Shown here: positions 1 to 64,000 of the stretch, piece by piece
Layout: every line of letters starts with the position of its first letter
How positions within the stretch are numbered: position 1 is the stretch's first letter
Assembly (NCBI RefSeq): GCF_006345805.1
Contig: NC_043010.1
Location: 9,052,001-9,116,000 of the forward strand
Source of the DNA: Octopus sinensis
Lineage: Eukaryota
DNA: 64,000 nucleotides
Direction: 5' to 3'
Translations under genes and position numbers: made by a program
Notes under the pieces: model-generated
Databases searched by the model: none
What the model was told of the DNA's origin: nothing
The model's input: only the letters and a program-made list of their open reading frames with translations

Positions 1-64
1 TCAATTATATTCACTGTAATTAAATTAAGTGTGACTACTTTTATCTATCAATTTATTCTATTGC

Positions 65-437
65 ATGTGTGTACATGTGTGTGTGTGTGTAGTGTATGTA
101 TGTAGTGTGTGTGTGTGTGTTTATATATGGGATTATTTGTGTGTAGGAAGTTGTGAATGTGCTTGTGTATATATAGGAATGTGTGTGTTTACATGTGAAA
201 TTGCTTGTGTGTTTACTTGTGTACGTATAGGTGTATGTGTGTGTTTATACGTGAACTTATCTGTGTGGTTGAGGTTGTGTGCATGCTTATGTATGTATGT
301 ATGTATGTGTATGTATGTATGTATGTGTATGTATGTTTGTGTATGTATGTATGTGTATGTATGTATGTATGTGTATGTATGTATGTATGTGTATGTATGT
401 ATGTGTATGTATGTGTATGTATGTATGTGTATGTATG

Positions 438-469
<32 letters not shown>

Positions 470-800
470 TGTATGTATATATGTATGTATAGGTGTATGT
501 GTATATGTGAGCTTGTTTATGTGTAGGAGGTTGTGTGTACATGTTGTAAGCATAGGTGTATGTGTTCATGTGAATTTCCTTGTGTGTATTAGGTTGTGTA
601 TAGATGTGTGTGCATACAGATGTGTGTGCATATGTGAGAGTATGTGTAATTTTTGTGTGTGTGAGATTGAGTGCATGTGTCTTTTTACGTGTGGCAGTAG
701 GCGGATGTGTATATGTATGTGTGTGTATAAATGTACTTGTTTGTGTGCATGACATTGCGTGTTTGTCTACATGTAGAGATATGTGTGTATGCGTATATGT
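65..800. repeat. Degenerate (TG)n/(TATG)n microsatellite field
   Basis: Continuous gtgt/gtat/tatg units; explains the Val/Cys/Met/Tyr-rich pseudo-ORFs. Confidence 0.95.
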
Positions 801-801
801 A

Positions 802-1031
802 GGCGGAGAGCTGGTAGAAACGTTAGCACGCCGGGCGAAATTCGTAGCAGTATTTCGTCTGTCATTACGTTCCGAGTTCAAATTCCGCCGAGGTCGACTT
901 TGCCTTTTATCCTTTCGGGGTCGATAAATTAAGTACCAGTTACGCACTGGGGTCGATATAATCGACTTAATCCCTTTGTCTGTCCTTGTTTGTCCACTCT
1001 GTGTTTAGCCCCTTGTGGGTAGTAAAGAAAT
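802..1031 (+). mobile_element. tRNA-derived SINE, family B (ggcggcgagctggcagaaacgttagc head)
   Basis: A-box-like gagctggtaga, B-box gagttcaaattcc, central ctttcatcctttcggggtcgataaattaagtacc; near-identical copy at 1371-1600 and many others. Confidence 0.9.
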
Positions 1032-1370
1032 ATATATGTATGCTAGTGTTTAAGAAGCTGTGTACATATGTATGTGTTTGTATATGTATGGGTGTATGTG
1101 TATATGTGTACTTGCTTGTGTGTGTGTATTATCTGTTTATGCATGAGGTTCTCTGTGCTTCTTTATGTGAAGGTGTATGAGTGAGTGCATATGTTTACAT
1201 GTAGATTTGTCTCTGTGTGCATATATATGCAGCTGTATGTGGCTGTGCATGTGTAAGTGTATGAGTGTTGCTACATTTATGTGTGTGTGCCTTTGTGTAT
1301 GCGTGCACAAGTGTGTACTTGTTTGTGTGTATGAGTGTATGTTTGTGTATATGTGGCTGTATGTGTACAA

Positions 1371-1600
1371 GGCGACGAGCTGGCAGAAACGTTAGCATGC
1401 TGGGCGAAATGCTTAGCGGTATTTCGTCTGCGCTACGTTGTGAGTTCAAATTCTGCCGAGGTCGACTTTGCCTTTCATTCTTTCGGGGTCGATAAATTAA
1501 GTACCAGTTACGCACTGGGGTCGATGTAATCGACTTAATCTCTTTGTCTGTCCTTGTTTGTCCCCTCTGTGTTTAGCCCCTTGTGGGTAATAAAGAAATA
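1371..1600 (+). mobile_element. SINE family B copy
   Basis: Aligns end to end with 802-1031. Confidence 0.9.
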
Positions 1601-2054
1601 TGTATGTGTACATATGAGCTTGTTTGAATGTATGAGGTTGTGTGTACATGTGTATGAGTGTGCATATATGTGTTCATATATGTGTTTGTTGATGTATGCA
1701 TGTGTGTGTTTGTGATAGTGTGTGTGTTTATATGTGAGTGCTTGTGTCTATGTGTTTGTGTGTATGCCTATGTGTGCGCACATACATCTGTGTGTGTGTG
1801 TGTTTGTTTCATTTGATTTGGTGGAGGTCGATAAGCAGCCAGCAGAGTGTATGTCAGTATGAGTGTGTATGTAGGTGTGTGTATGTAGGTATGTGTGGGT
1901 GCATGCGCGCGCGCGTGTGTGTGTGTGTGTGTGTTAGTATGTGTAGGTGGGTGTGTACATGTTTGCGTGCACATTTATACCTGTGTGTGCTTGTGTAATT
2001 TTAGCAGTGGAAGTCTGTTTTAGTTTCACACGTGTTTTAATATTTTCATGCATA

Positions 2055-2463
2055 CAGGAGTGGCTGTGTGGTAAGTAGCTTGCTAACCAACCACATGGTT
2101 CCGGGTTCAGTCCCACTGCGTGGCATCTTGGGCAAGTGACTTCTGCTATAGCCCCGGGCTGCCCAATGCCTTGTGAGTGGATTTATTAGACGGAAACTGA
2201 AAGAAGCCTGTCGTATATATGTATGTATATATATATATATAAGTGTGTGTGTATGTGTTTGTGTGTTTGTGTGTCTGTGTTTGTCCCCCTAGCATTGCTT
2301 GACAACCGATGCTGGTGTGTTTATGTCCCCGTTACTTAGCAAAACAGACCTATAGAATAAGTACTTACAAAGAATATGTCCCGGGGTCGATCTGCTCGAC
2401 TAAAGGCGGTGCTCCAGCATGGCAGCAGTCAAATGACTGAAACAAGTAAAAGAGTAAAAGAGT
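2055..2463 (+). mobile_element. tRNA-derived SINE, family A (caggagtggctgtgtggtaag head, gtaaaaga-repeat tail)
   Basis: A box tggctgtgtgg, B box ggttcagtccc, CORE-like cttgggcaagtg, internal (TA)/(TG) tract, (AAAGAGTA)n tail; >10 copies in window. Confidence 0.92.
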
Positions 2464-2732
2464 ATGTGTGTGTGTGTGTGTGTGTGTGACTGTGTATGCA
2501 CATATCAATATTTTGTCATGTGCATGTGCACACATGCATCAATATTTTGATGCGTGTGTATGTGTCTCTATATTTGAGAAGATTCTGGTTTAATATATGT
2601 GTGTGTGTGTGTGTTGTATGCATTTCTGCATGTTTCTATGCTTGTGCATACGTGTATTTATGCATGCGTGTGTGCAGTGATAAATGTGTATGTGTTGTGT
2701 TAGCCTGTGTATATGTGCATACTCTCTCTCAT

Positions 2733-2934
2733 TACTCTTTTACTTGTTTCAGTCATTTGACTGCGGCCATGCAGGAGCACCGCCTTTAGTCGAGCAAATC
2801 GACCCCGGGACTTCTCCTTTGTAAGCCCAGTACTTATTCTATCGGTCTCTTTTGCCGAACCGCTAAGTGACGGGGACGTAAACACACCAGCATCGGTTGT
2901 CAAGAAATGCTAGGGGAACAAACACACACACAAA

Positions 2935-2971
<37 letters not shown>

Positions 2972-3140
2972 CATATATACGACAGGCTTCTTTCAGTTTC
3001 CGTCTACCAAATCCACTCACAAGGCATTGGTCGGGCCGGGGCTATTGCAGAAGACACTTGCCCAAGATGCCATGCAGTGGGACTGAACCGGGAATCATGT
3101 GGTTGGTTAGCAAGCTACTTACCACACAGCCACTCCTGCG
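2733..3140 (-). mobile_element. SINE family A copy
   Basis: Reverse complement of 2055-2463. Confidence 0.92.
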
Positions 3141-3154
3141 TATGTATATATATT

Positions 3155-3185
<31 letters not shown>

Positions 3186-3861
3186 CCGTTGTGTTTACCT
3201 ATGAATGGGCTTGGCCACGTGTGCACAAGCAAATATGTATGCACGAACATGTCTGTATGTGTGTCAGCTCATTAAAGAAGACCGTTCTGGCATATGTACA
3301 AGTACGTGCGATCACACTAGTATCTTTATAAGTCTAAGAATTGTATTTTGATGTATACTTACATGAGAATATATGAGTGTGGGTGTGTGTGTGGGGGGGG
3401 GCAAGTGTGCCTTGTGCTTAAGTGTGTGCACATATATTGTGTAAATAAATGTATACGTAAAAATATGTGCATATATGCATGTTGTGCTGAACAATATTTG
3501 TATTTAATATTGTGTGTGTATGTTTGAATATGCGTGTGTAAATGTGTTTGGTATGAGAATAAATGTATGCTACATAAATGAATATGTTGAACTGTGTGCA
3601 TGTGTGAGTATGTACATTTTATGTATATATGTGTGGTGTGTGTATGTATTATTATATATATATATATTATATATAATATATATATATATATATATACATA
3701 TATATATACATATAAATGTATGTATATATATACATATGTACATATAAATGTATATATATATTATATATATATATATACGCATACATATATATCTATATAT
3801 ATATATTCATTCTTTTATATTTTTCAGCCTTGTAGCTGTGGCTATGCTGGGGCACTGACAT

Positions 3862-3919
<58 letters not shown>

Positions 3920-3945
3920 GAAAGAGAGAGAGAGAAATAGATAGG

Positions 3946-4008
<63 letters not shown>

Positions 4009-4335
4009 ATTGATAGATAGACAGATAGATAATGAATTTAACACTTTTTGTGTATATGTATGTGTACCAATGAATAAATATCCACCTTGCAAGTATGTTT
4101 TAAAATGAATAAAAGCATGTCCTCCGACATGCGTGTGTGCACATACATATAAATTTGTATATGTGCGTATTTGTATGTATATGTATATATGTATATGTGT
4201 GTATGTGTGTATGTATATGTATCGAATGTATTTTTGTGTGTATATGTGTGCATGTTAATCTGCGTGTAAATTGTGTTTCATTGAGTGTGAGTGTGTGTTT
4301 GTACTCTGTGAATTAGTGGAACATGAATCCTTTAA

Positions 4336-4552
4336 GGCGGCGAGCTGGCAGAAACGTTAGCACGCTGGGTGAAATGCTTAGTGGTATTTCATCTGTCTGC
4401 ATGTTCTGAGTTCAAATTCTGCCGAGGCTGACTTTGTCTTTCATCCTTTCTAGGTCGATAAAATAAATACCAGTTGCATATTGGGGGCCGATCTAATCGA
4501 CTGCCCCAACTCCTCAAAAATTTTAGGCCTTGTGCCTAGATTAGAAAGAAAT
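4336..4552 (+). mobile_element. SINE family B copy with TSD
   Basis: Family B head and core; atgaatccttt repeated at 4323-4333 and 4553-4563. Confidence 0.85.
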
Positions 4553-4845
4553 ATGAATCCTTTGATTATGAAAAAGGGCGTACATGCGTGTATATCTGTA
4601 TTTTGATTCACTAATGTGCATATAAGTCTAAGTGTATGTATGTGTGTTCTTATATGAATGAATAAGTGTGTTTATGTCTGTGCTTTGTGAAATTTGAATG
4701 TTAAGATCGTAAATGTGTATCTATGCATGTTGATTTATGACTATTTGTGTTTGTGAATTTTGTATGTGTGCGTCTGTGTGAGTGTGTGTATGATTGTGAA
4801 CTTCTGAATGTTGAGTGCTACATTTAGGAAAGTGTGCATATATTC

Positions 4846-4876
<31 letters not shown>

Positions 4877-5049
4877 CATGTGTCTGTGCGTGTGCATGTG
4901 TGTATGTATGCATATATTTCTGTATGTATGTGTCTGTCTATCTATTTATCTATCTATATATATAATGTTTTTATATATATTTATATATATATATATATAT
5001 ATAAAATAATATAATATATAATATACATATATTTATATTCTTTTATTCT

Positions 5050-5255
5050 TATACTTTTTTACTTGTTTCAGTTATTTTGACTGTGCCCATGCTAAAGCAC
5101 CACCTTTTAGTTGAAGAAATCGACCTCTGGACTTATTCTTTGTAAGCCTAGCACTATCAGCCTCTTTGCAAACTGCTAAGTTACGGAGACGTAAACACAC
5201 CAACATCGGTTGGCAAGCGATGTTGGGGTGACAAACACATACACAAACACACAAA
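5050..5255 (-). mobile_element. SINE family A 3' half
   Basis: tttttacttgtttcag...aaacacaccaacatcgg matches the family A tail. Confidence 0.8.
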
Positions 5256-5351
5256 TATATACATATATATATATATCTATATATATAATATATAATATAT
5301 ATATCATATAATATATATATATATATATATAATATATATATATAATATATA

Positions 5352-5390
<39 letters not shown>

Positions 5391-5399
5391 ATATTATAT

Positions 5400-5430
<31 letters not shown>

Positions 5431-5447
5431 ATATATATATATAAGCT

Positions 5448-6157
5448 TTGATACGACTCTTAATCTGCTCTTTTTTCTCTCTCTCTCTCTCCTCCCTTAT
5501 TCCACTCCCTTTCTTTCCCTCTCCATCCGTCCCCCCCCCTTTCTACGTTTCTCTATCTCTCTCACCTCCAGCCCCTCGATCTGTCTCTTTCTTCTCCTCC
5601 CTCGTCCACCTTCTCTCCCTTTTCATCTGTCCTTTCTCCTGTCTTTTGTTCTCACGTGACAGCTAGCCGTTGTTGAGCGCTCTTTTCGTTTTCAGCAGCC
5701 TCAGAAGCAACACGTATTTGTTCGTCTCCCCGGGCCTTTAGGCACAACTTCACAAGCCAGCCCCATTCTCAAATCGTCCTGTCGAAAGACCCTTGTCCTA
5801 CGTCCTGGTTTTGTTTTGTTGTTTATTTTTTATTTTTACCGTTATTGTTTTTACGTTTTTGTATTCTTATTGTGTCACGTATTCTGTATTTTTGTTTGTG
5901 TACTTCGATCTGTTTTCCGTCCTTTCGTTGTATACATTCGAGCTTTCTTCAGGGGATCTAATGCGCTTGGCTTAGATTTCCCTTGGCGGGCTGGCCATAT
6001 CGGAGCAATCTCAAGATTAATCAGCCGAAATTGCTAAGATGATCTGGTTCTTGACTGATGACTGAGGGCTTCGAATGTCCCGTCCTGTGGTTCTTGTGTC
6101 GTCTCTGTGGTGTTTCATGTTCTTGTCCATGTCTGTAATTAATGTTACTGTTTACCT
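5448..6157 (+). mobile_element. Unclassified (TA)n-flanked repeat, possibly a PLE pseudo-LTR
   Basis: GC-richer block bounded by (TA)n on both sides, with a pyrimidine tract and a ctgatga motif; classification is inference. Confidence 0.35.
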
Positions 6158-6177
6158 ATATATATATATATATATAT

Positions 6178-6396
6178 ATATAAAAGGGCTTAGTAAAATA
6201 AATTACTTTGCCGCATACTGAACTCATTAGAAATAGCAGCTAAAAAACTTTTTTTGTGAGTTGAATTAAGCAAACACTATATATGAGAGAGATTTTCTTT
6301 AAGTATTAGAAATAGCTTTTAAAAAAGTTTTTTAGCTGCTTTCTAATGAGTTCAGTATGCGGCAAAGTAATTTATTTTACTAAGCCCTTTTATATA
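6178..6396. repeat. ~75-bp inverted repeat (fold-back/MITE-like)
   Basis: taaaagggcttagtaaaataaattactttgccgcatactgaactcattagaaa is mirrored at 6321-6396 with a 2-nt indel. Confidence 0.9.
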
Positions 6397-6606
6397 ATGT
6401 AATAATTTGAATTCGCCTTGATGGTCCCTTTGCATACTGAACACTTGGTGAAATTGATTAATAATTAATTAATTTTGCCCTCAATTGTTGAAATTATATA
6501 TATATATATATATAATATATTATATATATATATATAATATATATATCATACATATATATAATATATATTATATATATATATCATATATTATATATATATA
6601 TACTAC

Positions 6607-6662
<56 letters not shown>

Positions 6663-6907
6663 ATATATATCTACATATATATAATATATATATAACATAT
6701 ATATATAATATGATATATATATATATATGTATGTATATATGCATCTGTGTGTGTGTGAGTGCATTCTTGTGTATGACTGTTTTGTATATAACTTTGTAAT
6801 TTTGAATAATTGTATTCCAATGTGCACATATGTTTTGGCATACGTCTAAGTATGTGTATGTATGTGTTGTTTTCCTTCTGTTAGTGAGTGTGTGTGTGTG
6901 TGTGTAT

Positions 6908-7077
6908 GTTAGGAAGGGCATTGGCGTTAGGAAGGGCATCCAGCTGTAGAAACATTGCCAGATTAGACTGGAGCCTGGTGCAGCCTTCTGGCTTCCCAGA
7001 ACCCCGGTCGAACCGTCCAACGCATGCTAGCATGGAGAACGGACGTTAAACGATGATGATGATGATGATGATGATGA
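6908..7077 (+). mobile_element. RTE LINE 3' end (family C), (GAT)n tail
   Basis: ggcgttaggaagggcatccagctgtagaaac...ggacgttaaac(gat)n; same tail as the ORF-bearing copy at 24912-25748. Confidence 0.85.
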
Positions 7078-7475
7078 TATATATATACTTGAATGTGGCT
7101 GAGTGTGTATATGCTTGTTTCTCATTGTGTGTGTGTGTGTGGTGCATGCATATGTATGTATGTGTGTTTGAGTGTAGTCATATGTCTTCGTATTTCTGAG
7201 TAATTGTACATGTGTGTGTTTTTACTATTTGTGATAATTGTATTTGTATGTGAGTGCCTCTGCGTGAATGTGTGTGTGCGTGTATGTGTGTATGTGAGTG
7301 TCTGTAATTTTCTGTCTTTGAATAATTGCATGTGGGAGTATTTTTCCATGTGTATGTCCTTTTATGTGAACATACAGACTTTTAGATTCGTAGACGAGTG
7401 AAAGAAAGTTGATATATATTGACTTGGTGCTTAATTTCCTTGAAAGATGCCACTCTTGTGACTTTTTATTTTCAG

Positions 7476-7594
7476 TCTTCCAATTACATGCTCTCCGTTG
7501 CTTTCAAACCATTCTCCATCAACTTAATGACCAGAGAGATGGCAGAAGGTCAGCAGAAAATTCTATACTGCAAACGTCTTACAACAACAAGTAG
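7476..7594 (+). CDS. Candidate host exon of unknown product (frame and 3' boundary uncertain)
   Basis: Strong acceptor actttttattttcag|; non-repetitive balanced composition; two frames stay open >100 nt (e.g. FQLHALRCFQTILHQLNDQRDGRR); no homology recognised. Confidence 0.3.
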
Positions 7595-7708
7595 CAATTT
7601 CTCTCTAGTTTCACTTGATTGACAATATTGGTAATGCACATAAACACTGCTATTTCTTTCTGCAATTGGAAAAATCTTCGGCTAGGAACAGAAATTTAAT
7701 GCCAGTAG

Positions 7709-7985
7709 TGGACAATGCTCTGACTTCTTCTGTAACTATGACTTTTCTACCAAAATACCAGTTCATATCAGAGAGCGAACAAACAAAAACGAAAACCAAA
7801 AAAATAAAAAATAAAAGTTTGAAAAAACAAAATTTGTAAAGTTTATCGTTTCTAATCACCTTCCTAGAAGGTGAAAAAAAATAATTAAAAAGTAATTTGG
7901 AAAAAATAAATAAAATATACATTATTTCATTACTACAGAATAATTTAGATTTCATCAAGAATCGAAGAATCCATCTCGATAGATT
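7709..7985 (+). repeat. Left arm of long inverted duplication
   Basis: Reverse-complement match to 9428-9500 plus 9735-9919. Confidence 0.9.
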
Positions 7986-8574
7986 AAAGATTTAGTGAAA
8001 AATTAGCAGCTGAGAAATCTAAAGTGATGAGTGAGGAGTAAAAAAAATTACCTCTCATTATAAATGCATGAATGTTCATTTTTGATTAGATATCAGTGAA
8101 ATTAAAGGACGAAATCATGCATGAATGTTCGTGGCTATCAATTTATTAGTGGCAGTATTAGATGTATGTATGTCCTTGAATGTCTGTTTTATTTATTATT
8201 TATTCATTTATTTATTTATTTATTTATTGCACAGTATGACTCGGTTCGCTTTAAAGGAAGAGGGCCTTCGTTTTTTTGCTTTCTAACCAATGAGGTATAA
8301 TGATAGCACTGTTTGAAGTATGATTTCAGAAAGAAATGAAACACACGAGGGACAAATATGGTGGCAGGGAAAGGAGGAGAAATGAAAACGGACAAGATAA
8401 GGGGTATCTCACAAAAACAAATAAAATAAACTTTGAAGGAAAATTTCACTTTTTTTTCCCTATTTGTAACATTTTAGAAATATTTCTAAAGAATCTATTT
8501 CTTTAATTTTTACTGGCTTTAGTGAGTGGAATGGCCAGACTTGAATACTGCTTTCAAGAGATTTTAATTGAATG

Positions 8575-8970
8575 TAGGCATGGCTGTTTAGATAAGATGC
8601 TCACTGTGCAGCTACATAGTTTCAGGTTCAATCCTACTGCATGGCACTTAAAAAGCTCCAGATTGACTAATGCATTGCATATGAACTTGGTTGTTGGAAA
8701 CTGTATGAAAGCCTGACATATATGAGAATGCGTGTATGAGAGGGAAGGTGTTTAAATGTGTATGTGTATCTTTGTGCTTCTATTTTCCCCACCTACTTGA
8801 CAACTGGTGATGGTTTGTTTATGTCCTGTAATTTTGTAGTTTGGTTACAAAGTCCAATAAAATAAGTATCAGACTTTAAAAATAAGTACTGTGATTGATT
8901 AGTTCAACTAAACTCTTCACGCTGGTGTCCTGGCATAGCTGCAGTCCAATGAGTGAAACAAGGAATAAAT
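8575..8970 (+). mobile_element. Old diverged SINE, family A-like
   Basis: gtaggcatggctg head, ggttcaatcc B box, aataagta...gactttaaa...gcagtccaatgagtgaaaca tail. Confidence 0.7.
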
Positions 8971-9427
8971 AAATGTAAAAGTTATCAACCCTTGTACTGT
9001 GTCTCAAACTAATTTCCTCAGTCCTGTAAGATATGAAATGCTACGTGGACATTGGCATAAAATGAATTGGCTTTGGTAGAATTAGAGGCTTTGGTAGGAT
9101 GCCTTATAGTGCCTTTCTGAGGATCTGTGCTCTGAGTTCAAAATTTGCTAAAGTAAATCCTTTTTTGTCATTCATCCTCTCAGAGTGAAAGGCAGTGAGC
9201 TGGCAGAGTCATTACTGCACTGGACAAAATGCTTAGTGGTATTTCTTCTAGTTTACATTTACATTCTGAGTTCAAATGCCACTGAGATCAACTTTGCTTT
9301 TCATTCTTTTGGGGTCAATAAAAAAAGTACCGGTTGAGAACACTTTTGGATGGGATGACTTAACTAACTTTCCCATTCCTGAAAATAGCTTCTCTTGTGC
9401 CAAAATAAAAAAGGGCCTTTCAGGGCC

Positions 9428-9919
9428 AATCTGTCAAGATGGATTCTTCGATTCTTGATGAAATCTAAATTATTCTGTAGTAATGAAATAATATATTCTG
9501 TGGTATTGAAATAAGGTGGTGAGGTGGCAGATATGTTAGCATGCTGGGTGAAATGCTTAGCAGTATTTCGTCTGTCTTTACATTCTGAGTTCAAATTCCA
9601 CTGAGGTCGACTTTGTCCTGAGGTCATTCTTTTGGGGTCAATAAATTACCAGCTGTATACTGGAGTCAATCTAATTGACTGGCCCCATCCCCCAAAATTT
9701 TGGGCCTTGTGCCTAGAGTAGGAAAGAATACTTATTTGATTTATTTTTTCCAAATTATTTTTTTAATTATTCATTTTTTTGGAAACAATAAGCTTTACAA
9801 ATTTTGTTTTTTCCTTTTGTTGTTTTTGGAGGTTTTTGTTTTTGCTTGTTCACTCTCTGACATGAACTGGTATTTTGGCAGAAAAGTCATAGTTACAGAA
9901 GAAGTCAGAGCATTGTCCA
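9428..9919 (-). repeat. Right arm of long inverted duplication, interrupted by a family B SINE (~9514-9730)
   Basis: gtcagagcattgtcca and gatggattcttcgattcttgatgaaatctaaattattctgtag are reverse complements of 7709-7985. Confidence 0.9.
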
Positions 9920-10470
9920 GATCAGTAGAGGAACTGTGTGGATGTTAGGCTATGACCATATGCTTTGTTGCATGTGCTGCAGAACTTTACTTTTGGAGTT
10001 CAAATCCTGTATTATACTTGAGTATTAGTTTTAATCCATCTCTCCTTTTAACACCACTATCTGTAACCTTGGGGACATTTAGTGAAGTTCATTCTGTTGC
10101 AAGAATTTGGAACAAGTCTCTGATATGAGGATGCCCCCCCCCCACTACAAGTCTAGGAGGCTCTGTAAAGAATCTTGGGCTCTGCCTTCCTTCCTTCCTG
10201 TGAAAAGTTTTAAAAGATACTATCATATATCAATATCACAGGGTATTTTTGTTAGAAAGTACCAGTATTTGTTCATTCCATATTGATACAAGCAACTTTA
10301 TCTATCTATCTGTCTTTTTTTTTACGCCCCCCCCCCTCGAAAAGAAAAACTCTACATTGTAATTGTCCCCTCTGTGTTAAGCCCTGTGTGGCCAATAAAG
10401 AAATTATCTATCTATCTATCAGTCTGTCTGTCTGCCTCTATTTCTCTCTCTCTCTTTCTTTCTCTATCAC

Positions 10471-10501
<31 letters not shown>

Positions 10502-12270
10502 CATCTATTTATTTATTTATCTATCTACCTATTTATCTATCATTCAATGATTAGCAACAATTTCTCCATCAAAGAGTTTAATAGAGTTTACATAAGCGTT
10601 TAAGTTCAATCACAGAGAGGGAGGAACATAAAATATCTTTTGGGCCCTTGCTTTTCAAAAGAGGAGAGAGAGGAAGTGGCATTGTAACTTTGGTTGTAAA
10701 CCAGTTTCTTCTCTGTTAGTTCTAAGTACACTTCTGCAAACATCAATTTTGTTGTAAAAAGAATGACTAGATAAAAATCTACTGGAATAAATTATACACA
10801 AGATGGAAATGAAGTAATTAGCACATTTCAATCCCAAAATAGAAAAAGAAGTAATATAAAAAGAGAATTTATGTAATATGTTTATATAATTTAAGCATTA
10901 ATTTTTGCTTATTGTTTAATTTGTTAATAACACAATTTATATTTGCATCTAATTTTGGTTTTCTTCTGTTTTATGCTTTTGGATGTGATGGTTACTTTTT
11001 TATCCCTGTGTGTGAGTGTGTGTGTGTTTGTGTGTGTGTGTTTGTGTGTGTGTGTGTATGTGAATGTGTGTGTGTGTGTTTGTGCGTGTTTGTATGTGTT
11101 TCTGTGTATGTGTGATTATCATTATTGTATCTTAGGGGGATTATTTTGTCACTAAAAGCACACACACACACACACACACACACTGGTTCCAGTTCATTAA
11201 TGATTGTGATGGTACTGATGATGATGATGATGATGATGATGATAGTGAACATTACCAGTGCTGCCACTGCTGCCATCATTGCCACTACCAACACCACCAT
11301 CACTACCACTACAATCATCATCACCATCACCACCACCACCACCACCACCACCACTGCCATTGTTCTGGTAATTCTATCAAGCTCAGCATCATCTTAAGTT
11401 ACAGGCATTGGGTAGTTATCTGCTCTGACTTGTTACTAATAAATAAAGATGTATTCCATTGTCCAGGGGTCTGTAATGCAGTTAATGAGGTCTTGATCAA
11501 GGTAATCTCCTGATCAAGTGAAATAAGTTTTCCAAGTGTTCAGCTTCTCAATCAAATGATGTATCTGCTCATTTGAATTAACTTAGCTGAATCCCACAGA
11601 TATGTCAACCATTAAGATAATCCTCAAGCAAAACCAAAGACCAAACTTCTGAACTGTATGTACAACACATCCAACGAAGTTCCTCACAGTTTCCATCAGC
11701 CTAAATTCACTCACATGGCTTGTATCAATTCAAAGCAATGGTAAAAGAAAAAAAATATTATACGGGGGTTGGGATTGAGCCCAGGACTTTCTGACAGCGA
11801 AATAAACTCTTTAACCATTCAGCCATGCTGTGTTCTGATCAACAGTCTTATGGTCAAAAGCATTCTAATGATAATCATTCTGTCTTTCAACAGATACACT
11901 GTATCTGGTAGTACATTGTCAAATATATTCCCAACTTATTTCTTCTTTTCTGTTTTTTTTCTCTGTCGATGATAAAGTGTGAATTGAAGGAGATTTAGCT
12001 GTTAGATCTAGCAATCACTAAACTAAGTAATGGCTCCCTCTTTGGCTAGTCTCATAATGGTTTCTAACACTGACACATTTTTGGGAAGATGTGAAGAGGA
12101 TTTAACCCTTTTGTTATCATATTACTGTAGAAATAAACTGTCATTGTTTCAATTAATTTTAAAATCAAATTAGGATTTATTAAAGTAACTTTGTAATTAT
12201 TATTTAAGCTTGTGTTTGGAACATAAATTAACAGAAAATTTTGGAATTTTAAAAATCTAGTTCAGATTAA

Positions 12271-12693
12271 CCCTTTAGCATTTAATCCGGCCATATCCGA
12301 CCAAAAGTATTCTACCTGTTTTATGTTCAAACTGGCCAGATCTGGTCTCTCACACCAACCCTACAATATCATTTTAAAAATAAACAGCTACCTCATCAAA
12401 ATCTCATAGCTACAAGATAATGCATGATTAGTTCAAAACAATGTGGATAAAAACGGATTAATTTTGGCAGAATAATCATCATCATCATCATCATCATCGT
12501 TTAACGTCCGTTCTCCATGCTGGCATGGGTTGGACGGTTCGGCCGGGGATCTGGGAAGCCAGAAGGCTGCACCAGGCTCCAGTCTTATCTGGCAGTGTTT
12601 CTACAGCTGGATGCCCTTCCTAACGCCAACCACTCCGTGAGTGTAGTGGGTGCTTTTTACGTGCCACCTGCATGTAATTCGAACACTAAAGGG
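12271..12693. mobile_element. Inner piggyBac-type MITE
   Basis: TTAA|ccctttag...ctaaaggg|tttaa. Confidence 0.75.
12477..12672 (-). mobile_element. RTE LINE 3' end (family C)
   Basis: (ATC)n followed by gtttaacgtccg...ggatgcccttcctaacgcc. Confidence 0.88.
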
Positions 12694-13342
12694 TTTAATG
12701 CAAGAAGTCTGTATCATAGAACCAGGGGCTGTCTCAAGTGGGTCGCTATCAAAAGGGTTAATTTACCTCAGTACTTGACTGGCATTCATTTTATGATCTA
12801 CAATACTCAGTTCTGTCTCTTGATATTTTAAATTTATTACAGTGTAACACGATATTTGTTCTTGTGTAGCAACTGTTTATTTCCTGTTTGATTACACCTA
12901 GAAAGTATGGAAATTGGCTAATATTTCCTTCAAACTTTACTTTTGTTACATTTATTCAAACCCCAATGAATCTCTCTCAAACACATGGCTATGATGCTCT
13001 CCCACTACTCCTGCTCATGATCAGGGATGCAAATATCGTCAGTCACTAAGAGACATGCTCAAGTGGTTAAGGTCAAAGAAATGACAAGCAAATCTGTGCT
13101 ATTGAGCTGAACATTTACTACAATGATATTTCTGCTTCAGCACTGAATCTGTCTGAAATGTAATGACAAATAGGTTAGTAGCCAAAACATTGATGTCCAG
13201 GTCACAAAAGCAAAGTTTGAAGGGAGTAGTTAGTAATTTTTTTTGGTTTCTAGATAGAAGCAAATAGGAAATAACACTTACTGAACAAAGACAAAAAAAA
13301 AGTTACTCAGTGTTATCTGCTATTTCTTCCATTTAGAGTTAA

Positions 13343-13729
13343 CTAGCAGTATCGCCCGGCGTTGCTCGGGTTTTTAAGGGAAATAACTATATAAGCATTT
13401 TTAGAGAGTTATAGCCAAAAAATAGCAAAAAAATGCATTAAAAATGGAAAAAAAATTATGGTAAATTTTTTTTTAAATCGTTGACTCATCGTAGACATTT
13501 TTAGAGGGTTACTTCCCTTATATAATAGCGAAAAAATGCATTAAAATGGAAAAAAATTATGGTAAATTTTTTTTTAAATCGTAGACGCATGCTAATACCC
13601 AGAAGGGCTCGATATGAATCACGACTATAAGATACCCGGTTTTGGTTAAACTGCACCGCAAAATGTGGGAGTAGTTGGGAATCTAAATCGTAGGAGACAG
13701 ACACACAACTTGACTTTTATATATAAAGA
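13343..13729 (-). mobile_element. Non-autonomous Helitron
   Basis: On minus strand 5' TC, 3' hairpin cccgagcaacgccggg then CTAG, inserted between A and T; copies at 38502 and 45684. Confidence 0.85.
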
Positions 13730-14083
13730 TATATCAAGTTCTTGTCAGGTGGCAAGCTGGCAGAATCATTAACATGCTGAGCAAACTGCTTACAGGGATT
13801 TGGTCTCTCTTTACACTCTGAATTCAAATTCTGCTGAGGTGAACTTTACCTTTCGTCCTTTTGGGGTTGGTAAAATGAATACCAGTTGAGCACTGGGGAT
13901 GATGTAATTAGCTTAACTCCTCCCCAAAATTGCTGGCCCTGTGCCAAAATTTGAAAATTCTAGTAAAGTATTGAGGTTATCAAATAAATTCACTTCTCTT
14001 CTAAAAGTCTGGTCTTGTACAAATGTTACAAATCATTATTTATATTTATTGAAACTATTTTGAAAAATTATATTTGCTATTGT

Positions 14084-14169
14084 TCATCATCATCATCATT
14101 ATCATTTCTATTTCTATTATTATTATCATTATTATTATTATTATATTATTGTTATTATCATTATTGTTA

Positions 14170-14227
<58 letters not shown>

Positions 14228-14316
14228 CATTATTATTATTATTATTATTATTGTTATTATCATTATTATTGTTGTTGTTGTTGTTATTATTATTATTATT
14301 ATTATTATTGTTGTTG

Positions 14317-14348
<32 letters not shown>
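14084..14348. repeat. (TTA/TTG)n trinucleotide microsatellite
   Basis: Direct reading. Confidence 0.97.
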
Positions 14349-15789
14349 TAAACTACTTTTACTAAAAATATAATTCTAAATAAAAAGTGTAAACATTGAT
14401 ATTTATTCCAATAATTCTTTAAAAAAAAATACGTAAAAATGAAAAAAAAATTGAATTTCTATTCATCATTGGTCATCAAAGATAGTAGACACGATAAGTT
14501 AAAAACAATGAAAATCTTGAAATTCTCCATAATTTGGTAGAATTTATCTTGATTCACTTGAGTAACATGAAGTTTTCATATATATCGATGATATTTTCTT
14601 CCAAAACCAAAAATATCTTCATTCCAATCATAAGAAAAGCCTCTTAGCCTATGTTTTCATATATATTTATATATATATATAATATATATATATATATATA
14701 CATTTGAGCGTTTATTCATTTTTTTAGCTTTAGCACAAGATTGAAGAAATATCAGATAAAAATGAAGATGATTTTATAAAATATATTCACACACACACAT
14801 ACATACATACACTTACATATACATTTACATCTATATTTACACACTTATAAGTAACATCATTTTAAAATGTTATTTCATACACAGATACACGCATACAAAC
14901 ATATATTCATGTGCGTGCACGCACCCACGCACACACATACACACGTGTATGTACAGGCACACACACTCATGCGGACAAGGATAACCATTTTAATACGGAA
15001 TGAAGGAATAATAATACTTTTAGAGACCTATAACTACTTAAAAGTCGGAATTAGGAAAGACTGGAAAATTGTCCTAAGAAGAAATATGAAATTATAGTTC
15101 AACTCATATTTAAAAAAGAACTTGAAACAAAACAAAAAAAACCCTGGTAGCTTATTTGATTGATTTTCAAAGTCAGACGGTTGAAGTCATTGTATAACAA
15201 ATGTTTGGTGTGGCATTTAAATATATAAATCAAGCTAGACAGTCAAAGATCAACAGGAAGAGCATTTCAATATCTAACATGAAATAAGAGAAAGCTTCAA
15301 CACATCATGTCTGTTGATGTTGGTGGTTAGTGTAGTCTAGAGTTTAATATAATGAAGGTTAGAAACAGTTACAGAGCAGTGCCACAAATATATTTATAAA
15401 TCATTAGTCAAAGTTTTAAATATTATTCTGTGATCAATATTGAGGAAATTGAAGTGTTACACAGTAAATTTCAACACTTTTACAACTGTTGATCTAAATG
15501 AACATATGAAAGATTGCAGCATTCTCAGCTCATAAATTATTGATGCATAATCTTAGAAGCAAAAAAGCAAATACTAATAGGTATCTAATGTAGTTGCAGA
15601 CATGACTATATGATCAACGAGTTTGCTTTGCAGTCGTGTGATTTTGAGTTCAGTCCCACTGCTCAGCATCTTGGACAAATATTTTTTTACTATAGCTTTG
15701 GGTAGATCAATTTCTTGTGAGTGAATCTTGATGGAAACTGTAGGAAGCATATTATGTAGGAATGTATGTGTGTGTAAATGTGTATGACA

Positions 15790-16281
15790 TGTAATGACAT
15801 GCATAAGATCTGGTCATCAAATCTAAGTAGAGACTTCAAACTTGAAATCTTCAAAGCCTCAGTCAAACCAATTCTACTATATGGCTCAGAAACCTGGACG
15901 TTATCAAAGAAGCTTGAGAGGCGGTTGGATGGAACCTACACTCACCTCCTTATGAGAGCTCAAAATCTCTCGTGGAAGTGTCATCCAACCAAAGTACAAA
16001 TATATGGGAAACTACCACCTGTGTCATCTCTTGTGAAAGGTAGGAGAGTCCAGTTTGCTGGACATTGTTGTAGAGCTGAAAAAGAGGTAATTTCTACTCT
16101 TCTCCTCTGGAAGCCATCTACTCGCAATACCAGAGGGCCGCACACTCTCCTACCCAGATATAATCTCCAGGGATACAGGCATCCAAAACAGGACCTCGGT
16201 AATGCTATGATGGACCGTGAAGTCTGGTGTAGCATGGTAAATTCCATTGTCTTGACCACGGTTGAACAATAATGATGATGA
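15790..16281 (+). mobile_element. 5'-truncated RTE-clade LINE, ORF2 C-terminus (frameshifted) with (ATG)n tail
   Basis: PILLYGSETWTL...RRVQFAGHC...DREVW motifs typical of the RTE-clade RT C-terminus; second copy at 31966-32360. Confidence 0.9.
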
Positions 16282-17530
16282 CTTGATATTTCACTATTTT
16301 TCTTGTTATTACCTAAGTAAAACAGTGATGCAATGTGTTTATATTAGAATTGGTTGCATTTTTTGCTTTGAAAGAGATATGCAATAAAATCTCTTTAGTT
16401 TGTAAAACAGGTAAGTGTTGGTGACAGCACTTACCTACCAGCATGAAAAATTAATGTTAAACAAATGAGTGACTGAATGTAGGCTTAATTAAAGAACAAG
16501 CATTTGCTACTATAGTTCTATGGAAGTACTCTACGTTTGTTTCAGTCGATTTTGGAAATAAGAAAGAATTTAGTAACCTAAATTTTTGTTTTTAAATTTT
16601 TGTTCAGAATATAAATTAACATGAAATTTTAGTAGATGGTTTTAACTAAATCACTTGAAAAGCAGAAAATTTATATCATTAAACCGAGGTCATATGCAAT
16701 TAATACCAAGATGGTTTAAGTTAATAATCTATGAATACTTAAAAATTTTCTGAGATATTACAGAAAACTACAGCAAATTTTACAAGCACTGTCTTGTATG
16801 TTAAAAAGGAAATCAAAAATTACTTTGTAGAATTAACAAAATGCAATACTGACTTGGAATCAAGACAGCAATGACATTTTGGAAAGATTCACCAGGAAAA
16901 AAACAAAAAACTCAAACAACAGAAAATATATTATTTCTGATTTTAGTTCATTAAGCTAAAAGTGACATATTCATCTTTTTGATGTGATACTTCTGGGAGA
17001 TCATTATACAATACATAATGCTGAATTAAAAAAACAAAACAAATATACTAAGACTAGCATATTCACAAAACCAGCTAATGAGTGCCACACCTCAAGAAAA
17101 CATCAAATATTAGTAAAAGCTGAATAACATATGCCCCCAAACGGAATTTTCTTGTGCACCATATATGAAATTATAGAGTTTAGAATTATCTCCAATAATG
17201 ATTTTTATACGATTTCATTCAGAAAGGGATGGAAATAATTTCAATAGAAGAACACACAAGTGCATCAAAAGTAGAGCAATGTTTCTTGGGAATGAATTTA
17301 GTGTTCTTTCACTTGTTTCATTCATTTGGATTTGTCCATGCTGGCTTAACAACTCAATAGGTTAGTTGATTCAATCAACCCCAGGAATTATTCTGCGTCT
17401 GGCTCTCATTACACGAGTCACTTTTTTTGTAAAGCTGTTAAGTTACAGAAACATAAAGAAACCAAAACTGTTAGTCAAGTGGAGGAAGACAAGGAAATGA
17501 ATAAACATACACACATGTATATTTATGGGT

Positions 17531-17564
<34 letters not shown>

Positions 17565-17570
17565 GGGGGG

Positions 17571-17949
17571 AAGCACTCCGTCGGTTACGACGATGAGGGT
17601 TCCGGTTTATCCGAATAATGGAACAGCCTACTCGTGAAATTAACGTGTAAGTGGCTGAGCACTCCACAGACACGTGTACCCTTAACGTAGTTCTCGGGGA
17701 TATTCAGCGTGACACAGAGAGTGACAAGGCCGGTCCTTTGAAATACAGGTACAACAGAAACAGGAAGTAAGAGTGAGAGAAAGTTGTGGTGAAAGAGTAC
17801 AGCAGGAATCACCACCATCCCTTGCCGGAGCCTCGTGGAGTTTTAGGTGCTTTCGCTCAATAAACACTCACAACGCCTGGTCTGGGAATTGAAACCGCGA
17901 TCCTATGACCACGAGTCCGCTGCCCTAACCACTGGGCCATTGCGCCTCC
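17571..17949 (-). mobile_element. tRNA-derived SINE, family E (ggaggcgcaatggcccagtggttag head)
   Basis: A box tggcccagtgg and B box ggtttcaattcc on minus strand; matches 48394-48698. Confidence 0.9.
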
Positions 17950-18137
17950 ACCATATATATATATATATATAGTTGGAATTAACAGAAAAACAAAAGACAA
18001 AGACAGGTATATAAACAACAAACAGGTGTATTACTTTAACACTTACGAAGGTGAGAAATATATATATATGTATATGTATGCATGTATATATGTATATATT
18101 CAAAATGTATGCATGTATATATGTATACATTCAAAAT

Positions 18138-18332
18138 GTGACTGCGTGTGTACCGTTGGCGATTTTTTCCTCTGTCTTCCCTTCTCTAGATCTTTCCTTC
18201 TTCTATGTTTCTGACGAAGAGCTCCGCTCGAAACGTTAAACCCTCCTTCTTTCCTTCTTTCCTGAGCGTCCAATAATACTATATTTGTTCCACGTCCTTG
18301 CGTTGTGTTTTTTTGTGCTTTCTTCTTTGGAT

Positions 18333-18340
<8 letters not shown>
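18138..18340 (+). mobile_element. (TA)n-anchored short element with hammerhead motif (PLE pLTR/retrozyme-like)
   Basis: Homologous to 51870-52065, 54672-54865 and 56326-56532; ends in gattaac(TA)n. Confidence 0.75.
18207..18241 (+). ncRNA. Minimal type-I hammerhead ribozyme motif
   Basis: gttt-CTGACGA-a-gagc(tcc)gctc-GAAAC-GTT-aaac: stem I gttt/aaac, stem II gagc/gctc, palindromic stem III; activity untested. Confidence 0.7.
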
Positions 18341-18369
<29 letters not shown>

Positions 18370-18370
18370 G

Positions 18371-18780
18371 CGTATCTTTCCTTCATTGGACACTAAACTC
18401 TGCTTGTGAAGACCTGTAGAGGCATGTGAAATCGAAATCAAATCAAATTCGATGACTGGCATCCATGCCAATGGAGCGCTAAAAGCACCATCCGAGCATG
18501 AACGTTGCTAGTGCCGCTGTACTGGCTCCTGTGCAGGTGGCATGTAAAAAACTCCATTTGAGTGTGGCTGATGCCAGTACCACCTGACTGGCCCTCATGC
18601 CGGTGGTACATAAAAGCACCCACTAAACTCTCGGAGTGGTTGGTGTTAAGAAGGGCATCCACCTGTAGAAACTCTACCAGATTAGAGTGGAGCCTGGTGC
18701 AGCCATCTGGTTTGCCAGTCCTCAGTCAAATTGTCCAACCCATGCCAGCATGGAAAGCGGACGTTAAACGATGATGATGA

Positions 18781-18783
<3 letters not shown>
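18371..18783 (+). mobile_element. RTE LINE 3' UTR (family C)
   Basis: Repeated gtggca.gtaaaa units, aagggcatcc, (GAT)n tail. Confidence 0.85.
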
Positions 18784-18836
<53 letters not shown>

Positions 18837-19064
18837 CAGAACGTTCACATGTGCACCAACTGCAAATTAGAGACCCTGGAGTCCATCAGATATCTTTGAG
18901 CAACCATCTAGCAATATGCGATCAGAAAATATTTATAATATTTCCATTCTACAAAATACACAGTCCAAGTGAAATTGAGAGAAAAATCAGTGAAAAGAAC
19001 TCTATTGATAAATTCCAACTCAAGCTAAATAAACAATAATACTAATACTTAGAGGTACTATTTC

Positions 19065-19492
19065 GGATCTTTTCGGTTTGAACGGCAGTTTTTTCTAGCG
19101 GTGTCATATGAAATTGTCACCCATAATTATGACCCTAGTATTGATCTATTACATTTCAATCTGTCTTAGGGTTAGGGTTAGGGGTTAGGGTTAGGGGTGG
19201 GGTGAAGGGTATCTTTTTTCCTTCAGAAATGTAAATAAACCCAATCTGTTTCTTAAACGAGGGACATATTCATATGGCACAGAATGTTTTAACCTCAATA
19301 GACGTCACTGATTGGTTGACATTGCAGAAATTGAAGAAAAAACAACAAATATCTTACAAACTATAGAATTTTCTCAATAAAGCCAAGAGAAAAAGATGTC
19401 TTATAAACACATTCTACCAGTATACGACGTTTAAAGGTGTTTAGTTATGTGGAAATTATTTTAAAAAACTGCCGATCAAACCGAAAAGATCC
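19065..19492. mobile_element. MITE with GG-initiated TIRs and 8-bp TSD (Merlin-like) carrying internal (TTAGGG)n
   Basis: TIR ggatcttttcggtttgaacggcagttttt / aaaaactgccgatcaaaccgaaaagatcc; TSD actatttc at 19057-19064 and 19493-19500. Confidence 0.88.
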
Positions 19493-19622
19493 ACTATTTC
19501 TACTGCTACGACCACTACCACTAACAACAACAACAATACTAAAGGTGCTCATTATGATGATAGCAGGAAAATACTAGCTAAGTCAAGAGAAAAGGCAGTA
19601 AAAATAATTCTTAGGTTTAAAA

Positions 19623-19742
19623 CTCTATTACCACAGCTACTCCTATATTACCACAGCTACTCCTATATTACCACAGCTACTCTTCTATTACCACAGCTAC
19701 TCCTCTATTACCACAGCTACTCCTCTATTACCACAGCTACTC
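19623..19742. repeat. 20-bp minisatellite (ctattaccacagctactcct) x~6
   Basis: Exact 20-nt periodicity visible across lines. Confidence 0.95.
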
Positions 19743-20570
19743 GTTTACAAACTGCAGAGTGGTTCCAGAGTAACTGCAGAGTAATGCCCAACCTCAGCAT
19801 GCCAAAGTGAAAGCATTTGAAAGAGACGTCCAAATATAATTTGTAGAACTTTATACATGCTTGATTTCGGTTGAGCATTCTGTATCTAGTTCTGGAAATT
19901 ATGTTTTGTAAACAACAGACTATGCTGATGATCTTGTAGATATTTGCATGTTCATATACATAAATATTAACAAGTGAAACCAATGGTACATAGGTAATCA
20001 TTTTTATTTCGTATATTTTCATTTGTCTTGCTCATTTTTACATTTTGGTGTTTTGCTGAGATTTTTCTTGAGCACACATTCTTCGTGGTAATGGTGATTT
20101 GACGTTTATGTTTAGCATAAATGGTGTCCACTTTAGTGGTCATTCCTCTAAATTTTACATGTAACACAATTTTTAATCTTCGGATTTTTTAAATATGCTA
20201 AGCCACTGGTTTTAATTGATTAATATCAATTTCTACCCTTATTATTTAATTCAAATATATATATATATATAGTATATAAATAAAAGGGGCAGGCAACAGG
20301 TTGCTTAGCCGCATACCGAAAAAATTAGAAACAGCAGTCATAGACTGTTTATTTCTATTTTCTACAAATGGGACTCCATATACGACATATTCCTGTAATT
20401 CACATATGCAAAACAGAAGGAATAAATAACGAAAACAAAGTCTAACGGTCATTTGCGAACATGTTTCTAGATTAGAAATATAATGAATATATATTTCATG
20501 TCTTTCATCAGTGCAACCCTCCATTAAAATAGATTTATCAAATGCTACGTACCTCTCTCTATATATATAC

Positions 20571-20610
<40 letters not shown>

Positions 20611-21885
20611 TTTCGAATTTTGGCAGAAAGGGAGAAATTTTGAGGGAGTTGGTAAGTCAATTACATTGACTGCTACTTCCCTTATTCTATTGACCTCAGA
20701 AGGATGAAAGGTAAAGTCAACCTTGGTGAAGTACATACTTATAAAAATGTATGCATATGCATATGATGGACCTCTGCATAATTCCATCTACCAAACTGAC
20801 ACACAAGGCACTGATTAGCTCAGGGCTAAAGTGGCGCTAGTGGTCCAAGTTGCTTTTCTGTAAAACTGAACCAAAAATAATGTGGCTATGAAGAGAATTA
20901 TCCAAGCACCTATGCATGCCTGCTGCATTGGACATTAAGAGACAATTGCTTACTTAATCTCTTGAAACTATATTAACTATTTCATTAATTAGGAACAGAC
21001 TAGAAATAGCTCTATAACTATGAATAATATACTGTTTGAGGAAAGTTTATTTTTAGAAAAAGATTCCTTGAAATTAGCAAAATTTTATAAAATAGTGTGA
21101 AGCTTTGATTCTTGTTAGATTTATTCACCCTGAGAACCTCTGGCTGATGAGACACATGGGCGTCAAAACACTTGCTATTCACCATGCATGTGATAATTTG
21201 TTAGTGTATTAAATCATTATTTTAAAAAATACAAAAAAGATTTGTCAGACCCACTCAAAATTTTGGCAAAAGCAAAGACTGGAACAGAATCTAACAGAAA
21301 TGCAATGATACCAAAATTTTTCTGAAGTTGTAGAATTGTCTCATCAGTGCCTCAACCTACTTCACACAGTGTTAGTATTATAATTCAAAGAATTATTCAT
21401 GTTAAAGCAAGAATGATTGATTTCAAACAAGTTTCTATCTTTGCCAATATCACAAACAATACTTTAGACTATAGAATTTCTGATTTTATCAGAAGCTTTG
21501 ATGAAAAAAAATGGGTGGGTGGAATTAAAGTAATTATCTAATATTTTAAAATTATCAGAGTCAGGGTAAGTAAATTTATTGTTATCACCCACCAATAGCC
21601 TTTCAATCAATTGGAAGAGAGTTCTTTGATCAACAATTTTGATTCAATAATTCATACATAGTAGTTCTGAAGTTAATGTTTATGAAGGAAGGGCAAAAAC
21701 TGTAGAGTTGAATAAATTTAACTCTTGCATTTATCTATATACACACACATATATATAGTATTGTACTTTCTCTTTTATCCAACCCTGACTTATACATGTG
21801 TGTGTGTATACATACATATATTGCATACATAAACATACAAGTGTACATACATGCAAGTATATAGATGTGTATATATCTCTACATT

Positions 21886-21953
<68 letters not shown>

Positions 21954-21958
21954 ACTAA

Positions 21959-22014
<56 letters not shown>

Positions 22015-22080
22015 ATATGTATGTATCTATCTATGTATGTATGTATTTATCTATTTGTCTGTGTGTGTGTGTGTGTGTCT
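21886..22080. repeat. (TATC)n microsatellite
   Basis: Direct reading. Confidence 0.95.
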
Positions 22081-22120
22081 GAGTGTGTATAGATAAATAG
22101 ATAAACATATATATATATAT

Positions 22121-22157
<37 letters not shown>

Positions 22158-22955
22158 TACGTATGTATATTTAATATCCATATACTAAAACTCTCACACA
22201 CGCAACTATCTTTTACATATTTAAAACCTTTTTTTTTTACGTTTTGCTTTCTATAATTTTTTTTTTTTTTACTTCTACTTAAAGAACACAGTTCTTATCT
22301 TAGTTATTTCAAGAGCACATTTTAAAGAAGAAATCCTGAAGATTAAAAATTAATACCAAGAAAGAAGTCTATCACAAAGTCGAAAATCATAAAACAGCAG
22401 TTTTAGACGACTTTTGATACCAGTATTAAACATATAAAAATAAAATGGTATTATTGAAAGAACTTCAAAATTCTACAATCTTAATAGTATATTGCAAAAT
22501 AACTTTCTTTGCTTAAAATTTGCAAATGGATTTTAAATATAAAATATCTTAGCATGGTTTGAAACAAGTCAGTGGGATTGACATTTTCACTGTTTGTATA
22601 TGTTTCACTGATCTTATCGTATATATTTATACATTTCTTTCATAGGATTAACATCTTATAAACATTTCTTCCATTCAGAGACAGAAAATATTGTATTTAC
22701 GAAAAATGTGACTCTCTTTCCATTATTTTAAATATTCTTCGCTAATGGATTTTTCTATGTGCTAAATAAATTTGCTGTTCTATAATTCAGTTGGAATTGG
22801 TTATGTAAGTTTGAAATATATTCATGGTTTTATGTTGTGTGTATATGCAACATATATAATGAAATTAAGAAACTTGCATATATAACAAATTTAAGAACCC
22901 ACATTCACCCAACTATGTATATGTATGTGTTACTGTATATGCATTTCTAATACAT

Positions 22956-22999
<44 letters not shown>

Positions 23000-23022
23000 C
23001 TTCTATACACAATCACACACAC

Positions 23023-23059
<37 letters not shown>

Positions 23060-23945
23060 TGTTTGCATGCATATCTGTGTGTATGCATGTTTGTGAGTGT
23101 ATGGATAAGCGTACGCATGTACATATGTATGTACAAATGTAAGTATGTATATGCGTGTGTATGTATGTGTGTATGAATGCATTTATGTATACATGTAAAT
23201 TTTTCAAGTTATTATATATGTGCATAGATACATAAAAAAACAGACATATATTCATCCATATTTTGTGCAAATTCATAGATGTATCAATGTTCTTTATTTG
23301 TTATTTTATGCAGTTTATGTAGGTGTACACCGGTGTGTTTGTGTGGGTGTACGAACGTAAAGCATAAATGCATGAATATGCATGTATGCATCACAATTTA
23401 CCAAATAGGCTTCTATTTTCTGTGCAAATGCTTGTAATTCATTCTGGGCAGTCAATTTTGTGTTTAAATTCACTCTAAATTTTTATTTCAAACTTTCATT
23501 GGTTTACAAATCGGGTTAGTATGATAACAACAATAATAATAATAATAATAATAAGGACAGTAATAACAGTGATGATGATAATTCACTCACCAGCATTTTT
23601 CTCTTGAAGCCTATATCAGTCAACTTTCTATGATGGCTGCAAACATTGATGCTGTCATCATTTCCAAACTTTCTTATCTTCTATCAAAGCCAGATTATTA
23701 ATACACAACTTTACAAATGACAGCATTTCATTTCTTAGCAAAGTCTCCAGTTATTTTTTTTTACATTTTACTTGTTTCAATCACTGGATTGCAGCCATGT
23801 TGTGGCACACGACCTTGAAAGGTTTTTAATCCACCAAAAAAACTGCAGTAATTATTATACCAATTCCTTTTGCTGAACCACTTAGTGGGACATAAACAAA
23901 CCAACACTGGTAGTGCTGGGAGAACAAACATACAAATATCATATC

Positions 23946-24135
23946 AAGACAATTACCCCCACCCCCAAGGACAATTACCCTCCATAGGATAATTCCTCTA
24001 AATGACAACTACCCACCTTGGATTATTACCCTCTCTCTAATATATTAAGAAATTTTAAATCATAATCTGTTGTCCTCAGGGGTAATTGTCCTTGGGGGTA
24101 GGGGTATTTCTATGGTGGGTAAATGTCCTAGACTC
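23946..24135. mobile_element. Palindromic MITE-like relic with repeated gacaatt/aattgtc motifs
   Basis: gacaattaccc repeats on left, mirrored ggggtaattgtcc repeats on right. Confidence 0.5.
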
Positions 24136-24145
24136 ATATATACAT

Positions 24146-24545
24146 AGGTGCAGGCATAGCTATGTGGTAAGAAGCTTAGTTCCCAATCACATGGTTCCAA
24201 GTTCAGTTCCACTCTATGGAATCTTGGGCAAGTATCTTCAACTGTAACCTCAGGCCAAACAAAGCCTTGTGAGTTAACTTGGTAGATGGAAACTGAAAGA
24301 AGCCCATAGTATATATATTTATATATGTGTGTCTTTGTGTCTATGTTTGTCCCTGCCACCATCACTTGACATCCGATGTTGGTGTGTTTATGTTCCCCAC
24401 CCCCCTGTAACTTAGCAGTTTGGCAAAAGGGAGTGATAGAATAAGTACTAGGTTTACAAAAATGTAAGTCCTGAGATTGATTTCTTTGAATAAAACCCTA
24501 TAAGGCGGTGCTCCAGCATGGCTGCAGTTAAATGACTGAATGGGT
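24146..24545 (+). mobile_element. Older SINE family A copy
   Basis: aggtgcaggcatagctatgtggtaag head to ctccagcatggctgcag tail. Confidence 0.82.
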
Positions 24546-24907
24546 AAAAGATTACATATATACACATACATGCACACACACAAACACATGCACATGCGTA
24601 TAATGGGATTTCATAGTTTCTGTCTGACAAATTCGCTCACAAGGCATTGTTCTGCCCAAGTCAATAGTAGAAGACAACTTCCCAATGTGTTATGCAGTGG
24701 GACTGAACCTGAAACGTTGTGGTTGCAAAGCAAGCTTCTTAACCACACATCCATGACTGTGCCTCTTATTTAGTTGATTATTTTCAGAATTAAAAATGGA
24801 TTTTTGATTAAGGCATAAAGCCAGCAATTGTAGTATGGGGGAGGTGGGGGTTAGTTGATTAAATTGGTCCAAGTTCATGATTGCTTCTCAGATTTATCAA
24901 ACCTTGA

Positions 24908-24911
<4 letters not shown>

Positions 24912-24944
<33 letters not shown>

Positions 24945-25748
24945 CCATCATTTAACGTCCGCTTTTCATGCTAGCATAGGTTGGACGATTTGACTGAGGA
25001 CTGGCGAACCACATGGCTGCACCAGGCTCCAATCTGATCTGGCAGAGTTTCTACAGCTGGATGCCCTTCCTAACGCCAACCACTCCGAGAGTGTAGTGGA
25101 TGCTTTTTACATGCCACTGGCACAAGGGCCAGTCAGGCAGTACTGGCAACGGCCACGCTCAAATGGTATTTTTTACATGCCACCTGCACAGGAGCCAGTC
25201 CAGTGGCGCTGGCGATGACCTCGCTGTAATGTTTTTTCATGTGTCACCAGCACAAGTGTCAGTAAAGTGATGCTGGTAATGATCACGCTCAAATGGAGCA
25301 TTTTACGTGCCACCAGCACTGGCAACGATCACGCTCGGATGGTGCTCTTAGTACTCCACTAGCATGGATGCCAGTCATCAAATTTGATTCCGATTTCGAT
25401 TTCACTTGCCTCAACAGGTCTTCACAAGCAGAGTTTAGTGTCCAGTGAAGAAAAGGTATGCATTAGTGGGCTGGTTACACCCCTGGCATAGGCCATGGGT
25501 TATGGTTTCACTTGGTTTGCCGGGTCTTCTCAAGCACAGCATATTTCCAAAGGTCTCAGTCACTAGTCATTGCGTCGGTGAGGCCTAATGTTCGAAGGTC
25601 GTGCTTCACCACCTCAACTCAGGTCACCCTGGGTCAACCTCTTCCACTGGTTCCCTCGACTGCTAGGGTGTGGCACTTTTACACACAGCTCTCCTCATCC
25701 AGTCTTGCCACATGACCATACCAGTGCAATCGTCTCTCTTGCACACCA
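24912..25748 (-). mobile_element. 5'-truncated RTE LINE: decayed ORF2 end plus long 3' UTR (source of family C tails)
   Basis: Minus strand 25748-25600 reads VQERRLHWYGHVARLDEESCV*KCHTLAVEGTSGRG*PRVT*VEVVKHD (RTE RRLxWxGHVxR...GRGRP motif), followed by the family C 3' end and (GAT)n. Confidence 0.88.
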
Positions 25749-26512
25749 GGGATCTGAATGCAGAACACAATGGCAGTTTGTCCGATGCTCAAGTAATTCT
25801 ACCATTCTATCACTTGTTTTAACATTTTTGAAATCAAGTTACCTGAAACTGGCCCTGAATCTATGATATGAATTTTCTATTTTAAAGTATTGTAAATAAA
25901 ACCTTCCATCAAAACTTCATGCTCTTTACTCTTTTACTTGTTTCAGTCATTTGACTGCGGCCATGCTGGAGCACTGTCTTCATGTGAATTTATGTTCCTG
26001 AGAAAGGTAGCAAATTGGTAAAATAATTAGCATACCTGAATAGATGCTTGGCAGCATTTCTTCCAGCTGTATTTTCTTAAGTTCAAATTCCCCTGGGGTC
26101 ATCTTTGCCTTTCATGCTTTTGGAGGTGATAAAATAGCTGCCAGTTGAGTACTGGGATCGATGTAGTCAGCTAGTTCTCACCCAACAAAAATTCTAAGCC
26201 TTGTACCTACAGTGAAAAGAATTTATATTCCAAACACAAGATAGATAATGACAAAGTAATATTACTAAATTCTTCATTATTTTCAAAATTAATTTGAACA
26301 AAATTAATGTATTTTAATTGAAATATGGTAGCAAAAACATTAATTGACAACACTTTGTACAATACAGATCATTTAATTTACACTCTATTACAATCTTTAT
26401 ATATTTCTTACATAATCTTTTCATATCAAGTTAGTCTTGTTGTTACTGATTCTACCAATATGTAAAATATTCTAGACTATGAATTGTTGTTATTATTATC
26501 ATTATTATCATT

Positions 26513-26547
<35 letters not shown>

Positions 26548-26775
26548 TTGTAGTAGTAGTTGCTGGTGTTGCTTAGTCCACCACCATGCCTTGATTCCAA
26601 TCATTTTGGCACAAACCAAAATAAATTCAGAACCATTGGAATCAATTAAATACCAAAATGTCTGAGATTATTTGTAAATATTTAAATTCATAATTAATTT
26701 TACTCACTAATAAAGCTCATCCATCCAATATATACCTACAGTAGTGGTATTATTATTATTATTATTATTATTATT

Positions 26776-27381
26776 GAGTGAAAGAGCAGTTCATGCCATC
26801 AAAGTGATACTGGGGGAAAATATACGAAGCCCAATATACCCATCATGACTACCCGTCTGATAAAGGTACACAGGCCACATGCATCACAACCATATGTGCG
26901 CGACATGGTGATCCATATCAGATAAACAGCACATGACCTTGCAGGTGGGGCCCAGTTAGAATTTTCTTCAGGTTGAGTAGCCCATCCCGCTCAAAAGGTC
27001 CCTGAAAAAGGTGCTTAGGAGTTGAACGAAACACCTATGTTTCAGAGGATTGAATTATTCAACTCCAAAGAATCCCTCTCAACACATGGCCATGATGCTC
27101 CCCCACTACTTCTGTCGTGATCAGAGATGCACGTATTGTCAGCCACTAAGGGACATGCTCAACTGGTTAAGGTCAAACAACTGACAAGCAAATCTGTGGT
27201 ATTGAGCAGAATATTTGCTGTAGCCCATCTTTTATACCAAGACAGAACAATGTACATGATACCACTTCCAATCAGTTAAGATCAGAAGCCATGAGAGCCT
27301 CTGCCTGGTACTGCATCAGGGCTATGGTACTGCATCAGGGCTATGGTACTGCATCAGGGCTATGGTACTGCATCAGGGCTA
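26776..27381 (+). mobile_element. Retroelement 3' portion inserted in (TTA)n, ending in 4x 19-bp repeat (Dong/R4-like by target, inferred)
   Basis: Flanked on both sides by (ATT)n; partial homolog at ~12960-13115; terminal tggtactgcatcagggcta x4. Confidence 0.55.
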
Positions 27382-27393
27382 TTATTATTATTA

Positions 27394-27447
<54 letters not shown>

Positions 27448-27657
27448 GGTGGCAAACTGGGAGAATTGTTAGCATGCTGAGCAAGATGCTTAGTGACATT
27501 TTGTCTGCCTGTATGTTCTGAGTTCAAATTCCACCGCGGTCGACTTTGCCTTTCATCCTTTCAGGGTGAATAAAATAACAACCAGTTGAGCACAGGGGTT
27601 GATGTAATCAACTAAGCTCCTCCTCTGAAATTGCTGGCCTTGTGCAAAAATTTGACA
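27448..27657 (+). mobile_element. SINE family B copy
   Basis: ggtggcaaactgg head, gagttcaaattcc, ctttcatcctttcaggg. Confidence 0.82.
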
Positions 27658-27662
27658 CCTAT

Positions 27663-28683
27663 TATTACCTCCACTTTAGCAAAGGCAGAGGTATTGCTTT
27701 CAGTTGTGTTTGTTTGTTTTTGTTTGTCTGTCCGTGGACAAGATATCTCAAGAACCGCTAGATGGATTCAGATGAAACTTTCAGAGATGTTTGGCCTCAT
27801 GTCTGGCATGAACTGATTAGATTTTGGGGTCAATCTGGCACTGGACAAGGATTCTGATTATTTGTTACATTTACTTTACATACTCTTTACTCTTTTACTC
27901 TTTTACTTGTTTCAGTCATTTGACTGCAGCCATGCTGGAGCACCGCCTTTAGTCGAGCAAATCGACCCCGGAACTTATTCTTTGTAAGCCCAGTACTTAT
28001 TCTATCGGTCTCTTTTGCCGAACCGCTACGTGACGGGGACGTAAACACACCAGCATCGGTTGTCAGGCAATGCTAGGGGGACAAACACAGACACACAAAC
28101 ACACACACACACATATATATATATACATATATACGACAGGCTTCTTTCAGTTTCCATCTACCAAATCCACTCACAAGGCACTGGTCGACCCGGGGCTATA
28201 GCAGAAGACACTTGCCCAAGATGCCACGCAGTGGGACTGAACCCGGAACCATAAGGTTGGTTAGCAAGCTACTTACCACACACCCACTCCTGCGCCTGAT
28301 TACGATCTTACATCAACTTTCAAGTTTTTCTCAATTATGTCCCTTTAGGTTGTTAACTACTTTGAATGGTGAATTTGCTAACCTTGGCTTGTATTAGATA
28401 AGGATAAACTATTTATTATAGTCACTAAATTTTCAACAGTCACCTTCACATTCCATGACTACCATTGGGATCAATCAGGTACCAGACAAGGATTCTAGAT
28501 TATTTTTCCATTTATTTTACTTAATTTTTGAGAGCAGTCGGGTTCACTTTTAGTAATCTCGTTCGTGAGAGCTATTGAGTTTGTTTCAGATATTCTTATT
28601 TTAAAAAATCATCTCTGGCTAATTGTTGAGAAGGCTTCGGTGTTGCCTTGGTAGAGGTTGGTGCTCTACTGAGTGCTTTTGTT
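27663..28683 (+). mobile_element. Helentron-associated HINE/DINE-1-like element, interrupted by later insertions
   Basis: 5' tattacctcc...gaggtattg, (gttt/gtct) microsatellite, 3' gccttggtagaggt plus small hairpin gtgctctactgagtgc; the ggatcaatc..gacaaggattc segment occurs twice. Confidence 0.65.
27882..28296 (-). mobile_element. SINE family A copy
   Basis: Full length, ends ...cactcctgcgcc. Confidence 0.92.
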
Positions 28684-28919
28684 GCTATTACAATCATTAT
28701 TTCCGTTAGCATCTTCTTTTAATTCTGTTTCCATTTCTTGCCGAGTCTCTTCCTGACACCTAGGGCAGAGAAACATACTGTATATATTGGTAGGCCATTA
28801 AAACAAACACACCAGATTGTTCATTTACAGAGTCATGTGACAGAGAAAATGGGGTTAATATTATTATTATTATTATTATTATCATCATCATCATCATCAT
28901 CATTGTTATTATTATCATT

Positions 28920-29003
<84 letters not shown>

Positions 29004-29339
29004 GGTAGTAGTAGTAGTAGTAGTTGCCGTTGTTGCTTAGTCCCCCACCATGCCTAATATCAGTCTTGGCTGATCAGAATTATGATCAAGGGCGTTCCAA
29101 CCATAACCACCTCATCCTTCTTAGGCACAGTCTGTTAAGACCACAGAGTCCAATGTGATGTGTTCTTCCTTTTGTTAGATAGTGAAGTCTCATTTGAGTG
29201 AAATTTGACTGCTTTTTCTAGCAAGTAAAGTATCCACATTGAAGTTTCTTCATTCACTTATACATTATACTTCCATTGCTTTCATCTTTGATCATCAACA
29301 AATGTTTTACTCTTAGAAATACATGGCTGTCAGGCTAAA

Positions 29340-29480
29340 ACCTTTGCTTCCCAGTTACATGGAATTTGGGTCTAGTCCCATTGTGTGGATTCTTCTGCAA
29401 CTGTCTTCTACTATAGTTACATGCTGACCAAAGTCTTTTGACTAGATTTGGTAGAAAGAAACTGAAAAAGTTTGTCGTAC

Positions 29481-29517
<37 letters not shown>

Positions 29518-29800
29518 AGTATGTTTGTGTTTCCTTGTCTTGACATGGCATCGTAGTTGTGAATGATTATCTATCATACAAGCAATCTCATTCATTTCCA
29601 AACTTCCACAAAAATATGTCTGGCCACGGAGAAATATTACTCTCCTTGGAAACAGATGAAGGTTGGTGACAGGAAGGGCGTCTGACCTTGGAAAAATCTG
29701 CCTCAATCAATTCTGTCCATTCAATGTGAGCAGGGGAAAGCGGATGTTAAAATAAGGATGATGACAATGAGAAAGATGATGATGATGATGATGACGATGA
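29340..29800 (+). mobile_element. Old SINE with family A-like 5' half and RTE-type 3' tail
   Basis: gtggatt..ggtagaaagaaactgaaa, then ggtgacaggaagggcgtc...cggatgttaaaat(gat)n. Confidence 0.65.
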
Positions 29801-29831
29801 GGATGATGGTAATAATGGTTCCATATAATTA

Positions 29832-30057
29832 ATACCTCAATCGAAGGAGAGGAGCTTTCTCCGTCTGGGTTGCAGATCCGTGGAACAAGCTGCCAGACGA
29901 GTTGGTGAAGATGCCGACGACCGCTTTGTTCAAAGCCTCCCTTGACCTCAAGTGGCCTGAACTCTTTACATGAACACCACCCTGTACTTAACTCCATGTC
30001 CCCCTACATGGCCTTGCTATTTGCTTTTGAGCCAAATTAACTAACTAACTAACTAAC
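29832..30057 (+). mobile_element. CR1-clade LINE 3' fragment with (CTAA)n tail
   Basis: NRRRGAFSVWVADPWNKLPDELVKMPTTALFKASLD matches the CR1 FSxRVxxxWNxLP motif. Confidence 0.8.
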
Positions 30058-30619
30058 ATATCAGTACATATTCTGAAATAAGATATCTTATAATGATCAC
30101 TGATCAAATTAATTAAAATATAACATACACATAATTATATTGATAGTATTAAAGGGTTAAAAAAATGAAAATATCTGAGTGGCAGTCGTGATAAACTAGC
30201 TCTTATAACCAAGACGATATTCCAAACAATCTATTGCAGTATATGACATTCCAGAAGTGGTCCTTAATCAACCTGAAGCATGAGGGAGTCCATTGAATAT
30301 TCATTCAGTTATATTCATTTTTAAGTCTTCTCAACTGGAAATGGCATGACAAGAGATATTGAACAACATTCCAAAAATTATTTGAACAGTTTAAGCAATA
30401 TGTTAAAACAAACTTTATGACATAGGACCTTGCAAGACTAATCTTCAATTCTGTTTGTATCAACAATATCAGTGTGCAATGAAGAAGAGAGTAAAAGTGC
30501 AGAGCTAGTGATGTGTTATGTTACAAATCTAATATTTGATATTTCATAGTTCTAATCAGTTCTGTTGGCTTAGAAGCAGCTAAGTAAATGATCAAAAGTA
30601 ATTCATATGTCTTGTTTAA

Positions 30620-30839
30620 CTCTTTCGTTACTGCATTTATTTTGAGATGCTCTGTGTTTCTTTCAATTACTTTAAATATAACAAAGAATTTAGTAAAATA
30701 ACTTAGTTATCATTCAGCTAGTGTTAGGAACATAAATTGTGACTAAAGTTTGGTGGAAGATTTTAATTCAAAACTTTTGAAAACAGGACATTTGTACTCA
30801 GAACCAGAACCAGTTTCAGCCGGGTTGATAACAAAAGAG
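30620..30839. mobile_element. piggyBac-type MITE
   Basis: TTAA|ctctttcgtta...taacaaaagag|TTAA. Confidence 0.8.
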
Positions 30840-30953
30840 TTAAGGATATATTTTAGTTTGTTCTGATTTGGTGCTGAAAGTACCATTATGTGGCAGGTAT
30901 ATTTGATGTGTCTTTCCATCCTACCTGTAAGCTGTCATTACTATTAAGCTGAA

Positions 30954-31405
30954 AGGTGGTGAGCTGGCATAATTGTTAGCATGCCAAACAAAATGCTTTT
31001 TAGCATTTCATCTATCTTTATGTTCTAAGTTCAAATTCTACTGAGGTTGACTTTTCTTTCAACCTTTCAAAATCAGTGAAATAAGTACCTATTTCTCTAC
31101 TACCCACAAGGGGCTAAACACAGAGGGGACAAACAAGGACAAACAAACGGATTAAGTCGATTGCATCGACCCCAGTGCATAACTGGTCCTAAATTTATCG
31201 ACCCCGAAAGGATGAAAGGCAAAGTCGACCTCGATGGAATTTGAACTCACAACGTAACGGCAGACGAAATACAGCTACGCATTTCGCCCGGCGTGCTAAC
31301 GTTTCTGCCAGCTCGCTGCCTTATCAGTGAAATAAGTACCAGTCACATACTGGTGTCAATGTTACTGACTAGTCATCTCCCACAATGTTTCAGGCCTTGT
31401 GCCTA
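30954..31405 (+). mobile_element. Family B SINE with an antisense family B SINE nested inside (31090-31322)
   Basis: TSD atcagtgaaataagtacc at 31072-31089 and 31323-31340. Confidence 0.85.
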
Positions 31406-31409
31406 TATT

Positions 31410-31736
31410 GGCGCTCTGTCAATTACGATGACAAGGGTTCCAGTTTATCCAATCAATAGAACAGCCTACTCATGAAATTAATGGGATAGTGGCTGACTAC
31501 TCCACAGACACGTACACCCTTAATGTAATTCTCAGGGAGATTCAGCATGACTCAGAACATGACGAGGCTGGCCTTTTGAAATACAGGTACTATTCATTTT
31601 TGCCAGCTGAGAGGACTGGAGCAATGTGAAATAAAGTGTCTTGCTCAAGGACACAACAAACACATTGCCAGGAATTGAACTCACAACCTTACAATTGTAA
31701 GCCAAATATCCTAACCACTAAGCCATGAACCTTCAC
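31410..31736 (-). mobile_element. Mosaic SINE: family D-type head/core with family E-type tail
   Basis: cagctgag..gactggagcaatgtgaaataaagtgtcttgctcaag shared with 47787-48125; ccacagacacgt..cccttaa and aagggttccagtttatcc shared with 17571-17949. Confidence 0.78.
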
Positions 31737-31965
31737 TATAGTGCCTATAGTAGAAAGATTACTACTGTTTGGCCAAAATCAACCGTGATCATTCCACGTT
31801 TTTGTATATTATTTCTATACCATTGCTCTCGGTCACTCTCACCTTCTCTTCTAATATATGTATTTCTTTACTTTCTCTTCTAATATATGAGTAGTCATGA
31901 CAGCTCCTCTACAGCAAGAAACCTGAACTACTCTAGCACCTTCTCTCAACTTTTACCCTCTTTTT

Positions 31966-32360
31966 CATCATCATTGTTCGACCGTGGTCGAGACAATGGA
32001 ATTTACCATGCTACGCCAGACTTCACGGTCCATCATGGCATTACGGAGGTCCTGTTGCTGGATGCCTGTATCCCTGGAGATTACATCAGGGTAGGAGAGT
32101 GTGCGCCCTCTGGTATTGCGAGTAGATGGCTTCCAGAGGAGAAGAGTAGAAATTACTTCTTTTTCAGCTCTACAACAATGTCCAGCAAACTGGACTCTCC
32201 CACCTTTCACAAGAGATGACACAGGTGGTAGTTTCCCATATATTTGCATTTTGGTTGGATGGCGTTTCCACGAGAGATTTTGAGCTCTCATAAGGAGGCG
32301 AGTGTAGGTTCCATCCAACCGCCTCTCAAGCTTGAACCAATTCTACTATATGGCTCAGAA
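31966..32360 (-). mobile_element. 5'-truncated RTE-clade LINE with short 5' inversion and 11-bp TSD
   Basis: ORF 31971-32318 homologous to 15790-16281; TSD accctcttttt at 31955-31965 and 32361-32371. Confidence 0.9.
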
Positions 32361-32549
32361 ACCCTCTTTTTACTCCTCATCCCCGAGCATAAAATTCTAC
32401 CCCCTCAGAGTTCATAGTCTTACAAATTATATGACAGCCTCACTGGTGATGGTAAAATGAAAAAATAAAAGCTCCCAGTACACAGCAACCAGATGTAGAA
32501 ACCATGTCCAGACATTTGTACATACCAGCATGGAATATGGATGTTAAAT

Positions 32550-32950
32550 AATGATGAAATTATTAACCATCGCACAAACAATAACTCTGAGCACCTTTTC
32601 AAACTCCACCCGTCTAACACCCGTGGACATATTTACAAAGTCAGAAAACAGCACAGCTCCCATGACTTTAGGAAACATTTTTTCACGCTCAGAGTTGCTG
32701 AAGCATGGAACAGACTGCCGGCATCAGTTGTTAGTTGTCGGAGCACTGCATTCTTCAAAACTTCCATGCTTTCTGAGATTCGCCAACACTACACCTGATT
32801 GTCTCCCCTCCATACACACACAAGCATGTACCTGACTCATACACTGTTCACTTCCCAGACATTTGTACATTACTGCATATACTTTATATGCACTTTTGAC
32901 AAGTTGTGGTGCACCTGAGCACTGTATACAATAATTTCATTATTATTATG
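32550..32950 (+). mobile_element. CR1-clade LINE 3' fragment with 3' UTR and (ATT)n tail
   Basis: NTRGHIYKV...RKHFFTLRVAEAWNRLP is the canonical CR1 C-terminal motif. Confidence 0.88.
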
Positions 32951-33325
32951 ATGAGGATGATGATGAGCAACTCATTTCACTTTTCAAAATTATAAAATGT
33001 ACTCTGAAAGAGACTTGGCTGTTATTTCTGTCACATCAAGCAACCAGGTAGGGAATCCCTTATTTGCATCTGTTTAAAAGTTCTGCCATTACTTTTGTGA
33101 TAAGTTACATGTTGGCCTTGACGAAGCAGACATATGATCAATGTTTTGTATATTCTGGACCGCTTTACTGAATTTTTTAATGCTGGTAGGATGTTACACG
33201 AGAGGAATTTAGCTGCTATTTCTTGCAGACTAAGCCACTAGAGAAAAGCTTCAACAGTAGTGTTAGGTAAATTTTGTTAGTGCAATTTGGTTAGTGTATT
33301 ATCATCTGTATTATGATGGTAATCC

Positions 33326-33568
33326 ACGAAAGAGTGCTGAAAAAGTTCCTGGTTTTGGATAAAAAGAAATACAAGAGTATCAGGTTTATTATGATTTTAT
33401 TCACCATTGGCTGTGTGGTAAGTAGCTTGCTTACCAACCACATGGTTCTGGGTTCAGTCCCACTGTGTGGCATCTTGGGCAAGTGTCTTCTGCTATAGCC
33501 CCGGGCCGACCAATGCCTTGTGAGTGGATTTGGTAGACGGAAACTGAAAGAAGCCTGTCGTATATATG

Positions 33569-33605
<37 letters not shown>

Positions 33606-33958
33606 TTGTGTGTCTGTGTTTGTCCCCCTAGCATTGCTTGACAACCGATGCTGGTGTGTTTACGTCCCCGTCACTTAGCAGTTCGGCAAAAGAGACCGAT
33701 AGAATAAGTACTGGGCTTACAAAGAATAAGTCCCGGGGTCGATTTGCTCGACTAAAGGCGGTGCTCCAGCATGGCCGCAGTAAAATGACTGAAACAAGTA
33801 AAAGAGTAAAGAGAGTATATTCTCCTCTTAGATTCACACACTTATTGCAGCAATCCTTCAGTTTTTCTAAGTCCTGTAAAAGAACTCGGAAGGGTGGGCC
33901 TCTAACCAGGCCTTTCATGACACCCTTAAAACCAGGAACTTTTCAATACACTCTCATA
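33326..33958 (-). mobile_element. Mariner-derived non-autonomous element split by a SINE
   Basis: TIR-like ends gagtgctgaaaaagttcctggtttt / aaaaccaggaacttttcaatacactc; minus strand LEKLKDCCNKCVNLRGEY resembles the mariner C-terminal KCxxxxGxY. Confidence 0.75.
33408..33816 (+). mobile_element. SINE family A copy
   Basis: Near full-length match to 50754-51166. Confidence 0.92.
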
Positions 33959-34038
33959 TACATAATATACAGATAAGTTATGCCTAGCGTGACATTTGAT
34001 GCTATAGTTACTTTCGTGTGATAGTATATTGCAGGTAT

Positions 34039-34459
34039 ACTCTTTACTCTTTTACTCTTTTACTTGTTTCAGTCATTTGACTGCGGCCATGCTGGAGCAC
34101 CGCCTTTAGTCGAGCAAATCGACCCCGGGACTTATTCTTTGTAAGCCCAGTACTTATTCTATCGGTCTCTTTTGCCGAACCGCTAAGTTACGGGAACGTA
34201 AACACATTAGCATTGGTTGTCAAGCAATGCTAGAGGGACAAACACAGACACACAAACACATACACACACACACACATATATATATATACATATATACGAC
34301 AGGCTTCTTTCAGTTTCCATCTACCAAATCCACTCACAAGGCATTGGTCGGCCCGGGGCTATAGCAGAAGACACTTGCCCAAGATGCCACGCAGTGGGAC
34401 TGAACCCGGAACCATGTGGTTGGTTAGCAAGCTACTTACCACACAGCCACTCCTGCGCC
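34039..34459 (-). mobile_element. SINE family A copy
   Basis: Full-length reverse copy. Confidence 0.92.
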
Positions 34460-34744
34460 GTATATATATGTATGTGAGTGATGTGTGTGCATGTATACCT
34501 TATGTGTGTGTTATGTGTGTGTATGTGTATGATATGTTTTCCTGGATCAGATCTCTTATATGTTCTCTGTCCTCACTTGTCTCTCTCTGTCATTATTCTT
34601 CTGCTTATTCTTATTTTTCTTTCTTTTTTTTTTTTTTGGTTATCTGTCTTCTGTGTTGCTTCTTCTCTTTCCTCATCATCTTGTGTCTTTTATTTATTTA
34701 TTTATTATTTTTTTTTTTGAAAAATGATATTTTTGCTTTCATGC

Positions 34745-35495
34745 AAAAGTATAGGAAAAGCAAATGACAAAGGAAAAAAAAATATAAAGAAAAATAAATA
34801 AACAAAGCTATAAAAAGATGTAAAAAAGAAAAATAGAAAAATAAGAGATGAAGGGAAAAATAAAAATATAAAAGGAATGTGAACACTAAAAAAAGAAAAT
34901 GGAAAAGAGAAGTTGAAAATAAAAATTAAAATGAAGAAAACAGATACACACGAACGAAATAAAAATAATGCAATAAAATTTAAAATATAGAAATGAAGAC
35001 GAAAGAATCCAGGAGACAAATGATAGAGAAGAGAAGATGAAAAGAAAGAAGGATGGAAGTAGGAAGAGAGTCTGGAGAAGGAAAGAAGAAAGGAGACAAA
35101 AGACAGAAGAAAGAAGATAGAGAGAGAGAGAGAAAAGATGATTCAGAAAATAGGAAAGAAAATATGAGAGATAGAAGAGAGTAAATAAAGAGAAGAGGGA
35201 TTGCAGAAGACAGAAAATAATGTGGAAGACAGGAAGACAGAAGAGAAGAGATAGAAGGTGAGAGAGGAGAAAAGGCAGGGAAATGAAGGGAGATGAGTAA
35301 AATTCCAATAGGAGGAAAGAGAAAAAGCTAAGAAGGCTAACAAGATAGAGAGAAGACAGCAGCAGATAGAAGGAAGAAAAAAACTGCAAGTTGAAGAGTG
35401 AAAACAGAAGAGAGAAAATAGGAAAAAAGGAACGATGAAGAAAGGAAGGAAAAGTAGAGAAGAAAAGAGAAGTTGAATATGAGAAGAAATTAGAA
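34745..35495. repeat. Purine-rich (A/G) low-complexity tract
   Basis: ~750 nt almost devoid of C, dominated by A/G. Confidence 0.9.
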
Positions 35496-35523
35496 GAATA
35501 ATGATAATAATAATAATAATAAC

Positions 35524-35595
<72 letters not shown>

Positions 35596-35602
35596 AATAA
35601 TA

Positions 35603-35654
<52 letters not shown>

Positions 35655-35656
35655 TA

Positions 35657-35699
<43 letters not shown>

Positions 35700-35758
35700 T
35701 AATAATGATAATGAAAATAATAATAATAATAATAATAATGATAATAATAATAATGATA

Positions 35759-35822
<64 letters not shown>

Positions 35823-35824
35823 TA

Positions 35825-35870
<46 letters not shown>

Positions 35871-35872
35871 TA

Positions 35873-35918
<46 letters not shown>

Positions 35919-35959
35919 TAATAATGATAATGATAATAATAATAATAATGATAATAATG

Positions 35960-36047
<88 letters not shown>

Positions 36048-36133
36048 TAATATTAATAATAATAATAATAATAGTAATAGTAATAGTAATAATAATAATA
36101 ATAATAATAATATAATAATAATAATAATAATAA
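35496..36133. repeat. ~640-bp (AAT)n microsatellite with GAT interruptions
   Basis: Direct reading; produces poly-Ile pseudo-ORFs. Confidence 0.98.
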
Positions 36134-36304
36134 TCCATTCTAATTTTTTGGCACATGGCCAGCAATTTCAAGGTGTGGGATTCACTCATCCTTTGGTGTG
36201 GTTGAACAACCAATACCAACCAGTCGAGATTCACAGTAAGAATTGAACCATTCACCCTTTCAGTTACTGAATTCAAAATGTGGCTCTGTGATATCACTAT
36301 TCAG

Positions 36305-37020
36305 AGAGGGGTAAGTTAGTTACATTGATCCCAATATTCTACTGGTACTTGTTTTATCAACTCTCTAGTGAGGAACGGCCTCATTGAACTTATTACAAAA
36401 AGAACTGAAGTAAATGCTACTAAGCATTTTGACCAACATGCTAATGGTTTTGCCAGCTTGCTGCCTTGATAATTCTTTCTAATTTTTGGTATAAGTCCAA
36501 AAATTTTGAGGGGAGGGTAAGTTGAATACATCAGAATCCATGCTCAACTGGTAGTTATTTTAAAGATTCCAAAAGGATGAAACAGAAAGTCAACCTTAAG
36601 TCAGAAGAAATGTTTGTAGGCATTTTGTCTGATGTGCTAATGGTTCTGCCAGCTCACTGCCTTAATAACAATCTTCTCTACTATAGTCACAAGAGGAAAG
36701 GGGCTAGTTGGATACATCGACCCCAGTGTTCAACTGGTAGTTATTTTATTGACCCCAAAAGGATGAAAGGTAAAGTCGACCATGGCAGAATTTGTTGGGC
36801 AATATTCTATTTTACTCTAGGCATAAGGCCCAAAATTTGGGGGGAGGGGATCAATTGATTAGATCGACCCCAGTACATAACTGGTACTCAATTTATCGAC
36901 TCTGAAAATATGAAAAGCAATGTCAACCTCAGCAGAATTTGAACTTGAAATGTACAGACAGACAAAATACCACTAAGCATTTCGCCCAGTATGCTAACAT
37001 CTCTGCCAGTTTGCCAGATT
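36305..37020 (-). mobile_element. Cluster of ~4 head-to-tail family B SINE copies or fragments
   Basis: Repeated actggta.tt.ttt.atcga..cc.aaaggatgaaa and gctaa..gtt.tgccagct motifs. Confidence 0.75.
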
Positions 37021-37375
37021 AAATTGTTGGACAATATTGTAGACATGAACGTGTGGTTAACAAATTACTGTCCTAACCATGTAGTTTTGGGTTCAATCTC
37101 ATTGAATGGCATTTTAGATAAGTGTCTTCTACTTTAGCTCAGCATTGAGTAAACCAGTCTTGGAAGTGGATTTTGGTAGATGCGTGTTTGCATGTGTGTG
37201 TGTGCATGCTTGTGCATGCATGTGTGTGTGTGTGTGTGTGCGTGTGCACGTGAATGTGTGTCTGTCTGTCTCTCTATATGCTTCTGCAAGTTTCATTTGC
37301 AAATAGGAAGCAATAACTTCACAAATAGTGCTGTTTGCTGGCAGAGTACTGTGGAAGTATATCCAGGCTTCTGTT

Positions 37376-38072
37376 ATACTCTTTTACTTGTTTCAGTCAT
37401 TTGACTGCAGCCATGCTGGAGCACCACCTTTAGTCGAGCATATCGACCCCAGGATTTATTCTTTGTGAGCCTAATACTTATTCTATCGGTCTCTTTTGCC
37501 CAAACCACTAACTTACGGGGACGTAAACACACCAGCATCAGTTGTCAAGAGATGTTAGGGGGACAAACACAGACACACAAACATATACACACACATACAT
37601 ATATATATCCGGTGGCATGTAAAAAGCACCATCTGATGGTGGCCGTTACCAGCCCCGCCTGGCCCCCATGCCGGTGGCACGTAAAAAGCACCATCCCATC
37701 ATGGCCGTTTGCCAGCCTCGTCTGGCACCTGTGCTGGTGGCACGTAAAAAGCACCCACTACATTCACAGAGTGGTTGGCGTTAGGAAGGGCATCCAGCTG
37801 TAGAAACACTGCCTGATCAGACTGGGCCTGGTGCAGCTTTCTGTCTTCCCAGACCCCAGTTGAACCGTCCAACCCATGCTAGCATGGAAAGTGGACGCTA
37901 AACGATGATGATATATTCGCCGGGCTTCTTTCAGTTTCCGTCTACCAAATTCACTCTTAAGGATTTGGTCGGCCCAAGACTATAGTAGAAGACACTTGCC
38001 CAAAGTGCAACCCAGTGGGACTGAACCTGGGACCATGTGGTTGGTAAGTAAGCTACTTACCACACAGCCACT
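37376..38072 (-). mobile_element. SINE family A with family C RTE tail (37608-37911, +) nested in its internal microsatellite
   Basis: Family A tail 37376-37607 resumes at 37915 after the RTE tail. Confidence 0.85.
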
Positions 38073-38501
38073 GAGAAAAATTATCATTCATATGATGTCA
38101 TTATTTTCTGGTCCACCCCATAACATCTAATACACTTTTCTATGGTTGGAAGGACATCTCTAAAATACTCACATCTGACACACGCAGGCATGGAAGAGAA
38201 TACATTAAAACAGCAATAATAGACAATGTAGATTGGAGTGGATCTTGTTTTAAAAACAATTAGTGAAAGGGATCAACATGTTTACAACTTGATTTCATTG
38301 GGTGAATCAAATCACCAAACATTACAATATCTTCAAAGGAATTCATGCTTATTGTTTCTTAGCTGAGTGTGAAACCTGTACCTGAGTTTCTATAGAAAAT
38401 CTGAAGATATTTTGTTATAATAAAGAGAGACTGACATAAATTAGGTCTTCAATTTCAGTTTAAAAAAAAAATTGATTTTCCTATCTCTGATTATAATTAA
38501 A

Positions 38502-38897
38502 CTAGCAGTATCGCCCGGCGTTGCTCGGGTTTGTAAGGGAAATAACTATATAAGCATTTTTAGAGAGTTATAACCAAAAAATAGCAAAAAATGCATTAAA
38601 AATGGAAAAAAATGATGGTAAATTTTTTTTTAAATCGTTGACTCATCGTAGACATTTTTAGGGAGTTACTTCCCTTATATAATAGCGAAAAAATGCATTA
38701 AAATGGAAAAAAATGATGGTAAATTTTTTTTTTAATCGTAGACTCATCGTAGACATGCGCTAATACCCAGAAGGGCTCGATATGAATCATGACTATAAGA
38801 TACCTGGTTTTGGTTAAACTGCACTGCAAAATGTGGGAGTAGTTAGGAATCTAAATCGTAGGAGACAGACACACAACTTGACTTTTATATATAAAGA
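38502..38897 (-). mobile_element. Non-autonomous Helitron
   Basis: Same family as 13343-13729; TC...hairpin-CTAG on minus strand. Confidence 0.85.
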
Positions 38898-38994
38898 TGT
38901 AAACATTTGGTTGTCTTTATCACTCTTCAAGCTCTTTCCAATTACTATAGATTATTTGATATGCTCCCATCCTAACTTGAAGACAGCTTTCTCC

Positions 38995-39425
38995 CTTTTA
39001 CTCTTTTACTCTTTTACTTGTTTCAGTCATTTTGACTGTGGCCATGCTGGAGCACCACCTTTAGGTCGAGCAAATCGACCCCAGTACTTATTCTTTGGAA
39101 GCCTAGTGCTTATTCTATCAGTCTCTTTTGCTGAACCGCTAGGTTACAGGGACGTAGACACACCAGCATCGGTTGTCAAGCGATGTTGGGGGAGGGGGGA
39201 CAAATACAGACACACAAACATATGTGTAAAACACACATACACACATATATATTTATATACATATATACGACGGGCTTCTTTCAGTTTCCGTCTACCAAAT
39301 CCACTCACAAGGCTTTGGGCAGCCCGAGGCCATAGTAGAAGACACTTGCCCAAGGTGCCATGCAGTGGGACTGAACCCGGAACCATGTGGTTCATAAGCA
39401 AGTTACTTACCACACAGCCACTCCT
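38995..39425 (-). mobile_element. SINE family A copy
   Basis: Full-length reverse copy. Confidence 0.9.
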
Positions 39426-40210
39426 ACTCCTATATGGCCACTACTATGCCTATATCTCTGTTCATTTCTCTCAAAGGTTACCACGTTAGGAGACTTTAGG
39501 GTACACAACACCTCTTTGCTCTTTTACCTCGTTTTACATCCTAGCATTTTACAAGTTTGAACACTCTATGCTAATGATGCCTGGTATTCTTTGTTATTCT
39601 CAAACATTACATTCCAAAGCAAGCAATTTTCCTTGTCAAACTCCCTCCCAGCCTCATCCATCTCTTTCTGAAGAAGGCCATCGCATTCTTTGAAAACATG
39701 TTACTGCGAGTCCTTTTACCTTAAATGGACAATCTCTCTGACCCTACAAACTAATAGCTTACATGTATAATTCTTAACACACATGCATATGTGCATATAA
39801 ATAGGTGTGTGTGGGTGCATATAAATAGGTGTGTGGGAGTGCATATACATAGGTAGGTGTGTGTGTGTGTGTGTGTGCACATGTGTGTGTGTGCACATAT
39901 GTGTGTGTGCACATGTGTGTGTGTGTGTATGTGCGTGTGTGCGTGTGTGTGTGTGTGTAAAGAATGATATGTCAGAGGAAAATGCATGACATAAAGTAAT
40001 AAAGTATATAAAAATAAATAATTAAAAAATATATAAATGTATTCAATTTCTGAGATTACTATTTTATATGACAAGATACTCCAGTAAAATATTTTGCATT
40101 AAAAAATCCATGCATGTATTCACGCACACACACATCCACATGCACACACACACACACATACATTTATACATATTATCTATCTATATTTTATATATATATA
40201 TATATAAGAT

Positions 40211-40260
<50 letters not shown>

Positions 40261-41229
40261 GTATGTATATATATGCATATATACGTACATACATTTATAT
40301 ATATATATAGGTGTTTCTGGTATTAATATTGTTAACTTGACAGTTCTTGCATGCTGAAATCTATGTCAGAATAAAGAAAATGATGAGAAAAAGTAGTAAA
40401 AAAGACAGCATACAACATAAAAAAAAATTCAAAAAAATTCAAGGAAGCGGAATAGGAGTAAAAAAAAAAAATTTTAAATCACACTGCAAAAATAATTTGA
40501 TGTAGGGTTGACAGGAGAAATATCTAAATTGAAAGATCTTTCAATGATCTTAAATAAATATTCAGTAATTATAGAAAACAAATTACTTATTTTATAAAAA
40601 GTAAAATATGACGGATCATCACAAGGAAAAAATACGCATAAGATAAACACACGCGCACACACACACATACACAGACACACTCAAATCCTCCCCCACACAT
40701 AACTAAGCACAATGATTTATGCATATGGTAGTATAGTATGCTGCAAGTATATGTACGAGAGAGAAATTATTGTCAATATCAATATCAATACAGACATCAT
40801 TGTCACCATTGCTCTCATAATCATTCTTGTTGGTGCTGCTGTTGTGGTCGTTGTTGTTGTGTCCTCGTGTAGGTTTATCCCTAACACCACTGTCATTGCC
40901 ATTAACACAATCTTAATTGCTATTATTTTCCTCAATTTTGTTACATTTAAATATTATCAACATTGATACTGTCATCAACGAATATGTCATCACAAATACT
41001 ATTTTCTCATCAATTTGTTCTATGACAGCATATATAAGCCAGGCTGCAGACCTGGCCTCATTTGACACCTGCTCTCATGACATTGGAGCTAGAGTGAAAT
41101 CATTCAATCTTGATTACATAGTAAACTCATATCATTTTATATCTGATGTGTGACAGATGTATACTACCAGCTTCCAGTGAACTATAAGCTATTGAATGTA
41201 GAAAGTAGTATTTGGATATCTCAGTTTCC

Positions 41230-41650
41230 TGTTTCTTTATTGCCCACAAGGGACTAAACATGCAGGGGACAAACAAGGACAGACAAAGGGATTAAGTCGA
41301 TTACATCGACCCCAGTGTGTAACTGGTACTTAATTTATCGACCCTGAAAGGATGAAAGGCAAAGTCGACCTCGGTGGAATTTGGACTCAGAAAGTAACGG
41401 CAGATGAAATACCTATTTCTTTACTACCCACAAGGAGCTAAACACAGAGGGGACAAACAAGAACAGACAAAGGGTTTAAGTCGATTACATCGACCCCAGT
41501 GTGTAACTGGTACTTAAGAATTTATCGACCTCGAAAGGATGAAAGGCAAAATCGATCTTGGCAGAATTTGAACTCAGAATGTAACGGCAGACAAAATACC
41601 ATTAAGCATTTAGCCTGGCATGCTAACATTTCTGCCAGCTTGCTGCCTTA
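41230..41650 (-). mobile_element. Family B SINE with duplicated 3' ~180 bp
   Basis: Tail segment occurs twice (41230-41412, 41413-41600); flanked by tggatatctcagtttcc / tggatgtctcagttttcc. Confidence 0.82.
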
Positions 41651-42202
41651 ACTGGATGTCTCAGTTTTCCTTGAATCCTCAACATCTGGTGGAATCATTA
41701 GAGCAGTGTAGGGACATACAGCATGTTCTTGACACTTGAAGCTAACAGAGTCTATCCACAAAGTCTAGAGAAAAACAAAAAATGAAGACATAAAGTAACT
41801 CAGTAATTACAGAAAACCTCCAAAAGAATGAATGATAAACAAAAAATTGATATTTTCCCATCATCTTAAGGTGGAAAGCTGACAGAATCATTACCAAGCT
41901 GGACAAAATGCTTTGTGGCATTTCGTTTGTTTTCACATTCTAAGTTCAGTTTCTGCTAAGGTCAACTTCGCCTTTCTTCCTTTCGAGGTCAATAAAATAA
42001 ATACCAGTTAAACACTGAGAACTAAGTCATCAACTTACCTTCTCCCTTGAAATTGCCGGCTTTGTGCCAAAATTGGAAATCAATATCATCTCATTATTGT
42101 TATCATCAATAACATCATCATCAGCAGCAGCAGCATATACATATATATGTATATATATATGGATATATATATATATACGTATACATATATGTGTATATAT
42201 AT

Positions 42203-42238
<36 letters not shown>

Positions 42239-42309
42239 TAACCCATGCTAGCATGGAACCCGGACGCTAACGACGATGATGAGATGATGATATATATATA
42301 TATATATTT

Positions 42310-42352
<43 letters not shown>

Positions 42353-42380
42353 TATATACACACACACCATATATGTTTAT

Positions 42381-42612
42381 ATATTATAATGGAGGCCAGT
42401 TTATGGCGTTACCCTGGGTTTCTCACTCATAAGGGGTTTAGCCTCTTTGTGTAACTTCAGACCCCAAAAACTGCTGGCCTAAGACCTCTTCAAAATATGA
42501 AGGGGAAGAGGTCTTAGGTCAGCAGTGTTTGTGGTCTGAAGATGTGCTGTAAGGCTAAACTCGTTATGAGTGAGAAACCCACGGTAACCCCATAAACTAG
42601 CCCTTATAATAT
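42381..42612. mobile_element. Fully palindromic MITE-like element
   Basis: Left half agtttatggcgttaccctgggtttctcactcataa...ctgctggcctaagacctcttc mirrors right half gaagaggtcttaggtcagcag...ttatgagtgagaaacccacggtaaccccataaact. Confidence 0.85.
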
Positions 42613-42625
42613 TAACTGCATGTAT

Positions 42626-42656
<31 letters not shown>

Positions 42657-43309
42657 CACACACGCACACATATATATATACTTAAATAATGCAAAATATA
42701 TAATAATTGCATAAAACATCAACATTGTGGTTTGCAAAATAGAAATGGATGATAGTGTACAAAATTGATTTTTCACAGCACAGACAAATTTTTAATATTA
42801 TCACAATTAGTTTACTACTTGAATTATCTTGGAGTTCAATAATAACTCAAATATTATTATAGTATTTATTAATATATTTAGATAAAATTATATTTATTGT
42901 TTAATTTTAAAATAGAGATTTTTGCCTTCGGTTATCAACTTTTTGTAAAGGATATATCTATTCAGTATAATTATTTTGTGTGCACACACACACACACACA
43001 CACACGGAAGTACACACATATTTACATGCATATACATAGACACACTTATGCACTTATACACACATATATAGGAACACACACATGTATTGATATATATATA
43101 CATACATATATATATGTGATGATGTATACATATAATATATATATATATAGATATATTGTAAATAAAAATATATTATATATATATATATATTCTGTATGTA
43201 TATAAATATATATATGTATGTATTATATATATGTGTGTTATATATATATATATATATAGATATATATATATATATAAATTATATATATATATTATATATA
43301 GATATATAT

Positions 43310-43629
43310 ATCATAGGTTTTTCCTATTAAGCAATCAAAATAGCAAAACAAGCCCCAAGCAAGTTTTACATGGAGCTGTATACAATCCAATTAAAAAATA
43401 ATCACTTCCACTTCTGAAAACAGACCCTATCATAGTTTTGTAAAGATTGGGGTTTATTAAATGGGAGGGTAACGATTTTACTATCATTTTTAACATTTAA
43501 ATTGCAGATTCAATTATTCACATGATCTACTCAATAAATATAGTACTTTAAAATTTTTTTCCTTTCTATTTTTCTGCATTATTCATAAGTGAATTATAAT
43601 TTCATTTTAAAATGTGTTGCATATATATA

Positions 43630-43697
<68 letters not shown>

Positions 43698-43813
43698 ATA
43701 TATATAAATATATATATAACATACACACATACATCACACACACACACACACATATATATATACATATTCATACATATATATATATGTGTGTATATATATA
43801 TATATATAGATAT

Positions 43814-43847
<34 letters not shown>

Positions 43848-43948
43848 GTATATACATATATATTATATATTAATATACATATCACAAAATAAATATATAT
43901 ATAATATATATATATACATACATATGTATATATTTATGTATATATATA

Positions 43949-44032
<84 letters not shown>

Positions 44033-44339
44033 TAGTGTTTTCCTATTAAGCAATCAAAATAGCAAAACAAGCCCCAAGCAAGTTTTACATGGAGCTGTAT
44101 ACAATCCAATTAAAAAATAATCACTTCCACTTTCTGAAAAAGACCTATCATAGTTTTGTAAAGATTGGGGTTCTATTAAATGGGAGGGTAACGATTTTAC
44201 TATCATTTTTAACATTTAAATTGCAGATTCAATTATTCACATGATCTACTCACATAATATAGTACTTTAAAATTTTTTTCCTTTCATATTTTTCTGCATA
44301 TTCATAAGTGAATTATAATTTCATTTTAAAATGTGTTGC

Positions 44340-44399
<60 letters not shown>

Positions 44400-44527
44400 T
44401 ATATATTATATATATATATAAAAGATATATATACATACACACATACATCACACACACACACACACATATATATATACATATTCATACATATATATATATG
44501 TGTGTATATATATATATATATAGATAT

Positions 44528-44561
<34 letters not shown>

Positions 44562-44655
44562 GTATATACATATATATATATATATATATACATATACACA
44601 TATACATATATATATATATATATTATATACATAATATGTATATATTTATGTATAT
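43310..44655. repeat. ~720-bp tandem duplication (2 copies)
   Basis: ttcctattaagcaatcaaaatagc...aaatgtgttgc at 43321-43620 and 44040-44340, with the microsatellite flank also duplicated. Confidence 0.92.
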
Positions 44656-44664
44656 ATAAGCATG

Positions 44665-45048
44665 CAGGGTGTGATGGATAAATAGTCGCCATTTTATATT
44701 TTTAATTTTGCATGTGCGCATTATTTGTTTTTGATTTTGTCTACTACACAGTATAGTAGGGTCAGTTGGGCACCGTCTGTGAGAAAAACAGCACCATGAC
44801 AATTCACTCTACTAGAAATTTGGAAACAACATGCTCTACTACTTGGTATTCACAACAGAAGCTCCAATGCGAACAGATGGTGAACACACAGAACAACCTT
44901 TGGCTTGCCCTGTCTCCAAAATATGCTTCAATAGTGATAAAAATCAAACATCCGGTCAACATCATAGAACTTGGAGTGATCACTAGTGAGGGCAACGTTA
45001 TGCCCCCATTCATCTTCCTACACAGCCTCAACATGAAGGCGTACATCA
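44665..45048 (+). mobile_element. Deleted maT (DD37D-like) Tc1/mariner relic
   Basis: cagggtg TIR start; KHPVNIIELGVITSEGNVMPPFIF homologous to 57629-58381. Confidence 0.8.
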
Positions 45049-45595
45049 GTATATAAAAAATATATATATATATATATATATACATATATATAAATATTAT
45101 ATATATATAATATACTAAATTTATTTAGAAAAACAAGAGTGGAGATATGTTCACATATTTACACAATATAATCTTACACATGTTTCATTACTGAACATAT
45201 AACTTAATCAAGGATATAATTTACAATCACATTACATCATCAAATCATCAGAGTTTGTATAATAAACAATGCTAGCCTTCACAGAACTTATAGTAGTTTG
45301 ACTGAAACATTGACTTCAGGTATGTGGCAGCTATCTTACTATGCATCCACTCTTATAGCCCCATGCTTAACTTTTCATTTATTATGATTTGATGATGTCA
45401 TCAGTATATAGTCAGTATGCCATGGCTAATAATTTGTGTTCGGATGGTGCTTTTTACGTGTCACTGGCACAGGTATCATAACTACAATTTCCATTTGATA
45501 TTTATTTTGATGTTGATGTACTTGACTCAATAGGTCTTCTCAAGCACAGCAGGGAACCCTACGATCCAAGGTAAGCACAGCAGTCTTATCTAATA

Positions 45596-45650
<55 letters not shown>

Positions 45651-45683
45651 TATATAGATACACTATGTATGTATATATATATA

Positions 45684-46076
45684 TCTTTATATATAAAATT
45701 AATTTGTGTGTCTGTCTCCTACGATTTAGATTCCTAACTACTCCCACATTTTGCGGTGCAGTTTACCAAAACCGGGTATCTTATAGTCGTGATTCATATC
45801 GAGCCCTTCTGGGTATTAGCGCACGTCTATGGTGAGTCTACGATTTAAAAATAATTTACTATCATTTTTTTCCATTTTAATGCATTTTTTCGCTATTATA
45901 TAAGGGAAGTAACTCTCTAAAAATGTCTACGATGAGTCAACGATTTAAAAAAAATTTACCATAATATTTTTCCATTTTTAATGCATATTTTTGCTATTTT
46001 TTGGCTATAACTCTCTAAAAATGCTTATATAGTTATTTCCCTTACAAACCCGAGCAACGCCGGGCGATACTGCTAG
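45684..46076 (+). mobile_element. Non-autonomous Helitron
   Basis: a|TC...cccgagcaacgccgggcgatactgCTAG|t. Confidence 0.87.
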
Positions 46077-46465
46077 TATATATATAAAGCTGAAGTTGTC
46101 TGTGTATGGCAGGTTTGGTAGCCTTCAACTAACACTATCTCCTCCGAGACCCTGCGGTGCAAGTTGACCAAAATTGAGAGTATGATAGAAGAAGACTTGC
46201 TCTTCATTCCGTAGAAGAAAAAATTCAAATCGGATCATGTTAAGACCAAAAATTATTTATATCAAAAAGGTGCTTTCTTTTCTATGAAAATCCCTATTTT
46301 TTACGATCTTTTGACTGCTGTGTCGCCATTTTTCAGTGTATTTCAACTAGAAAAATGTTCACTTAAAGAGAATAACAAGCTACATAATGCACAATTTTTA
46401 CTTTTCAAAAATTCCAATTCTAAAGGATCGAAACAAACCCGAGCAACGCTGGGCGATACTGCTAG
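46077..46465 (+). mobile_element. Second non-autonomous Helitron with different body and same 3' terminus
   Basis: Ends aaacccgagcaacgctgggcgatactgCTAG|t. Confidence 0.78.
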
Positions 46466-46470
46466 TATAT

Positions 46471-46502
<32 letters not shown>

Positions 46503-46708
46503 CATAAACACACACACATATATTATGTTTATATGCATATGTGTATATGTATTTATATACAATATACATTCAATTTTTCTATCGTGTTGGCTTAACAGCC
46601 CTCACCGTTTGTTTTTATGTTTTCGTTTCTCATTGTGTTCAACGTTTTTTTGATGTCCTGTACCCATATATGCATGTATATATATAGATATATATGTAGG
46701 TATGTACA

Positions 46709-46750
<42 letters not shown>

Positions 46751-47379
46751 TATATTTATATTTATATTATTATATATCATATCTACATCTATCTTTCTAT
46801 CTATCTATATACACACGCACATGCGCAAACACATATACATTCACACAGCTATTCTATGATTAAAAGCTTCATAACTACACCAAAATTTTGCTTATAGCAA
46901 TCAACAGTTGTATGCAAGAATTCACTGTATGCTACTCTGATACTGTAATTTGAAATTCCTTTTGGAAACTCATATAGAATACAGACTGATTATCTAGGTT
47001 TGTCAATTTTGAAATTTTGTCAAATTCAATCATATGTGTGTGAGTTTATGATGCTCTTCATAATGGGTCTGCTGAATCTTTTTATCTTGTATTTCCAAGA
47101 TGCTAAAAGCAACTTCTTAAATGTTTCGTATTTGTTGAAAATCCGTTTTGGTATTTAAATATTTATGATGTTTATTGAAATTCATTCGTGTGAAATTGCT
47201 TTCAGAATTGCATAAGTTGTTATTTCTGTTAGCTTGACTATATTTCTTGCTATTACATATGTTTTTCTTTCTTTTTATTTTGTGTGTGTGTGTGTATTTA
47301 GTTTTTGACGATTTCTATTAAATAGTTTCTTGTAGCAGCTGTTGATCAAGAACCGTTAAGTATTTAAGCCTTAGACTGT

Positions 47380-47709
47380 CTTCCGTGCTGGTGGCACGTA
47401 AAAAGCACCATCCGAATCGTGGCCGATGCCAGTGCCGCCTCGACTGGCTTCTGTGCCGGTGGCACATAAAATGCACCAATCCGATTGTGGCCGTTGCCAG
47501 CGTCGCCTGGCACCTGTGCAGGTGGCACGTAAAAAGCACCCTCTACACTCACAGAGTGGTTGGCGTTAGGAAGGGCCTCCAGCTGTAGAAACACTGCCAG
47601 ATCAGACTGGAGCCTGGTGCAGCCTTCTGGCTTCCCAGATCCCCGGTCGAACCATCCAACCCATGCTAGCATGGAGAACGGACGTTAAACGATGATGATG
47701 ATGATGATG
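47380..47709 (+). mobile_element. RTE LINE 3' UTR (family C) with 3 internal repeat units
   Basis: ggtggcacgtaaaaagcacc units, then standard tail and (GAT)n. Confidence 0.88.
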
Positions 47710-47786
47710 AAACTTTCAGCTATATTGGCATTAATGTTTAACCTTTTACTAATCAGATTACTCTGTCAAATATAAAAGATTAAAAG

Positions 47787-48125
47787 GGTAAAGACCCCAC
47801 TTCAGTCATGAATGATCATAGAATTGCACCTTGAAAGTTACTCTCTGAAGCATAAGTCTAGACAAGTCTGTTTATGGAACACCAGAAGTCACCATGCATG
47901 CCAGCCTCCCCTCTCCACATCATCAATGTTATCCAAGGGAAAGGCAAAGGCCAATACAGCTTGGCACCAGTGATGTTGCAACACATTTCTACAGCTGAGT
48001 GAACTGGAGCAACATGAAATAAAGAGTCTTGCTCAAGAACACAACACCCAGCCCAGTTCAGGAATCAAACCCACTACCTTATGATTGTGAGCTCAACACT
48101 CTAACCACTGATCCACGTGTCTTCC
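47787..48125 (-). mobile_element. tRNA-derived SINE, family D
   Basis: tcagtggttagagtg head and cttgagcaagac core on minus strand; homolog 54884-55212. Confidence 0.8.
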
Positions 48126-48393
48126 GTCAAGCATAATGTTTGTTTATTTATTTTGTTTTGAATTAATCCTCATCTCATAGCTTTGAGATTTCAATGATGC
48201 GACTGATTAGTTTTAGAATGACATTATAGGATTGAGACGGCCAGTTTCAACATAAAACAGGCTAATTGTTTCAGCTGGATATGGACGAGAAGATCATACT
48301 AGTTGATACTTTTAATATCTTTTTTTGATGGCATTCAGTAGATATTTAACTAATCTTTATGCTTACTTGCTGCTTGTACACTATTATAGTATA

Positions 48394-48698
48394 GGAGGCG
48401 CAATGGCCCAGTGGTTAGGGCAGCGGACTCACGGTTGTAGGATCGCGGTTTCGATTCCCAGACCGGGCGTTGTGAGTGTTTATTGAGCAAAAACACCTAA
48501 AGCTCCACGAAGCTCCAGCAGGGGATGGTGGTGATCCCTGCTGTACTCTTTCACCACAACTTTCTCTCACTCTTACTTCCTGTTTCTGTTGTACCTGTAT
48601 TTCAAAGGGCCGGCCTTGTCACTCTCTATGTCATGCTGAATATCCCCGAGAACTACGTTAAGGGTACACGTGTCTGTGGAGTGCTCAGCCACTTACAC
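48394..48698 (+). mobile_element. SINE family E, 3'-truncated
   Basis: ggaggcgcaatggcccagtggttagggcagcggactc head; matches 17571-17949. Confidence 0.9.
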
Positions 48699-48727
48699 TT
48701 GCTTTCCTATATGGTTTACGATTATTA

Positions 48728-49157
48728 ACTCTTTAACTCTTTTAACTCTTTTACTTGTTTCAGTCATTTGACTGCGGCCATGCTGGAGCACTGCCTTTAG
48801 TCGAGCAAATCGACCCCGGGACTTATTCTTTGTAAGCCCAGTACTTATTCTATCGGTCTCTTTTTGCCGAACCGCTAAGTGACGGGGACGTAAACACACC
48901 AGCATCGGTTATCAAGCAATGCTAGGGGGACAAACACAGACACACAAATACACACACACATACATATATATATATATGCATACATATATACGACAGGCTT
49001 CTTTTAGTTTCCGTCTACCTACCAAATCCACTCACAAGGCATTGGTCGGCCCGGGGCTATAGCAGAAGACACTTGCCCAAGGTGCCACGCAGTGGGGCTG
49101 AACCCGGAACCATGTGGTTGGTTAGCAAGCTACTTACCACACAGCTACTCCTGCGCC
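48728..49157 (-). mobile_element. SINE family A copy
   Basis: Full-length reverse copy. Confidence 0.92.
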
Positions 49158-49595
49158 TATGTATGAAATTTTTGTTTGCTTTCCTATATGGTTTACGATT
49201 ATGTATATTTTTGTTGAGTGTGAATTCTAAGAAATCAACTGTGTTCATATTCACGGCTATTTTTATTTTAAAAGTGAAATTATTGAAAATGCTAATCTAG
49301 TCTTTTCTACTCTTTTTTTTGAAAAAAAATTGTCTAGCTGTTGGAATGTTGTGGTAAGAATAACTGATCATCTCCATATAGCTTTATATTTTCTATGATA
49401 AAAAATACAAAAATATATTCAAGAATTTAGATGTAGAAATATCTATTCTTATCTTTAGCAAACTAAATACTGTCATTACCATGAATGACAAAGAAATGAT
49501 GTTTGCAGTGAAATAGTCTGAAGTTTATACGAGGTGTTGTTGGATCAGGTAGCCGTCATTGTTTCTTTGAATTAGTTATGATGAGTTGCTGTCTT

Positions 49596-50003
49596 TGTCA
49601 TCATCGGCATCATCAACATCATCATCATCGTCATCGTCATCATCATCACCATCGTCGTCATCATCATCGTCGTCATCATCACCATCGTCGTCATCATCAT
49701 CGTCGTCATCATCATCATCATCGTCGTCGTCGTCATCACCATCGTCGTCATCATCATCGTTGTCATCTTCACCATCGTCGTCATCATCATCGTCGTCATC
49801 ATCATTGTCGTCATCATCATCATCATCATCATCACCATCGTCGTCATCATCATCATTATCATCATCACCATCACCATCGTCGTCATCACCATGGTCGTCA
49901 TCATCATCGTCGTCATCATCATCATCGTCATCATCATTATCATCATCGTTGTCATCATCGTTGTCATCGTCGTCGTCGTCATCATCATCATCATCATCAT
50001 TCA
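49596..50003. repeat. (TCA/TCG)n trinucleotide microsatellite
   Basis: Direct reading; source of poly-Asp/Ser/His pseudo-ORFs. Confidence 0.96.
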
Positions 50004-50317
50004 TTGTCGTTGTGATTCACAGTTTTGGTGTTATGACCTCACTCGGGTCTGCTTGCTGGTTCACTGCTACTGTCTGCTGTGTAGTGGCTAAAATTCACTG
50101 GATATCTAATGGCGCTCTTGGTCAGAAAAATCATGAAATTGTTATTAGTTTCAATTCCACCAGAAGTCTTGAATGGTTAGATATTTAGATGGCATTGGTG
50201 GTATTTGAGTGAATTGTGATCATGTTCTTAAATTTGTTTTTCTTTTGGCATTAGATATTGTGATCCAGGTTTGATGCCTAAGTTTTGCAATAGATAAACG
50301 TTCCTTCTACATATCTA

Positions 50318-50548
50318 TCATCATCATCATCATTTAACGTCCGCTTTCCATGCTAGCATGGGTTGGATGATTTGACTGAGGACTGGCGAACCAGATGGCT
50401 GCACCAGGCTCCAGTCTTGATCTGGCAGAGTTTCTACAGCTGGATGACCTTCCTAACGCCAACCACTCCTAGAGTATAGTGGGTGCTTTTTATGTGCCAA
50501 CGGCATGAGGGTCAGTCAGGCGGTACTGGCAACGGTCATGGAAAATGG
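50318..50548 (-). mobile_element. RTE LINE 3' end (family C)
   Basis: (ATC)n-tttaacgtccgctttccatgctagc...cttcctaacgcc. Confidence 0.85.
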
Positions 50549-50753
50549 TGTTTTTTTTTTCTATATTTGTGAATTTATTCAGGTTGTTGAAGCTGATAGG
50601 ATCAGACACCAAGTATTCTCATGCTGACATCAAATGCATCATTAGAGTTTGCTTTATTTGTACCTGGGTATGTTTCTGTTGAAAAGAAATATTTTCCTGT
50701 CATTCATAGAGGCTTTTAAGACATAGCCATTTAGGATACATATCCTAATATTT

Positions 50754-51166
50754 GGCGCAGGAGTGGCTGTGTGGTAAGTAGCTTGCTTACCAACCACATG
50801 GTTCCGGGTTCAGTCCCACTGCGTGGCATCTTGGGCAAGTGTCTTCTGCTATAGCCTCGGACTGACCAAAGCCTTGTGAGTGGATTTGGCAGACGGAAAC
50901 TGAAAGAAGTCTGTCGTATATATGTATATATATATATATATGTATGTGTGCATGTTTATGTGTCTGTGTTTGTCCCTCTAGCATTGCTTGACAACTGATG
51001 CTGGTGTGTTTACATCCCCGTCACTTAGCGGTTTGGCAAAAGAGGCCGATAGAATAAGTACTGGGCTTACAAAGAATAAGTCCCGGGGTCGATTTGCTCG
51101 ACTAAAGGCGGTGCTCCAGCATGGCCGCAGTCAAATGACTGAAACAAGTAAAAGAGTAAAAGAGTA
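50754..51166 (+). mobile_element. SINE family A, full length
   Basis: ggcgcaggagtggctgtgtgg...gtaaaagagtaaaagagt. Confidence 0.93.
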
Positions 51167-51722
51167 AAAAAGTTATAATTTCCCCTATAATGGTAATAAA
51201 TATTTCAATTGGTTGCATAAAATTGAAGAAATCAAGTCACTCTTCACACACTTTCTTTTGTTGTCACATTTTTAACAACTGATTACAGCACAGCAATTTT
51301 TCCATTAGAAGAGGTAAATGACATTCTTACTTCTATCATTAACATTATTTCAAATGTGTTTGCTAATTAATCCAATCACATTCTTAGTGCAGTTGACTAA
51401 TCGGCTTTCTAGATTAGAGGCCAAATACTCAGGTTGTTCATGTAAGAAATCTAATAAGATTTTCAAATTCATAGATAAATCAAAAAAAAAAAAAACGAAA
51501 GAAAAAAAGAAAAAGTGTAATAGAAAAAGGCATACGATGAACTCTTAGACAATTATCTAAATTTGAGTCAATGTAACTTCATAATAAGAATAGGGATGCA
51601 AAAATGATAGAAACACAAACTGCACATGACAGTAAACTTACTTTTAGCATGATAACACTTGAAATTTAATATGCACACACACACACAGAAAGACATACAC
51701 ATGTATGCATATACATACATGT

Positions 51723-51753
<31 letters not shown>

Positions 51754-52070
51754 CATACATACATACATACATACATACATACATACATACATACATACAT
51801 ACAAACATACATACATACATACATATTATATATACATACATACATATATATATATATACATATATGTAAACCACGTGTGAATTATTGGTTATTTTCTTCC
51901 TCCGTCTTCCCTTTTTTTGGACTTTCCTCTATTTGTGAAGAAGAGCTTTGCCCCAAATGTTAAATCCTCTTTCTTTCCTATCCTGAGTGTCTGATAATAT
52001 ATTACTTGTACCACGTCCTCAAGTTGTTTTTTCATGTTTGTTCTTCTTTAATTGGATTCACTATACATAT

Positions 52071-52120
<50 letters not shown>

Positions 52121-52171
52121 CTTACTTGGAAATGGATGCGTGGCATTCAATCAATAATAAGACAAATAATA

Positions 52172-52267
<96 letters not shown>

Positions 52268-52439
52268 GCATATATACATATATGTACATACATACTTAAA
52301 TATATATATGTATATATATATATATATAAGAAACGAAAAAGAATACTTGGTAGCTTACTAGTAAAGCACAGTCATTTTCACAGGTTTTTTTTTATGTATA
52401 TAGTAAATGAAAGATGGAAGATATGGGAATTTTTATTAA

Positions 52440-52533
52440 TCATGATAATTGTTTCGACATATCTACCATCGATCCTTCATGGTTGGGATACTTAACAAAT
52501 GGTTCAGGAGCAGACGTGTCTCTTCAGGTGATG
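52440..52533 (-). ncRNA. Hammerhead-like motif with extended stem II (probably decayed)
   Basis: Minus strand CTGAAGA-gacacgtctgc...gtagatatgtc-GAAAC; related copy at 55886-55990 (+). Confidence 0.5.
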
Positions 52534-53154
52534 AATAGTTATAACTTGTTAAAATAACAGTTCCGTATTTTATCTTCTCATTTCATGTAAAGGAAAGCAG
52601 CAAAACAAAAATTTATCAGTATACTAGCCATCTCAATATGGCTAACCACTAAGGGTGGGTGTTACTGTAGCTTGTAGCCCCAGGAGAACATCGTCTCCAG
52701 CTGGCTTTAGGCACACTTTCTGTGCCCTTATGGTATTTGCAAAGGGAGGTCATCCCTCCCTCGTCAACCTAAGTGATACGCACGGACTGCAGTTTCTAAG
52801 TATTGACCTGTCGTTGGCATATGACAATCACCGGTTTTCCACAAATAACAGATGCATTAAAGAAAGAAAGATGCAATACAGGTTTAAGAAATAAAACCTG
52901 GAGTCAATCTTTTCGACTAAAACTCTTCCAGACAGTGCTCCAGCATGGGTATAATAAAATGATTCAAACCTCTAAAACAATAAAAGGATAAAAGAATACC
53001 AGTATGCATGCATGTACGTATACCCATTTACTGATCTTTATATATTATGTCTATATTACACACACAAACATACACGCATGTATACCCATTCATACATATG
53101 TGCATGGATGTGTGTGTGTGTGTGTGTGTGCGTGCGTGTGTGTGTGTGCGTACG

Positions 53155-53185
<31 letters not shown>

Positions 53186-54317
53186 TTGTGTGTGTATACA
53201 ACTTCATTTTTCAATGTATCATTTTCTGATTAGAAAGGGTTAGGGTATGTTTTAGTTGTTATCACTGGCAGGATGACTGACCACTTATTAAGCATTTTTC
53301 CTTTACAATGCAAAAAATATGTTGTACAAACTGTGAATATACAAGCATGAATATTTACCAATAACAAATTTATGAAATATTTATTCAATTTATTTATAAA
53401 AAATAAATTCCATATCACAGTGAGATATGAAAAAAAAAAAAATATAAGTAAAATTACATAAAAGTTCATATAAAGAAGATCAAAACAAATATTAAAAAAT
53501 GGAAGAAATTTAATTTGTTTGCTTTGCTTTTCAATGAGGTTTCTATATATGAATGTTGTCTGTTCCAGGCCACTGTTTGTTAACCAAATTCTTCCTTGCA
53601 TGAGTCAGTAAAATGTATATAAAAATAGGGGTAAAATCTATTCTACCTCACACCCAATCTCTACATATTGGCATGAAATGATGTTTTATTTCTCCTTGTA
53701 TCAAAAGCAAATGCATTAATATATATATGTATATATGAGTGTATATCTATCCATCCATCCATCCAACCATCCATCCATCCATCCAACCATCCATCCATCC
53801 AGCCAGCCATCCATCCATCCATCCGGCCGGCCAGCCAGCCAGCAAGCCAGCCATCTAAATACATATATATATATATTGTTGGCAGCTTTATCTCGTATCT
53901 GAGTATCTATTTTCTTCTTTGTTGAACCCTTCTTTTATGGTGATGACATTGATGACTCTGTAAGTCAATTCTTGCATAGAAAAGCCAATGGTATTGACTG
54001 CTGCCAGTTGGTATGATCCCAGGCTTGTGTTTCAAATGATTTAAGCTCAGTTCCAGTGACTTTTGGTGTTGCTTTGATTTGGTCTTTATATATATGTATA
54101 TAGAAATATATAAAAATATATATAAATATATATTATATATATATGTATATATATTTTTTTTCTAGTTCCAGCTCAGAGCTGCAGCCATGCTGATGCACCA
54201 CCGTTGTATAATTATATATATATATTATATATATATATATATATGTATAGTATATATGTACATATATATATGTATATATATATGTGTGTGTGTATATATA
54301 TAATGTGTGTGTGTGTA

Positions 54318-54360
<43 letters not shown>

Positions 54361-54413
54361 CGTTTAAATATTTGTTGTGCAAGATTTTTTATGTGAAGTC
54401 GTGTGTTGAAACA

Positions 54414-54608
54414 GATATTGTTATATTTCGGAATGGTCATATTGCCAGTTTAGCCAATAAAAACACACGCACTATATATTTATATATAAATAAGATTAAG
54501 ATTAATGTAAAAAATAAATATCACTGAAGCAAAATAACACCAAATATATAGTGCGTGTGTTTTTATTGGCTAAACTGGCAATATGACCATTCCGAAATAT
54601 AACAATAT
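54414..54608. repeat. ~67-bp perfect inverted repeat with ~60-nt spacer
   Basis: atattgttatatttcggaatggtcatattgccagtttagccaataaaaacacacgcactatatattt mirrored exactly. Confidence 0.93.
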
Positions 54609-54631
54609 ATGTATATATATATATGCATATA

Positions 54632-54671
<40 letters not shown>

Positions 54672-54677
<6 letters not shown>

Positions 54678-54865
54678 ATGCAAATATGAACAAAGAGAAA
54701 ACACAACAACGCAAAGATGTGGAACAAGTATAGTTTTATTGGATGCTCAGGAAAAGAAAGAAGGAGGATTTAACACTTTGAGCGGAACTCTTCGTCAAAA
54801 ACATAGAAACATAGAAAAATAAAAGGTCCAAGGAAGGGAAGATGGAGAAAGAAAATCGCCAATGA
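54672..54865 (-). mobile_element. (TA)n-anchored hammerhead-family element (decayed core)
   Basis: tttaacactttgagcggaactcttcgtcaaaaacat is the reverse complement of the 18207 motif with substitutions. Confidence 0.7.
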
Positions 54866-54883
54866 TTATATATATAGATAATG

Positions 54884-55212
54884 GTCCCATTTGGCCATGA
54901 AGGACCATGGGATTGCACCTCAAAAGTTACTCTCTGAGGCACAAGTTCAGGTAAGCTTATTTATGGAAGACCAGCAGTTGCACATGCATACCAGCTGCCC
55001 CTCACCGTGCCACTGATGTTATATAAGGGAGATGCAAAGATGGATACAACTCAGCACCTGTGATGTCACAACTCGTTTCTACAGTTGGGTAAACTGGAAC
55101 ATTGTGAAATAAAATGTCTTGTTCAAGAGCACAACTCAAAGCCCAGTCCGGGAATCGAACTCACTATCCTGTGATTGTGAACCCGACGCTCTAACCACTG
55201 AGCTGTGCACAT
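54884..55212 (-). mobile_element. SINE family D copy
   Basis: Homologous to 47787-48125. Confidence 0.8.
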
Positions 55213-55259
55213 TCACACACACACACACACATACACACGCAGTCACACACACACATGCG

Positions 55260-55327
<68 letters not shown>

Positions 55328-55754
55328 ATGTTTGAAGCTTCGGTGAAGCTATGAGTTGATACTCAAGCACTCAACTATGAATGCATTGCACCTTATGGCC
55401 GAAACAGCTGTAAGCTAACGAAGCTCATAACACAGTTGTTTCTTCCTGTCATCCCAACTTCTAATATATATACCACATGTATACATACATACATATATAT
55501 GTATATATATTTATATATATATATATATAATATATATATATATATAGCCAAAATCTTCTACTTTAAAGTAGAAGGAATAGCCAAGATTTTGACTGCTATT
55601 TCTAAATTCGGTGTGTGGTGAGGCAAATCGTTGCTGAACCCTAATTATTTAGTAGTACTTAAACTTACCATGAATTGGTCTTTTACATGCCGAATTCTAC
55701 TTGGTGAAATTACTGATTACTTCTTAATTAATTAATTTCACCCTTTGTTATAAT

Positions 55755-55790
<36 letters not shown>

Positions 55791-56325
55791 ACATGAATTT
55801 CCTCCGTCTGGCTTTTTTTCTCTCTGCAAAATGAAGAGTTGCATTATGGATCTGTCATTTTAACGAGATTTTTTTTTATTTATTTATCACCGAACGAGAT
55901 ACATCTGCACCTCCGGATGCTCCTGTACTAGTTTTTTGTGTGTTCCACAAGAGGAGCCGATACTGGATGTGTCGAAACAATTGTTGTAATTAATAATATA
56001 TTCTTGTATATTCCATCTTCTGTCTTTTATTTGTTATACACACACACACACACATACATATACGTTTATGTGTGGGTGGGTGTATATAGTATATACTGGC
56101 ATTTAAGTTGTTCTCTTTTATTGTTAAAATTAACAAAAAGTTGGCATACATCAAATATAACCATATATGGATATATGGATACCAAGCTTGTGAGTATATG
56201 ATGAAATGTATTAAATTTTATTATTTCTGCAAAATATCTTTGTATTGATGCATCTTATGTGAGAGTGCATCGCATTTGCCAGCAAATACAGTATACACAT
56301 ATATGTATATATATATATATATATA

Positions 56326-56527
56326 TAGTTAATCTAAACAAAAAAGCACAAAAAACACAACAACGCGAGGACGTGGAACAAATATGGTATTATTATACGC
56401 TCAGGAAAGAAGGAAAGAAGGAGGGTTTAACGTTTTGAGTGGAGCTCTTCGCCGGAAACATAGGAGAAGGAAAGATCCAGAGAAGGGAAGACAGAGGAAA
56501 AATAATCGCCAACGGTACACACGCAGT

Positions 56528-56532
<5 letters not shown>
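56326..56532 (-). mobile_element. (TA)n-anchored hammerhead-family element
   Basis: Reverse-complement homolog of 18138-18340. Confidence 0.78.
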
Positions 56533-56568
<36 letters not shown>

Positions 56569-57124
56569 GTGCATGTGTGTGTATATATATATATATGTAT
56601 ATACATGTATGTGAGTGTGTATGTACATGTGTTATCCCTTTGTCTTGCTTCAGTCAATCTAGGATTATAATTTTAGCCAAAAATTATGAGAAATATAATT
56701 TTGTATATAAAATATGAAAATTAGCAAGCTGCTGCATGAAATGCGTTCATGGACATTAACAAACCATTTATCTATGCTCCCCCCATCCACTCTTATGTAT
56801 ACTTAATCTACTTATTGTTTGTTCAAATTTCAAATCGCTTAGCGAATGGGCTTCCAGTCACTTACATGTGAGTGTGTAGTCTACTTGTTTTTATCGGTCA
56901 AATTTCAGCTTGTTATTTGAGTCTAACTTTCTTCAGAAAAATATACATTATTTAGTTTGTTCTTGTAGAAAGCTGATTGTATAAGAATAACCCACAGTAC
57001 ATACACAACATTTCCTAAATTTGTTTAAGATTATAATTGCGCTAGCAAATATTCTTTTGAGAGTGTAAGTCAAACCAGTAACAAAGAAGGGAATCTAAAT
57101 TTTAAGATAAAGATGGTTTTATAT

Positions 57125-57527
57125 CTCTTTTACTCTTTTACTTGTTTCAGTCATTTGACTGTGGCCATGCTGGAGCACCGCCTTTAGTCGAGCAAATCGA
57201 CCCCGGGACTTATTCTTTGTAAGCCCAGTACTTATTCTATCGGTCTCTTTTACCGAACTGCTAAGTGACGGGGACGTAAACACACCAGCATCGGTTGTCA
57301 AGAAATGCTAGGGGGACAAACACAGACACACAAACGCACACACATACATATATATATACATATATACGACAGGCTTCTTACATTTTCTGTCTACCAAATC
57401 CACTCACAAGGCATTGGTCGGCCCGAGGCTATAGCAGAAGACACTTGCCCAAGATGCCACGCAGTGGGACTGAACCCGGAACCATGTGGTTGGTTAGCAA
57501 GCTACTTACCACACAGCCACTCCTGCG
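57125..57527 (-). mobile_element. SINE family A copy
   Basis: Full-length reverse copy. Confidence 0.92.
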
Positions 57528-57628
57528 TATATGCATATATGGGTACAAGGCATCACCAACACTTCAAATAACAGGAACTATATATATAAATATATATATA
57601 TATGCATGTATATATATAAATACATGTA

Positions 57629-58381
57629 CAGGGTGCGATAGGTAAATTGTGACTATTTTATATTTTTAATTTCACACATGCATATTGTTTGTTTTTTATT
57701 TTGTTGACTATACAGTATAGTAGGGTCAGTTGGGCACTGTCTGAGAAAAACAGCACCATAATGCAATTCACTCAGCCAGAAATTTGGAAATGACATGCTG
57801 TACTGCTTGGCATTGGTGCTGGAAGCTCCAATGCGAACATTTCAGAGTACTTGAGTGTCAATTTGAGGGCAATGCAATGTGAGGACATGTACCAAGAAAA
57901 TACAAATCACCCATCCAGCCAACACCATAGTGTTTGGAGTGATCACTAGTGACGGTGACATTATGCCTCCATTCATCTTCCCACACAGCTTCAGACTCAA
58001 TACAGAGGCCAACATCAAGTGCCTGGAGGAGGTAGCGCTGCTCTGGGTCAAGAGGGTGGTTGCTGGAACACCCTATAACTGGGAACAGTACTCTGCACTA
58101 TGTCACTCAAGCAGAAGTACCCAGTCATGGCTGTCAGACTATTTCTGAGACCACATCACCCCTAACATCTGGCCACCTAACTCCCCAGACTGCAACCCTC
58201 TTGATTATTATGTGTGGGGTGCAGTTGAGCAAGAGACCAACAAAACTCCTTGTAATACCAAAGATGAACTGAAGGCAAGGATTACGGCAGCATTCCCTAA
58301 CTTAAACAAGGAGATCATCCAGAAGAATTGCAGGATATTCTGAAGTCGTCTGGAGGTGTTGGTTGAAGCTAATGGCAGTTT
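57629..58381 (+). pseudogene. maT (DD37D-like) Tc1/mariner transposase relic
   Basis: TA|cagggtg TIR start; VFGVITSDG...WPPNSPDCNPLDYYVWGAVE...SRLEVLVEANG with in-frame stops. Confidence 0.88.
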
Positions 58382-58384
58382 TAC

Positions 58385-59209
58385 AGACTGTTGCCATAGT
58401 AATGAAGTGAAAGCATACAGTGAAACTGCTCAGCAAAACTTGACCATGATCTCTGTAGTGCATGCACAGTAAGATTTAATGTTGTAGTTCACTTCCGCTG
58501 TTTACAGCAGTACTTGGAAGGAAGTGTGTAGTGCAGTGGTTTTCAACCCGGGTTCCGCGGAACCATAGGGTTCTGCCAGTACAGTCCAGGGGTTCCACAA
58601 GAAGTTACAAAACTGCTAAAATCGGCAGTAATTTTTAAGTCTCCTGTGCAGATATGTGTGCATAAGACTATTAAATTGTTGCACAAGGGTTCCTCGAGCC
58701 AGTGGAATGTTTCCTTGGGGTTCCGCTCCAGCAAAAGGTTTGAAAAGCACTGGTGTAGTGTGTGATTGTTGCATTGACCATGACAGAGAATGTTGTCATG
58801 GCGATACCTGCTCAGAAGCCCATGCAATGTTGCAGAAATTGTATGGAGTAGTATGTATGAGCCGTTCACAAGTGTAAGAGTGTTTCAGATGTTTCGAAGG
58901 TGGCCGAAAAAATGTCAATATTGAGGAACATTCTGGGAGACCCACAACCAACAGAACTGAGAAAAACATCGCAGATGTGCCTGCATCTGTGAGGGGAAAT
59001 CGTCAAATTTCTTTGTCATGGTCAATGTGATGATCACATGCTACACACCTTCCTTCCAAGCACTGCTGTAAACAGTGGCAATGAGCAAGAATGTTAGAAC
59101 TTACTGCACATGCACGGCAGAGTTCAAGGTCAATCTGTGCCCAGTGGCTTCACTTTGCATGCTTTAACTTCATTACTATAGCAACAATACGGATACTTAT
59201 TGATCAGAC

Positions 59210-59210
<1 letters not shown>
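58385..59210 (+). mobile_element. Mariner-derived element with long inverted arms and N-terminal transposase remnant
   Basis: Arms gccatagtaatgaag...acagcagtacttggaaggaag vs cttccttccaagcactgctgt...cttcattactatagc; internal MSRSQV*ECFRCFEGGRKNVNIEEHSGRP resembles the mariner HTH. Confidence 0.75.
58534..58752. mobile_element. hAT-type MITE
   Basis: TIR cagtggttttcaa / ttgaaaagcactg; 8-bp TSD gtgtagtg at 58526-58533 and 58753-58760. Confidence 0.9.
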
Positions 59211-59241
<31 letters not shown>

Positions 59242-59578
59242 CAAATATTATCAACTGCACATAGTGTATATGTTTTGCTCGGTCAATGGTTTGGAGTAGT
59301 ACAGTGCTCTAGGGATGACTTCCTCTTAGAACTGGGTGTTAAAAAAATTTGGAAGTCATAGACAGATAAGACAATTCACCTCAAATCTAAGAGTATTGGA
59401 TACAGATATTTTGCCATTTTTGTGGCTTATCAACATCACATGAATCAGACTGGAGATGAACTATGTTATTAGTTTTCCACTTGAAAAGAAACGAAAGAAA
59501 AAGGAAAATGATCTTTGACATTTGGGACGTTGAGTCCTTCATCAGAAAAAGATAAGAGAAAACAAGATAAGTTAGTGG

Positions 59579-59607
<29 letters not shown>

Positions 59608-59612
<5 letters not shown>

Positions 59613-59765
59613 AGAGTTTACAAAAAAGACAAAAGACGAAGACAGGTGGTGTACAAAACAAACAGATGTATTAGTATACTCCCAGGAATAGAAAAGGTCT
59701 TTTACGTTTCGAGCCTACGCTCTTCTACAGAAAGGAACACAGAAAAAAACAAGGAGAGAAAAAAT
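59608..59765 (-). mobile_element. (TA)n-anchored element with CUGUAGA hammerhead variant
   Basis: Minus strand cttt-CTGTAGA-a-gagc(gtag)gctc-GAAAC-GTA-aaag; homolog at 63716-64000. Confidence 0.7.
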
Positions 59766-60509
59766 GTATATATATATATTATATATATATATATATAATA
59801 TATATATATATTATATATATATAATATATATGTATATACATATACATATATATATACATATGTATAAAATAGAGTGATTGTCATACATGAGAGAGCATCA
59901 GAAAGTGAGGAATAGTGCTTGAGGAAAGATGATATTCAAATGAAAAATGCGTTCTTTTATGGGCCTGGGCTGATTAATGTATTGGAAATGAAAGTGGTAA
60001 ATGGAAACTGTGTGGAAGCCTGTCATGTGTGTATTTTTTCTGTCTGTATTTGACCCCCTACCCCCACTGGTTATCAGTTCAGGTAAAGGCTGAAATTATA
60101 ATTACCAGATTTTAAAAATCCATAAGTACAGAGGTCAATTTGTTCAACTAAAACTCTTCAAGGTGTTGGTCCAGTATGGAAACTGACCAATGACCGAAGC
60201 AAGCAAAAGATATAACATAAAAAAGAATATCTGGATTTTGAAGATTTTTTTACTTTCATTTTAGATTAATCTTGGATGTAGTTTCGTGTTTTTGTTACAG
60301 ACATTAACACATACAAGCACGCATTGTAATAAAATTCTTTTCTACTCTAGGCACAGGGCCTGAAATTTTGGGGGAGCGGGGCCAGTTGATTAGATCGACT
60401 CCAATACACAACTGGTACTTAATTTATCGACCTCAAATGGATGGAAGGCAAAGTCAACTTCAGCGGAATTTTAACTCAGAACATAAAAATCAAAATCGTA
60501 ATCTGTCAA

Positions 60510-61246
60510 CATCAATGGAATTTGTAGCTGTGATACCAGTGCCGGTGACACGTAAGAGAACCATCCAAACGTGGCCGTTGCCAGCGCTGCCCAACTGGCA
60601 TCCATGCCGGCGGCATGTAAAAAGCACCATCCGACCGTGGCCATTGCCAGCTTCGTCTGGTCCCCATGCTGGTGGCACGTAAAAAGCACCATCCGATCAT
60701 GGCCGTTTGCCAGCCTCGTCTGGCACCTGTGCAGGTGGCACATAAAAAGCACCATCCAATCATGGCCGTTTGCCAGCCTCGTCTGGCACCTGTGCAGGTG
60801 GCATGTAAAAAGCACCATCCGTTCATGTCCGTTTGCCAGCCTCGTCTGGCACCTGTGCTGGTGGCATGTAAAAAGCACCATCCGATCATGGCCGTTTGCC
60901 AGCCTCGTCTGGCACCTGTGCAGGTGGCATGTAAAAAGCACCATCCGATCATGGCCGTTTGCCAGCCTCGTCTGGCACCTGTGCTGGTGGCATGTAAAAA
61001 GCACCATCCGATCATGGCCGTTTGCCAGCCTCGTCTGGCACCTGTGCAGGTGGCATGTAAAAAGCACCCACTACACTCACAGAGTGGTTGGTGTTAGGAA
61101 GGGCATCCAGCTGTAGAAACACTGCCAGATCCGACTGGGCCTGGTGTAGCCTTCTGGCTTCCCAGACCCCAGTTGAACCGTCCAACCCATGCCAGCATGG
61201 AAAGCGGATGTTAAACAATGATGATGACGATGATGATGATGATGAT
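60510..61246 (+). mobile_element. RTE LINE 3' UTR (family C) with expanded 63-bp tandem array
   Basis: Units start at 60671, 60734, 60797, 60860, 60923, 60986 and 61049, with diverged units upstream; then standard tail and (GAT)n. Confidence 0.9.
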
Positions 61247-61647
61247 AAAGACAGACGAAATACCCCTAAGCATTTTACCTGGTGTGCTAACGTTTCTGCC
61301 AGTTTGCCACCTTGTAATAAAATTGTGTCTGCATGTGTTTAAGTTTTTAAACAGGACAATGTACTCACAACAGAAGAAGAATACAAATGTGTTTGGTAGA
61401 ACGGAGAGTATTCAGTCCTTACACAGAGGTTATTTACCACTGCTCATGTAACCAAATTACAACAGACAGAACATATATAGCTTTCAGTATATAATTGACG
61501 GCCGCTCAGTTACTGGATAAAGAAAAAGAAAATAGTGATTCAAACATATTTTAAAATAATGAGACAGCAGTGTGAGGGGATGTGTGTATATGTATCTATA
61601 TATGGATGTGTGAATCAAAAGATGGACGATTTATGTATATGTATGTC

Positions 61648-62160
<513 letters not shown>

Positions 62161-63524
62161 GTTTTTCTTTGATGTAGAATGAACTAAAACAAGCAAAACA
62201 TGAGAGGAGCAAGTTTTCCCAAAGGTGGTATTAGTTTCCTGCATGAAAAGAAAAACAAAAAGAGAAATAAAAAAGGTTTTTGACACTGGGGACGTTGAGT
62301 CCTTCATCAGAAAAAATACAAAAGAAAATTAGAAAAGGTAAGAAGAAAGGAGGGAAGAGAATAAAGAATTAGGGGGGCCAGGTGGGCATGTAATTTAATG
62401 AGAAGAAGTTAAAAGAGAAGAAGAGGGGGGGTCTGCATATAAGAGGGAGTAACTTGTAAGGAGATGAGCATAGGGAAAGGGTTGCAAGTGGTATGAGGTT
62501 CAGGTGGTTGGTTGTGGGTAAGTGGGGCTGAATGGAATGTGAATGTGGGGAAGCTGAGAGTAAGGTATGAAGAAGGGAAAATAATGAAGGAAATGGAAGA
62601 GAACTATCTGTCTGTCTGTCTGTCTGTCTCTCTTTCTGTGTGTGTATATGTGTGTGTGAGTGTGTGTATCATACGATCACATGATCGACCAAGCTATCAA
62701 ATGTTGTTATACATCACTGGTCACAATGCGCTTTGCCTTCAAATTTTAGCCTTCAAATGATGCCACTTCACAGGCTGGGTGAGCAGGCCAACATTCACCC
62801 CAATCGGAAGGCTATTCTGTCACAGGGTTACCCATTTATTGATGAGTGGACTGGAGAAAGTCAAGGAGCAAGCTAACTAAAAAAAATTTTGATTTAGAAA
62901 AAAATTGTAAAGACGAGAGAGAAAGGCAGACAGACAGATAGAGGGAGAGAGAGAGAGAGAGGGGAGGAGAGAGAGGCATTAATGTTTTAGTCGTATTAGA
63001 CCTCCACGGCAAAGCATAAATCTTATTCATATTTTACTAGACATCGGAATAACTGATAAGATAATGATTTTGAGTGAATATTAGTTAGAAATGTGAGTAG
63101 CTTCCAGGAGTTCTAGCTAACTTTATCTATTTAAATGTTATATGATGATAAGACAGGTATGACAAATAATACATATGTGAGAATGTTAGCGAAGGAGAAT
63201 CGGGGGGGGGGAAGTTAATATATATGTAGTGAGTTATATGTTGCCATGTGACAGAATATTAAGCTGTCAACACACGTGGTGTTATTTACAAATACAAATG
63301 GAGTGAGGAGAGAGGAAGTGGAGGTTCAGCAGAAAAATGGAGAAGGGAAAGGAGAGAGTGAGAGAAGGGAAAGGAGAGAAAGATGCATTTGAAGAAAGAG
63401 AGGAATATTGATATAGTGAATTTCTGAAAACAAAAAAAGAAGAGCAGAGGCAATTGTAATATTCTCTCTCTCTCTCTCTTAGTAGATGTGTGTGTGTATA
63501 TGTGTGTATATATACATATGTATG

Positions 63525-63586
<62 letters not shown>

Positions 63587-63597
63587 GTATATATATA

Positions 63598-63682
<85 letters not shown>

Positions 63683-63715
63683 CGCATATCTATATCTATG
63701 TATATATATATATAA

Positions 63716-64000
63716 CGGGAAGCTTTATGAAAATAAACAAAAGACGAAGGCAGTGGAAAACAAACGAACAATTGTATTAGTATGGCGCTCAGGAAATATA
63801 AATAAAACAAGTCTTTAACGTTTCGAGCCTACGCTCTTCAACAGAAAGATACAGAGAGAGAGAAAAAACACAGAAAGAAGGAGAGAAAAAAAATGCGTGC
63901 AGTAGCTAACGAATCAACATGGCGATCTGATTTCGGCCAGAGGTCAAAGATCAAACATGAGACGCGAGAGCGAAATAAGGGGAGATAATAGGTTTTGATA
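63716..64000 (-). mobile_element. (TA)n-anchored PLE-like element with CUGUUGA hammerhead variant, running off the window
   Basis: Minus strand tcttt-CTGTTGA-a-gagc(gtag)gctc-GAAAC-GTT-aaaga. Confidence 0.7.

What the first reader, a model, noticed from the sequence alone, without database searches (positions are those of the whole stretch)
18138..18340. Dispersed family of ~200-bp (TA)n-anchored elements each carrying a minimal hammerhead ribozyme
Seen: at 18207-18241 the sequence has the hammerhead core CUGACGA and GAAAC, with stem I guuu/aaac, stem II gagc/gcuc, one extra A after the core, and a palindromic ACGU in place of stem III. Homologous ~200-bp elements recur at 51870-52065 (+), 54672-54865 (-) and 56326-56532 (-), each ending directly in (TA)n and with no ORF. 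Established: minimal type-I hammerheads lacking stem III are typical of Penelope-like element pseudo-LTRs and metazoan retrozymes and are thought to cleave as dimers. Inference: a high-copy non-autonomous, TA-targeting PLE/retrozyme system, possibly mobilised by a PLE like the relic at 46930-50750.
Basis: partly seen in the sequence, partly recalled or inferred. Interest (0 to 1): 0.75.

Follow-up and report, generated by a model that had tools for sequence, protein, structure and literature searches.

The report
Penelope retrotransposon end with altered hammerhead
The 200-base repeats are the end piece of a protein-coding jumping gene of a known kind (a Penelope-like element), at least 8,600 copies, carrying its usual stripped-down self-cutting RNA motif; the youngest copies have one core letter changed, and copies were likely made from uncut RNA.

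Summary
Partly confirmed. A minimal type I hammerhead fold lies at 18207-18241 in a 209-bp repeat ending in (TA)n, with at least 8,636 genomic copies. The other three window copies have broken cores. The repeat is not a stand-alone retrozyme. It is the terminal repeat (pLTR) of a Penelope-like element (PLE) with reverse transcriptase and C-terminal GIY-YIG endonuclease, Neptune/Nematis type: 16 of 20 endonuclease loci carry it downstream, and one locus shows pLTR-ORF-pLTR. The relic at 46930-50750 is not the partner. The younger subfamily reads CCGACGA (U4C). The window copy belongs to it, and its textbook core is likely a CpG back-mutation. 21 of 27 sampled copies start 198-215 nt from the 3' end; only five seen start at the cut site, so uncut RNA is the likely template. 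Eighteen composite copies, each with its own junction, suggest copying stops near that point and can jump. A sister PLE family has A6U with position 7 free. Cleavage and transcription are untested. The scan noted similar PLE ends and core variants before on other DNA. Verdict: new member of a known kind, modest interest.

The parts
18129..18337 (+). Solo pLTR (terminal repeat) of a C-terminal-endonuclease Penelope-like element, young subfamily B; starts ATTCAAAAT, ends GGATTAACT
18207..18241 (+). Minimal type I hammerhead: stem I 18207-10/18238-41, core 18211-17, extra A 18218, stem II 18219-22/18226-29, GAAA 18230-33, palindrome ACGU 18233-36; predicted cut between 18237 and 18238 (after GUU)
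18212..18212 (+). Core position 4: T here, C in 98 of 108 subfamily-B copies; likely C-to-T change at a CpG
18338..18369 (+). (TA)n target microsatellite at the 3' junction
18074..18139 (+). 31-bp tandem duplication that includes the element's first bases (ATTCAAAATGT occurs twice)
56327..56533 (-). Subfamily-B copy, core decayed (CCGGCGA, G12 lost)
54673..54866 (-). Subfamily-A (older) copy, core decayed
51870..52062 (+). Old copy, about 75% identical, hammerhead decayed; has T at position 4
63715..63950 (-). Copy of a sister PLE end (core CUGUUGA at 63844; stem I CUUU/AAAG); 5' limit approximate
59610..59766 (-). Second copy of the sister PLE end (core CUGUAGA at 59730)

Best explanation
The repeat is the hammerhead-bearing terminal repeat (pLTR) of an endonuclease-positive Penelope-like retrotransposon of Neptune/Nematis type, and the ~200-bp copies are likely dead-end products in which reverse transcription began at the pLTR/body border and stopped about 200-215 nt later, likely at the RNA's 5' end. 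Shown: the full unit of about 4.6 kb is a 5' body starting (T/A)TATATACCGC, an RT + GIY-YIG ORF, a CA-rich 3' UTR of 1-3 kb and this end; it occurs as pLTR-ORF-pLTR. Inferred, following Penelope and Poseidon_Ac biology: the RNA starts in the upstream pLTR near TCATTC; the endonuclease nicks (TA)n; the nicked end pairs with TATATA at the start of the body and primes copying; copying passes through the uncut hammerhead; most products are then sealed as solo pLTRs, and some jump to another point on the RNA, giving composite or long copies. The hammerhead would cut only as a dimer or with protein help. In the young subfamily it carries U4C, predicted to be slow, which did not stop amplification.
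For: 16 of 20 loci picked only by endonuclease similarity carry this end 0.95-2.8 kb downstream on the same strand (one of the 4 misses hits its contig end; two of the 20, L133 and L136, are near-duplicates). L134 is pLTR-ORF-pLTR. The ORF is 54% identical to 800-900-aa RT/GIY-YIG proteins and has the CX4CX2C linker and CCHH residues. 37 of 141 copies read TTATAT after GGATTAACT, out of phase with (TA)n and equal to the first body bases. 21 of 27 copies taken in genome order start 198-215 nt from the 3' end. Starts at the cut site: 15 + 4 pattern hits, 5 real of the 16 inspected, against at least 8,636 copies with the ribozyme. 18 of 30 loci with the 5' body are composites with different junctions and no resumption of the body; in 4 the downstream pLTR starts at 214-215 with body, not TA, upstream. 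Subfamily A has T4 in 26 of 28 and 5.9% divergence; B has C4 in 98 of 108 and 3.1%. Poseidon_Ac starts RT internally, and its hammerhead mutants still insert (PMC11167929, parts 1-2 of 4).
Against: No transcript start was mapped. The 5' cluster spans 198-217 with peaks at 208 and 214, so a polymerase pause or TA microhomology could make part of it. Six of 20 body-linked upstream pLTRs extend past the cluster (228-429 nt), so some templates reach further upstream. Composite copies could also be DNA-level deletions of full-length copies. In the 141-copy sample subfamily A has no long member, and short A copies are closer to each other than to long copies; the long copies were sought with B queries, and A-type ends linked to body or ORF were found later (L164 and tail loci). 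The translations printed for the ORF copies show frameshifts or stops. Neptune versus Nematis was not resolved.
Confidence: 0.8

Rival explanations
1. The short copies are ordinary 5'-truncated insertions copied from the 3' end of full-length RNA, and the 5' cluster is a pause or microhomology hot spot, not the RNA's start.
For: The main peak at 208 begins ATGTG, which can pair with a TA target. Long copies pass the point freely. Heavy 5' truncation is typical of PLEs (PMC8557442, passages).
Against: The 214-215 start also occurs joined to element body (4 composites). L165 and L166 carry 5' body sequence behind the pLTR and start at 214. The TT after the end matches the body start.
Confidence: 0.3
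2. The ~200-bp unit is a self-propagating non-autonomous element (SINE- or retrozyme-like): solo pLTRs are transcribed from their own promoter into flanking (TA)n and copied in trans by the PLE protein.
For: Short copies far outnumber long ones (1 of 27 sampled exceeds 235 nt). A solo pLTR in (TA)n recreates the TTAACT-TATATA priming context. pLTRs acting in trans were proposed in rotifers (PMC3846280, passages). Column 8 differs between short and long copies.
Against: No head-to-tail arrays: the close pairs fetched are separate insertions or duplications with flanks. Short B copies match long B ends up to 99.5%. The same A/B split occurs in body-linked copies.
Confidence: 0.12
3. The hammerhead is a decaying vestige under no selection; U4C simply killed it.
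For: U4C is near-fixed in the younger subfamily. Copies include the uncut site. The monomer does not favour the fold. U4C strongly lowers activity in vitro (PMC3088659, passage).
Against: Between sister families stems I and II, GAAA, the extra A and the palindrome are kept while loop II and flanks differ; the outer stem I pair is G-C, G-U or C-G (10 related sequences, one covarying pair only). In the sister family position 7, the free position, takes all four bases while its neighbours stay fixed. U4C keeps enough activity for viroid infectivity (PMC3088659, passage).
Confidence: 0.25

Closest known systems
Minimal type I hammerheads in pLTRs of metazoan PLEs (Cervera and De la Pena 2014, PMC4209133; read parts 1-2 of 4)
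   Same: No stem III, palindrome at 15.2-16.2, extra base between 9 and 10.1, G10.1-C11.1 pair, 4-bp stem I; mostly single dispersed motifs tied to truncated PLEs.
   Different: Core U4C in the dominant subfamily and A6U in a sister family (the parts read name only U3-A8 as a core change; figures and supplements not seen); stem II only 4 bp with a 3-nt loop; GUU triplet.
Neptune/Nematis EN+ PLEs (Craig et al. 2021, PMC8557442; passages and two supplement rows)
   Same: RT then C-terminal GIY-YIG, CX2-5CxxC linker, CCHH residues, hammerhead in the pLTR, partial tandem, microsatellite target.
   Different: Long CA-rich 3' UTR (1-3 kb); longer optional tail of 114-132 nt against 30-40 bp; clade not placed by a tree.
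Poseidon_Ac of the green anole (Frangieh et al. 2024, PMC11167929; read parts 1-2 of 4)
   Same: Internal start of reverse transcription at the pLTR/body border, two start sites, AT-rich target, uncut RNA as template.
   Different: There the start site is not homologous to the target; here the body begins with TATATA, matching the (TA)n target. There the ORF starts inside the hammerhead; here about 335 nt after the pLTR end in L134.
Animal non-LTR retrozymes (bioRxiv 10.64898/2026.07.22.740005, read part 1 of 5; PMC7229834, search listing only)
   Same: Type I hammerhead, no ORF in the short unit, PLE origin.
   Different: Retrozymes are tandem repeats with a ribozyme in each unit; these are dispersed solo ends of an ORF-bearing element.

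Membership tests
Minimal PLE hammerhead (min-HHR) | Core CUGANGA and GAAA | tested here: inconclusive
   Met in the window copy and subfamily A (T4 in 26 of 28); not met in subfamily B (C4 in 98 of 108)
Minimal PLE hammerhead (min-HHR) | Stems I and II, G10.1-C11.1, extra base after A9, palindrome in place of stem III | tested here: met
   97% of cells paired and one covarying pair across 10 related sequences
Minimal PLE hammerhead (min-HHR) | Located in the pLTR of a PLE | tested here: met
Minimal PLE hammerhead (min-HHR) | Self-cleavage as dimer | not testable with these tools
   needs bench assay
EN+ PLE, Neptune/Nematis type | Single ORF with RT and C-terminal GIY-YIG | tested here: met
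   (GIY-YIG E 0.005, below Pfam cut-off)
EN+ PLE, Neptune/Nematis type | CX2-5CxxC linker and CCHH residues | tested here: met
   CSRSRCNTC, CIKC, H..H; linker plus EN motif in 87 of 99 homologs
EN+ PLE, Neptune/Nematis type | Partial tandem forming pLTRs; optional tail | tested here: met
   L134, L164; tails ending at 114-132 nt in 7 of 30 loci
Neptune clade proper | RT phylogeny with named reference elements | not tested
   no named references among tool-given sequences; likeness to Neptune is recalled
Non-LTR retrozyme | Head-to-tail tandem units each with a hammerhead | tested here: not met
   11 loci with pairs or long copies examined, none a head-to-tail array of the 200-bp unit
Non-LTR retrozyme | No protein-coding form | tested here: not met
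   16 of 20 endonuclease loci carry the end
Non-LTR retrozyme | Circular RNA | not testable with these tools
   only contigs were available
Naiad PLE | N-terminal endonuclease, no canonical hammerhead | tested here: not met
   endonuclease is C-terminal

The most novel reading that the evidence does not exclude
The genome records a two-step copying cycle for PLEs, like the strong-stop of LTR elements: priming on TATATA at the pLTR/body border, run-off at the RNA start about 214 nt upstream, then a jump, with solo pLTRs as failed jumps and composites as mis-jumps. The hammerhead is kept under selection in a deliberately slowed form (U4C here, A6U in a sister lineage) so that it survives copying and acts only later or as a protein-gated switch.
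Probability: 0.3. Interest if true: 0.6.

Novelty: new member of a known kind. Interest (0 to 1): 0.33.

Why it matters
The kind is known, so the finding as written is ordinary. Two points add value. First, the role of PLE hammerheads is still open, and this family gives a natural pair: an older subfamily with the textbook core and a younger one with U4C and an otherwise near-identical ribozyme, ready for a direct cleavage and transposition comparison. Second, the fixed start of solo ends and the composite copies offer genomic tests of how PLEs finish reverse transcription, a step the one in-vitro study leaves unvalidated. It also warns that searches demanding CUGANGA miss more than half of such motifs here.

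Tried and rejected
Rfam at E<=1: no hammerhead among the 150 rows shown of 158, nearly all microsatellite-driven miRNA hits. Expression: no RNA holder listed; 22 runs, all contigs, none on record as RNA; four were laid and cannot show ends, strand or level. CpG decay alone as the source of CTGA was rejected for the family: in the first 100 of 8,636 matches, counted by hand, site 4 reads CG 56, TG 38, CA 6, while the other four CpG sites change 2-11% each way; it remains the likely cause for the window copy. Close direct pairs on C1 and C2 as pLTR-body-pLTR mini-elements: they are duplications with shared flanks or separate insertions. The relic at 46930-50750 as partner: no tblastn match to the family ORF at E<=0.01, best E 0.013 to its homologs. 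A test for more cut-site starts in subfamily A than B found 1 real of 4 hits against 4 real of 12 inspected of 15; too few to compare, no denominator or control position. An unbiased length distribution from 600 kb of evenly spaced DNA failed for lack of copies: 1 family copy, 154 nt. Pfam on broken pieces was weak. Luense et al. (RNA Biol 14:1499) is not held; known only from a review passage. Paper searches for octopus + Penelope + hammerhead, solo pLTR, template jump/strong-stop in PLEs (0 papers) and U4C/A6U cores found no description of this family or of these cores in PLEs; unseen figures and supplements of PMC4209133 and the Luense paper may hold them.

Full report
Observation. The motif is there as described. 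A descriptor scan finds GUUU-CUGACGA-A-GAGC-UCC-GCUC-GAAA-CG-UU^AAAC at 18207-18241. The strict form occurs once in the window and never in 60 simulated windows. BLAST finds the three other copies at 92, 79 and 73% identity, but their cores are broken. The element runs 18129-18337. Rfam lists no hammerhead among 150 rows shown of 158, and the monomer's lowest-energy fold is an alternative hairpin that keeps only stem II. That fits a ribozyme without stem III but is not support.

Family size. A 35-nt ribozyme pattern with its CpG sites left open has 8,636 matches in the 2.7-Gb genome G000 and none for the reversed control. Only one copy lay in 600 kb of evenly spaced DNA, against about two expected from that count, so the total is of order ten thousand and this window is a dense spot. 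The animal looks octopus-like (my recall of its repeats, and earlier notes; not tested).

What it belongs to. Copies extend 5' to varying lengths into a CA-rich non-coding stretch. In L062 this leads to a GIY-YIG endonuclease. Of 20 loci then chosen by endonuclease similarity alone (20 of 30 fetched), 16 carry the ribozyme end 0.95-2.8 kb downstream on the same strand; in 13 of the 14 readable ones position 4 is C. L134 has the full layout: upstream partial copy ending GGATTAACT, a body starting TTATATACCGCAC, ORF, 3' UTR, second end, (TA)n. The ORF is up to 54% identical to 800-900-aa proteins with RT and GIY-YIG domains and has YIDD, the CX4CX2C linker and CCHH residues. These are the marks given for Neptune and Nematis PLEs (PMC8557442, passages). 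No tree with named references was built. The relic at 46930-50750 does not match this ORF, has only 11 relatives at 72-81% over short pieces, and none carries this end within 1.5 kb. It looks like an old PLE of another clade (Naiad-like motifs, recalled, untested).

Two subfamilies. Exact 39-nt matches number 2,428 with CCGACGA and 590 with CTGACGA. In 141 collected copies (a biased set, chosen by likeness to the window copy, to long copies or by genome order) position 4 is linked to 17 other columns. Subfamily A has T4 in 26 of 28 and median divergence 5.9%; B has C4 in 98 of 108 and 3.1%. The old 51870 copy has T, so U4 is likely ancestral. The window copy has 8 of 8 B diagnostics, so its T is likely a CpG transition; T4 occurs in 9 of 108 B copies, near the rate at other CpGs. 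In contigs of four runs from four coded organisms, C makes 51-55% of depth at 18212. U4C is reported to lower activity considerably in vitro while still permitting viroid infectivity (PMC3088659, passage).

Is the fold selected? Within the family there is little variation to judge. A sister end, two copies of which lie in the window, has 6,888 pattern matches and follows a related endonuclease in 2 loci. It keeps stem II, GAAA, the extra A and ACGU, changes loop II, and turns the outer stem I pair from G-C to C-G. In its first 100 matches, counted by hand, position 6 is T in 98 and C in 2, never A, while position 7 takes all four bases. This is what selection on a hammerhead shape would give, but it rests on one covarying pair among related sequences.

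How the short copies arise. The 3' end is fixed; 108 of 141 are followed by TA repeats, and 37 read TTATAT, matching the first body bases and not the TA phase. So copying likely starts a few bases into the body, where TATATA can pair with a nicked (TA)n target. A second start lies near +120: 7 of 30 loci holding the 5' body end at 114-132 (the query was 119 nt long, which disfavours shorter tails). The 5' ends cluster: 21 of 27 copies taken in genome order on C1 start 198-215 nt from the end; this sample required the ribozyme, so copies under about 135 nt were excluded. Starts at the predicted cut are rare: 5 real among 16 inspected of 19 hits, plus one composite (L200). Thus the template is mostly uncut, as found for Poseidon_Ac, where RT starts internally and ribozyme mutants still insert (PMC11167929). 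Of the 30 body loci, 18 are composites: 175-965 nt of 5' body joined to a pLTR of 103-254 nt, each with its own junction, and the body does not resume (the script counted 19, I dropped L208, where a TA run separates the parts). In four the pLTR starts at 214-215 with no TA upstream, so that peak does not need target microhomology. The point lies at TCATTC, an initiator-like motif (consensus recalled), and a review states that PLE transcripts start in the upstream pLTR (PMC6765202, passage). I take run-off at the RNA start, followed by sealing or a jump, as most likely (about 60%); a pause site is the main rival. Against a single rule, 6 of 20 body-linked upstream pLTRs reach 228-429 nt, so longer or circular templates also exist.

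Comparison and novelty. It works like, and meets the tested features of, a minimal-hammerhead pLTR of a C-terminal-endonuclease PLE (PMC4209133). It fails two retrozyme features. Solo pLTRs are known (PMC3846280, passages). My searches found no paper on this family, on U4C or A6U cores in PLEs, or on a strong-stop jump in PLEs; figures and supplements of PMC4209133 and the Luense paper were not seen. Earlier notes of this scan report solo PLE ends with fixed starts, uncut templates, U4C and CUG-U-N-GA cores on other DNA; they are unchecked and not counted as support. Cleavage, expression and present activity are untested. Verdict: new member of a known kind, interest 0.33.

Noticed in passing
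window 63715-63950 (-) and 59610-59766 (-); L168-L182: Sister PLE end with hammerhead core CUG-U-N-GA (A6U, position 7 free); 6,888 pattern matches; follows a related endonuclease in L174 and L064.
   Followed up: partly
L007, about 30-70 nt upstream of the element, opposite strand: Another minimal hammerhead-like motif with CCGACGA core and GGAA loop in an unrelated repeat.
   Followed up: no
window 46930-50750 (-): Very decayed PLE-like RT relic broken by several short repeats and a (TCA)n tract; a different family from the one studied.
   Followed up: partly
window 2717-3142, 27880-28296, 34037-34459, 33565-33810, 38993-39430, 48750-49157, 50748-51171, 57115-57529: A ~460-bp repeat family with about eight copies on both strands and an internal CA/TA microsatellite.
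   Followed up: no
window 60605-61068, 37609-37755, 47374-47540, 25104-25319: 63-68-bp tandem units (AAAAAGCACC) inside a SINE-like repeat that ends in (GAT)n.
   Followed up: no
window 15778-16272 (+) and 31971-32342 (-): Two 97%-identical fragments coding for the C-terminus of a LINE-type RT protein.
   Followed up: no
window 54452-54571: Near-perfect inverted repeat of about 60-bp arms, MITE-like, beside the 54673 copy.
   Followed up: no
L006, L070, L071, L148: Pairs of this element in inverted orientation, either head-to-head or sharing one (TA)n tract.
   Followed up: no
L075, L077, L095, L097: A third variant of the end (CCTTGTTT before the core, different 5' part), also with C4.
   Followed up: no
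L087 (+) near 2323: A separate minimal hammerhead match with canonical core, 5-bp stem II and ATAT palindrome.
   Followed up: no
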